The notes beneath the pieces were generated by a model. It was not told the origin of the DNA. It searched no databases and was given only the letters and a program-made list of their open reading frames with translations. Positions 1 through 64,000 of a DNA stretch of 64,000 nucleotides are shown one piece after another. The translations under genes were made by a program, and so were the position numbers. Numbering within the stretch: position 1 is the stretch's first letter; each line of letters starts with the position of its first letter. Source of the stretch: Centroscyllium fabricii (taxonomy: Eukaryota); assembly GCA_051313645.2 (NCBI GenBank), contig JBNRSN020000004.1, positions 239,692,001 to 239,756,000 of the forward strand, in the 5' to 3' direction.

Positions 1-630
1 ACCTCGCTACCATCATGGCTGCTATCCCCGGGACAGGTCCTACTATGGAAGCACGTGAGGGGCCACAAGGCAGATCCCCTGGTCGAACGGGTCCACCTCC
101 TGCACGCCAATCCCCAGTACGCCTACGTGGCATACCCCGACGGGAGGGAGGACACAGTGTCCATCAAGGACCTGGCGCCAGCAGGAGTCCCCAAACCCAG
201 TCCCGCCCAGCAGACCGCGCACCCAAGACGCCCCGCCCAGCAGCCCGCGCACCCAAGACGGCCTGCCACCCCACCCGGGCCATCGCGGCCAGCCACGCCA
301 CCCCAGCCACCGGCGCCAAGGTACACTCCCCGGCACGAGGACCCAGTACCCCAGTACGTCCACCCGGCACCTGTGAGCAGCACGGCATGGCCTGCAGCAT
401 GGCTCCACAGTGCACGCCCTCTAGAGTCAGACGACGAGGGAGAGAGCGCGCCTCCTACTGTCAGTTTAAGGGCACCACCACCCAGAAACCAACCGACGAT
501 CACCGCTCACCAACCTGCATCAGCACCATCGCTACAACCGACTCGGCCGGTCACTCCGCGACCACGGACACCACCAGCGGTGCGACGCTCGACAAGGATC
601 ACCAGGCCGCCGGAGCGACTTAATTTATGA
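1..630 (+). mobile_element. 3' end of LTR-retrotransposon (Gypsy-like) pol: integrase C-terminal region with Pro-rich tail
   Basis: ORF 55..630 has 'LVERVHLLHANPQYAYVAYPDGREDTVSIKDLAP' and ends 'RRSTRITRPPERLNL', a typical Gypsy integrase tail. It is followed by a PPT and an LTR. Confidence 0.75.
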
Positions 631-697
631 TTAAATAAATAAATAAAAGAACTGTTGTATTGACCCCGCCGGACTTTTGTTTTAAAGAAGGGGTGAA

Positions 698-997
698 TGT
701 GATAAACCACTGTTTCTCACTGTTTCTTATTGTATATACTCACCCCGTTTGTATCCATGTAATCGTACCTAATGCCATGTTGTACATAACCTGTTATACG
801 ATTACCGGGACATGCCCAGGCTGGCTCCGCCCGCGACTCCTCCCTCCCAGGAGGGGGTATATAAGAGGCCGTCCCCCATCCCCTGGCCATACCTGGGGAC
901 AGTCGACTAGCTGGTGCATGTCCCACCATTTAGTTAATAAAAGCCGCATTGTTTCTCTTTCTAACTACTCGTCCACGAGGTCGTTATTTCGGTCACA
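698..997 (+). mobile_element. 3' LTR of the element cut by the window start
   Basis: Purine tract aaagaaggggtgaa (684-697), then TGTGA...TCACA termini. Internal TATA (tatataa ~857) and AATAAA (~936). Confidence 0.75.
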
Positions 998-1429
998 CAC
1001 AGTACTCCAGGTGTGGTCTCACCAGAAAATGACAGAAATATCTTCAGACTATGGAATGTACCTAGCCTTGAAGCCCACAGATGCTCAACGAGCTATTGAT
1101 GAGAAGACCTGAAAAACAACTGATGACCATTGGTCAGTTGCCAGATATCATACGTCGCGTCATTGCCGAATTGACCACTCGCTGGTGTTAGTACGTATGT
1201 GGAGTTTTGCTTGAGCTTAAAGCAAAGGGATAGCTCTGTGTATGCTGAGGTACAGTAATTGGGAATTATTATATGCTACATAACTAGCGGATGCTTGCTT
1301 GTAATCTCTTGCTGATTTATAAGTAAAAGAAATTTCACAGATTTGTTGGATTTTGTGTTGTCTGTTCGACGGGTCTGAACTTTGGAAACTGTTTGATGGG
1401 GCGAGGGGCGATTTCCGCATGTCATACAA

Positions 1430-2495
1430 CATTGAGTGGTAGCCTTTGCGGTTATGGAAGATCTCAGGATTGTTTTGCAGCCCCCACAAAGCCACGTGGG
1501 TGCAGTCGATGGCGTCCTGCACCATGGGGAGGCTCGCTATCCTGGCAAAGCTACGTGCACGCTTCTCCTGCTTCTCTCTGTTCCGAGAGAAGACACCGTA
1601 ACCCCTTCTCTTGTTGTAGAGAGCCTCTGTGACCTCCCAGGTGCAGCAATGGACGGTGAACCAGAAGGAGCTGCTGACGAAGAAATTGAGGACCACGGTG
1701 ACCTTGAGGGCCACTGGGAGAGCCGTGGTCACCCTGTTCTGAGGCTGCAGGTCTGGTTGCAGCAGGTGATAGAGTTCTGTGACCACCTACTTAGTGAAGT
1801 GAAGCCCCCTAATACACTACTCCTAGCTTAAGTGGATATAAGAGAAGTGCTTTCTGAAAACCCGAGCTGGGTAAGGCCTCCTGTTGAGAGCCCTCCTGGC
1901 CCTCATTCTCCTCCCTCTGCGAGCATCATCTCCTCTTCTTTGCTGCCTCCGCTCCCTCTCCTGAAGATACTTGAGCACGGGGGTGACTGCAAGTAGAGCT
2001 TCGTGACTGTGAGCAAGTGATGTGAGCAGAAGCCTTGAAATAAGATTGAAGGTGTTCGCCACTTGCACCAAAACTCCCTGTCACCTTAGGAACTTGAAAC
2101 AGGTTTAGAAAGATGCTAGAGTTGCAGAAAGTTCCACAGAGCCAGTCAAACTGAACAAACGTGTCAGCTGCAACATATCCCTTTAAATAATGCTACTGGA
2201 AGTTCCTTTCTGCTTGTGAATGCTCGGTCAACCGGTCATAATTAACAGAGGTAAGTGGAGCGGCGAACACGAAAATGGCAGATCAGGCGTCAGGTAAGCA
2301 TCGCACACTTGATGACATCACGATCTACATAATCTACATATCCCTAGATAGCGTGGACATCAGCAGCGCTGCTGCCCAGCCAAAAATGGCGGTCGCCATG
2401 GGACTCATCGGCAGTGGGCGGAAGTGAGGCCGCTGCCATTTCTTTTTGCCGAAACAGGCCTTAAGGGCCATGTTAATGCCTCCAATTTCTAGGCC
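1430..2495 (-). mobile_element. Decayed PIF/Harbinger transposase (HARBI1-like) fragment with terminal inverted repeat
   Basis: Minus ORFs 1217..1786 and 1823..2071 contain 'ALPVALKVTVVLNFF', 'AIDCTHVAL' and 'NRKGYHS' (Harbinger DDE N-terminal motifs). TIR-like aatttctaggcc at 2484-2495. Confidence 0.8.
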
Positions 2496-4219
2496 GATGT
2501 GTTTATTATCTGAAATAACAACAGCAAAGGCTGGAAAAACTCAGCAGGCCAGGCAACATCTGTTTATTATCTGTTTGTTTTGGTTAATGGTGACGAATCC
2601 TCACCACAAAAAAAAATGCTTCTCTAAATAATAATAATGCCAAAAAGATGTCACTCCATTACTTATCAACCCAACTGATGTCAGTAGATATTAAAGGATC
2701 TGCACTATTAGAGACATCATGGAAAAAATCCATTTACTCATCTAGGAACACTTTTCCATTTCAAGCAATCGGTGTCAGCGTCAAGCAGACCCAGGTTATA
2801 GATATCATGACCAGATACAGAGTAAAGCTTCCTTTTCCCCACAATGCATAGTAGCCCCTATCTTTGGAAGAGAACTCCTGACTACACCAGTGTAATATTC
2901 CCACTATCGATATCGCCGTTAATCACAGAAATATTATGGGGTGAGACTGCCAGTTTAAGGGTAGATTTTCCAAGTCCAGCCCGTGATTTAAATTTCAGTA
3001 GATGGAAAGTCACAGATAATGTGCCCCTGATTTTAGAATAAACAAGTGAGGTACCTCGCTATGTGTGTAGACTGAGAAAATCGACCCTACCGTGCCAACT
3101 TCTGAGCAATTTTGCAGACCTTAGGAACTGGAGGTGAGTCTGTGAGCTTCATAGACATCAGAGACAAAGCACTTTCATTCAATCTAGGTGAGCTTTTTTT
3201 GAATCAGGAATTGAAAAGGTGACTGTGCTTACCTATTGTGCCACCCAGTCGAATCGTGCAGAGTTATCTTATGTGCAAATAAAACAAAGTGACCTGAATG
3301 GACTGATAAATTATTATAATGTACTACAAAATGTAGTTAAATCTATATTGCTGTGGGCTGGATATTATTTAATTACCCACCCAAAATCAGGCGGCACAGA
3401 GGCAGAAAATGGGGTGAAATTGGGCAGCAAGGCCTACTGCCACATCCCCCTGCTGGCCTCAAGTTTCCTCACCCTGCTCCCAACGAAAAGGCCACTAGCC
3501 ATCCCTTCATTGCCTGATATGCGCAAATGTCAGCAGGGATGAGAGGCACAACAAGCCACGGATTTCTCCGCTCACCACTGCTGCCAACATCAAACTCAAG
3601 GATAGCCAGGAGAAGGGTAGAACTAGTTATTGGGTTAGCAGCGATAAGTCCCCTAAGTTAATGGATGGAGGGAGAGGTCTTAGTAGTGGCCTCCTTTCTC
3701 TCTAAATACTTAAAAACAATGGGGGGAAACTCTGATGGTGCTAATGGGGTGCTAGAGTATTCTCGCCAGGGTGAGGCGAATCCAATGCTGCACATCAAAT
3801 CCACTTCCTCCACCACCACAGTGCTGCCAGTAACAGCTATTGCCAGGAGCCTCAACGCCAGGTGGATTGTGATGTCAGTGAGTGCGCAATGCTCACTGAC
3901 CACCCGATCTGCGAAATTGATTGTCACCACCTACCTTAGTGCTTGGAGTAAACAGTGGCAGGGAGAGCTGGTGTGAAGCACCAGGAAGCCTGTCCTTGGG
4001 ACATTATTTGAAGGGATCAGCATTGATGACTCGCAGCTGTCAGGTTGGTGCAGTTTCAATGATTTCTTGTCAGTTTCACATAGTCCAGCAGTTTAATTCA
4101 GTAATTTCAAGGTTATTTTGTATCAGGATTGTTGTGGCAACTAAAAAGTATTTACTCTTAAAAAAATGAAACTGCTACACTTGGTAACATTAATGGAGGC
4201 TGTACTGGCATGCCACCTC

Positions 4220-4498
4220 TGTAATGATATCAGCAAATAGTGATTATATTTGCCTGTTTGATTATATATGCCTTACTAGCAGAGGGATCATAGTTGCCTG
4301 TTTGATTATCTATGCCTGGCCAGCAGAGGGCATGTGACAGGAATCAAGTTAGTGTAGTTGCTGTATAGGAGTGATCTCCAAGATGGAGTCTCTCTGTAAG
4401 CCTCATGTAAAGCTGTAAGTTACTTGAACATACTTTAGATTAAACAACATTCTCCTTCATAAATGTGTCATCATTGAACCCACATAGAAAACAATACA
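4220..4498 (+). repeat. 5' LTR of Gypsy element
   Basis: Direct repeat of 8755-9033 with about 13 substitutions by manual count. Confidence 0.97.
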
Positions 4499-4512
4499 TG
4501 GTGTCAGAAGTG
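4499..4512 (+). promoter_or_regulatory. Primer-binding site complementary to the 3' end of tRNA-Leu(CAA)
   Basis: TGGTGTCAGAAGTG immediately after the 5' LTR matches the reverse complement of the vertebrate tRNA-Leu(CAA) 3' end (...CACTTCTGACACCA, recalled). Confidence 0.8.
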
Positions 4513-4656
4513 ATTGAAGGAAATGAAGAGAAAATATCTGTAGTTAGCAACTAGTCGTGGCAAGTAAACTAACCAGCGAAATCAGCTGTCCACATATTAG
4601 CAGGCCAAAAGAAAACATCGTCACTTACCTTTGGAGAATAGCTAATAAAGTGAAAA

Positions 4657-7600
4657 ATGGAAGGGTTACACCCACCGGTGAAACTTCAGTTGACAGGTAA
4701 TGTGGCTGAAAATTGGAACAGGTTCAAACAATGTTTTGAGTTGTATTTAGCAGCAATCGGAGCTGATGAGAAAAGTGATAAAATGAAAGCATCAGTGTTC
4801 TTACACGTCATGGGTGATGAAGCACTGGAGGTATATAATAACCTCACATTCGCTGCTGATGGAGAAAAAATGAAATTGGATAAAATAATGGAACAGTTTG
4901 AGGCATACCACATACCTAAACATTACGTGATGTTTGAGAGGCACAGATTTTTCACATGTGTACAGAAAATGGGAGAAACTATTGATCAGTATGTGACTGA
5001 ACTGAGAAACAGAAGCAAAACATGTGAATTTGGTGGACTGACAGACTCGCTGATAAAAGACAGACTTGTGTGTGGTATTCCAGATAATAGTCTAAAGGAA
5101 AGACTGCTAAGAGAGCAAAATCTAGACCTGGGAAAAGCCATAGCACTCTGTAGGGCTACAGAGACTGTAAAGTCACAGGCAAAGGAGCTATTTAGTGACA
5201 GTAGCTGCAACATGGATGCAGTGAGAAAGAATGGACACAAACCATTTAACAAAAAGAGCGCCAACATGAAAAGAGGCATGGCCAGTGAACAAAAATGGAA
5301 GGGGCAATCGAAAGCCATGTAGTCGATGCGGTACACAACACCTACCAAAAAAGTGTCCAGAATATGGTAAAACATGCAATAGATGCAACAAAAACAACCA
5401 GTATGCCCGTTGCTGTAAGAACCAAGTGCAACAAAGCAAGGTCCATGCAGTAGATGAAAGGGAGATAGAGGAGTTCTATGTGCACATTGTGTCTGAAAAC
5501 AAAAAAGAAAAAAGAGACTGGATGTTGACATTAAAAGTGAATGACATACACATTTCATTAAAATTGGATACTGGAGCACAAATTAATGTGATATCAGAGA
5601 CTGATTTTAAGAAAATTAGACCCAAACCAAAGATACATGGAACAAAAGTGAAAGTGACAGGATACTCAGGTACCGTGCAAGGAAAATGCATTGTCAAAGT
5701 GACACACAAGGACAGAGAGCACATGCTAGCATTCATTGTGGTGCCAAAGGATGTGCAGGCCATACTAGGTTTAATAGCCTGTGGGAGACTGAACCTGGTA
5801 AAGAGAGTCCTCGTTGTGGAAAGCGGAGGAGAGACAGTCTATGGTGAACTCATGAAAGAGTACAACGACCTATTTCAGGGTCTAGGCTGCCTTCCAGGAG
5901 AACACACAATCAGAGTGGGTAAAAGTGTGCCTCCGATAATACATCCATGCAGAAAAGTTCCGCTTGCTCTTCAAAAGCAACTGAAGGCAGAGTTGGACAG
6001 GATGGTAAGCCTGAACGTGATTCAGAAGATAAATGAGCCAACTGAGTGGATGAGTTCCCTTGTCGTTGTGAACAAAAAGAATGGAAAGCTCAGAATTTGC
6101 CTGTATCCAAGAGATCTAAACAGAGCAATAAAGAGAGAGCACTTCAAGCTTCTGATGCGTGAGGAAATCATGTCACAGTTTGCAAATGCAAAGTATTTCA
6201 GCAAGTTAGATGCATCATCAGGATTTTGGCAGTTGAAACTGGACGAAGCAAGTTCAAGACTGTGCCCGTTCAATAGTCCATTTGGCAAATACAGATTCCT
6301 AAGGTTACCATTTGGCATTGCCTCAGCTCCTGACGTGTATCACAAAACTATCCATATGGTCTAAGAGCACCTGGAGGGAGTTGATACCTCAATGGATGAC
6401 ATCATAGTATGGGGAACCACGAGAACTGAGCATGACAAGAGACTGAAAAAAAGTGCTGGAAGCAACAAGGAAAACAAACCTGAAGCTGAATAGAGAGAAA
6501 TGCCAGCTCAGGGTGACAGAACTGACATTTGTGGGAGATATCCTTAGCAGTGAGGGCATCAGACCAGATCCCAGAAAGGTGTCTGCCATTGGAAATATGC
6601 CAAGGCCACAATGCAAAAGGGACGTGCAGAGGTTTAATGGAATGATCAACTACGTGGGTAAATTCATATCCAACCTCTCAGAAAAGATAGCACCACTTAG
6701 AAGACTAACTGAAAAGAACATACAATGGGAGTGGAATCATGAGCATGAGAAGTCATGGAGTGAACTAAAGAAACTGCTCACAGAGGAACCAGTTCTGAGG
6801 TTTTATGACCCAGCGAGACCCATCAAGATATCATCAGACACGTCACAGTGTGGGCTTGGTGCCGTTCTTCTGCAAAAATATGACAACTGGCAACCTATTG
6901 CATATGCATCGCACTCAATGACAGACGCGGGGACGCAATATGCTCAAATAGAAAAGGAGCTGCTCAGCATCACATACGCCTGTGAAAGATTTCACCAGTT
7001 TGTGTCAGGACAAGCAATCAGTGTAGAGACTGACCATAAGCCCTTGATTGCATTGTTCCAAAAGCCACTAAATGTCTGTCCACTTAGAATACAAAGAATG
7101 ATGATCAGGCTGCAACGCTATGCACTGAATGTTGCGTACACTCCGGGTAAGCTGATGTACACAGCAGACACGTTGTCTAGAGCTGTTGACCCAAGAGAGC
7201 CCGCAAACACCAAAATGGATGAAGACGTGAACGCCTACGTGGACATGATCAGAAGTGCACTGCCCATAGCAGATGCAAAAATGGAGCTCATAAAGACTGA
7301 GACAAACAAAGATGAAACACTGAAACGACTGTGAAAAAACATCTTGGATGGATGGCCCAACATGAAGCAAGACTGCTCACCTGACATTGCAGAGTACTGG
7401 AACTGCAGGGCGGAACTATCAGTGGTCAAAGACATCATCTACAAAGGAAGTAAAATAGTTATCCCAAAGAGTCTGAGAAAAGAGATGCTAAAAAGGATTC
7501 ATGGAGGACATCTGGGAATCAAAAAGTGTAAGAAAAGAGCACGAGAGGTGATGTACTGGCCACGAATCAACCATGATGTGACAAATGAGGTGTCAATCTG

Positions 7601-8530
7601 CACAATATGCTGAAAATATCAAGCAAGCAATCCTGCAGAACCAGTAAAGCCACACCCAGCACCAGAAAGACCTTACCAGAAGGTAGGCGCTGACCTATTC
7701 ATATGTCAAGGGAAGGACTATCTTGTAGTCACAGACTATTACTCCCTGTATCCAGAGGTGTGTAGACTGTACACCACCACTGCAGATGCTGTGATAACAT
7801 GTATGAAAGCCATATTTTCCAGACATGGCGTGGCAAGCGAGGTCTTCACAGACAATGGACCCCAGTTTTGCAATTCAAGTTTCCAACACTTTGCCAAAGA
7901 GTGGGACTTTGTCCACACAATGTCAATTCTTAATTTTCAACAGTCCAATGGACTAGTGGAAAAATCGGTCCAGAGAGTGAAAAGACTGATGTACAAGGCA
8001 AAAGACTGTGGAACTGACTTCTACCAGAGCATGCTAGTACAACGCTGCTCGAGTGTGGTATGTCACCAGCCCAACTCCTTATGGGACGTATGCTAAGATC
8101 AAACCTACCCATCCCGGAGAACCTCCTGAAAACAAAAGAGGGAGTGAAAGTGAGGAAGTTCAAAGAACAGAAAGAAAAGCAAAAGTACTACTTTGACAGA
8201 GGAACACAAAACCTACATGAACTCCACACTGGTGACCAAGTAAGGCTCAAAGTCAAAACAAACATATGGACTCAGAAGGGAGCTGTCCTTAGTGAAGTCC
8301 AACCAAGATCAGACACCATTCAGACAGATGAAGGTGCTGTTCTTCAAAGAAATCATCGGGCTCGTCTCATGGGACCAGCCACAGCAGGCAGAAAGACTGA
8401 TACTGTTGAACAACCTGATTACACAGCTGAGAACTCATCATCTGAGGCAACAACTCAGATTCAAGGACAATCAATCAGACGATCCTCAAGACACATGAAA
8501 CCTCCTGAGAGACTCATAGAGCAAATTTAA
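4657..8530 (+). pseudogene. Gypsy gag-pol polyprotein broken by frameshifts and stops
   Basis: gag 4657..5322; zinc-knuckle-like CSRCGTQH..C and CNRCNK; protease LDTGA; RT 'FSKLDASSGFWQ..LPFGIASAP..MDD'; RNase H 'SDTSQCGLGAVL..YAQIEKE..TDHKPL'; integrase 'H..HLG..C..C', 'TDNGPQF', 'SNGLVEKSV'. Split across at least 6 ORFs. Confidence 0.93.
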
Positions 8531-8754
8531 AGACTCTTGTTACAGAATGAAGTAGTGTTATCTTATTCGCTCTTCAAGTTCTAGTGTATTTACATATTTC
8601 ATGTGAACACACAAAACAAGGTTAAAAAACCTTAATAATTATAATAATAATGATAATGTAAGTTCATTAAGTGTTACAGTTAAAATTGCAGAGTAATACA
8701 AAGAAAACATGTTGTTAGTTGAAAGTAAGATACTTTTGTTTCAAGAAAGGGAGA

Positions 8755-9033
8755 TGTAATGATATCAGCAAATAGTGATTATATTTGCCTGTTTGATTAT
8801 CTATGCCTTACCAGCAGAGGGATCATAGTTGCCTGTTTGATTGTCTATGCCTGGCCTGCAAAGGGCATGTGACAAGAAGCAAGTTAGTTTAGTTGCTGTA
8901 TAGGAGTGATCTCCAAGATAGAGTCTCTCTGTAAGCCTCATGTAAAGCTGTAAGTTACTTGAATATATTTTAGATTAAACAACATTCTCCTTCGTAAATG
9001 TGTCGTCATTGAACCCACATAGAAAACAATACA
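8755..9033 (+). repeat. 3' LTR of Gypsy element, preceded by PPT aagaaagggaga (8743-8754)
   Basis: Direct repeat of 4220-4498 with the polypurine tract directly upstream. Confidence 0.97.
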
Positions 9034-9310
9034 ACCTCACCGTCCTGGATCGGTGGCAGAGGGAGCGTAGGCAGCGAGAATGACATATGTGCAGAGCAAT
9101 GAGGAGGGACATCAGGGCTTTCAGTAGAGGACCTTACCCTCCGAGAGTATTCTAAAAGCACTACTCCTACCTTCAATGAAATGAGGAGCAGTGTATTAGA
9201 TGGCTCCGCTTCACCAAGGAGGTGGTCACAGAACTCTGCCACTTCCTCCAAACAGACGTTCAGCCTCCAGCAGGATGACTTAAAGCCCATATCCCCTTGG
9301 CTCACCACAT
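9034..9310 (+). mobile_element. Harbinger transposase N-terminal fragment, continuing the ORF interrupted by the Gypsy element
   Basis: 'ccttaccctccgagagtattc...cagtgtattagatggctccgcttcaccaaggaggtggtcacagaactctgccac' parallels the N-termini at 1760-1880(-) and 18630-18750(+). Confidence 0.7.
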
Positions 9311-9314
9311 CCCC

Positions 9315-10290
9315 ATCATTCCTGTTTGTAATCTACATTAATGATTTAGATATGAACGTAAACGGTATGATTAGTAAGTTCGCAGATGACACGAAAATTG
9401 GTGGAGTGGTAAATAGCGAGGAGGGAAGCCTCAGTCTGCAGGACAATATAGATGGGTTGGTCAGATGGGCGGAGCACTGGCACATGGAATTTAATCATGA
9501 AAAGTGTGAGGTGATGCATTTTGGGAGGACTAACAAGGCAAGGGAATACACAATGAATGGTAAGACCCTAGGAAAGACAGGATCAGAGGGACCTTGGTGT
9601 GCATGTACATAGATCCCTGAAGGCAGCAAGGTAGGTAGATAAGATGGTTAAGAATGCATATGGGATACTTGCTTCATTAGCCGAGGCATAGAATATAAGA
9701 GCAGGGAGGTTATGATGGAGCTGTACAAAGTGCTAGTAAGGCCACAGCTGGAATACTGTGTGCAGTTCTGGTCGCTACGCTACAGGAAGGATGTGATTGT
9801 ATTTGAGAGGGCACAGAAAAGATTCACCAGAATGCTACCTGGGCTGGAGCGCTTCAGCTATGAAGACTGGACAGGCTGGGGTTGTTTTCTTTGGAGCAGA
9901 GAAGGCTGAGGGGGGACCTGATTGAGGTGTACAAAATTATGAGGGGCATAGATAGGGTAGATAGAAAGGAACTTTTTCCCTTAGTAGAGGGGTCAATAAC
10001 CAGAGGGCATAGTTTCAAGCTAAGGGGCGGGAGGTTTAGGGGGAATTTGAGGAGGACCTTTTTCACCCAGAGGGTGGTTGGAGTCTGGAACTCGCTGCCT
10101 GGAAGGGTGGTGGAGGCAGGAACCCTCACAACATTTAAGAGGCATTTGGATGAGCACTTGAGATGCCATAACATACAAGGCTACGGACCAAGTGCTGGAA
10201 AATGGGATTAAAATAGAAAGGGTTTGATGGCCGGCACAGACACGATGGGCCAAAGGGCCTCTTTCCATGCTGTATTACTCTATGACTCTA
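9315..10290 (+). mobile_element. CR1-type LINE 3' fragment
   Basis: RT 'YINDLD..SKFADDTKIGG..KCEVMHFG', 'LVRPQLEYCVQFW', 'RRLRGDLIEVYKIM..FFTQRVVGVWNSLP'. Ends in a ctctatgactcta tail. Confidence 0.92.
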
Positions 10291-10299
10291 TTCCATCCC

Positions 10300-11060
10300 T
10301 CTCACAGGCCGTTTCGCACCACAAAGCTGAAATGACAGAATCCACAAAAGAATGGTAAGTGAATTAATAAATTTATCAAAAATCAGTGAGCACATATTTA
10401 CAACAAAAATATTACCTATTCACCCTGTGCAATCCCTTAGTGCCTCTTGTTACTGTGCTTTTACCTACTCTAGTGCTCCAATGAAGTGTTGGCCCAGTGG
10501 CTGCAGCAGGGCTAGTGGAAGGCTACTGACAGTCCATGTGGGAGCCTTCAGATGGCCTTACAGGATGCCCTCGACGAGCTCTGAGCCGGGAAAGCCTGGC
10601 TGTAGACTGCACCACCTCAGCAGTCTGGGCTGGCTGGATGACAGGCAGCGACAAGGGCAATGGTGGAGTGGCAGTGGGGGGGCAGGAATGCTGTCATCCT
10701 GAGAGAGGACAGCAGCTTCCTGCTCCATTAACCCACTGCCACTACCCCGGGGCAGCACCTCAACAGCTGTAGCAATCTGTTGGCCCACAGATTGCTGGCC
10801 TGCTGCGATACCGTGAAAGCCCCAGTGGATGGTAGTTAACCCAGCTATGATGGCAGCAGTCAGAGATTGCATGGCATTAAGCTGAGACTGCATGAGAGCA
10901 GTCCGAGATTGGATGCCACCAAGCATAGACTGCATTACAGCACTAAGATGTTGCATCACTTCCGCCTGTGCTGCAATGGAAGCTGCCAGATCACCCATCA
11001 TACACGGCATCAGATTTGGGTCACCACAGTCTCTCTGATGGGCTCCATGGTGTGCGTAGA
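10300..11060 (-). mobile_element. 3' part of a Harbinger Myb/SANT-protein gene remnant
   Basis: Similar to 19700-20255, which lies convergent to a Harbinger transposase. ORF 10558..11010 is low-complexity and coiled-like. Confidence 0.5.
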
Positions 11061-11063
11061 GTC

Positions 11064-13790
11064 AACAACAACTTGTATTTATATAACATAGTAAAACATC
11101 CCAAGTGGCTTCACAGGAGTGTTATAAGAAAAAAAATTGACACCGAGCCACGTAGGAAATTAGGGCAGATGACCAAAAGCTTGGTCAAAGAGGTAGGTTT
11201 TAAGAAGCATCTTGAAGGAGGAAAGAGAGGTAGCGAGATGAAGATATTTAGGGAGGGAGTTCCAGAGCTGAGGGCCTTGGCAGCTGAAGGAATAGCCACT
11301 GCTGGTTGAGTGATTATAATCGGGGATGCTCAAGAAGACAGAATTTGAGGAGCCCAGATATCTCGGGGTCTGTGGGGCTGAAGAAGATTACAGAAATAGG
11401 GAGGTGCGAGACCATGGCGGGATTTGAAAACAAGGATGAGAATTTTGAAATTGAGGCATTGCTTAAACGGAAGCCAATGTAGATCAGCGAGCACAGGGGA
11501 GATGGGTGAATGGATCTTGGTACGATTTAGGACATGGGGAGCCGAATTTTGGATGACCTCAAGTTTATGTAGGGTAGAATGCAGGAGGCCAGCCAGGAGT
11601 GCGTTGGAATAGTCATGTCTAGAGGTAACAAAGGCATGGATGAGGGTTTCAGCCACAGATGAGCTGAGGCAAGTGCAGAGACGGGCAATGTTATGGAGCT
11701 GGAAATAGGCAGTCTTGGTTATGCCATGGATATGTGGTCAGAAGCTCATTTCAGGGTTAAATATGACACCAAGGTTGCGAACAGTCTGGTTCAGCCTCAG
11801 ACAGGTACTAGGGAGAGGGATAGAGTCAATAGCTAGGGAACAGAGTTTGTGGCAGGGCCCGAAGACAATGGCTTCGGTCTTCCCAATATTTAATTGGAGA
11901 AAATTTCTGCTTATCCAGTACTGGATGTCAGACAAGCAGTCTGACAATTTAGAGACTGTGGAGGGGTTGAGAGACGCAGTGGTGAGGTAGAGCTGGATGT
12001 TGTCAACATACATGTGGAAACTGATGCTGTGTTTTCAGATGATGTCGCCAAGGGGCAGCATGTAAATGAGAAATAGGAGGGGACCAAGGATAGATCCTTG
12101 GGGGACTCCAGAGGTAACGATGCGGGAGTGGGAAGAGAAACTACTGCAGGTGATTTTCTGGCTACAATTGGATAAAATGGAAGCAGGCAAGGGCAGTCCC
12201 ACCCAGCTAGACGATGGTGGAGACGCGTTTTGGTACTGTGGCACGGGCAGAAACCAGATTGGAGGGTTTCAAACAATGAGTTCTGGAAAGGATGGACATG
12301 GATTTGGGAGGTGAGAACCCGTTCAAGGACTTTGGAGAGAAAAGGTTGGTTGTAGATGGGGCGCTAGTTTTCAAGGATAGAGGGGTCAAGGGTTGGTTTT
12401 TTGAGGAGAGGGGTGTTGATGGCAGATTTTAAGGAGAGGGGAACAGTACCTGAGGAGAGAGCTGTTAACAATATCAGCTAACATGGGAGACAGAAATGGA
12501 AGTTGGTGGTCAGCAGTTTAGTGGGAATAGGGTCGAGGGAGCAGGAAGTGGGTCTCCTGTGCAAGATGAGCGGGGAGAGGTCAAGAGGGGAGATCGGAGA
12601 GAAACTGGAAAAAGATGTGAGTTCCGGGCTAGGGCAGAGGTGAACCTTAGAGAAAGTTTGACCCGGTGGGCTGGGAAAGGAAGGGAAGTGGCAGACGCAG
12701 CTGAACAGAAGGTCTCAATCTTAGAGACAAAGAAGTCCATGAGCTCCTCGCACTTGGTGTTGGAGGTGAGTGCAGAGGAGACAGGGGTGAGGGGTTTAAG
12801 AAGACGGTTAGCAATAGGGAATATAAGCCAGGGGTTATCTTTGCATTCCAGAATGATTCTGGAATAGTGAGCAGTTTTGGCAGTCAAGAGCATGACCTAA
12901 TAATGCTTTATGTGGTCCAGCCAGATCTGGCGGTGAATGGCTAAACCAGTTGTCTGCCATATCTGTTCAAGTCTGCATCCCTTGGACTTGAGGGAGTGAA
13001 GATGTGGGCTGTACCAGCTGGACTGGCCAGGGTGAGAGAGAGTAATGGTTTTAATAGGAACTAGGGCATCAAAGGTAGTGGTGAGGAGGTGGTTGAGCAG
13101 ATCGGTAGCTGCAGAAATGTTGTGATAAATGGAGGGCCAAAGGCTGGACTGTTGGGATTTCATACGTGCTTTTGTAAGAGAGTTGGGGGAGAGTTTTTTT
13201 CAGGGGCAGACACAGAAGGAAGTAGGGTTGGATGGTGGAAGGGGGATGTGGGTGGAAAGCCATACAAAAAGTGGTCTTTGATTCACACGGTGGAAGTAGC
13301 GAGGTCAGGAGAGATGGCAAGGTCAAGGGGATAGCTGTGAATATGAGTTGGGGAGTTCACATGGAGGGAGAGATTAGGGGAGGTTAGGAGTCCAGTGAAC
13401 TCAGAGGAGAGAGAGCATGATGAACTGAGATGGAGGTTGAAGTCACTGAGGATAAGAAGTTGTTTGGTGCAGAGGCTGAGAGAGGAAAGCAGTGGAGATA
13501 TCTTGTTGATCAGACCCAGGTGTGATTTGGTGATGAGCGCCACACCACCACCACGGCAGTCTGGGCGGGGCAGATGGTGGAAGGTATAGCCAAGTGGGGA
13601 GGCTTCATTTAAGGATAAGGTGTCATCACCCCTCAGCCAAGTTTCTGTCAGGGCCAAGATGTTGATACAATCATCCACAATTAGCTCATGGATGGCAACG
13701 TGCTTGTTCGCAAGTGAACAGACATTCTGTAGGGAGATGCAGAAAAGGTCGGTGATGGCTGATCCACTGCCAGTGTCCACAAGGTCAGCG
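11064..13790 (-). mobile_element. L2-clade LINE, ORF2 (APE endonuclease + RT), decayed
   Basis: EN 'LQNVCSLANK..ILALTETWL..GGGVALI..SDFNLH'; RT '[22 protein letters not shown]', 'YVDNIQLY'; C-terminal 'ETLIHAFVTSR.DYSNALL', 'LADLHWLP'. The 3' tail (aac)n is at ~11064. Confidence 0.92.
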
Positions 13791-13829
13791 CTTGGAGTCT
13801 TGTGCAATTTTGGAGGCGGACTCCTCCAC

Positions 13830-15244
13830 ACTCCTTGCCATCTGAGTCCTGTGCAGCAGAACTCGCCCTCTGGGGAGCTGGCTCCTGAGCTACCCTTGCC
13901 CCCTGGCCTTGCTGCAGTCCACTCATCCCTGGTGCCTCACCCTATACAGATCCTGCTATTATACTAGCCTCTAAAGAACACCTAGTGCCAGTATCTGAGC
14001 TGGTGCCTGCGGATGAGACATGCGGTGACACGATGTGTTCTTCCTCCTCCTCGTCTCCTGCCTCACGCTCTACACTGCCCTCAGGGACAGACTGCTCAGG
14101 GGCTTACTCATTATCTGAAAGCATAAAGGCACAAGAGTTGGGTTAAGGTGAGGGAAGGGGGGCAGGAAGGGAGAAATGCATGTATACAGCATGATTGGCT
14201 GGAAAATGCGAAACACTTATGGGGTGAGGGGGAAGTGGGGTGTGATAAGAAGGAGTAGAGATGAACATACCGTTGTTGTCCCCAAGGGGGTCAGTGTCAT
14301 TGGTGGCCACGGCATCCACCACCTGGCAGCACTCTATTCTCCAGCACACTGTGGTTGGGTGTCGGCTTGTCCCCCACCTGTGCGCTCCTGCTCCCTCCTG
14401 TTGTGAGCCACCTTGTCCTGCAAGAGAAAGGAAAGTGTGTGAGTGAGTGTGGAGCAATGCGTTTTGGTGATGTGCCTGCCATATTTGAATAGCTGTCATT
14501 GTGTGCAAGGTGTGATTTGTGGGTGTGAGTGTTGGTAGGTAGAGACTGTTGGTGGGTGAGTGCTGGGGGTGTGATTCTTTAAGCAGTGTGTGCAGACTGT
14601 GGTTCAGATGGTGGTATGTAGCATTTGTTGAAGCATTCACTCACCCTGACCACCTGAACGAGGTTGTTAAATTTCTTCCTGCACTGTGTGTGAGTCCTGG
14701 GCACCACAGTGGTGCCTGAGACGTGTTGCACTACCTCCCTTCACATGGTGTAGAAGATTTGCGACGAGGACTTCCTACCACTTGCTGGGTAGAGCACCAC
14801 CCTTTGTCTCTCCACAACGAACACCAATGTCTCCAATGCTTGGTCCGAAAATCTGCGGGCTCTCTCCCTGGGACGTGGATCTGCCATGAGCCCAGCTGCT
14901 TCAGTCCTCTGGCTCTTTCTACTTGTCCTGCTGCTGCTTGATGAGGCAGCTGCACAGCCAGCAATGCTGAGAATGAGGTTCTGCAGCATCAATGAACCGC
15001 CCCTTTAAGTACTGAAAAAGCCTGTGGCAATCATGGTTTGTGATTAGACTACACCTGATATTGGTCCACTCTTTGAGTCTAACATCAATGTGATTGGGCT
15101 TTAAGACTTGAATTAGGACTCCAATCATTTCTTTGAGCAGTGAGCATGAATTTTACGTGCATCTAAAGCATTAGCGCCTGGCGCTAATTCTCCAACTTTT
15201 CTAATGACACCGCCCATTCCTGGGCTATAATGAATTTCTAGCCC
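13830..15244 (-). mobile_element. Intron-containing Harbinger Myb/SANT-like DNA-binding protein gene remnant plus right TIR
   Basis: Minus strand reads 'RERARRFSDQALETLV..RVVLYP', then 'QCRKKFNNLVQVVR' followed by a GTGAG donor (~14640). The next exon starts after ttgcag as 'DKVAHNRREQERTGG' (~14420). TIR-like aatttctagccc at 15233-15244. Confidence 0.75.
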
Positions 15245-15680
15245 AATGACTTTTGTCATCTTTTGGGCTCTTTTCCCATTTTAACTTGTATCCCCTCTTC
15301 AGTTGCTGCAGTGGTGATCTTGCTGCAGTACTGCCAGAATTTTCTAGGTTTGTAGCTGCGTGCGAGGATCCCACTGGGAGACTGTTCTGCATTTTTAATG
15401 ATCCTTGACCCAGTAAAATGGGTTGGGCTAACAGCAAAGTTAGGGTGGCAGGCAGAAGTCCCACCCAGCAGCAATATGAATGAGGGGAGAATACAGCCTG
15501 CATGTGTCTTCCAGTAATGCCATGGATAATAGGGGCAATATGACTATTCCTTTCTTTCTCATGTTTGCGGTAATCCTCCTCTTAAATGTATCAAAGCTTG
15601 AATCACTCCATGTGGCAGAGAGTTCCACATTCTCACCACTCTGTGTAAAAAAAATGCCTCCTAAATTCTTATGTACAACA

Positions 15681-16442
15681 CGGTGGCGCAGTGGTTAGCA
15701 CTGCTGCCTCGCAATAAGGAGCCCCTGGGTTCAAATCCTGCTTGGCCCGGGACCCCTCTGCGTGGAGTTTGCATGTTCTCCCTGTGTTCATGTGGGTTTC
15801 CTCCTGGTACTCCAGTTTCCTCCCAGCACCCAAAGACAGGCAGCTTAGGTGAATTGGAGATACTAAAAATTGCCCATGTGTATGTGTGTGAGATATAGTT
15901 CTTAGAGTTGGGGGTGTCGGGGGATATGGGGAGAGGGTAGGAGGGGGTGCTGGGTTTGGATGATCAGCCATGATCTTGTAGCAGAGCCACTAGGGGGAGA
16001 CATCCCAATCTCCCCAAAGAGTCAGAATCCGCATTCTGAAGTTGGTCCCGCCCCTGTTGACCCATTGGTCGGTTGGACCAACAGTTCTGGTCCCCGATTG
16101 GTCCCGCGGGCTGTCCATCAAAAGCCCCATCATGCTTTGCATTTTCACGCCTTTTGCTGTTAGTTGTTTACTGGATCTCACTGAATAAAGACTTGTTTTC
16201 ATTAGCTCTGCATTCCTCGACGTTTATATCAAATTCGACACGTGGGGAACTGCCGTTCCCTACAATTGGTGACCCCTAATGTTAGCCCCAGAAGGTGCTA
16301 ACCCGAACGCGTGCCCCGAGGCCGCACAACGCGAAAGACTGTCGACGATCAGCCGTTCCCTACAATCTCATCAAAATGGCGGAGCAGGCTCGAAGGGCCG
16401 AATGGCCTACTCCTGCTCCTATCTTCTGTGTTTCTGTGTATG
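15681..16442 (+). mobile_element. tRNA-derived V-SINE (HE1-like), interrupted by an LTR insertion
   Basis: Pol III A box ggtggcgcagtgg, B box gggttcaaatcc, V-domain 'gtggagtttgcatgttctcc..gtgggtttcctcc', and a CR1-derived 3' tail. Near-identical to 39958-40330. Confidence 0.9.
15977..16364 (+). mobile_element. Internally deleted LTR element: LTR + PBS + short leader + LTR tip
   Basis: TG...CA ends with a 4-bp TSD ATCT (15973-15976, 16365-16368). AATAAA ~16184. LTR end gccgttccctaca at 16264 and again at 16364. PBS tggtgacccc at 16267-16276. Confidence 0.85.
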
Positions 16443-16655
16443 TGATCTGTCAGTGGCTATCTTATATTTATGCCCCCTTATCTGGACTCACTGACAAGTG
16501 GAAACAGCATCTCCACATGACCCTATCGAAACCCATCATCATTTTTAAGACCTCTATATGTTTGTTCCTTTGTCTTACCTTTTCCAGAAAAAAGAGACAC
16601 AGTCTGCTCAATCTTTCCTGATAATTGCACCCTCAACTCTGGTAACATTCTTGTG

Positions 16656-16983
16656 CAGGAAACTCTTTGGTATCCGGCACCTATGGGACTGGGATGGTGC
16701 CGGTTGAATAAAAATTCCGGATATCGGAGATGTATACCTACCAAGGTATGAGAGACCCGTTACACAGCCAAAGTTGCAGGAGTCCCGGTTACACGGCCAC
16801 AGATCCAGGAGTCCCGGTTACACGGCCACAGATCCAGGAGTCCCGGTTACACGGCCACAGGTGCAGGAACCCTGGTTACATGGCCACTAATATACAGTAA
16901 AACTTATCTGAACCTACTCCTGAATTTTGCCAGTGAATAGAGAATTCCAGATATTTAGGTGCCGTTTAAACGAGAGTTTCCTG
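16656..16983. mobile_element. Tc1/mariner-pogo (Tigger-like) MITE inserted in a CR1 fragment
   Basis: TIRs caggaaactct / agagtttcctg with TA on the right. The flanks rejoin as CR1-like 'cattcttgtaaatctcttctgcac'. Confidence 0.6.
16750..16888. repeat. 29-bp minisatellite, about 4.5 copies
   Basis: Unit ggagtcccggttacacggccacagatcca starts at 16779, 16808 and 16837, with degenerate copies on either side. Confidence 0.9.
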
Positions 16984-18138
16984 TAAATCTCTTCTGCACT
17001 TTCTGCACTGCTTCAATATCTTTTTCGTAGTATGGAACCCAGAACTGCACACAATACTCCAAGTGTGGTCTAATCGATGTTCCATATAAAATTAACATTC
17101 ACTCCCTGATTTTGTATTCTATTCCACCAGAAATGAATCGCAGTACACTGTACTTTATTTGAAAGGTCGAGACAATGGGATTTGTTAACACATTCTAGTG
17201 ACATTTGTGCATTCCATGGGAATTCTCCTGGTCTCCCACCAAAAAGTGTAAATGGCTTAAATTGGCCATTTACACCATTTTTCCAGGGGTTCCACCTGCC
17301 TCCTGCTGAAATTACAGCAGGAAACCAGGAGAACCTTGGAACATTAGGGCCATACTGTTGGAATGGCCTCATTTATTTGAGCTCAGCAGATGAGCTTAGC
17401 TGGCCAGACAATGCAGCTGTAATGGGAGGGGAATGGCTGCTTCTTCATTCAAGATAGAAGCTTTGATTGGCAGCACAATGGGCCCATCCTCAATAAAGAG
17501 CTGAGAGAGGATCAGAGGCCAAGTTTTTGGCTTCCTCGCTTGCTGGAAAGGAGATCAGTCTGAAGTAAGTTTAAATGGAAAACAGTCATAGATGGAAAAT
17601 ACTCCCTTCCAAAAGTTAGTGCTGGCTCATTTCAGGGATCTGTAAAATGACTTTAGCCTATTAAGAGGGGTAGAGTGGTTTATTTTATTTTCTATGATAC
17701 AACAAGGAATGATATAAAATAGACTGAGCAAAATCAGAATATCGCAGATTCTGGAAATTTGAGGCAACAGAAAAAACTGGAAACCCATAGCAGGTTAATC
17801 AGTATCTGTGGAGAGAACAAATAACCTATGTTTTCGATACATATCCTTCTTCAGTACAAATATAGCGGGCAGGAGTACATGCAGACTTCTGGCTGGTAGT
17901 GCGGCACACACTATATTCGTATTGGAGGTCACATTGCGGCAGGAGCGCACACCATCAGAATTCTAAGTAGAGAATAATATATTTAAATTAGGGTCCTGTG
18001 CCTCTTGCATGACCTGTTTTCCATTTTGCACCGCCCCAGTGCTTCACTTGGCATGTCTATCTCTGCTAAGGTGAGATGTTGGAGAGATCGGATTTCTCCC
18101 TTCCTCCCATATGTGCGTTCTTTAAGTCAGTCTCTCTT

Positions 18139-18176
18139 TCACCTGACGAAGGGGCAGAAGCTCCGAAAGCTTGTGA
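18139..18176 (+). ncRNA. Minimal type I hammerhead ribozyme motif in a Penelope-like element end (element ~18125-18265)
   Basis: tcac (stem I), CTGACGA, a, ggggc agaa gctcc (stem II), GAAA, gc, TT, gtga (stem I'). Stem III is reduced to the palindrome AAGCTT. Confidence 0.75.
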
Positions 18177-18529
18177 TTTAAAATAAAACTGTTGGACTAT
18201 AATCTGGTGTTGTGTGACTTCTTGCAATTGTCCACCCCAGTCCAACACCGGCACCTCCACATCATCACTTGGCATGTGCTGACCTCACACAGCACAATGT
18301 GGCGTTAACCTGCAGGAAGCCCCTCTCACCAGCGCTATTTAAACGGTTCATGCAGTACTTACAGTTAGTTGCTGCTTTATTATTTCTGGCTGTTACTTGA
18401 CTTCTAGACATATTTTGCTCTGTTGTATCACTCTGGAAAGTTCACTTTGTCTGCGCAGAAAGATTTTGCTGGGCCTGCACTGTTGTTTCTCTTTGACTCA
18501 CAAATAGTCTGGATGCAGACAAGGGTAGC

Positions 18530-19560
18530 CTCATAGGGCTGCCTTTGGTGTTGAAGGATGAGAGGGAACAGCATGGAAGACCCCGCAGAGCAGGAGAAGC
18601 TGACAGAAGAAGGTGGTCGCTAATCAGGAGGTCACATCCACAGAGGGTCTTCAGGGAGCAATTGTCCGACATCAGCTTTACTGAGGATCAATGTGTGAAG
18701 TGTCTTCGCTTCACCAAGGAGGCTATCACCGTGCTATGTCACCTGCTGCAACCAGAACTCCATACTCAATCCAGGGCATGGGCAGTGCTGCCTGCGGCTG
18801 TCAAGGTCACCGTGGCTCTCAACTTCAATGCCGTGGACTCCTTTCAGGCTGCAACAGATGATATCAGCAATATCTCACACTTTACAGTACTCCGATGTAC
18901 AAGCGTGGTGAATACAAGGTATTGCATGCGTGTCAGGCTTCTCCAGAGTGCAGGGTGCCATTGACAGCACACACATTGCATTGTGTGTTCCCCATCACCA
19001 GCCTGGCATCTCTGTTGATCAAAAGGGATTGCACTCTCTCAACGTACAGCTGGCTTGCGACCACCGGCAACTCATCGTGTAGGTTTGTACCCGCTGTTCC
19101 GGCAGCAGTCATGACTCTTTCATCCTGTGTCAGTCCTCTGTGCTGTCTTTATCCCAACCAGACCGCCAAATTATAGGGTGGCGATTGGGTGACAAGGGAT
19201 ATCCCCTTATGATTCCAGTCAGGAACCTGTGCATAGCTGCAGAGCATCCTACAATAAGAACCGTACTGCCACAGGGAACATCATCGATCAGACAAGCGAC
19301 CTGCTCAAGCAACACTTTCGCTGCCTGGATCATCATGGAGGAACTCTGAAGTGTACCCCTGAGCGGTTAGCCAGATTTGTCATTGTCTGCTGTATGTTCA
19401 ACCAGGTCAGCATCATGAGGGATAAGCCCTTTCCACCACCTGGGCAGTAACAAGTACAGGAGGAAGAGTGGAAGAGGAGGAAGAGAAGGAGCAGGATGAG
19501 GAGGAGGGGCAGTGACCACGAGAGCCCTCAGAGACAAGCTCAATAAGGTGTGCTTCAACT
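18530..19560 (+). mobile_element. Decayed Harbinger transposase with most of the DDE domain
   Basis: 'LRFTKEAITVLCHLLQP..LPAAVKVTVALNF', 'LGDKGYPL', 'NIIDQT..LLKQHFRCLD..CCMFN' and an acidic C-terminal tail; frameshifted. Confidence 0.85.
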
Positions 19561-19699
19561 AAATCCCATTCCCCATTAACCAACAGTCTCACAATCTTTA
19601 CAACCATCATCTGATTGACTTCCTTCACTCTAAACCTTTTGGACTGGTGCTCACTCCACGACAAAGACAAAAGCCAACAGCAAAGTCAGATTAAAAAAT

Positions 19700-20255
19700 A
19701 AACAAATTTATCAAACAAATGATGTCAGCATTTGACAAAGAAAATGACTAATCACTCATGTGCAAGCCCTTAGTGCTTGTCATGGGCAAGGTTGTTTTCT
19801 AATCCTGGTGCTACTATGAGATGCTTCTTCAGTGGCTACAGCTTAGTAGATGGGAGGCTGTTGAACTTCCATTGAGGACACCAGATGGTCTTGGAAGACC
19901 ATCTCGAGCTGCTCTGGGCCAAGAGGGACCAGCTAAAGACTGCAGCAACTTGGTGTAAGCTGGCTGGCTAAGTGGCATCAGAAAAAGGCACTGGTGGACT
20001 GTTTGGTGGGGGAGTAGACATGCTATCCTCCTGAGAGGGGCCATCATGTTCCTCTCCCATGGAGCTAATGCTTCTCCCCTGAGTATGGCACCTCAGCACT
20101 ACTGCGGCTGGACAACAGAAATGATGTGGTGCCCTGGAAGCCCCTTTCAACAGTGACCCCAAAGCCAAGGGAGCAGCCGTCTGAACTTCTATAGCAGCTG
20201 TTATAAAAGATCACATTGTATTAGGTTCCACAGTGGCATTGATGGATCCGACTAG
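19700..20255 (-). mobile_element. 3' end of the convergent Harbinger Myb-like gene remnant
   Basis: Similar to 10380-10980 and lies tail-to-tail with the transposase, as in autonomous Harbingers. Confidence 0.5.
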
Positions 20256-20298
20256 TCCATCCAACAGCAACAACAACTTGCATTTATATAGTGCCTTT

Positions 20299-20564
20299 TG
20301 ATGTAATAAAGACTTACCAAGCTCTTGGTGAACATAAAGCAAGGCTTTATTCAACTTAAAACACAACATAAGGAGAGAGGAGCTAGGTTACAGTCACTAG
20401 CCTCCTGGTTCCAGATTGTTTCTGTCCAAGGTGGGCCCAGGCCCCAGTATTTATACTCCCTGGTCGGCACCCTCAGCTGGCCGACCAGTAACTGTTCCTA
20501 GGTTGGTTCAGAAGTCCAACCAGTAACTCATCCTAGGTTATTTCGGAAGTCGTGTTTTACGACA
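20299..20564 (-). mobile_element. Solo LTR inserted in an L2 3' tail
   Basis: tgatgtaa...ttacgaca termini, 5-bp TSD CCTTT (20294-20298, 20565-20569). TATA and AATAAA are on the minus strand. Confidence 0.8.
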
Positions 20565-20609
20565 CCTTTCATATACTAAAACATTCCAAGGTACTTTATA
20601 GGAGCGTTA

Positions 20610-20875
20610 TAGAAACATAGAACAATAGGAATAGGAGTAGGCCATTCAGCCCTTCGAGCCTGCTCTGCCATTCAATATGATCATGGCTGATCCTCTATCT
20701 CAATACCATATTCCTGCTCTCTCCCCATACCCCTTGACATCTTTTGCGTCTAGAAATCTATCTACCTCCTTCTTAAATATATTTAGTGACTTGGCCGCCA
20801 CAGTCTTCTGTGGTAGACAATTCCATAGGTTCAACGCCCTCTGTGAAGAAATTTCTCCTCATCTCCTTCCTAAAT
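20610..20875 (-). mobile_element. CR1 (HER1-like) LINE 3' end
   Basis: Same tail as 33214-33480. Confidence 0.85.
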
Positions 20876-21134
20876 GGGTAGATGGGTCAAGGGAGGTGGT
20901 GGTTATCATGTTCATATTAATGTTTATACATATGAATTATGAACAGCTAGCTTTAAACTAGTCAAATTATTTACAGATGATACAGAACTCACAATTCAGT
21001 CTTGTAGACTGGCATCCATGTTTAACCAACCAACAAGCCAGTGCAGTGCAGTTTAAACTTGATTGATGCAGTGCACTATTTTACATGCAACTCCATCTAG
21101 TGGACAATTCTAGAATGCCATGTTTTTTATATAT

Positions 21135-21980
21135 CACTACATGGTGAGGTAGAGCTGGGTGTTATCAGCCAACATGTGGAACCTGACATTGTGTTTTCAG
21201 ATGGTATCACCAAGGGGCAGCATATAGATAAGAAATAGGAGGGGCCAAGGACAGATTCTTGGGGGGCTCCAAATGTAATGGTGCTGGAGTGGGAAGAGAA
21301 GCCATTGCAGGTGATTCTCTGGCAACAACTGGATAGATAGTAATGGAACCAGGTAAATGCAGTCCCACCCAGCTGCAGAATGGAGCAGAGGTATTGGGAG
21401 AAGGATAGTGTGGTCAACCATGTCAAAGGCTGTAGTTAGGTCAAGAAGGATGAGGAGGGATAGCTTACCATGGCCATGGTCCATAGGATAGTTATTTGTA
21501 ACTTTGAAAGGGGCTGTTTCAGTACTGTGGCCGGGGTGGAAACCTGATTGAGGAATTCAAACATGAAGTTGTGTGAATGATGGGGACGGATTTGGGATGT
21601 GACCCCATGATCACAGACTTTGGAAAGGAAAGGGAGGATGGAAATGTGATGGTAGTTTGCAAGGGCACAATATTTTTTGGAGGAGAGGATGATAATAGCA
21701 GATTTGAAGGGGAGGGAGACAGTACCTGAGGAGAAGGAGGGAAGTTGGATGGTCAGCAGTTTGGTAGGAATAGGCCCGAGGGAGCAGGAGGTGGATCCTA
21801 CGCTTAAGATGAGCTCAGAGAGGGCATGAGGGGAGATAGGAGAGCTTCTTGGTGGCTGGGCAAGGGACGGAAGTAGCAAAGGCAGTTGAAGGGGTGGTCA
21901 ATCTTTGTGACAAAGATGTCTATGTGCTCCTTACACTTGTTGTTGGAGGTGAGAATGGAGGAAGCGGGTAAGAGGAGACA
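21135..21980 (-). mobile_element. L2 LINE RT fragment
   Basis: '[20 protein letters not shown]', '[10 protein letters not shown]', '[11 protein letters not shown]'. Confidence 0.85.
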
Positions 21981-23129
21981 TATACTAATAACAAAAAGTT
22001 AAACTTGCCTCTTATGTGACTGACTGCAGGTGTATAATGGTGGGCATATTAGGATATAATAAGCAAACCCACATTATACTTTTGGAGGCAAGTGCACACT
22101 CACTGATTAACAATGTGTAGTCAAAGGTATACTTGTGTGTACTGAGTACACCTGCTTTCCATTTTTGGAGGCCAAGGTAATAAATCAGAATTAAACATAA
22201 GCCCTAATTTTGCAAGGAAAAACAGAGTCATGCTCACCCATGGCTGTGCAGAATTTTATGATGAGATTCCCTTCTCTTAATTTGAATGGATGACTGGCAC
22301 ATGTAAAGAGAGCTTGGCTGGTGGTAGACTTGGCCTGAGAGTGAAAATCTACCTAGGTAGCAGCACTTAAAGGGTTACAACTTAACATTAAAGGGTAACT
22401 TGTAGTAATGGGCTAATTGCTCACAACAGCGCAGTGGAGACATGTGGACAACATTGCTCCCTTTGATGTGGCAGGTTTGGAGTTTGTTCTGCTGAAGGTG
22501 CATCAAAGGAGTCTTATTTAGAGCTAAAAGTCCTGTTCCAGTAAAAGCAAAAGTGGAAGCTAGGTGGTGAGAAATCATTGATTGAGTCAAGGCAGTAATC
22601 CAGGTCCCTCATACCTGGCTTAAAATTAAGAATAGGTTTGCTGGTATCAGCGGAGGATAACGATAAGTATGCTCCTCAGTGCTGCACACATTCATTTGTG
22701 CGATCCATCAAGCATGGCATCAACCAAAGTTGGGAACATCCACCCTCTCTGGGAGGTATCATTTTCCGCATTGCCCTTTTACATACAAAACTGGACACTT
22801 TCCTTGTAGATAAAATTGGCAGCTGAGGAAGAGCTACAGATGCTTACGTTTCCAGCCAGTCCTTAGGGGGTTACTCAGTGGGGCAGCAACCATGGATGTA
22901 GAGGTTAGCCCTGGTCTCCTAACAGCCATCCCCCAAGTGTCTCTACTCCTTCCAAAAATGTTGGATCTGTGACCTGCCACATATTGAAAGTGTCACAGCT
23001 AATTCCTGGATAACGGCCACTGATTTGCATAATGTGGTTTCGGTGGTCAGATGCCATCAGTAACCGAGTGCAAATCCTTTGTGTTCATGTAGAAAATGGG
23101 GTTGATATGAGACGTGCAATGGCTACATA

Positions 23130-23470
23130 GGTTCCACCTTTAATGCCTTGAACTCGTGGGAAGCCTGTCAGGGATGAAACGAAAGCCGAGACCCCATCTG
23201 CCCTCTCAGGTGGATATAAAAGATTCCGTGGCACTATTTTGAAGAAGAGCAGGAGAGTTCTCTCCGATGTCCTGGCCAATATTTAATCCTCAACCAACAC
23301 CTGATTATCTAGTCATTATCTCATGGCTGTTTTTGGGACCTTGCTGTGTGCAAATTGTGTGCCACATTACAACAATGGCTACACTTCAAAAGTATTTCAT
23401 GGGCTGTAAAGTGCTTTGGCATGACCTGAAGTCATGAAAGGTACTATTTAAATTCAAGATCTTTCTTTTA
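23130..23470 (+). mobile_element. Deu-domain SINE (SacSINE1/AmnSINE1-like) remnant
   Basis: 'ctgccctctcaggtggatataaaagattccgtggcactattttgaagaagagcaggagagttctctccgatgtcctggccaatattta' resembles the recalled Deu core, followed by an L2-like tail. Confidence 0.7.
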
Positions 23471-23918
23471 AAAGTTCTTTGTCTTCACCACTCGGTATGT
23501 CCTTTACACTAGAAAAGGGACAAAAAGTATTTATTTTGGAAAACATGGCATTTGTTTTATGGAGGAATGAAATGCAGACTGGCTTATATGACAGATGTCC
23601 CTGTGGTGCCTATAAACTTAACGCTAGGGTGATATTTTCATCAACTGGAAGAGCAGTCCCAACCCTTGGGGTCATCTGTCCATCAGGTTGCTGCAGATGG
23701 CATTGTTCAGGCACAGAGGCCATAATGAAGCAGAAGCAATGAAGGCAAGTCTTCCCAGATGTGCTCAGGTATAAATGGTGTGCCCAATAAACATGGGTCC
23801 TAGAGTAATGCCGAGAATATTGTAAGAATCCTGGGAAGTCTCCATTTTGAATTCTCCCTACTAACTAACATGGACTAAATGAAATAAATATTATTAGTTA
23901 TAGGTTCAAGTTTGTATT

Positions 23919-24630
23919 GGCCCAGAAATTGCAGTGGAGCCTTCGCGAGGGTGCAATACCTGCTTAACGCACTTGAACTGCCCATATTCAGTTTTGCTTT
24001 TTTGCACTCAGAAATTGCAGTTAGCCCAGCCTGTCAGAGCTCTGTGTGAGTTTCATGGGCATCTGAAGGGCGTAATTAGTGCGAGATGGCTTTTGAGACC
24101 ACCTGATTGGCAGGGAGCCAATCAGTGGAATCAATTCTCCGTTCAAAACTTCCACTGAGAAATCTGTGCAAGTTCTGAAAGGAGAGATTGCCCAAAAGAC
24201 ATCTAAACCCAAAAATAAAAATTTACAAACACCACATTTTTTAAACATTACCCCAACTAACACAAATAACCTATTTTAAAGAAAAAATAAAAATTTACAG
24301 AAAAAAATTTCAACTTCCAACAGGTCTAAAAAAATACTTACCTGTCTTTAAAGTTATCAACAATTAAAAACCTGAAAAAACAACAATTAAAATCAATAAA
24401 ATACACACTTACCAGATAAAAATGGCTACTTACGACTGCTTTTTCCCAGCGTAGAAAATCCTGGTCTTGGTCCGTAGAAAAACTTTTTAAAAATATCGGA
24501 ATAACTGGACGCTCCCGTAGTTCGATGCTTCCTGCGAGGTCGAGCGCAGGAACTCCAACCACACCGCTGGCCAGCGTAGGAAAACCCGAAGCTGTGCTAC
24601 TGGCTGCTTCCTGCGGGTTTAAGCTCTGGT
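23919..24630. mobile_element. Non-autonomous Harbinger-type element, same family as 34792-35529; right end not found
   Basis: Starts with the same TIR ggcccagaaatt and has the same layout: GC-rich, then gagccaatc, then A/T tracts, then GC-rich. Confidence 0.55.
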
Positions 24631-25344
24631 GCGAATAATCATGCTAATAAAAGTGTAATATGCCCTAGGTAAACCAGATTAGATTTAAAATGGAAGAAAC
24701 CAAGGCGCTGGGCCTTCCTTGACTAAAATTAAAAGGTACAGTCCTCAGCAAACTTATTAGAGAAGCAGACAGCCTGTCTGTGGAAACATTAACTAAAGGG
24801 ATTGGTAGAATTCCAGGGACTGAGATAAGAGGCAAAGGAACTCTAACATTATCATGGATTAGTTGATTTTTTAGAATACTTGTTTTGATATCTTATAACT
24901 ATTAATAACTTATAATCATCAGTAATAGATTTATAATCATGTGTAAGAATTAAATGTGGAAGTTTGCACTAATTAACTGTATGCAATGGTAACCTGAATT
25001 ATATATGACATGTAGCCCTTTTTGTTTGTAATGAAAGTCTGGGAGTAAGCTGTAACCAGACAGCCTGGGGTGGAAAAGAGGATTGCTATGGTCAAATAGA
25101 GAAGCTGTGGGTGAAAGTTGGATATTAGCAAACAGCAATTAGACATTGAGTGCAACTAGCCCAGGAAGTAAGGTCAGATGTAACTGCCGCTGTGTTGGAA
25201 TGCTATGATGTCTGCAGTGAATTAAAAGCATAGGGGGTAAAACTGGGTTGATTTGTGCCTCTCATTAGCGCCCCTAGGGGCGCACATTTCCTAGCGCTCG
25301 GGCGCGGAGCAGCTAATGCCTCCCACGAAATTCAGCGGGAGGTT

Positions 25345-25680
25345 AGCAGCGGCAGTAGCCAGCAGCGGCGCTGCCGACAATGACGTCATCACCATGTGCA
25401 GTGCTCCGTTTGCTCCCCGGCCGCAAATTTCACTTGCGCCCCCTGACCTATCACCGGACGATATGTCCAACAGGGTCAGGGGGGTGTTTTTGCAGAGTTT
25501 AGCAGCGGCAGTAGCCAGCAGCGGTGCGCAGTGCTGCCAACAATGACGTCATCACCATGTGCGGTGCCCCGCCTGCGCCCGGTGGCAAATTTCCCTTGCG
25601 CCCCCTGACCTATCACCGGACGATGTGTCCAACAGGGACAGGGGGCATTTTTGCAGTGGCGGCGGCACTAGTAAAAGGGG
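25345..25680. repeat. GC-rich ~160-bp tandem duplication inside a probable non-autonomous DNA transposon
   Basis: 'agcagcggcagtagccagcagcgg..caatgacgtcatcaccatgtgc..cttgcgccccctgacctatcaccggacgat' occurs twice (~25345 and ~25501). Confidence 0.75.
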
Positions 25681-25904
25681 CAGTGTCGGGCGGCCATTTG
25701 TTTTTGGACGACTGCCAGCACCTGCTCCCTTCCCCTTTTTTTCTTGGGGTGCCGGCCGCAATCGCTCAGCCCGGCGCTCCTCTTGAGCTTCTCTAGCCTC
25801 AATTGTCCCAATCCACATTCTATGTACCTCTCGACTTCAACTTCAATTTCAATCGCTCTAACAGATACCAGTGTGCTAAACTCTATTCTGATTGTTTCAA
25901 AGTT

Positions 25905-27760
25905 TCTTTTTTATTCATTGATGGGATGTGGGCATCGCTGGCTGGCTAGGCCTGCGTTTAGTGCCCATCCCTAATTGCCCTTGAGAAGATGGTGGTGAGC
26001 CGCCTTCTTGAACCGCTGCAGTCCATATGGTGTAGGTACATCCACAATGTTGTTAGGAAGGGAGTTCCAGGATTTTGGCCCAGCGACAGTGAAGGAGCGG
26101 CGATACAGGTCCAAGTCAGGATGGTGTGTGGCTTGGAGAGGAACTTGTAGGTGGTGCTTTTCCCATGCGTCTGCTGCCCTTCTAAGTGGTAGAGATCACG
26201 GGGTTGGAAGGTGCTGTTGAAGGAGCTTTGGCGAGTTGCTGCAGTGCATCTTGTAGATGGTACACACTGCAGCCACAGTGCGCCGGTGGTGGAGGGAGTG
26301 AATGTTGGAGGTGGTGGGTGGAGTGCCAATCAAGCGGCCTGCTTTATCCTGAATGGTGTCGAGCTTCTTGAGTGTTGTTGGAGCTGCACTCATCCAGGCA
26401 AGTGGAGAGTATTCCATCACACTCCTGACTTGTGCCTTGCAGATGGTGGAAAGGCTTTGGGGAGTCAGGAGGTGAGACACTCGCCGCAGAATTCCCAGCC
26501 TCTGGCCTGCTCTTGCAGCCACAGTATTTATATGGCTGGTCCAGTTCAGTTTCCGATCAATGGTAAGCCCCCAGGATGTTGATAGTGGGGGATTCAGCGA
26601 TGATAATGCCATTGAATGTCAAGGGGAGATGGTTAGAGTCTCGCTTGTTGGAGATGGTCATTGCCTGGCACTTGTGTGGTGCGAATGTTACTTGCCACTT
26701 GTCAGCCCAAGTCTGAATGTTGTCCAGGTCTTGCTGCATATGAACACAGACTGCGTCAGTATCTGACGAGTCTCGAATGGTGCTGAACAGTGTGCAATCA
26801 TCAGCGAACATCCCCACTTCTGACCTTATGATGGAGGGAAGGTCATTGATGAAACAGCTGAAGATGGTTGGGCCTAGGACACTGCCCTGAGGAACTCCTG
26901 CAGTGATATCCTGTGGTTGAGATGAATGACCTCCAACAACCACAGCCAACTTCCTTTGTGCTAGGTATGATTCCAACCAATGGAGAGTTTTCTCCTTGAT
27001 TCCCATTGACTTTAGCTTTGCCAGGGCTCCTTGATGCCACACTCAATCAAATGCTGCCTTGATGTCAAGGGCAGTCACTCTCACCTCACCTCTTGAGTTC
27101 AGCTCTTTTGTCCATGTTTGGACCAAGACTGTAATGAGGTCAGGAGCTGAGTGGCCCTGGCGGAACTCAAACTGGGCGTCAGTTAGCAGGTTATTGCTGA
27201 GGAAGTGCCGCTTGATAGCACTGTCGACGACACCTTCCATCACTTTGCTGATGATTGAGAGTAGACTGCTGGGACAGTAATTGGCCGGGTCGGATTTGTC
27301 CTGCTTTTTGTAGACAGGACATACTTGGGCAATTTTCCACATTGCTGGGTAGATGCCAGTATTGTAGCTGTACTGGAACAACTTGGCTAGGGGCGCAGCT
27401 AGTTCTGGAGCACAAGTCTTCAGTACTATTGCCGGAATGTTGTCAGGGCCCATAGCCTTTGCAGTATCCAGTGTCTTCAGCTGTGTCTTGACATCACATG
27501 GAGTGAATTGAATGGGCTGAAGACTGGCATCTGTGATGCTGGGGACCTCAAGAGGAGGCCAAGATGGATCATCCACTCGGCATTTCTGGCTGAAGATAGT
27601 TGCAAATGCTTCAGCCTTGTCTTTTGCACTCACGTGCTGGGCTCCACCATCATTGAGGATGGGGATATTTTTGGAGCCTTCTCCTCCTGTTAACTGTTTA
27701 ATTGTCCACCACCACTCACGACTGGATGTGGCAGGACTGCAGAGCTTTGATTTGATTTCT
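25905..27760 (-). mobile_element. CR1-type LINE ORF2 (RT) 3' portion
   Basis: 'KAMGPDNIP..LAKLFQ..ALDIKAAFD', 'GVPQGSVLGPTIFSCFINDL..FADD', 'KAQVRSVMEYS'; frameshifted. Confidence 0.93.
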
Positions 27761-27837
27761 CTTTGAACTATGTGACAATGCGGTGATGATTTAACAGGTT
27801 GTCTCACACTCCAGAGTCACATTAACCATTTCATGTC

Positions 27838-28085
27838 GTGCTATGCCATCACCTGCAAGCTCCCCTTCCAAGTCACACACCATCCTGACTTGGAAATATA
27901 TCGCTGTTCCTTCATCGACGCTGGGTCAAAATCCTGCAACTCCCTCCCTAACAGCACTGTGGGAGTACATTCACCACAGGGACTGCAACGGTTCAAGAAG
28001 GCAGCTCACAACCACATTCTCAAGGGCAATTAGGGATGGGCAATAAATGCTGGCCTTGTCAGCGACACCCACATCCCAGGAACAA
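27838..28085 (+). mobile_element. Second 3'-end copy of the same CR1 family, in inverted orientation
   Basis: Reverse-complement similarity to 25930-26170. Confidence 0.8.
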
Positions 28086-28829
28086 ATGTTGTCAAGTAAC
28101 TGAGCATGTCTGAGACCCACTCTTCAGTGCAAATTGACCATGCATTGCAGCATGCTAGTTACTTCACTTGAGGGCTAGCGGAACAAATCACATTTACACA
28201 CTCATGCCAGTATCCCAATATTATGCCACACGTGCCATCTGAGACAAGCCATTCTTGGGCTTTCAGGTGATCTTATCAAAAAATAGTAGTCATCTGAAGA
28301 TCTTTTTTCATCTCCCTCTGCATGTCTCGAGTAATGGCCAGGCTATCAAATTCCGTTTTCATGGGCAAGGACACAAAGTCTCCAAGAGAAAGCGGTCAAT
28401 TTTACACATCCCATTAATTATCATTCTATCTCATTCATGATCCCTAGAGGAAACTTAATATCCAATACAATATTTTCACAATATCTTTAAAACAAAAATC
28501 AAATGTTCCCACTTGGTCCAATTTATTAACACATTTTTTTAATTCTTTATTTTAGAAGATCTTTTATTTTCCCCAAAGTAACCCAATATATTGTGCCCAA
28601 ATCCATTTTATTATTGCAGTACTGTTGGACTGACAGGTTTTGCCGATGTTCAATTTAATTTCCACACAAACTTTTTCTCTTGATACACAGCAATTGACAG
28701 GACCACCTAGACTGCTCTCAACCAGTTTATTTTAATGAAAATGTAATTATCCCCTTTAACTTGGGGTAGATTTCCCCTTCTCATATCAATTTATCTTATC
28801 AGCTCCAATTTCAGAAACAAGTGATTACC

Positions 28830-29400
28830 AGGTTGTTGATGCACCGCGGCAACCGGTTGAGCTCCCTGACCAATCTGCATGGCTCCTATCGCTGCCTCCA
28901 TTCTCTCTAGCCACTGCTCAACCAAGTTGGGGCCCATCTGTCTCAGAGGAGGGCAACATTGACGAGCATAGTGGCCGAGTCGATTGCAGAGTTAGTCGTC
29001 TACCAGGACACCCTTCTCTGGCGTAGGGCTTTTATATGTCTGTGATCTCTAGCCAGGCAACGGGCCCTCGACGGCTGCTACTTTAGCTTTAGTGGGTGCT
29101 CTAGGGATATTGATGCGGGTCTGCTCCCAAGCAGTCCCAAGGGGTGTCTTTGGAGACATAGGCACTCAGCGTATTACAGACCAATGGTTGGAGGCCATTC
29201 AAAAACAGGGCTTGAAGCCCGGAGAGTTGAAGTAGTCGCCTGGTCCATATTCCCTAGTGTGCTGGAATATGTCATGGAGTTTATGCGTGAAGGTATTGGG
29301 GCTTTCAGTAGGGCCCTGTTTGGTATTAGCTAGGAGCTGGTGGAAGTCAATGCCCTCCTCCCTTAGTGTCAAATGCACAACTTCTTCCAATTAATGATTT
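28830..29400 (-). mobile_element. Retroelement gag remnant with decayed zinc knuckle
   Basis: Minus strand near 28955-28995 reads '*LCNRLGHYARQC', a CCHC knuckle lacking the first Cys. Confidence 0.5.
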
Positions 29401-29980
29401 CTTACAAGGTCCAAGGTAAGTTGGTGTAAGGATGTGCAGGAGTAGGATAGGCAAGGCAGAATGACAGGGATGTGATGAGAGACACAGCAGGATGAGGTTG
29501 AGTGTGGCTTTGTACTAACGCTTCATGATCTACTGAGATCATTGAAACGTTTGCGGCACCGCACCCAGGTCCTCCTGACCACATCCCTGCTTGTGCCCAC
29601 CTCTGCAATGTGCAACCAGGCTGTGTTGATCTCCTGGGGAGGTCTCTTCCGCCCATGGGAAGGAAAGAGGGCCTCCCTGCGTGCAGCTTGGGTGCAGCCT
29701 GTGCCTTGGTGCAGTGCGTGTCAGTGTTTGCAGCACCTCAATGCTGCAGAACACGGACAGCACAAATGTCAGGACAAATGTCGCCATGGTCCCTTTAAGG
29801 AAATGGGCTGATGACGCATCATGAAATAACATCACCAGACCCACTTTGTCTCATTGGGCTAGGCAACACACTGGTCGGGCTTAGCAAGCCCCATCAACAG
29901 AAAGTAATTTTACACAGCGGGATGGAGCCAGCAGCGGGGCCGAGACCCGCCACGGACCCACTGAGGTAAGTAAAATCATG
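29400..29980 (-). mobile_element. Harbinger Myb/SANT exon remnant
   Basis: Minus strand near 29530-29585 reads 'VRRTWVRCRKRFNDLSRS'. Confidence 0.65.
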
Positions 29981-30583
29981 GCCATTGATTAGGTTAACTG
30001 GTCTCCCTGCACTTTTGCTGGGAAAAAGAAGTATAAGAAGGTATCTCTCTGACACTTAGGTTGGAGGAGCATTCGGCCAAGAGCTTGGGAACTCGGGGGT
30101 GGACTCGTGGAGATCGCAATTTCTACCCAGGGCATAATAGGTAATATAACTCACAACTGCGCCTTGTTAGACTACTGCTCAGATGCTATAATGTATCAAG
30201 TCTCACTCACACTGAATAAAATATAATCACTGTCACCAATACGGGTCAAGTCAAATCTTTTGGAACTTAGGAGTGAAAAGATTAATTGGCAATGACCCCG
30301 TAACCCTAACAATATATTTGATGGGTTTCTCCTCATTCCAATTATGCAACAATACGGACGTTGATTGTCAGTCCCATCCTGCCAAACTACTTAGGCGTTA
30401 TTTGTATTACTGTCGGAATTTGGCATAGTCGATGAATGTGTAGGTGGTTTGCCTTGGTGGTTCGAATCACCTCTCCTATTTAGTTCCAGATGACTGGAAT
30501 TACAGTGAACAGGATTGGAACAGACAAGCTTTTCGGACTCAACCGTACGGTAATTATTAAGGTTAACACACACACCTGCCTCC

Positions 30584-30965
30584 AGGAGCAGGAGTAGGCC
30601 ATTCGGCCCTTCGAGCCTGCTCCGCCATTCAATGAGATCATGGCTGATCATCCAAACCCAGTACCCTGTCCCTGCCTTGTCCCCATATCCCTCGATCCCT
30701 ATCGAGCCTGCACCGACACATATCCCACCCTATCCCCGTAACCCCACATATTCAATCCCCCTAACACTAAGTTTCAATTTATCCTGGTCAATCAACCTAA
30801 CCCGCACATCTTTGGACTGTGGGAGGAAACCGGAGCACCCGAAGGAAACCCACGCAGACACGGGGAGAATGTGCAAACTCCACGCAGATAGTACCCGAGG
30901 CTGGATTTGAACCCGGGTCTCCAGTGCTGTGAGGCAACAGTGCTAACCACTATGCCACCGTGCCG
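30584..30965 (-). mobile_element. HE1-like V-SINE
   Basis: A/B boxes, V-domain and CR1 tail. Near-identical to 32254-32656. Confidence 0.9.
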
Positions 30966-31123
30966 CGCCTGGTGGCGTAAAACAAACAGTACAACAATAC
31001 AACTTGGCCCGTCAAACAGGCCCCTGTCTCGTATTAAAATGCCTAAAATCACTGTGTTGCTATAAAGAGTATACATGGAGTTGTCCCACAAACGCTGGAA
31101 CATACACTATATAATACACATAA

Positions 31124-31320
31124 TGCGGAGGTGCCGGTGTTGGACTGGGGTGGACAAATGCAAAAAGTCACACAACACCAGGTTTAAAGTCCAACGTTTT
31201 ATTTTAAATCACAAGCTTTCGGAGCTTTTGCCCCTTCGTCAGGTGAGGGGCAAAAGCTCCGAAAGCTTGTGATTTAAAATAAAACGTTGGACTTTAAACC
31301 TGGTGTTGTGTGACTTTTTG
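31124..31320. mobile_element. Penelope-like terminal fragment in inverted arrangement, with a hammerhead motif on the minus strand (31209-31246)
   Basis: Perfect 75-bp inverted repeat (31161-31235 / 31246-31320) with a 10-nt spacer. Same family as 18125-18265. Flanked by the direct repeat tatataatacaca (31108, 31321). Confidence 0.8.
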
Positions 31321-32253
31321 TATATAATACACACATAACCTCCCCACTGAGCCCCTCTGGATTGGTTGGGACACACAACACCCTCTCACACAGTGCCGGT
31401 GGTCTTAAGGATGCGTGGAATTGGACAATGCTCACCCCGATTGTTCGGTTTCCTGCTCGCTGCTTCCATGTGTAGAGCGTGTCTCCTGGTTCAGTATCGC
31501 CGATGCAGTATCCAAGTCCCACTTGCGAGGTTCATTCCTACAGTTGAAGAGCAAGGCGAGGCTCTTGTCGCTCGTGGTAGTTTCTTCTCTCCGTCCCGGA
31601 TGGAGTGCTCAGTTCTTGGATCAGAGATGCGGGCACGCGAAGGGGAGAGCAAGTGAGAGAGAGCGAGAATGGCCAAAACTGCCTTCTCTTATACCCTAAA
31701 AGTTCATTAAGGTCTGTGTACTGCAGTGATGTCTTTTTAATCACCCTTCTTTGTCTGGTTTCCTGCCTTTTTGGGCTATCCCATCTAGGTGCTGGTGTTA
31801 ATGGCAGATGATGTGTTGCACTTCTCACCCGATCCTGGGTTAAGTGGTTTCCCATGAGTTTACAATGGCCCTCCATCTTCTGCCCATTACCATATTGTTT
31901 CCCAGAGAGCTCTGTCTGCTCAAACATTTTCCCTTAATCAGTTTGTAGGCCTGGCTGGAATCTCCTGTCCATCACGAACACCTGGGCCCCTCCCATCTTC
32001 TCCACACAGGCTGCTGGTCAATCAGCAATACAATCATACAAAATGCCCGATACAAAAAAAAATCCTTGGGGCCTGCACTGATGCTTACAATGTGTAGGAC
32101 AGCAACTTAAAAGATTGTGCAAAAACGTAGCAGCACGGACACCAAAATAACTTTGCAAAATGGTTAATGCAGAAAAGGAAAAATGCTCCCATCAAAAAAA
32201 GAATTGGTATTTGGAAAGTTACTTATGTAATAAAAAGCGATATCCTTAAGAAG

Positions 32254-32656
32254 CATAGAAACATAGAAACATAGAAACTAGGAGCAGGAGTAGGCCATTC
32301 GGCCCTTCGAGCCTGCTCCGCCATTCAATGAGATCATGGCTGATCATCCAAACCCAGTACCCCGCCCCTGTCCTCTCCCCACATCCCTATCGAGCCTGCA
32401 TCGACACATATCCCACCCTATCCCCGTAACCCCACATATTCAATCCCCCTAACACTAAGGGTCAATTTATCGTGGCCAACCAACCTAACCCGCACATCTT
32501 TGGACTGTGGGAGGAAACCGGAGCACCCGGAGGAAACCCACGCAGACACGGGGAGAATGTGCAAACTCCACACAGATAGTACCCGAGGCTGGATTTGAAC
32601 CCGGGTCTCCAGTGCTGTGAGACAACAGTGCTAACCGCTGTGCCACCGTGCTGCCC
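32254..32656 (-). mobile_element. HE1-like V-SINE, full length, with (catagaaa)n tail
   Basis: A/B boxes, V-domain and tail repeat. Confidence 0.92.
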
Positions 32657-33213
32657 TGAATATGCCTGGCCTGCTGAGCACTCACAATGCTCAGTTTGAG
32701 GGATAATTCTGTGGGTGGAGCCTTGCCTAAACTCATATAATTTGACATGGGGCCTTATTTTAGCCATTTACACAAGGCCCATACATCTCAGCAGTGTACA
32801 TACTCCTAGCTCCCCACAATCCATTCGATGATTCTAATTATCCAGCAGAAAATGGGGCTCACTGAGAATTTCACATGAAACTGCATGCATGATTTTCTAA
32901 TTCACACTTGATGGCTGTGGTGCTGGGCCTTGCAAAATTGGGGCTGCAGTGTATTATATTTAGTCCTCATCAATATACCTTCCACATACGTACTAGGACT
33001 GATTTTCAGATTTGGTTGTGGACCCAGTGGGAGCCATACACTGTGGGATTTACAACAGCCTGACTGATGAAGACTGACCCTGCTGAATTTTAGCGGTCAA
33101 CCTAATTTAAAAAGTTTAAGGGAGCCTCTGGCCCACATTGGGTCTGCTGCTGGGAGCTCGCTAGAAGGTGTCTCAGCAGCTATTAGAGTGTTGCTAACAC
33201 AGGATGATGAGTA

Positions 33214-36200
33214 AACATAGAAACATAGAAGATAGGAGCAGGAGTAGGCCATTTGACCCCTCGAGCCTGCTCCACCATTTAATGAGATCATGGCTGATCA
33301 TCCAAATTTAGTACCCTGTCCCTGCTTTCTCCCCATATCCCTTGATCCCTTTAGCCTTAAGAAATATATCTAACTCCTTCTTGAATATATTTAATGAATT
33401 GGCCTCAACTGCCTTTTGTGGTAGAGAATTCCACAGGTTCACCATTCTCTGGGTGAAGAAATTCCTCCTCATTTCTGTCCTAAATGGCTTACCCCTTATC
33501 TTTAGACCACTGGTTCTGGACTCCCTCGCCATCGGGAACATCCTTCGTGCATCTAGTCTGTCTAGTCCTGTTAGAATGTTATAAGTTCCAATGAGAGCCC
33601 CTCTCATTCTTCTAAACTCCAGCGAATATAAGCCCAATCGACCCACTCTCCTTATACGTCATTCCTGCCATCCCAAGTATCCGTCTGGTGAGCGCTGCAC
33701 TCCCTCCATGGCAAGAACATCCTTCCTCAGATAAGGTGATCAAAACTGCACACAATACTCAAGGTGTGGTCTCACCAAGGCCCTGTACAACTGCAGCGAG
33801 ACATCCTTGTTCCTGTACTCGAATCCTCTCGCTATGAAGGCCAACATACCATTTGCCTTCTTAACTGCCTGCTGCACCTGCATGCTTACCTTCAGCGACT
33901 GGTGCACAAGGACACCCAGGTCTCGTTGCACTTCTCCTTCTCCCAATCTATTGCCATTCAGATAATAATCTGCCTTCCTATTTTTGCCACCAAAAAGCCA
34001 TGCATCTGCCCAATCACCCAACCTGTCCAAATCAAACTGGAGTTTCTTGGCATCCTCCTCACAGCACACACACCTACCCAGCTTTGTGTTGGAGATATTA
34101 CATCTAGTTCCCTCATCTAGATCATTTATATATATTGTGAATAGCTGGGGTCCTAGCACCGATCCCTGCAGTACCCCACGAGTCACTGCCTGCCACTCGG
34201 AAAAAGACATGTTTATTCCAACTCTTTGCTTCCTGTCTGCCAACCAGTTCTCTATACAAGGCAGTACCTTATCCCAATCCCATGTGCTTTAACTTTACAT
34301 GCTAATCTCTTATGTTGGACCTTATCAAAACCCTTCTGAAAGTCCAAATACACCACATCCACTGGTTCTCCCTTATCTATTCTACCAGTTATATCCTCAA
34401 AAAATCCAGTAGATTGTAATTCCATGTTGACTTTTTCCGATCCTGTCACTGTTTTCCAAGTGCTCTGCTATTACATCTTTTATAATGGGCTCTAGCATTT
34501 TCCCCACTACCAATGTCAGGCTTACTGGTCTATAATTCTCCGTTTTCTCTCTACCACCTTTTTTGAATACATTAGCTGCCCTCCAATCCATGGGAACTAT
34601 TCAGAGTCTATAAAATTTTGGAACATGATCAGCAATGCATCAACTATTTTGAGGGCCACTTCCTTAAGTACCCTAGGATGTAGATTATCAGGCCCTGGGG
34701 ATTTATCGGCCTTCAATCCCATCAATTTCCCTAACACCATTTCCCTACAAATACTGATTTAATTCAGTTCCTCCCTCTCATTAGACCCTATGGCCCAGAA
34801 ATTTGGGTTGGAGGCTTCCCGCGAGTGCAAGCCTCCAACCTGCGCTGCCGTTGAGTTGTGGCCCCACATGGAATCACGATGCGGGGCCTTCCTGAAGTGC
34901 TAGCGCGCCATGCTCCCAGATCTGAGCGGCGCAGTTAGTGCAAGGGATCGCGCGGGATCATGTGGGCCATGGAGAGCCAATCGGAGCACAGAATGCTCCA
35001 TTCATAAGTTTGACAGGAAGACCGGTCAAACTTATGAATACTACAAGCCCCAAACCCTCAGTAAATCTTAATTTTTTTTTAAATCACATTTTTTTAAATA
35101 ACTATCAATTACATAAATTAGCTATTTTAAACAAAAAATTTAAATTTTGAAAAAAATAATTAAAGTTTTTAACGGGGCTAAAAGTAAACTTACCTTTCTT
35201 TAAAGTATTTAAAAATAAAAAACCTGTGGATTTTTTTTTTTAATTGAATTAATTCACCACTTACCTTCTGAAAAGGGGTCTTTGCGCATGAACATAGGAG
35301 CCGTATCTTTTTCCATACTTACCCAGAGACAGAACCTGTAAAAAAATTCGGAAGTGCATTGTGCGTGCGCAGCCACGCACGCATTCCGACCCCTGACCCC
35401 TTCTATCAGGGGATTGGAAGAGCCGGTTTCACGCGCATGCACTGTGCATGCACGAAACTGGTACTTCGGATAGGCCTACGGGTGAGTACCCAGCGCGTAC
35501 TCACGCGTTGGGAATGGAATTTCTGGGCCTATGTTCCCTGACATCTCTGGGAGGTTATTTGTGTCCTCCTTTGTGAAGTCAGAACCAAAGTATGTATTTA
35601 ATTAGTCTGCCATTTCTTTGTTTCGCATTATAAAATCCCCTGATTCTGACTGCAAGGGACCTACGCTTGACTTCACCAATCTTTTTCTCTTCACATATTT
35701 ATAGAAGCATTTACAGTCAGTTTTTATGTTCTCTGCAAGCTTACTCTCATATTCTATTTTCCCCCTCTTAATTAATCCCTTTGTCCTCCTTTGCTGAATC
35801 CTAAACTGCTCCCAATCCACAGGTTTTCTGCTTTATCTGGCCAATTTATATGTCCTCTCCTTGGATCTTATGCTAACCATAATTTCCCTTGTTAGCCACG
35901 GTTGAGTTACCTTTATTTTATTTTTGTGCCAAACCGGGATGAACAAATTCTGTAGTTCATCCATGCGATCTTTAAATGTTTGCATTTGCCTATCCACCGT
36001 CAACCCTTTAAGTAACGTTGCCCAATCCATCCTTGATAAAACGCACCTCATACCATCATAGTTTCCTTTATCTAAATTCAGGATCCTAGTCTCTGAGTCA
36101 AATACTTCACTCTCCATCTTAATGAAGAATTCTAGCATACTATGATTGCTCCGCCCCTAGGGGCCTCGTACAACAAGATTGCTAATTAATCCTTTCTCAT

Positions 36201-36678
36201 TACATAATACCCAGTCTAAGATGGCCTGATCTCTAATTGGTTCCTCGACATATTGGTCCAGGAAACCATCCCATATACATTCTAGGAATTCCTCCTCCAC
36301 AGTATTGTTACTAATTTGGTTAACCCAATCTATACATAAATTAAAGTCACCCATGATAACTGCTGTGCCCTTATTGCACGCATCTCTAATTTCCCATTTA
36401 ATGCCATCCCCAAACTCAGCATTACTGTTTGGGGGTCTGTATACAACTCCCACTAACGTTTTCTGCCCTTGGTATTTCTCCGCTCTACCCATACAGGTTC
36501 CATATCATCAGAGCTAATATCCTTCCTTACTATTGTGTTAATCTCTTTAACTAGCAATGCTACCCCACCTCCTTTTCCTTTTTGCCTGTCTTTCCTGAAT
36601 ATTGAATACCTCTAGATGTTGAATTCCCAGCCTTGGTCAACCTGGAGCCATGTCTCTATAATCCCAATTATATCATTA
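33214..36678 (-). mobile_element. CR1 (HER1-like) LINE with near-complete ORF2, decayed
   Basis: EN 'VGVVYRPPN..IMGDFN..ILDWVL'; RT 'ENYRPVSLT', 'VVYLDFQKGFDKV', 'QGSVLGPQLFTIYINDL', 'LVRPHLEYCVQF', 'FFTQRMVNLWNSLP'. Its tail is shared with the SINEs. Confidence 0.93.
34792..35529. mobile_element. Non-autonomous PIF/Harbinger-type element (738 bp) inserted in the CR1
   Basis: 12-bp TIRs ggcccagaaatt / aatttctgggcc and a 3-bp TSD TAT (34789-34791, 35530-35532). Confidence 0.85.
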
Positions 36679-38057
36679 AAGGTATGAAGCCACATAAAGA
36701 TCGTGTCTCGGAGGAAAACTTATGTTAGCTTATAAAATGTTGTAAGAATTCTCAATACACATTTGTACATTTCCAAACATTATTTGAGGAATAAAGGTAT
36801 CTGACAATATTCCAATAACTGACACAATAAATATAATGGCAGGGAATGCAGTCTATGGGTTAGTGATGGAGCAGCACAGCTCTTGAGCCCTTTGTTTAAT
36901 AACTGCTGCTGCATGAGCTGGGTGCAGAAAGGTTTACCGGTGTTTGTCATTTCAGGACACCTTCTCCAGGGGACAATACTGCAACATGTCTGCCAGACAG
37001 TGGTGACCAGGCTCAAAGCTCCATTAAGTGCCCACAAGTTGGGGGGGATTTTCATGCCCCCGTGAGGTGGGCTTTTCGGCAGGTCGGCGATCAAACTAGC
37101 GGAACCAGCGGGTTGCGAACCCCCCCCCCCTCCGCCACCGCCGGATCCCTATCGATTTCCCATTTTCGGTCGGCCTGTTTCCCCGCCCTGAATCTTTCCC
37201 ACCGGCGGCCAGCAGGGATGGCTGATCAGATGATTAAGGGCCCTTAATTGGCATGTGTAATGCCATTTTAAGGGCCCTTGGGGATTTTCAGCCCCTCCCC
37301 ACCTTAACCCCGCCATCGTAAACCCCGCTGGGTGAAACCCAGTGGGAGCACAATTATTTTAAAACTTACTCCTTCCAGGTGTTGAAGGCCCTGGAGCCAA
37401 ATGCTTCTCAGACCTTCATCACACTGCAGGAGTAAGTCACTCCCTTAGGGCAGCAGCAGCTGTGGGGAAAAACTTCAAAAACTGCCTTCCCCATCTCCAA
37501 TGACAGACGCTGGCTCTCTGTCAAAAATTTGAAGCCCGCCCGCCCACCTGTCACTCAGCAGCATATGCCTTTCCCCATTGGTCACACTTCACTGTGAGGT
37601 CACAGTGGAGTGTTTCCATGGGAACTGTAAACAGACAGTTCCAGCATTTCCCTCACAGTGCAGTTTCAGTGCCATAGTTGAAAATAGTGTGGCCTTCCCT
37701 GGCCTTTGGGCGGGCGGGACAGGAACTCACCCTGACCAATCCCTGCCAGGTTCCCGCACTTCCGGCAAAATCCCCCCGAAGATGTGGGAATAGATGTGGA
37801 AGGAAATTGCACAACGTAAGGAAGCAGACAAGGCACACCAACTGAAATTTAACAACTACATGGCCCATATATTTCCAGCAGGGAATTCAGGAGAAACTAC
37901 ATTTCCCAAAGAGTAGTAAGAATGTGGAACATGCTACCATAAGGGGTAGTTGAGGCAAGTAGCATTGATGCATTTAAGGGGATGCTAGATAAGCACATGA
38001 GGCATTTGGATTGCTGGTTTTTCAGTTCTTGTACGCGTTGTATCCCCGGGCTCCCTC

Positions 38058-38180
38058 CCGGGGAGTGTTCTACCGCGCGCTCCGGGCCCCGGGGAGTGTT
38101 CTACTGCACGCTCCGGGCCCCGGGGAGTGTTCTACTGCACGCTCCAGGCCCCGGGGAGTGTTCTACCATGCGCTCCCCCG
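38058..38180. repeat. 31-bp GC-rich minisatellite, about 4 copies
   Basis: ggggagtgttcta recurs at 38060, 38091, 38122 and 38153. Confidence 0.9.
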
Positions 38181-39317
38181 AACCTTCAGTGGTTCGGAAT
38201 TTTCAGTGGTCTGGCACCGGTCCCGTGGGTGCCGGATTACCGGTGCTCAACCTGTACTATGTTTAATCCTCATTCACACCTGATCCCCATTATCATTGTA
38301 TGTATAATTCACATTCATATGCAGTTTCCATTAACATTACATACTATGCTTATTCTTCATTTATATCTCCTACAGATTTTCATAACATTAACGTTTTCCC
38401 TTCATAAATGTAATTAATTAATCTGGACTGATAATAATAAGAATGACACAACCTGCTATTAAACAGATAATTATAAAACGTTTGTGGTCCATAAATTGTT
38501 TTATTCCCACCTATTGCTCAGTTATAATTTTACTTGGGAGTATCTCATCTTCATCCTTGACCATATCAGCTATCCTTGGAAAGCAACACTCTTGCTTATG
38601 ATTTTTTTTAATGAACAATATAGCATTGTTCACTTTTAATTTGATTGAATCCAGTTTTGAAGAGCTGCATATTAATGAAGGCGCAGAATATTCATGATAA
38701 AGGGAAATGACAATCAGAGCACGCCTCACCTCAAGCATGAGAAGTCTCACATTCTGAAACTGATTGGACCTTGTGAGATCCAAACTATATCAGATCCTGG
38801 CTCAAAAAGCACAAACTGATAGTGGCAGCAGTTACAACAACCATAATAGCTACAGCAACAAGAAGAACAACAGCAGCAGCAACAACATTCATGTATAAAG
38901 TGCTCCTAATGTACATAAAGTGCACAAAACCAAACACAATATTTCAAATCAGATCTCCCTAGCACTCTAATACTTTCTTGCATTTGAAATACCTTTTGTG
39001 GTGAGGTCCAGCATTCTTTCAACTTTTAAACCATTCTCTTTGCACCTGCAAACTAACTTTTAATGACTTCGGTACCTGTACCCTAAAGGGCTGATTCTGC
39101 ACACCCAGCAGGAAGCAGCAATCACAGGAAGCACAATGCAGGAAATTGTAGGTGCACAGCCTGAGATTTTCCATCTATTAAAATGAATGGATGAAAAACC
39201 TCAGGCTCTGTGCGCACAATTTCCCGCGTTGCACTCCCTGAGGATGTTGCACCCTGCTAGGAGTGTGTAAGCATGGAATCGACCCTGAAATCCCTTTGTT
39301 CATTTACCAAGTGTCAC

Positions 39318-39590
39318 ATTAGCTCAGTTTTTAGCATTTTTTTCTTTGAGTCAGAAGGTTGTGTGTTCAAATTAAGCTATGGATTTGAGCAAATAATTAA
39401 GGCTGACACTTTAGTATAGTGCAGAGCAAATTCTGCATTGTCACATGTACCATCTTTTGGATGGGACATTAAATGAAGGCCTACTCAGGTGGACATAAAT
39501 GATCCTGTGACACTGTTTGAAAAAGAGCTGCAAATTCTCCTGGAGTCCTGGCCAACATTCCTCCCTCTACCAATGCCACTAAAAACAGTA
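39318..39590 (+). mobile_element. Deu-domain SINE remnant with tRNA-like head
   Basis: 'tagctcagtt..gagtcagaaggttgtgtgttcaaat..tcaggtggacataaatgatcc..tcctggccaacattcctccctc'; related to 23130-23470. Confidence 0.65.
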
Positions 39591-39957
39591 ATCCCAGAGT
39601 CTCCCTGTATATCCATGCTCCCATTCTGGCTAGTCACCTAATTCCTCCCATTTGCTTCGCTATCCTTCTCTATCTTCTGGAATATGCCTTCGAGGAACTT
39701 TCCCTTGCTGTTTATGTATGGAATGTAGCCAGGTGGTCCTCAAGCTCAGCATTTTATTTCTGACTCTTAGATAGTTTGCTTCTGCTTATCTGTAAGATTG
39801 GATGAGTCTTTGATTTCTAATACTCTTCCAGTGTCCTGTGTGTGAAATTGGCTGGGTATTGGCCCTAATGGAGCCTGATACTCTCCCACGATAAAATGTA
39901 TTTGACTTGCTAGGTACTGTATTAGCTATTTGATCCTTCAATATTCTACTAATAGGA

Positions 39958-40330
39958 TGACATGGTGGCGCAGTGGTTAGCACTGCTGCCTCGCAATAAG
40001 AAGCTCCTGGGTTCGAATCCTGCTTAGCCTGGGACCTCTCTGCGTGGAGTTTGCATGTTCTCCCCATGTTCGTGTGGGTTTCCTCCGGGTGCTCCGGTTT
40101 CCTCCCACCACCCAAAGACATGCAGGTTAGGTGAATTGGATATACTAAAAATTGTCCATGAGTATGTGTGTGAGATATAGTTCTTAGAGTTGGCGGTGTC
40201 GGGGGATATGGGGAGAGGGTAGGAGTGGGGTGCTGGGTTTGGATGATCAGCCATGATCTCATCAAAATGGCGGAGCAGGCTCGAAGGGCCGAATGGCCTA
40301 CTCCTGCTCCTATCTTCTGTGTTTCTGTGT
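39958..40330 (+). mobile_element. HE1-like V-SINE
   Basis: A box ggtggcgcagtgg, B box gggttcgaatcc, V-domain and CR1 tail. Confidence 0.92.
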
Positions 40331-41239
40331 AGGCAATGTACAATTAACTGGGTCTTAAGTATCTGGTTATTTGATACTCTCCTTGGTAAATGTCTGATAA
40401 ATGAGTATCAGTTCTATTATCCCTTGATATTTATCATTACCTTGCGACATTAGATGCCAATTAGCTCCCTGGTTCTGAATAATCTGCCAATGTCTAGTAT
40501 AAGAGATTGACTGAGTATTAGTTATCTAGTTTTGCTAATAATCTTTCAGTATCTTGTGTATGCAATTAGCCTGGGATTAGTATTGGATCCTCTGTACTCT
40601 TCTCAGTATCCAATATATGATATACGGTACTGGTGGGTCATTACCTGGTACCCTGGTATTCTTTCACTGCTTAGTGTGTGCCATTGCTTGGGTATCAAGT
40701 ATAGGGTCCCCTAATATTCTTCCAGTATCTTGGGTATGAGATTGGCTGGGTAGCCCTCTATCTGGTCCAATGGTGCTGTTTTGGCGTCTGGTGCATGGGG
40801 TTGGTTGAGCATTAGTTAAGTAGTTCCCTTATGTAAAGGATACAGTTATACTGTCATTTTACATGGTTGTGAAGCAATTTCAGGATGCGCAGTAAGGCAG
40901 AAATAGCAGTAGAATTCAATAGTCAGGTTCTGATCTTACAACTGAGTGCACCAAACTTCTTCCAGGAGATTGTCTTAAACTGGATTTTCTCTCCAGGTGA
41001 AGTATATCTCTAGCCCAGTGTGAAGCTACATTTTAAAAGTGTCCAGACAATCAATGGATTAAGGAATCAGAGCTCTGTCTTGCATCCAAGCATGCATGTA
41101 TTGCCGCTGACATTCCATGGTGATGTGCAGAGGGCAGTATAATTCAGGGCATTGCACTCCCACAAATATCAGTTGGAGTATACAGCTATAGTATAACTGG
41201 AGTCTTAAAAACCTGATTTATCAAATTGACAATATATCA

Positions 41240-41800
41240 CCCATATCGTTCCCTGATGTAGTCCAACGTTCTCCTAGTCAGCCTCCTACCTTTCACCTTC
41301 CAAAACCTTCAGCTCATCCAGGCTCCTGCTGCCCATTCCTTAACTCACACCAAGTCCAGTTCAACCATCACCCCGTGCCCGCTGACCGACATTGGCTCCC
41401 GATCCGGTAACACTGTAATTTAAAACTGTCATCCTTGTGTTCAAATTCTCCATGGCCTCGCCCTTCCCTATCTCCGCAGCCTCCTCCAGCCCAACATCCC
41501 TCTGAGATATCTGCGTTCCTCCAATTCTGGCTTCTTGCACATCCTGAATGTCCGAGCCCCACCATTGGTGGCCGTGTCTGCTGCTGTGCAGGCCCCGCGC
41601 TTTGTAATTCACCCCCTAAACCTCTCCGCCTTTCCACCGCCCTCTCCTCCTTTAAGGAGCTGGTTAAAACCTACCTCTTTGACTAAGCTTTTGATCATCT
41701 GTCCTTCTTCGGCTCCGTGTCAACTTTTGTCTGATAACGCTCTTGTGAAGCAACTTGGGACGATTGACTATGTTAGAAGTGTTATATAAATGCAATTTTT
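41240..41800 (+). mobile_element. L2 LINE 3' fragment
   Basis: Reverse-complement homology to 11090-11620 ('aaaacctacctctttgac'). Confidence 0.8.
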
Positions 41801-44800
41801 TTACAATACCCGTGTATTGGATTGGCTGAGTAACCCCTATCTAGTCCCTTTACAATCTGTGTATGGGACTGGCTGAGTACCAGTTATCCAGTCCCCTGAC
41901 ACTCTCAGTATCTGGCCTACGAGATTGGCTAGGTATTAGCCGTCTTCCCTCTGGGTCGATACTAATTGTACACGCTTAATTAGTTCCCTGTTGTAACAGC
42001 TGCTGACAGATAAACAGTGAAATGGACACGATTAAACCGCGTTTGGTGTCATTTTAGATTCCATCCTACCGTGATGATCTTTGTAATTGAAAGAAGCGTG
42101 TTACCAAAGATCATTCTCTAACAGTTGGAAAGAGAAATGGCTACATATATATATAATTGCCATTTATATAATATATATATAGCCATTTATATATTATATA
42201 TAACATCACTTTGCACACTGCGCATTACAACAAAACAAATAGCGCGTGAACACGGGAATAATAAAAATACATTTGACCGCAACAAATTATTGGTGTAATA
42301 TTCTCTGTCTTGAATTACAATGGTCTGTGGAGCATTGAATTCCCCTTAAAATAATCCTGAAAGGGAGACTTAAAAGGTAATGTTTATACAATTACGCAAA
42401 GAGTTCCGAGGTTAAATAACATGAACATGCTGCGGCAGAATTACGAGCGAGGCAGGCACACATCAGCCCTTGCTTGCCTGTGTGGTTTTGGAAAGGCTGC
42501 AGACTCTCTCTGCACTTGTGTGCACAGCCTCCCTCCGGGCCCCAATTGTCACCCGTTGTCTTCGTGCTCCCCCTACTGTTGATCCGCGTTACTGCACAAT
42601 AATCCCAATTTACTGGTCCCGCATTACACATTTCCTCATACCAATTAAACTGTTCCTAACAGAGGCGTTTCCTCTTTTCGTCACCAAAATTAATTATACT
42701 GATTTGTTTGGAGTTGTTGCACGTCATTATGGTTGAAACGAACAATTTAAACTTGCCGACTTTTTGTTTAATTAATTTTACATTAGTGTTGATAGACCGC
42801 ATCACTCCTGTTGGACTGCAAGAGCAATGGGAATGTACATGATATTGACACAATCCCATTTGGTTTTTTTCCAAAAGTGAGAAACGATTACGATGATTCA
42901 GCTAATATATTAGGCAAACGAAGACCACAACGTACAAAGCAGGATTCGGGTATGTTCATTAGGAACCAACTGGAATAGCATAGAGGCCGTTTAAATTAAC
43001 TTATAGGAGACTGCGAGCAATCGAAAAGGTGGGTTGTGGTTTGATTGTCGACCATTTTGAGACGCGGTCCAATTTAAGAGGTGTCGAAGGAAAAATACAG
43101 GTTTCCTTTAAAAAAATATTATTTTATTTGCCGGACACAATGCGCGAGTGAATTATTCAAGAGCAAAAAGTAGTCTATAATTGTGAAACAGACCAGATTT
43201 TTTTTACTGGTTTTCATCTCCGTCTAAACTAATTAAGGCATACGTATTTATCCAAGTTCGCTTGCCTCGTAAAATCTACACGTTAGATAGTTGCATTGTA
43301 AAAATGGAAGTTTAAGAACAAACCATAACTTACCTATCAGCAAACTCTGTACTTTGTTACTGGGGGATCTTGCACTTCACACGGTAGCATTTTCACAAAT
43401 GCATTATTAAGTCGTTAGTTCATAACATAAAGACGATGCATTCGTCTGAGTTACGTCTAACGATATTTAACATTGCCATTTCTAACCAGTGGAAATATAT
43501 TTTCTCTGCTTGGTACAAGTGTAACTTACACAAGAGTGCCACAGGACACAGAAGAAAACCAATAGGATACGGCCATTTATCGCTTTTTAATCTGTAGAAT
43601 TTAACATTAACACATCCATAATGATCAAATGCTGGGCTGAAATAGTCCAGTTTCATTTACACTATATGCTGACATTAATCGCTGTAATAATTCATAGCTT
43701 TTAGTGCGTTTTTATAGTGTGTAATGGTAACACAGTCACTCAAGAAATGTTTGACTTCCTGGGGTGCATGGCAGTGTGGAGTAAGCACGCGTTTGAACTC
43801 CAAATTCCATCCGTTAAAAGAATTTACGAGGGTAACATGAAATGATGGAATTGGTAAATTCTCGAAAATGTGACCACAACATATAGCCAATTAAAATAAA
43901 TATTTAAAAATAATAATTCTGTAAGCAGCACATATTAATGTGTTGCAATTAATTTGTGAGCACAGAAAAACGCTGGCGAATTGGGTTTGGCGGAGCAGAA
44001 CCCCGTCAAATATGGGTAGGTTGTGGGAGTTTTCTACCCCACTGTTGCGGATAAGAAATATCACTGTCGATGAAAGATCAATAATCTGAGCATGGTGCTC
44101 TTTGCTATGGACTGCTCATAACACTCTTAGTGCCAATAAAACACTTTACTGAGATTGGCGAATGCGTTTCGGCCAATCAGCTGCGAGTTTGTTTGCCCTT
44201 GCACCCATGTTTCCACCGATATGTTTGGGGTTCCTGCGAAGCTGGGCGCTGCACTCCCCGCTGACTGACAAAAACGGGAGGAGCGGGGAATTTTGCATAA
44301 AGTTGTCAGATGCAATCAGAAAGAAACGACAGCAACATCGAATCTACCCAGTGGATGCACGGACGCTGATCCGTGTTGTACTTTGGTGCAGGTGATTCTC
44401 CGACCTCCCACTCCGCACATGCCATTAGATAGCGACCAAAGCCGCTTAACTTGTTACGAGTTCTTATAATGGATTCATTGAATCAGAAAAAAATGTAGAC
44501 ACTAAACAATTCAATGAATTAGCTTCAAGGCATGATATAGATTTCAATAATAGAGGCTTTCAATTTGTCTCGGAATGTCCAAAACTTGTACAAGTGCAGC
44601 AGTACGAAATATATGAATTATTTCTATAAAAAGGTGAAATGTAGATTTGTTTAGGGAATTCTTGATGAACCTACGTTTACTATTTTAGAAGTTTAAGAAT
44701 GATTTATTTCACTAAAATTCATTAAACGAAGCCTAAAGCCTAAATTGAATAACACTGTAGTCACATACAGTGAGCGATGGCTGTAGTTTCAGACTGCAGT

Positions 44801-47800
44801 TAAAACGGAAATAAATCTGAAAGCCAAGTTACTAATTTCGGTCGAAAATAGCACGAGCTCCACGTTACCATATAAACGTGGTACCATATAAACAGACAAT
44901 GTTAACTAAGAAGTACAGTAATGGGGCAGGGAATAACTGCTTTAGCGAGTTTAAAATAGGCCAGGGCAGCAAGGACACTCCATGTGTTCGACACTAAGCA
45001 TTTTATTACTTAGAGACTAAATATTTGTTCAAAAATCTAATGTAGGTGCCTTTGAAGAAAGCCTAGGTGCATTGCCAGATGTAATGACCAATAAATCTCT
45101 AACCTCCCATGTCCCTGTGCTAAATTAGCTGGACCAAAGCCATTTGTCCAACCATATTTCACATACTCAGCTCCAACACAGCCGGCCCTGCCCACCTTTA
45201 TGTAAAGTGCACAATTATGTCAAAAAATAAATGTGCTTCTGGACTTCGACGCAAATAACACTTTTGATCTCGGATCACACTGCGGTTGCCGCCTCAGTGT
45301 CCTTGACACGCACAGATTGAAGTTTAACCGGAGGCGTGTTTACGGTTTTACTTTGCTATTTAAACAGATACATTCTAATAAAATGATCCATTTGCATAGG
45401 TGCAGGATTTATCCTGCTTCAAGAATGATTACTTTCTGGAGCATGGTAAAATATTGCGTTCATCACATAGGTGCTTTTACCTAAGTGCAGCCGAATACAG
45501 CACCAAGATCATTCAGTGATTGCAACCTTTGGAGGTAAGACTCATAAAACTTAAAAGAATAACATTCTTGAATGTCTTCCATTAACTCTGCAGACATCTA
45601 GTGGGAAAGCTATGTCACTACAAGGGCATAGACTGGAATGATCTCGCCTGGAAATCTGGAATATATGTACATCGTTTTTGCTCCTTCTTCACAGAGTGCC
45701 AGACATTATCCTTGCCCGCCGGTCGTTTCAAGTTTTGCAGTGATTCCCTCCGTTATGAGCGAGTTTCCTGCAGTCTCGTCATTGGGGAGTCTGCTACTCG
45801 CAGCATCAGAGTGGTTGTGAGTTGCAGTTAGTCCCGAGAGCTCCTTATCCGACCTGAGCCTGGGCTGAACATGCAGGGGTCAGCCATGCTTATCAGGGAG
45901 CTATAGAGTTCCCACGACCCTCTAATCTCACTGGTCAAATTAAGACGGATACTAATGAACCAGACCTGAGCATAACCCATTAACATCACTCGTCCTTTAC
46001 TCCTAGCGAAGAAGTCATTAATTACCCTCCTTCCTTGCGTCTGTTGGAGCTTGCTAAGAGGACGAGTTAAAGTGACTGGGATCAATTTCTGATCAATTTT
46101 ATAACATTTGCAATCAAAATATTCTAATGCTAAGATTAATATAGGGAGATTCGATAAACATAATTAACTAAAATGTCAAAAATAAAATCACTGGTGTGAT
46201 ATTTTGCAGAAATATATACAGACCATTTTTTTTAACTAAAATAATTCAACATCCATTATGGAGCCGGAAAAAACTATACAATTAGTTCACGCCTTCTGGC
46301 AGCTTTATTTTTCCTTTGCATAATATCAGATGTAAGTTTAGCTTTTTATGTACTGTATTGCCTGATGCAAGCTATCTCGTGTATAAATTAAGTTAATTTT
46401 CGGTGTGGAACACTTCATTTTAAATGTCTGCTGAATATTGCAGCCTCATTTGCCTGCGTGAAGCAACGGAAAACCTCGTTCACGATTAAGATCGTGTGTG
46501 GTATAATGTTCCTAGTGTGTTACATTTGAGCTTCATAAATTGACAAAAAGAAACGTTTCGGTCTAAAAGCGATAGTAAAACTTTATGTTGATACTATCCT
46601 CCACTCAAGTGCATAAAACAATATTAACAGATTATCATTTTACGATGACATAATTTTTAAACAGTTCACTGGGAGGGTGACGAGATGTTTGTCACTGCCT
46701 AGGAAGCATTTTTTTAGACTGGAGAAAGAGAAAATAAACCGATCATCCTTTCATGCTACCTTTATCGCCGAAACTTATAGAAGTCATCGAAGACTTTCAG
46801 GGGCAATTGTGAACAAAGATGTGCAGATGTTTGTTTCGATATGTTTATACAGATAGCCGAAACCAGTCACAGAGGAGATAGTTTGTTTAAATATTCAGTG
46901 TCATAATGTAAATCCTACAAGCACCGGTGATTTGATTTTAAAGGAATAATATTGGTTTATAAATACATTTTGCTGCTGCGTGTTGAAGTGCACCTTAAAT
47001 AATAAAATAGCCCATTTATTGAATATATACAATATGACGTTGCCCCAAGGTTAATGACTTATTAAGGTGGAGAGTACACTTTAATTAAAATACATTCATA
47101 GTAATAAAATAGAAACTTGTTCAGGGAATATATGCACCTGTATTTCCTGTAATACCTTTTAGCAAATTCTTTGTTTTCACATATATGTTTGACAATAACC
47201 AAGAATGAAAATTAGGGATGAAAATTCAAAGCAATAAACGGTAAGTAGCATCAAGATACGTTGATTTGTAGCACTTACGTCTAGCTTATCATTATAGTCT
47301 GTAAGAAACACCGACAGAAAACAATCTTTGTAAAACATACAGTCATCGACAACATTAAATATATCACTTATTATTTGGTATGTAACAGGTATATGTAATG
47401 GAGTTACAGATTGTAACAGAAAATAATGCCATTGCAAAAGATGTGTCGTTCAAGGAGAACAATAAATGATATTTGTCTATTCACGTCTCACGATTGCAAG
47501 CATTTGTAATGCCTTATATTAAACTATCTTTGGCGTTTAGCTTTGACATTGTAATTGTTAAATGTATGAAAGATTGATTTCTTATAGTGTGGACACCAGT
47601 TACAACAATCTCGTTTTCTAGTCTGCATTTATTCGTATGTCTTTAAATCTAATGATATTTTATACCTACAAACTATGGGCTTTGGCATTTTGTCGTTTAT
47701 AAAGGAATGCATATAAAACTTAGGATAATCTTTGCATCTTCTTGCGGGCGTTTATGAGTAGTGCAGACTTGAGGAGATACTTGTCTTCTATACATTGAAA

Positions 47801-48101
47801 ATCTCACATAGAGTTTTAGGTAGCAGTTGTTTACCGAATTTTCATGATTTGAGATCATAGATTCAAATTACCTCAAAGCTGTCATCTGCACATTTATATG
47901 TGTATTCGAAAATGTTATTTGCACTCATTGTACATATTTAACACCTTTGGGTTTTTATCATAAAGTAAAGTATCACTATGGAACTTTATATGCATTTAGT
48001 TAAAGCGATGAGCGTTTTCTTCAGATATTAATAAAATCGTACATAGTATTAAATACAGTGGAAATAATTGAATCGAATAATAGGGTATTACTCGTTTACA
48101 G

Positions 48102-48452
48102 CTCCGTGTGCTCATTCACGCTGGTCTGCCCACCCACGAGCTCAGTACAGACAGAGCAAGAAAAAAATCCAACATAGCAAACCCCAGACTGCAGAACAGG
48201 ACCGCGCTTTCGAGGACACCTGCTTTCTGACGCCTGAAATATGACAACAACGACAATAGCTGTGGCAAAATTGGGACTGTCAGAACAGCAGATAAAGACC
48301 AGGAGATTCCCAAGGAGGAATATTCCAGGCGGGCTCCAATACGTAATGAGCCTTATTTGATGGGAGTCCGCTACAATAACATTTTCTCTTGATCGGTAAA
48401 AATCTGGTTTGAAGATCAACATCAGAACAAGGAAAGACTCATTCGCCGTCAG
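48102..48452 (+). pseudogene. HoxA14: Hox paralogue-14 pseudogene (HoxA14 psi): exons 2 and 3 with split homeobox
   Basis: After the acceptor tttacAG (48100-48101, phase 1) the frame reads 'PCAHSRWSAHPRAQYRQSKKKIQHSKPQTAEQDRAFEDTCFLTPEI*', then after a frameshift 'IAVAKLGLSEQQ' (to 48291). A 104-bp intron with dead ends follows, then 'VKIWFEDQHQNKERLIRRQ' (48396-48452). Compare recalled Hox14 RQRKKRIPYSKQQIAELE.AFE.N.FLTPE.R..IS.KLGLTERQ^VKIWFQNQRQKEKK. It lies 5' of HoxA13 on the same strand. Confidence 0.88.
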
Positions 48453-49383
48453 CAAACTGGAACAAATAATTTAGTTATGGGGTGCAGAGCTGAAACCGGA
48501 CCTTTACAAATAAATTATCTTTTTATGTCAATATTTTTGATAAATATTTACAAATGGCACCAAAAACGAGGAAGTGGCGATGTAGTTTGGTTTAAAGCAT
48601 GAAATATGTAATTATTATTTTGAAGCAAATGTATTGCTATTGACTTGTTCTAAACAATTCAAATTAGAGGTAAATTTAGAATAGAATAGAAAATATGCAC
48701 GACTTTAAGTTTATTATTGTATATTTCCGTGTTTTTATTTTGAATAAAAGGTTCAGTTAAATTTTGTTATAATATATTTGTTAAAAAGTGTGATTTTTTT
48801 AACCTTTTACAAAAATACGTCTTCTCACTAATGGTCTCATTATCTTTTAATAATGTTGGTGCTAAGTATATTGCAACAGTTTCATGAACAATTATGGCAA
48901 TACATTTGAATTACTTTTTAACGTGCAATTTTATTTTGCAATTATAGCGTAAAAAATATACGCACCCACTGTGCATAATAAAGGTGATACAATCGAACGT
49001 GTAAGGTGCCCTCACCAGAGTGAGGGGCCGAGTCAGATATACACTCACAATTCAATGATGTCACTTACTCCAATTCAAGTACAGTATACTGTATTCTTAA
49101 ATTGTATTTGATAATAAAAATAAACAACATTTTATATCGAATGATGGACTAACATTAGTAAATGTGAAAAACGAAGCATGTTACTCTTTAACCCATTGTC
49201 TATGGACGTATGACATTGCTCAATGGCAGCCAACACAAATACATATGCAAAATGTTTGTATATTGTATTCTGAAACGGCTTGATAATTGAAGTTATACCA
49301 ACACGCATGATATCTAGAGATGCCAAACCCAGTTCTCATAAGAAACAAGTTGTTCTCCAAGGACATATGATACATCTACAAAG

Positions 49384-49643
49384 TCCAAAGATGTGCGGGT
49401 TAGGTTGATTGGCCATGATAAATTGACCCTTAGTGTTAGGGGGATTGAATATGTGGGGTTTCGGGGATAGGGTGGGATATGTGTCGGTGCGGGCTCGATA
49501 AGGATCGAGGGATATGGGGAGAGGGCAGGGGCGGGGTACTGAGTTTGGATGATCAGCCATGATCTCATTGAATGGCGGAGCAGGCTCGAAGGGCCGAATG
49601 GCCTGCTCCTGCTCCTAGTTTCTATGTTTCTATGTTTCTATGT
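49384..49643 (+). mobile_element. 5'-truncated HE1-like SINE
   Basis: 3' half is near-identical to the reverse complement of 30584-30815, with a (tttctatg)n tail. Confidence 0.9.
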
Positions 49644-52084
49644 CTGTCTTAGGCATTTGGTCAATGGTACAGGTCATGAGTCAGCATTCACAATTATGAT
49701 TGAATATACTCGAGATCTGTTATAACTAAGAGATGAAAGGAGATGAACCACTTCCTATCTGTAGTGTAGATATATTTATTGATATGTATGTTATGATATT
49801 GTAAATTAAGTAATTCATGGACAGCGACATTGATTAATCATTTTGATGGATCTCAGTCGGGCTCCAGGATAGTATTTCGAAATGTTTCAGGAAAGCAGCA
49901 TGGAATGATTTACAGGATATGTTGGTTTGTGGAGTTGCAGGTTTTCATCTAATAACTGCACAAATATTCCAAATACCAGTCGTCAGACCCATATGGTGAA
50001 CAGGCTGTAATGTAACTTTTAGGAAAATGAGCATTGCAATAATATTACATTTTTCAATTTAAAAACTTTATTGGCATGACAGGATACATCCCTATGTTGC
50101 CAAAGTATAAAACATAACATACATAGTTAAAACGCATAGATACAGATACAGGTATACAATGTATGGGCAGATACCTTATTGTGATTAATTTGGCTATGGT
50201 CTAGAAATAATTCTAACAAAAGTAATAGATACATAATAGAGCAACACAAGAATAAAGAGTTTCTTTGTTGGTTTTGTCTAAGTCATTGCTTTGCGTTTTC
50301 TAACCTGCAGTGCTGGAAATTTGAGATACTGGTAGTCGCAGTGAGTGAAGAACAGCCCATGTTGGAATATGAGTGATGTAACTTATATGGCCGATGTGGT
50401 GGAACATCGGAAATCAAAAAGTCACCCATTAAATTACCTATTTACTGTAACTTAATTATTAAATCAGTAAATATTATTAGTAAATATTCATCAACAAATG
50501 AAGGGAACAAATAATAAAGATGTAAAATGTATGATAACATGATCGGTTTAAACACAGTTCCTGGAGTATGTGAATGTTATTTCCTTTTAAAGCGTATTAG
50601 GCTGGCAGTCATGCAAAAGAGAAACTAAATAGTGACTTTGAGAACATATGCCATATAAGACCTTAAAATTGCCACAAAAGGGTTCTAGAAATGCTCCGAA
50701 TGTAAACATAACAAATGCACTCAAGTCAGCTTAGTTCTTTGACATGATAATTGGATTGTACACGAGGCACAATCTATGCTATAGTCTAAACGTATTTCAT
50801 AACATCCGCAAATAAAATGAACACAAAAATATTTTAATTCTATGATGCTGTTGGACGACGGCTTAGAATGTAGGGGCAAAGATGCAGTTTTAACAGATTT
50901 GCGGTTAATGCGTCCTTCCCATATTATTTGATGGCTTAGTTATGTTGAAAACTACTTTTATAAAGCCGTATTGCGCCGAGGAATCACGACTGATAAAATA
51001 TTCAGAGAAATTTGACTGGACCAACATGGAGATCTTCATTCAGAATGAAGAATTTGGGGATTAAAATACACAAGCTTCCTGGACCACGTAAATATTTTCA
51101 TTGGGTGAAAACTGCAAATCAAGATCTCGGTGATCCCCAAAAGCTTGTACACTTTAACCCTATGTTGATGCAATAAAACGAATCAAAATACGAATTCTCT
51201 TTTATTGGAGAACAACACTTGGACATGTTTTAGACCATATCACATTATGAACCAATGTGTACAACCGTGTATGTTCTCACTCAACTTCTTCTAGTTTTAC
51301 CCCAGCGACCGTTCTGATTTCGGGCACACATAATACGCACCTATGTAGTATTTATTCACAATTTCAGCCCAATAGAACAAAAAACCTAGGTTGATAACAT
51401 ACAGCAAATTAGGACGTCAAGTGCTTTAGTATGAATGTTCTGTAACACGTTTGAAAGCACATATATATTGATCTTATTAAACGAAATAGCAGACCATAAT
51501 TATAAAAGAGTTTATTTTATATTATAGTTCTAAATATGACTTTATAACGTTTCGTGAGATATCCGGAATGGCGGCGTACAGTACCTCTCTGGACAGTTAC
51601 TTCTAAGACCTGCATTTTTTGCTCGTTGCCACAATGTAAGCTTCCCATTGGTGATGTACTGATCTGTAAATAGTTTGAAGCCATATCTTGGAGATCATAC
51701 CTGAGGCCACAGTACGACCCTCAATACACTGGCGTATTATTCATTAAGACAGTTACCTTATCTTCTACAGAATGCCCCTACTTTTTCAAATAATATTGAC
51801 GTGCCTCTAGTGCAAACAGTCAGTTCAAAACAAGAAGTTTTGTAAACACTGCATTTAAACCGGATGCAATGCTATACAATTTGCAATGTATCTTCAAGCG
51901 ACTGCATCCATTTCACATCCTTTTGCCAACCATGCAGAAACAGCCTGGAAGTGAAGACGGTATGGTCAGTGGAATCTTTTTTTTATTTGGAGGGTTGTGA
52001 GTGGAAAACAAAAGAAAACAAACAAAACGGCAATGAAAAAGTCAATTCTCACGGCTTGCCTTTATAAGAATTCAGACAGGGTCG

Positions 52085-52230
52085 TCAACGCGTGAATGAC
52101 AGCACTCACATTGGCTAGACTGCAACTTTCAACTTGACCTTGGCCTTTAGGCCGTGTCTAACCCGTATGTAAAAGAGCTGTCCATTTGGTTGCTGCCATT
52201 TTGTAGCATAACCTACACTGTGGCCGTTTG
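52085..52230. promoter_or_regulatory. Candidate conserved cis-element upstream of HoxA13
   Basis: Motif-dense block: ATTGG (CCAAT reverse) and the nuclear-receptor motif tcaacttgaccttgg (52129-52143). Conservation was not tested. Confidence 0.4.
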
Positions 52231-53370
52231 AATATGTAACAGTTTGTACTTATAACGCACACATCCCATAGCACAAGACTCTTTTAAAGTGGAAGGCACT
52301 CGAGGTTCTACCTATCACTTAAGTATGCAGCGAATGTTTGCTTCAATTTAACATGTACTTTGTTGGGGGAGGGGCAGCGTTCTCTTAACTCAAGAATGGA
52401 GAATTAAACACGGCGCCGTTGCTCAAATGCCTTTCAAGTTAAAACGTAATCCAAAACGATGCAGCCGTTGCCCATGTTTCGTGTTTAATCTAATAACTGG
52501 ATATTTAAATGGGAAAAACCTACACAATGAAATGTAGCGCATCCTCCGTGTATATTCTGAGTTAACGCTGCGGACACGGCTTTATTAACGATTAACATGG
52601 GAGAACTACGTGACAAAATGCTCTCCTTCAAAATATTGAGCAACCAAAACTAATTCTAATAAGACCGGTTGTTTAAAATGCACCGGGAAATCAAGATACA
52701 CCAATTATATTAAATTCAAACTGAAGAGTTGGACCAACTACTAATCATGGGAGGAAGGGGAAGCATTGCCAGCCAGTGACAGATGTACTCCAGTACCATC
52801 CATCTTATCAAATAATCATCACTGAAGTATAAACTACACGAGTTCCCGTCGAATAGGTTGATCATGGGATTGAAAGTGCAATCATTTAAGTTCTATTGAG
52901 AAAGTTTAATAAAATCCAGATTTGGCTCGTCATAATTTCGCTGCAGCATTGTATGTTTTGAAATGATCTCAATATATTTGCACAATTATTATCCAGAAAA
53001 CGGTGAACACTTTCAGTTGGTTTCCGAAAGGGAGGATAACGTAGAAAATGCCTAGATACGGTGGCGAGGTTATTTTTAATCTCGCTATTTCGTGGCATGG
53101 TAGTCGACAGAGAATGTTTATATTCAACATAATTGGAATTGCAGCGTCTCTGTTTAAATGATGATGGTCAGCAGCAGTGCAGAAAGTGTTCCCAAATCAT
53201 CGAGGTTTCTGTCACTTCCAGTCTCTAAAAGAAGTTTAAAGGAACGGCGTGTAGCTGTTTCTCAAGCGATTGTATGATCCCAGTATTAGAATAGTGTGAG
53301 AAATATAGAAAAAAAAGCAAGAAAATAAAGGAAGGGAAAGTAAAAGAAAACAATAAAGAGAAAGAGATAA

Positions 53371-53388
53371 AGAGAGAGAGAGAGAGAG
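53371..53388. repeat. (AG)n microsatellite in a purine-rich tract
   Basis: agagagagagagagagag. Confidence 0.85.
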
Positions 53389-55079
53389 GAATTATAAAGA
53401 ACAAAAAGGAGCATTTTAATAGTAAAATGATTGCTCTTAGCAGCTGCATCACTGCAGGAATTAGGTCCTGTGCCAGGAAAACAGGACAAACAACTTACGC
53501 CTGATTGACGCCTGATACGGTATGGTTTCGATTCCACTTATCACAATATCTGATATACAATTAAGTGACTGAAATTGAATTAAAAATCACCCTTTGTGAC
53601 GACCCATGTCAACCAAATAGTATTGGCTACATTTTTGCTCTCTTTATGCCTTTTCACCAGCAACCCTTCCTCATTTTGTGATATATGACTATAGCAGGAT
53701 GGTTTATCCCCATGCTTTCCGCCAAATTGCAGCAAGTCAATTCCAAATGCATTTGTAATATAGTTGATATTTATCTATCAAATAACACTTTTAACAATGT
53801 GCTAAATATTATAAAATAAATCGTATTTATGGATTTTAGCACCTTTAACAATGTGGCAGATATTATTAAATAATTCACATTTGATCCCTTTTCCATGTAT
53901 TTAAGTGTGCCAGATACTCATAAAACACATGTACTATTTTTCAATATGAAATCCAGTTCTGTAAATACTGTTCCTTCTCAATGAATACACATTTTGTAGC
54001 AAGTTAACACGAATCGGCTGCATTCGCGGGGGAAGTAAGAAGGCTGACATTTATTTAAATACTTTTGTATCACGGCTGGCAAACGGCAAAGAAAGAATGA
54101 GTGAATATCCTTATCTGTCTTATAAATGTCCTTTGATCTCAATTTATCTTTACTTGTGGCTGGCTAGAAATTTCCCTATTATTATAACAGGTAAACATTT
54201 TAATTGGTCACTGCGAATGGAAATTCAAACTGACTTCATTACTGTATAAGATGAGTTCGCAAAAGTAAAATGATTGATTTTACTGATCTCTCCTCTAGTG
54301 TTTATTTTAGTTACACGTATTATATCCAGAGAGAAAAGATGCGTTTGCTCAAATATTTATCACATCTTATCAAATCTCGGCGCTGGAATAATTTTGGACT
54401 GTCCTTCGGCATTATTCCTATTTGGTTTAACGAGTTATGTCATGAAGCAATACAAAGGCCATACAGATGTTTCCTTTTCACTATAAAAATGCTGCTGCTG
54501 CTTATTTCTTTAAATGTTATTTTCGTATTGGTTGAAAACACCTTGAGATTGTATGTGTGTAGTGCAATTCAAAAAAGGTATAGCTCTAGTCCATCCTGAT
54601 GTCAGGTTTTGCTCAATCGGTCACTGTTTTGACAGAAAGTACATTTTCATTGATAAGAGATACAGATTATAAAAAGGTGAACTGTAAAAACATCTATGCA
54701 AAGGTAACTTCTACCGCAGGCACAATAATCAAATGCACAAATATACAGCCACCGACATTTCGAATATTTTATGTCGTACAGCCTATAATTATGTGAATTG
54801 TTTATTTTGTTAAATGCAAAAGCCAACAGTTTTGGCTTTGTCTTGTTTTGTGTATGTGCAAAATATCGCCTTTTCCAGTCTGGTAATGCGTTTTCATTTG
54901 CACCCACTTATGTGATGCCCAATACATAACTGGTCTATTTTGTGCACCGCTGGTATTTTGTTATTTTGATAAATTTATTTTATTCCAATCACTCGTTCAC
55001 GTAAATACCCAAACGTTGCTTTATTAGACTAATGGAGTATCTACCTTTTTTATTCTTCAGATGTTTATCAGCCACTTTG

Positions 55080-55225
55080 CATATCACGGGGTCAGCTCGC
55101 AGCCAATCAGGAGGCAACTTTCAGCGACACTGGCGCGTCAATGCTGCTAAGTCTGAGAGATTCAGTATCTCTTTTCAGTCTTGGGGGCTTTTAAAACGGC
55201 CACTAGTCTCAATGTTGGACGTGAT
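55080..55225 (+). promoter_or_regulatory. HoxA13 proximal promoter / 5' UTR
   Basis: CCAAT box (agccaatca ~55101), CpG-rich, TATA-like ttttaaaa ~55189, directly upstream of ATG 55226. Confidence 0.55.
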
Positions 55226-55874
55226 ATGACAGCGTCAGTGATACTTCATCCCCGCTGGATCGACACGGTGATGTTCGTCTACGACAATAGTTTGGATGAA
55301 ATTAATAAAAACATGGATGGATTTCCAGGAGGGAACTTTACAGCAAATCAATGCAGGAATTTGATGGCCCATCCAGCATCCCTAGCCCCCAGCTCTGCCT
55401 ACTCGTCGAGTGAAGTGCCAGCCCCTGGTATTGCTGAACCTGTCAAACAGTGTAGTCCTTGTCCTGCTGTTCAAACTTCGTCTAGTGCTTCCCTTCCTTA
55501 TGGATACTTTGGGAGCAGTTACTATCCCTGCCGAATGAGCCACCATAGCAGCATCAAGTCCTGTGCTCAGCCCTCCACCTTGTCTGGCTATCCTGCCGAC
55601 AAATATATGGACACGTCCGCCGGCGAGGAATTCACCTCCAGAGCCAAGGAGTTCGCTTTCTACCAAGGTTACGCGGGACCATACCAGCCGATGCCCAGCT
55701 ATTTGGACGTACCTGTGGTTCCCACCATCAGCGCTCCGGGAGAACCGAGACACGAAACATTATTACCCATGGAGAGCTACCAGCCCTGGGCAATTACCAA
55801 TGGGTGGAACGGTCAAGTCTGCTGTTCAAAAGAGCAGCCCCAAGCTACGCACCTCTGGAAATCCAGCCTGCCAG
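55226..55874 (+). CDS. HoxA13: Homeobox protein Hox-A13, exon 1
   Basis: [70 protein letters not shown] is the Hox13 N-terminal domain, A13 type. Donor G|GTAAGT at 55875. Confidence 0.96.
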
Positions 55875-56298
55875 GTAAGTATAGATAAAAAGCAACGCGC
55901 TTTCAATTATCTCGACAAACGAGTTTAATGAAGGGAACAAAGCATTCTGATGTGTAAATACGTACGGGTACCTGGATAATATATAACATGGATTATAATT
56001 AAGAAATTATACTCGTAATTCCCCAATACAAGTAATACTATATAATCATTTATTTTAATGTTTAGTGTATTGCCTAAATATTATTTTGCATGATTTTTCA
56101 TAACGACCTCACAATTCTCACGCATTTTTCAAAATTATATTTTCTGCTATATCATTTATTGCAAAACGTATAGTCTATATAACGTCTCCCTGGTGTGATC
56201 TTGAACTTGATTCCGGCGACAGTGTCCGCTTTTAAACTTTCATTTGGTGGCAAGTGCTAAATGCCATGGATGGTAAGGTATGCTATTTCTCTTCACAG

Positions 56299-56543
56299 AC
56301 GTCGTTTCGCATCCTTCGGATGCGAGCTCTTTTCGGCGTGGGAGAAAGAAAAGAGTGCCTTATACCAAAGTGCAGTTGAAAGAACTTGAGCGGGAATATG
56401 CTACCAATAAATTCATTACCAAGGACAAACGAAGGAGGATATCGGCATCAACGAACCTCTCCGAGAGACAAGTCACTATTTGGTTTCAAAACAGACGAGT
56501 CAAAGAAAAGAAAGTTCTTACCAAACTGAAAAGTAACAGCTAG
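56299..56543 (+). CDS. HoxA13: Homeobox protein Hox-A13, exon 2 (homeodomain); spliced product 297 aa
   Basis: Acceptor ttcacAG at 56297-56298, phase 1. '[72 protein letters not shown]' carries A13-diagnostic DVVSHPSD and EREYATNK. Intron is 424 bp. Confidence 0.96.
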
Positions 56544-56868
56544 TGCGACAATTCCAGAAACGTTCGGACTTCTTTTGAAAATGTAAAAAAGAACTGATCT
56601 CAGCCCGGAGAAAAAAAATCCCACCTCAGATCATTTTCTTGATGCTAGATTTTTTTTCTTTCTGCCTGCACATTACTTTAAAAAAAAACGAAACACACAA
56701 GTAAATATCTAGGAGAGAGATTGTATAAAAATGTTGTTGAAGCAAACTAATTATTCACCAAAAGTAAATCAAACCCATTAATCAAGAATCTCGAGGGTTA
56801 CTATTTTTAAATGTAGTAAACATACGGGGTTAATTGGTTTAGTGCATATAAAATATATCACTTAAAAG

Positions 56869-57035
56869 AATAAATGTACCAATTTGATTTATACAGTACC
56901 TTCGCATAAACGGCATCAAAGCACCTGAAGAAAATGTGTATTGCTGAAAAAGGGTCTGGTTAATAAAGAAAACTAGACTGCATGCTATTTTTTCCTCAGG
57001 TAAACCATGGGATATATCGTGAAATGTTTAATAAA
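56869..57035 (+). terminator. Candidate polyadenylation signals of HoxA13
   Basis: AATAAA at ~56869, ~56962 and 57030-57035. Which one is used cannot be determined. Confidence 0.35.
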
Positions 57036-58109
57036 ATGTATGTTTACGCACTACATTTTCTTTGGTAGGGATGCGCTATCTCTAAAGATATTAATGTACA
57101 GGTAGAAGGAAGAATATATTCTAAACAGCAATGTATATGGGACAGTAAATACATACTATTCTAGGACTCTACATTTTGTCTTATGTATATATTTAGGAGC
57201 ATCGACGCCTTTCGCAATTAAACAACAAAGCAGATTACCATTTTCTACAAAGCGGAATAAAGATCTGTCTACAAACATGGAAACCCCCCTCCCGTGTAAA
57301 TTAACTAATTATTAAGTCTTTTTTGTCTGCTTGTTATATTTTCCACCTCACATAGGATTAGACTCCACGCAGACTTAAGGCGCATAGCTTCCTTCCTAAA
57401 GATGACAACATCTGTGTGCAATTGTATTTTTTTTAAATACCGCATTGTATATCTGCTTGCACCTCCCCTGCTTAGTTAATATATACCAATTATAGTTACA
57501 AAATTAAATCACGAATGATAATCATGAAATTAAGATATGTCTTGCATTACTATTATGCAGCTGTTTAATCTGTATACCCTATTCTCTTTATTCGTCTCGT
57601 GAATTACTTGCATTAAAACAAATTATTTCACGAATAAAAAGGTCTTTATAAACAACAGCGTCGCATTTTTTGTTAAGAAACATGACGCCAGCTAAAACAT
57701 TTTAAAACGAAAATGTAGAGAATATGGGCCAAGTAGATGTGTTCTTGATGTCAGCTAGGCCATTTGTTTAAAATGCCTTGAAAACATGCTTTCGTACTAA
57801 CGTTCTTAGAAATAATCAAGACATTTGCTAAGAATAAAAGGTATCCGTGAATATTCCCTGCTGTTTTTAATTGAAAACATTACTACCAGTGGAATCCCTA
57901 AGTTTGTGTGAAAATGTGCTGAAAGTTTAAAAGCATTAAGCATTAGAGTCTCCATATTCTGATTGGAAATATACACTCTGCTTTTGGTTTGTATATGGGG
58001 GCAGGGCGTTAGGAGAGGGGCTTAAACCTTGACCTTGACGAAAACAGATAGTCTTTGACCTTGACGATTAACAGCCTATGAATAGTCATGAAGTGCATTG
58101 GTAGAACAA

Positions 58110-58128
58110 GTGCGCCATCTACTGTCAC
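58110..58128 (-). promoter_or_regulatory. CTCF core motif between HoxA13 and the next 3' Hox gene
   Basis: gtgcgccatctactgtc; the reverse complement GACAGTAGATGGCGCAC fits the CCASYAGRKGGCR consensus closely. Confidence 0.6.
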
Positions 58129-61100
58129 ATCTGCGGATATTCATTTATACGGGGTTTGAGCAGGCGAGCAACCTAACGTATTTGTTTCAACAATAAACAA
58201 GCAGTGGGTGAACTGTGGCCGTCAAATGTTGGTCATTAACACTAACAACGAAATATGCATTGTCCAAATTGTGTGAAAGCGCAGAGAAATTATTTTAAAA
58301 GTTCGAATTTCGACGAGTCGCCAGTAATAATTTACTATATATATGTAAACAATAAAACCTACTAAAACAATCACCAAGCTTTTGGTGTACTAAAAATCAC
58401 AAGTGAGAAGGTGTAGAATCAATATAAAGAAAGAGCTATGGTAACATATTTTGTAAATTAATTTCCACGGATAATTTAGATTTCAGCCGCTCTAAAATAA
58501 CTAAAGAAAAGGTAGCCAGACTGACCATGCAAAGATGATCACTATCATATTTGTGAAATGCATAGTTTTATTTTAATGATGTTTAAAAATATATATTTGC
58601 TGAGTCAGTCTATAGCGTCTATGTATCCATCCTTCCATAACTCTATCTGCCTTTATCTGCGTCTCTTTCTATTTGCTTCAGTTTTATCAATTCAATTCCA
58701 TACTCATGTACACAATATCTGATAAAATAGTTGTACAAAACGAAAGCAATCACTTAGCTGTTTTCCCCCTGTAAATGGTATTATGGAATTTCGTTAGAAA
58801 CAACTCAAAATTTTAAGAATTGTGTCTATATATTTATAAAGCATGCAGTCTATATTAATATCAAATAGAAACTGTGGGAAATTGTATGTGAAATTCCATA
58901 ATCTGTTCTTTTTGTAGGAGGTAGAAGTGTAAAACTATTATTTAATCTGCCTTTGTACTTTTGCATCAACCAAGATTAGAAGCTATTTACCACAATTTTT
59001 CATTTTTTAAATACAGAATTACAGATAAATTCACTAGACATGGAAACGGTATTCCGTTTTTATCGCAGGCGTTGTAAAAATGCGCTCTTTGCAATTATTA
59101 ATTGTGACCAAGCTAAGCAGGCTCGTTTATGTAACCGATGAATTTTTGTAACATTTATTTCCAATCAATGTTAAATGGGTAATGTCCCGCACAGCTTCTG
59201 TCCTTTCTTAATACAGCCCAAACCGCAATCCATGTGTTGCCTATTGCAAAATGAAAGCTGATTTGTCAAAATGTTGTGGGATTATAAAATTCTACACTCA
59301 TCACATGACGCATTCGAACCAATCACGGCATCCTCTTATAAAGTCCGACTAAATATTTGTTGGAAAACACTTGAAAAGAACCACCCACATTCTCTCTGAT
59401 CAAGGCAGGTCTAATGATCAGCTTATAGTTGTTTACTAGATGCACTGAGTTTAGAAATATCGCAAGATTTCTATTTACACGGAAGAGGAATAGATAATTA
59501 ATTCGTGTTTTATTAGTTATGATTAATCGTTGTTGATTGGTGCGATCAAAACAGATGTAACTAACAATTGTCAGTGTTTTCCAAAGAAATCAACCGAGTG
59601 CAAACATTTCTTTCCGGCTGTTTTTTTGCCGTTCTTGGGCTTTAAGTAAAATATTCTAAAGGAAAACGGCTACACGTAGCCATTGAGCAGTGACTGGGAC
59701 ATTTCAGATACTCGATTCAATTCTTGTTATTAATTTATTGCAAGATAAAGGTTCAAGTAAAGTTAACCATCTAGTCAATGTTACCCCGCGATATAAGCAC
59801 AGCAAAGCAGAAAATGCAATCATTTGAAACTGGAATTCCAGAATATACTCATTTAGGCTTCGGTTCTTGCAATCGTTCTGCGTCAATGGATTCATCTTGA
59901 ACTGTGAATCTCCATTTACAGTAAATAAACCTACCATTTATGAGTGCAGTGGTGATCACGAGCGATTAACCTAACTTATTGTAAAAACGATAATGCATTT
60001 TGGATGATTGAATTTGTGTTGCGAAATAACCCCAGTAAGGGTCTCCTGTGCGGTCCTCACGGTGAAGCTCGCACATGTTACTTTAGAATGCCATAAAAGA
60101 CTTGTAATTTCGATAGAAATACACAAAACAAAACATTATTAATCGAACTTAAAGGAAATCATGCGCTGTATCGACCATAATTATACCAGCGCCTATCATT
60201 CTATGATATATTAGCACACATTCGAAAAAAAAACAAAGCAGCATTTGACGAGAACTGAAGGCGTATTAAGGCCTGGAAATTTCATCAATGCAGTTTTAGA
60301 TTTAATTTCGCTTCTCTTATCGCCACCTTTTTTAAATATGCAAAGGTTCACATCATTGTGTCGATATCCAAATTAAATTAACTTGGAGTGATTGTTCTAT
60401 TTGCAGCCGTGTGTTTATTTACCTTGATAAAATGGTATAGTTGATTTATTTTTGTTTCCTTACTTTCACTCGGCTGCAGCCACACTATCAAGCCTAAGGC
60501 TATACATAATTCATTATATGAGATACTATATATATATATAAACACTACAAAACGCGTTTTAATTTTTTGCGTTTATTGCTAAGCAGAGCGTCTTATTATA
60601 CAGTTAAATGTATCCAAAATTAATATTCTTAATAATAAGAAACAAATAAACAAATGTTTAACTTCTAGTGTGAATTATTACAAAATGATATTTAATGAAT
60701 TCAACGAAGAACCTCGGGCTGCTTAAAGGCGATTTTTAATTTAACGTACTATTGCCTAATGAACAGTATGCATAGCTTTTTGAAAGGGCTACCTATATTT
60801 CTAAACAAAATTACATCAAACTGACTTTAAAATTGTTGAATTTATTTTAAAAATTATAACCAAATATCATCAAGCCACTTCGATCCAAAAATGAACTTGT
60901 TTTTATAAATGAAAAATAAAGCGGAACCTTAATGCTATATATGTCTGGTTCTAGTTAAGTCAAAGGTGCTTGGTTGTACACGTTGACTCGTTGTTTTACT
61001 TTCATTTAGAATAGAATATACCCACAGTGAAAAAGTAGTGCCTACTAGATAAGACATTGCTGACAACATGGATTGGAAAAGTATAACCCTTTAGAAATGG

Positions 61101-64000
61101 GATATGTCGGAAACAATCGCGGTATCGGAGACCTACTTTAGTCGTTTATATATCCAATATATTGCACAAATAATAAATTGCATTTTGTAAAATGGAAATA
61201 TATAGTACACAAACAAGGCCATTTATGCAACCTCAATCATTGAATTTACAGACTACCTGCCACAGTATAACCTTTGCGAATATCAATTCTGTGTGCGCAT
61301 ATTAATGGCTGCATATCAACATGAAATATATCCGATTTTTTTATATATCTGTATACTAAACGGATATATTCCATGCTGATATATACATAATAATTAAATA
61401 ATTAAATACTTTGTTAAGTCTAAAAAGGTTTGTTAAAAATAAAAAGTCCACTATTTAGTTAAAGCTCAAACCCTTTTCAGGAATCTGAACAGATCTTAAT
61501 ATAGGAAGTCACATAAAAAAATAATGCAGGCTGTGTTATTCAATACTCATAAAAAATCTATGCACACACATATTTGGGGCAGGTTCTGCTGCAGGATATT
61601 TCGGGTGTGTGTAATGTTACACTTTTAACTGACTAATGGGTTTTAAGTTTACAAACTAACTTAAGGGATGATTAAAGTATTATACGTCTAATATATTTTA
61701 GTGCAATTTGCTGGAAAATATATTTCAGTTCGCGGGAATCTTTTTTAATATTGCTATTGCTAAAAATTAAATTGGAGCATTGCAAACGCTCTTAAGTATT
61801 TTCTAGTTAACTATATGATGTTGTCAGTATAATTCCACTTAACAATATAAAATCACAAATCCAAAAAATAGCTTTAATATACCGTAATACATTTGGTATG
61901 ATGTATAACTCGAGACTTCCTTAAAATTACACGTCCAACTGTTACATTTAGGGGATGTTCTATGTTGGACATAAAATGATTCATTACGTCTTAATTGTAT
62001 TATTATTTTTGCATCTCGAAATGCAAGTCTGAGATTAAAGTAATGACTATGTGTCACGAAAAGCACAAAAAAAACCCTGATTTTTAATTTTTATTTTCAT
62101 TCTTTAATAGAGTGAATGTAATGTCTGTGACGGTTTATGAAATATTGAATCGCTTTGAATTGTATTTTTCGCATGGTCTTACAGCTCAGTTTCCAGTCGT
62201 GTCGTGATGCTCTTTAATGGTTTGCCGAAATAATACAGGCCGAAATGTTCTTCAGTATAATCAACGTCGAAGATTTGTCCAGCTCCATCTATTATTCTGA
62301 CGTTATTTATGCATCGTATTTGGAATGTGATATGCGTCTCACTTCTTTGTTAATGTGATTTGTTTTCAAATAGTTAATGAATTAGCAGTAAAACTTTAGC
62401 TTTGTATTTCTACATGGACGGATCTAAACAGATAAAATAAACGTTTCAATGGTAAATTCGTTCACAGTTGTGTGAAAGCATACTCTTAAAAAACTGAAGC
62501 AGCATATTGTGATATGAACTTTGCCCATTCAGCTCAAAGCATTTATTACGTTCTACAATCAGAAAAATATATAACGGCATTCAGAGCCACTGTCATCCAA
62601 AGTAATTTACATAACTCATTAATAAAGCATTAGAATGGGTGCTCATGCAATTCGTTAATTGTAGCTTTCATTAAAACACAGTCCACCCCGTCTCTTCTCA
62701 GATGCACGCAGTCGCGGTCAGTCTTGTTGACATTTAACACAATTTCAGTATGTCAATGTAATTCCATATGTTCTTTCAGTTGAAAGGGATTCAGTCATTT
62801 TTCACATTCTCAGCTTAGTGAGCACACATTCGACGTGTGTGGGTCCTAAATGTTCATCTAGGAGACAACTGCATCACACCACGGCTTGGAATATGCTAAC
62901 CTGCCAAAGATTAGGTGCAATTAGAAGACTGCGCTGCTGTGTTGATATGGGTACACCAACTGGGCACTGGACAGATAGAAGGCTTCAGAAAATGTTCCGA
63001 GCTCACCGCACCTGCGCATTCTGAAGTGCCGGCTATTTATTGAAAGATTGACGATTAGAAAGCTGGAAACATGCAGGAAAACAGTTCATGTACTCATGTT
63101 ACAGCTTTTGCTACAGGTTGAGGTGAGTAGGGCGCCTTTTAATGAAGAGAATTCTGAAATTCCGAGCTGTGTTCATCTAGCCAAGTTCAAAGTAAGGCGC
63201 TCTCAAGTTCAAACCCGGCCAGTTCAGGTGAAACTCGGCATCCCTTCTAGCTATTTCAATCTTCATGACTACTTGGCCCAGCTTTTATACTGCAACAGAG
63301 GAGAGGCGCCAGTTAACACAAATGTAACTATTATATGCTTTCGTGAAGTATAACACTGCCGAAAATTACCACTGAACTATTATTGGGTTTACTTAACATA
63401 TTTATTTTTATATTTCATGAGTCCCGCTTTGAAGCACTAAACCTACAGCTGAAACGTTTCTTTGTCGGCAACGGGCACAACTCCAAATTATTTTTTGCCG
63501 TGCATGCCAAGTTCAAACCATTAGATGAACTACTCACCCTCCTCTAACTGGTATTTCGTATAAAAGTGATAATGAATGTTTGATTCAAAATAAAATCGCA
63601 CGTGTAAGACTGAAAAATGTTCAGAGTTGAAACATTGTTCGCGTGTATTTGTAAATGAAACACCAATGATACGACGATTAGACCTAAATTATTCAAAAGG
63701 GAAGTTTCAATATTAATTAATGTCTCATTTATTTAGCCATGCAGTGTTAAAAAAAGCACCGGCTCAGCGTTTTCTTCATGACTTATTAGGCAGCTTGACA
63801 TATTTGGGTTCCAAATTGTGGAATTTATTGAAATAATTGCATAAAGTATATTACGTGAAAGAGTTTCAATAATTTTATTGGGAAAATATGCAGACGTTAA
63901 AAAGAATTCGGAATCAAAGTAGGACATATTTACCATAACAAGACTGAAACATTCCGAATTGCCAATATTATAGATACACGCATTCCTTTTCATCGTATAG

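Follow-up and report, generated by a model that had tools for sequence, protein, structure and literature searches.

The locus described here raises a simple question: is the degenerate homeobox that lies upstream of HoxA13 in Centroscyllium fabricii what remains of a HoxA14 gene, and, if so, how much of that gene can still be read? The analysis was carried out on a stretch of 64,000 nucleotides (the window). Its outcome, to which a probability of about 0.95 is given, is that the locus is HoxA14 itself, reduced to a unitary pseudogene and decaying in place at the 5′ end of the chondrichthyan HoxA cluster.

The locus and its HoxA13 neighbour

The window is vertebrate DNA in which a chondrichthyan HoxA cluster has its 5′ end, and the cluster is recognized as HoxA because the neighbouring gene is an intact HoxA13, the sole intact homeobox gene in the window:

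55226–56543, + strand: intact HoxA13 (exon 1 at 55226–55874, exon 2 at 56299–56543), with Pfam HoxA13_N and Homeodomain

The top match of its exon 1 is a Hox-A13-like protein of Mobula (94% identity), nearly all of the named proteins among the best 120 of 350 matches are Hox-A13, and the whole protein is identical to the ray protein at 282 of 297 residues. The degenerate homeobox sits 6.7 kb upstream, directly 5′ and on the same strand, as is the case for HoxA14. No other homeobox motif was found in the six frames of the window. Evx1 would be expected further 5′ on the opposite strand; the 45 kb upstream, up to the end of the window, show no homeobox motif of the Evx type.

The first 41 kb are repeat-rich and CpG-depleted (CpG o/e 0.38 upstream of 41 kb). 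From about 42 kb on, the DNA is AT-rich, has almost no self-repeats and keeps its CpG (o/e 0.7–0.9 in long stretches), and the pseudogene region itself (45000–48600) has zero self-repeat cover and a CpG o/e of 0.64–0.87. The switch from repeat-rich, CpG-poor (o/e 0.38) to repeat-free, CpG-keeping DNA (o/e 0.83) is abrupt, falls at about 41800–42000, some 3.7 kb 5′ of the pseudogene, and is likely the 5′ edge of the HoxA domain. Elements recognized by eye include a decayed Gypsy-like LTR element at 4654–8530 (gag, protease, reverse transcriptase and integrase in the list of ORFs), Harbinger-like transposase fragments (1217–1831 and 18497–18964) and many CR1/L2-like LINE fragments (9–37 kb). The only self-repeat after 42 kb is a lone SINE-like repeat with a short tandem tail, which lies between the pseudogene and HoxA13 (49379–49642).

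Several further features of the region were noted in passing. The motif TGACCTTGAC is present twice at 57990–58075, about 3 helical turns apart and 1.5 kb 3′ of HoxA13, a pair which we take to resemble nuclear-receptor half sites, and a stretch similar to this region lies near 52130. Candidate CTCF-like motifs, judged against a consensus, occur at 58113–58125, 45592–45604 and 46290–46302 (all on the − strand, with 1, 2 and 2 mismatches), and candidate sites of this kind number seven after 40 kb. A GC-rich patch with a CCAAT box (44100–44420), about 1.3 kb upstream of exon 1 of the pseudogene, is possibly the conserved element 5′ of HoxA14 that is mentioned in PMC2746220.

A homeobox broken in two

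The degenerate homeobox is made up of two exon remnants and the spacer that divides them:

48102–48291, + strand: pseudo-HoxA14 exon 2, with the 5′ part of the homeobox (tblastn match for 20 of 20 Hox14 proteins; codon analysis)
48292–48395, + strand: former homeobox intron, phase 0, 104 bp (donor AT, acceptor CG)
48396–48513, + strand: pseudo-HoxA14 exon 3 (tblastn; helix 3 reads WFEDQH; 38 codons to 48509)

The stretch 48149–48241 translates as RQSKKKIQHSKPQTAEQDRAFEDTCFLTPEI and runs into a TGA stop (48242–44) that replaces an invariant Arg; IAVAKLGLSEQQ follows in a different frame (48256–48291). The indel zone between them (48245–48267) carries a net +8 nt relative to the spacing of HoxA14, a figure counted by eye (23 nt from the stop to the K of KLGL, against an expected five codons) and obtained for the zone as a whole. 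The spacer separates a Q codon from a V codon, with a donor that reads ATAAAG at 48292 and an acceptor that reads CG at 48394–95; no substitute splice sites were found nearby (no GT in 48280–48330, no AG in 48370–48402). From 48396 onward the sequence reads VKIWFEDQHQNKERL. The original prediction had described the peptides, the TGA, the change of frame, both damaged splice sites, the 104-bp spacer and an AG at 48100–01, and each was recovered at the same coordinates when the letters were re-read.

The change from WFQN to WFED that had been noticed in helix 3 is likewise real, and is part of a larger one: where paralogue 14 has WFQNQR (PMC3509897), the relic has WFEDQH, so that the motif is lost at three positions, each of them one base away. 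HoxA14 tails run 34–37 aa from VKIW, and the exon 3 remnant has 38 codons to 48509, after which a TAA, one base out of frame, is possibly the old HoxA14 stop; the frame of exon 3 itself continues to a stop at 48600. The signal AATAAA is also found at 48509.

When isolated, the three homeobox pieces gave no Pfam homeodomain match, no Atlas cluster and no word-index homologue. A frameshift-aware alignment of exons 2–3 with the C-terminal parts of three HoxA14 proteins scores 124–135, against maxima of 35–40 (means about 27) in 30 dinucleotide shuffles of the region, which was picked after the match was known. The original prediction had staked its case on the reconstructed peptide scoring better than shuffled sequence, and on this scale it does.

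A first exon 2 kb upstream

The original prediction placed the relic within exons 2 and 3, which stand, but its extent was incomplete, as exon 1 had been missed 2 kb upstream:

45555–45637, + strand: possible decayed N-terminal extension, HoxD14-like, one base out of frame with 45638
45638–46038, + strand: pseudo-HoxA14 exon 1 (ATG at 45638, 1-nt frameshift near 45764, stops at 45855 and 45981)
46039–48101, + strand: former intron 1, phase 1, 2063 bp (GTCTGT at 46039, TTTACAG ending at 48101)

In tblastn searches all three HoxA14 proteins match the region 45638–46043 (E 1e-9 to 3e-9), with an alignment that starts at the first Met of HoxA14; the best E among 14 HoxD14 proteins is 0.019. The frameshift-aware score of exon 1 is 129–131 with HoxA14 (shuffle maxima 36–38), 32–60 with five chondrichthyan HoxD14 proteins and 31, the shuffle level, with the HoxA13 of the window; a Huso sequence trimmed at the wrong point is excluded from these scores. 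Identity amounts to 43–48 of about 125 residues for HoxA14 and 20–22 of about 123 for HoxD14, and at the 68 columns diagnostic of A14 versus chondrichthyan D14 the pseudogene is A-like in 31, D-like in 14 and neither in 23. Near its 3′ end exon 1 lacks about 7 codons, and translation from 45638 would end after 60 codons. Intron 1 keeps its GT donor and AG acceptor at the point where HoxA14 proteins continue from exon 1 to exon 2, a junction placed by protein alignment.

The three collinear exon remnants and the spacer that splits the homeobox match the layout of Hox14 genes, which have three exons and a homeobox split by an intron (PMC3509897, PMC3707753). That a HoxA14 unitary pseudogene spans 45638–48513, and is thus larger than first noted, is well supported.

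Upstream of the ATG, LTLQTSSGKAMSLQ at 45582–45623 aligns to HoxD14 residues 10–23, scoring 36–38 for four of eight queries without being the best match in the window. In a codon-decay profile the spot 45555–45637 ranks 3rd or 14th of 1278 bins and ends at 45635, as predicted. These observations are suggestive only of a remnant of a HoxD14-like N-terminal extension, which the three annotated HoxA14 proteins do not have.

Which Hox14 gene

Reference proteins were gathered with a profile of the three homeobox pieces set on the HoxA13 homeodomain. It retrieved 150 proteins, four of which had the paralogue-14 helix 3 and a Hox14-type homeodomain; one of these, used as the next query, gave 37 matches, including a HoxA14 homolog (Neoceratodus), HoxD14 (Heterodontus) and HOX14I (hagfish). 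Only three references bear Hox14 names (P0151, P0157 and P0134), and the rest were labelled A14 or D14 by their grouping in the tree; most Hox14 proteins in public sets are automatically misnamed, for example as Hox-B9a-like, Hox-D12-like, Hox-A4-like or hhex-like (P0113, P0152–P0166). A PDB search with the hybrid profile was driven largely by the HoxA13 scaffold of that profile and does not count as evidence for the pseudogene.

That the homeobox is of Hox14 type, as had been proposed, is borne out by several comparisons. All 20 Hox14 proteins match 48113–48241 in tblastn searches against the window (E 8e-13 to 6e-5), whereas two Hox9 proteins have no match and a hemichordate posterior Hox protein reaches E 0.44. 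Exons 2–3 score 108–112 with five chondrichthyan HoxD14 proteins, 83–99 with two cyclostome Hox14 proteins, 49 with the HoxA13 of the window and 40–42 with Hox9. With the pseudogene read with X at its breaks, homeodomain identity is 26–33 of 56 for 19 Hox14 proteins against 16–19 of 56 for 13 others (Hox13, Hox9 and invertebrate posterior Hox). A homeodomain tree, built with Hox10–12 and HoxB/C/D13 absent, places the pseudogene inside Hox14 at 99/93, and weakly beside a HoxD14 (81/72), so that A14 and D14 are not separable there. The position of the break also agrees with Hox14: a paddlefish HoxD14 reverse primer (PMC4778128) reads TERQ followed by GTGAGA, and the sturgeon protein continues with VK, so the primer would run into the intron donor, in register with the break at 48291/48292. 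Splice junctions are placed here from proteins and this one primer.

Whether the relic is A14 or D14 can be told from exon 1, which, unlike the homeobox alone, separates the two. In a full-length tree of 20 rows, the read-through of the pseudogene is sister to HoxA14 at 99/97, and the AU test rejects its grouping with D14 and with cyclostome Hox14 (p=0.02 each). The tree includes 12 chondrichthyan Hox14 proteins, each of which falls with D14. The branch of the pseudogene is long (1.11 at full length, 2.28 for the homeodomain), and the tree software flags the placement as unsure. One protein, P0165 (a second Chiloscyllium), was excluded from the trees. The comparisons of this section support a Hox14 pseudogene, and specifically HoxA14, an identity that had been assigned from position alone and to which the exon 1 match, the tree and the AU test now also point.

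Decay and alternative explanations

At least seven inactivating lesions can be counted in a locus that keeps its introns and its ancestral place: three stops, two frameshifts and two splice-site losses. Exon 1 has a frameshift and two stops, exon 2 a stop and the net +8 nt, intron 2 has lost both splice sites and helix 3 is altered. Because of these lesions, no homeodomain protein can be made from the locus. Of 57 homeobox codons, 24 encode none of the residues that HoxA14 has at that place, and in every one of the 24 a single base change would restore a HoxA14 residue; in 2000 shuffles, with a mean of 11 and a maximum of 19, this number was never reached. Changes affect 14 of the 35 residues that are invariant across 19 Hox14 proteins, and four Arg codons, including the stop at 48242, have a change of the CpG-deamination type (the ancestral codon being assumed). 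Such codon changes are what decay without selection on the protein would give. HoxA14 would have become dispensable while cartilaginous fish retained HoxD14, and would then have lost its frame, with point changes (four of the CpG-deamination type) and small indels gathering in the absence of selection on the protein. It is proposed that the slow change of chondrichthyan DNA (low rates are reported in PMC3964593 and PMC10587355) and the exclusion of repeats from the Hox domain have kept the relic readable.

Could the locus be a relic of another paralogue, either a HoxD14 or HoxB14 that was moved or duplicated, or a tandem Hox13 copy that has decayed? The homeodomain alone does leave room for this, as it does not split A14 from D14 and the AU test restricted to it leaves a Hox13 grouping unrejected (p=0.069), and no intact HoxB14 reference was found for comparison. 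Exon 1, however, scores far higher with HoxA14 than with the five chondrichthyan HoxD14 proteins or the HoxA13 of the window, the full-length AU test speaks against D14, the homeobox of the pseudogene is split where that of the neighbouring HoxA13 is not, and position and strand are those of HoxA14; an origin from another paralogue is largely refuted and very improbable. It is harder still to credit that sequencing or assembly errors have disfigured an intact HoxA14, given seven or more separate lesions, 14 changes at invariant residues and the intact state of HoxA13 at a distance of only 6.7 kb, with 95% identity to the ray protein.

A different proposal accepts that the protein is dead and supposes that the locus may still give rise to a non-coding RNA that is spliced, or contain cis-elements that act on the HoxA cluster, by analogy with what has been proposed for the bowfin hoxd14 pseudogene, which is transcribed, spliced and patterned (PMC8423624). 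The intact GT and AG of intron 1, the short ORF from 45638, the AATAAA at 48509 and the setting in CpG-retaining, repeat-free DNA would all suit such a role. Yet both splice sites of intron 2 are gone, the decay looks neutral, the survival of two dinucleotides is expected at about 0.2 changes per site, and no Rfam match was found in the window; moreover, lungfish hoxa14 is, according to PMC7875771, an exception to the high expression of posterior hoxa genes in fins. A transcribed or regulatory role is accordingly rated as quite unlikely.

Relation to known Hox14 genes and relics

Powers and Amemiya reportedly described a HoxA14 pseudogene in the horn shark in 2004, for which no confirmation was found in the literature searched. 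According to PMC2746220, a HoxA14 gene is not believed to be present in skate or horn shark. The original prediction's statements that HoxA14 is a pseudogene in the elephant shark and intact in coelacanth are both in print: PMC3707753 (citing Ravi 2009) gives HoxA14 and HoxB14 as elephant shark pseudogenes, and PMC3038165 gives an intact HoxA14 for coelacanth and lungfish. Caecilians, too, have an intact HoxA14, and turtles and crocodilians retain remnants of it (PMC11600591); paralogue-14 pseudogenes in several cartilaginous fishes are attributed to likely independent mutation (PMC3509897). Chondrichthyan HoxA14 pseudogenes are already published, and the present locus adds a further case to those described, sharing with that of the elephant shark the gene, its position in the cluster, its state and the class of animal. 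A comparison of HoxA14 lesions across chondrichthyans was not found in the literature, which is weak evidence of absence since key primary papers fell outside the search; the supplements of PMC3038165 (no match) and PMC8423624 (no hoxa14), and PMC1845163, PMC3692103, PMC3534614, PMC7875771 and PMC10115646, added nothing on a HoxA14 pseudogene.

Compared with the HoxA14 genes of coelacanth and lungfish (P0152, P0151 and P0113), the locus has an orthologous exon 1, the same three-exon layout, a place 5′ of HoxA13, the FLTPE and KLGL motifs and a similar tail length, but each of its three exons is damaged in itself or at its splice sites, and the WFQNQR motif is gone. The HoxD14 proteins of sharks, rays, chimaera and sturgeon (P0157 and relatives) have an equally close homeodomain (30–33 of 56) and an intron after TERQ, whereas their genes are intact, lie in a cluster beside Evx2 and HoxD13, and have an exon 1 only about 17% identical to that of the window. 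The hoxd14 pseudogenes of bowfin and gar (PMC8423624) and the HoxA14 remnants of turtles and crocodilians (PMC11600591) are likewise Hox14 unitary pseudogenes that have stayed at their cluster end. That of the bowfin, however, keeps WFQNQR and the splice junction in the homeodomain, and is expressed (PMC8423624); the relic described here has lost both of these sequence features.

Age and meaning of the loss

The loss of HoxA14 is probably old, of the order of hundreds of millions of years, although the date rests on assumed rates. The JC-corrected distance is 0.16–0.20 per nonsynonymous site (SE 0.04–0.05), which at an assumed 0.5–1e-9 per site per year corresponds to about 160–400 million years. 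This is no firm date, as the pedigree rate available for the epaulette shark is expressed per generation and spans a tenfold interval, and a chondrichthyan rate per year was not found. With skate and horn shark separated for at least 180 million years and the chimaera split at least 375 million years old (PMC2746220), the estimated age makes one loss common to many elasmobranchs plausible.

A more far-reaching reading would join these strands: the locus would be a datable fossil of a single ancient loss of HoxA14, its lesions (the 48242 stop, the AT donor and the exon 1 frameshift) common to elasmobranchs and perhaps chimaeras; it would keep a D14-like N-terminal extension and, lying at the 5′ margin of the HoxA domain, might still be transcribed into a regulatory RNA. 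As a whole this is unlikely; if true, a single loss would go against the published view of independent paralogue-14 decay, and the ancestral HoxA14 would have been longer than the gene annotated in lobe-finned fish.

For the Hox14 family, the finding fits a reciprocal loss, in which cartilaginous fish keep D14 and lobe-finned fish keep A14. The relic refines this known story and is mainly useful for dating the loss of HoxA14; it is also a neutral clock inside a Hox cluster. Its three readable exons offer discrete characters (stops, indels and splice changes) that bear on whether cartilaginous fish lost HoxA14 in a single event or repeatedly.
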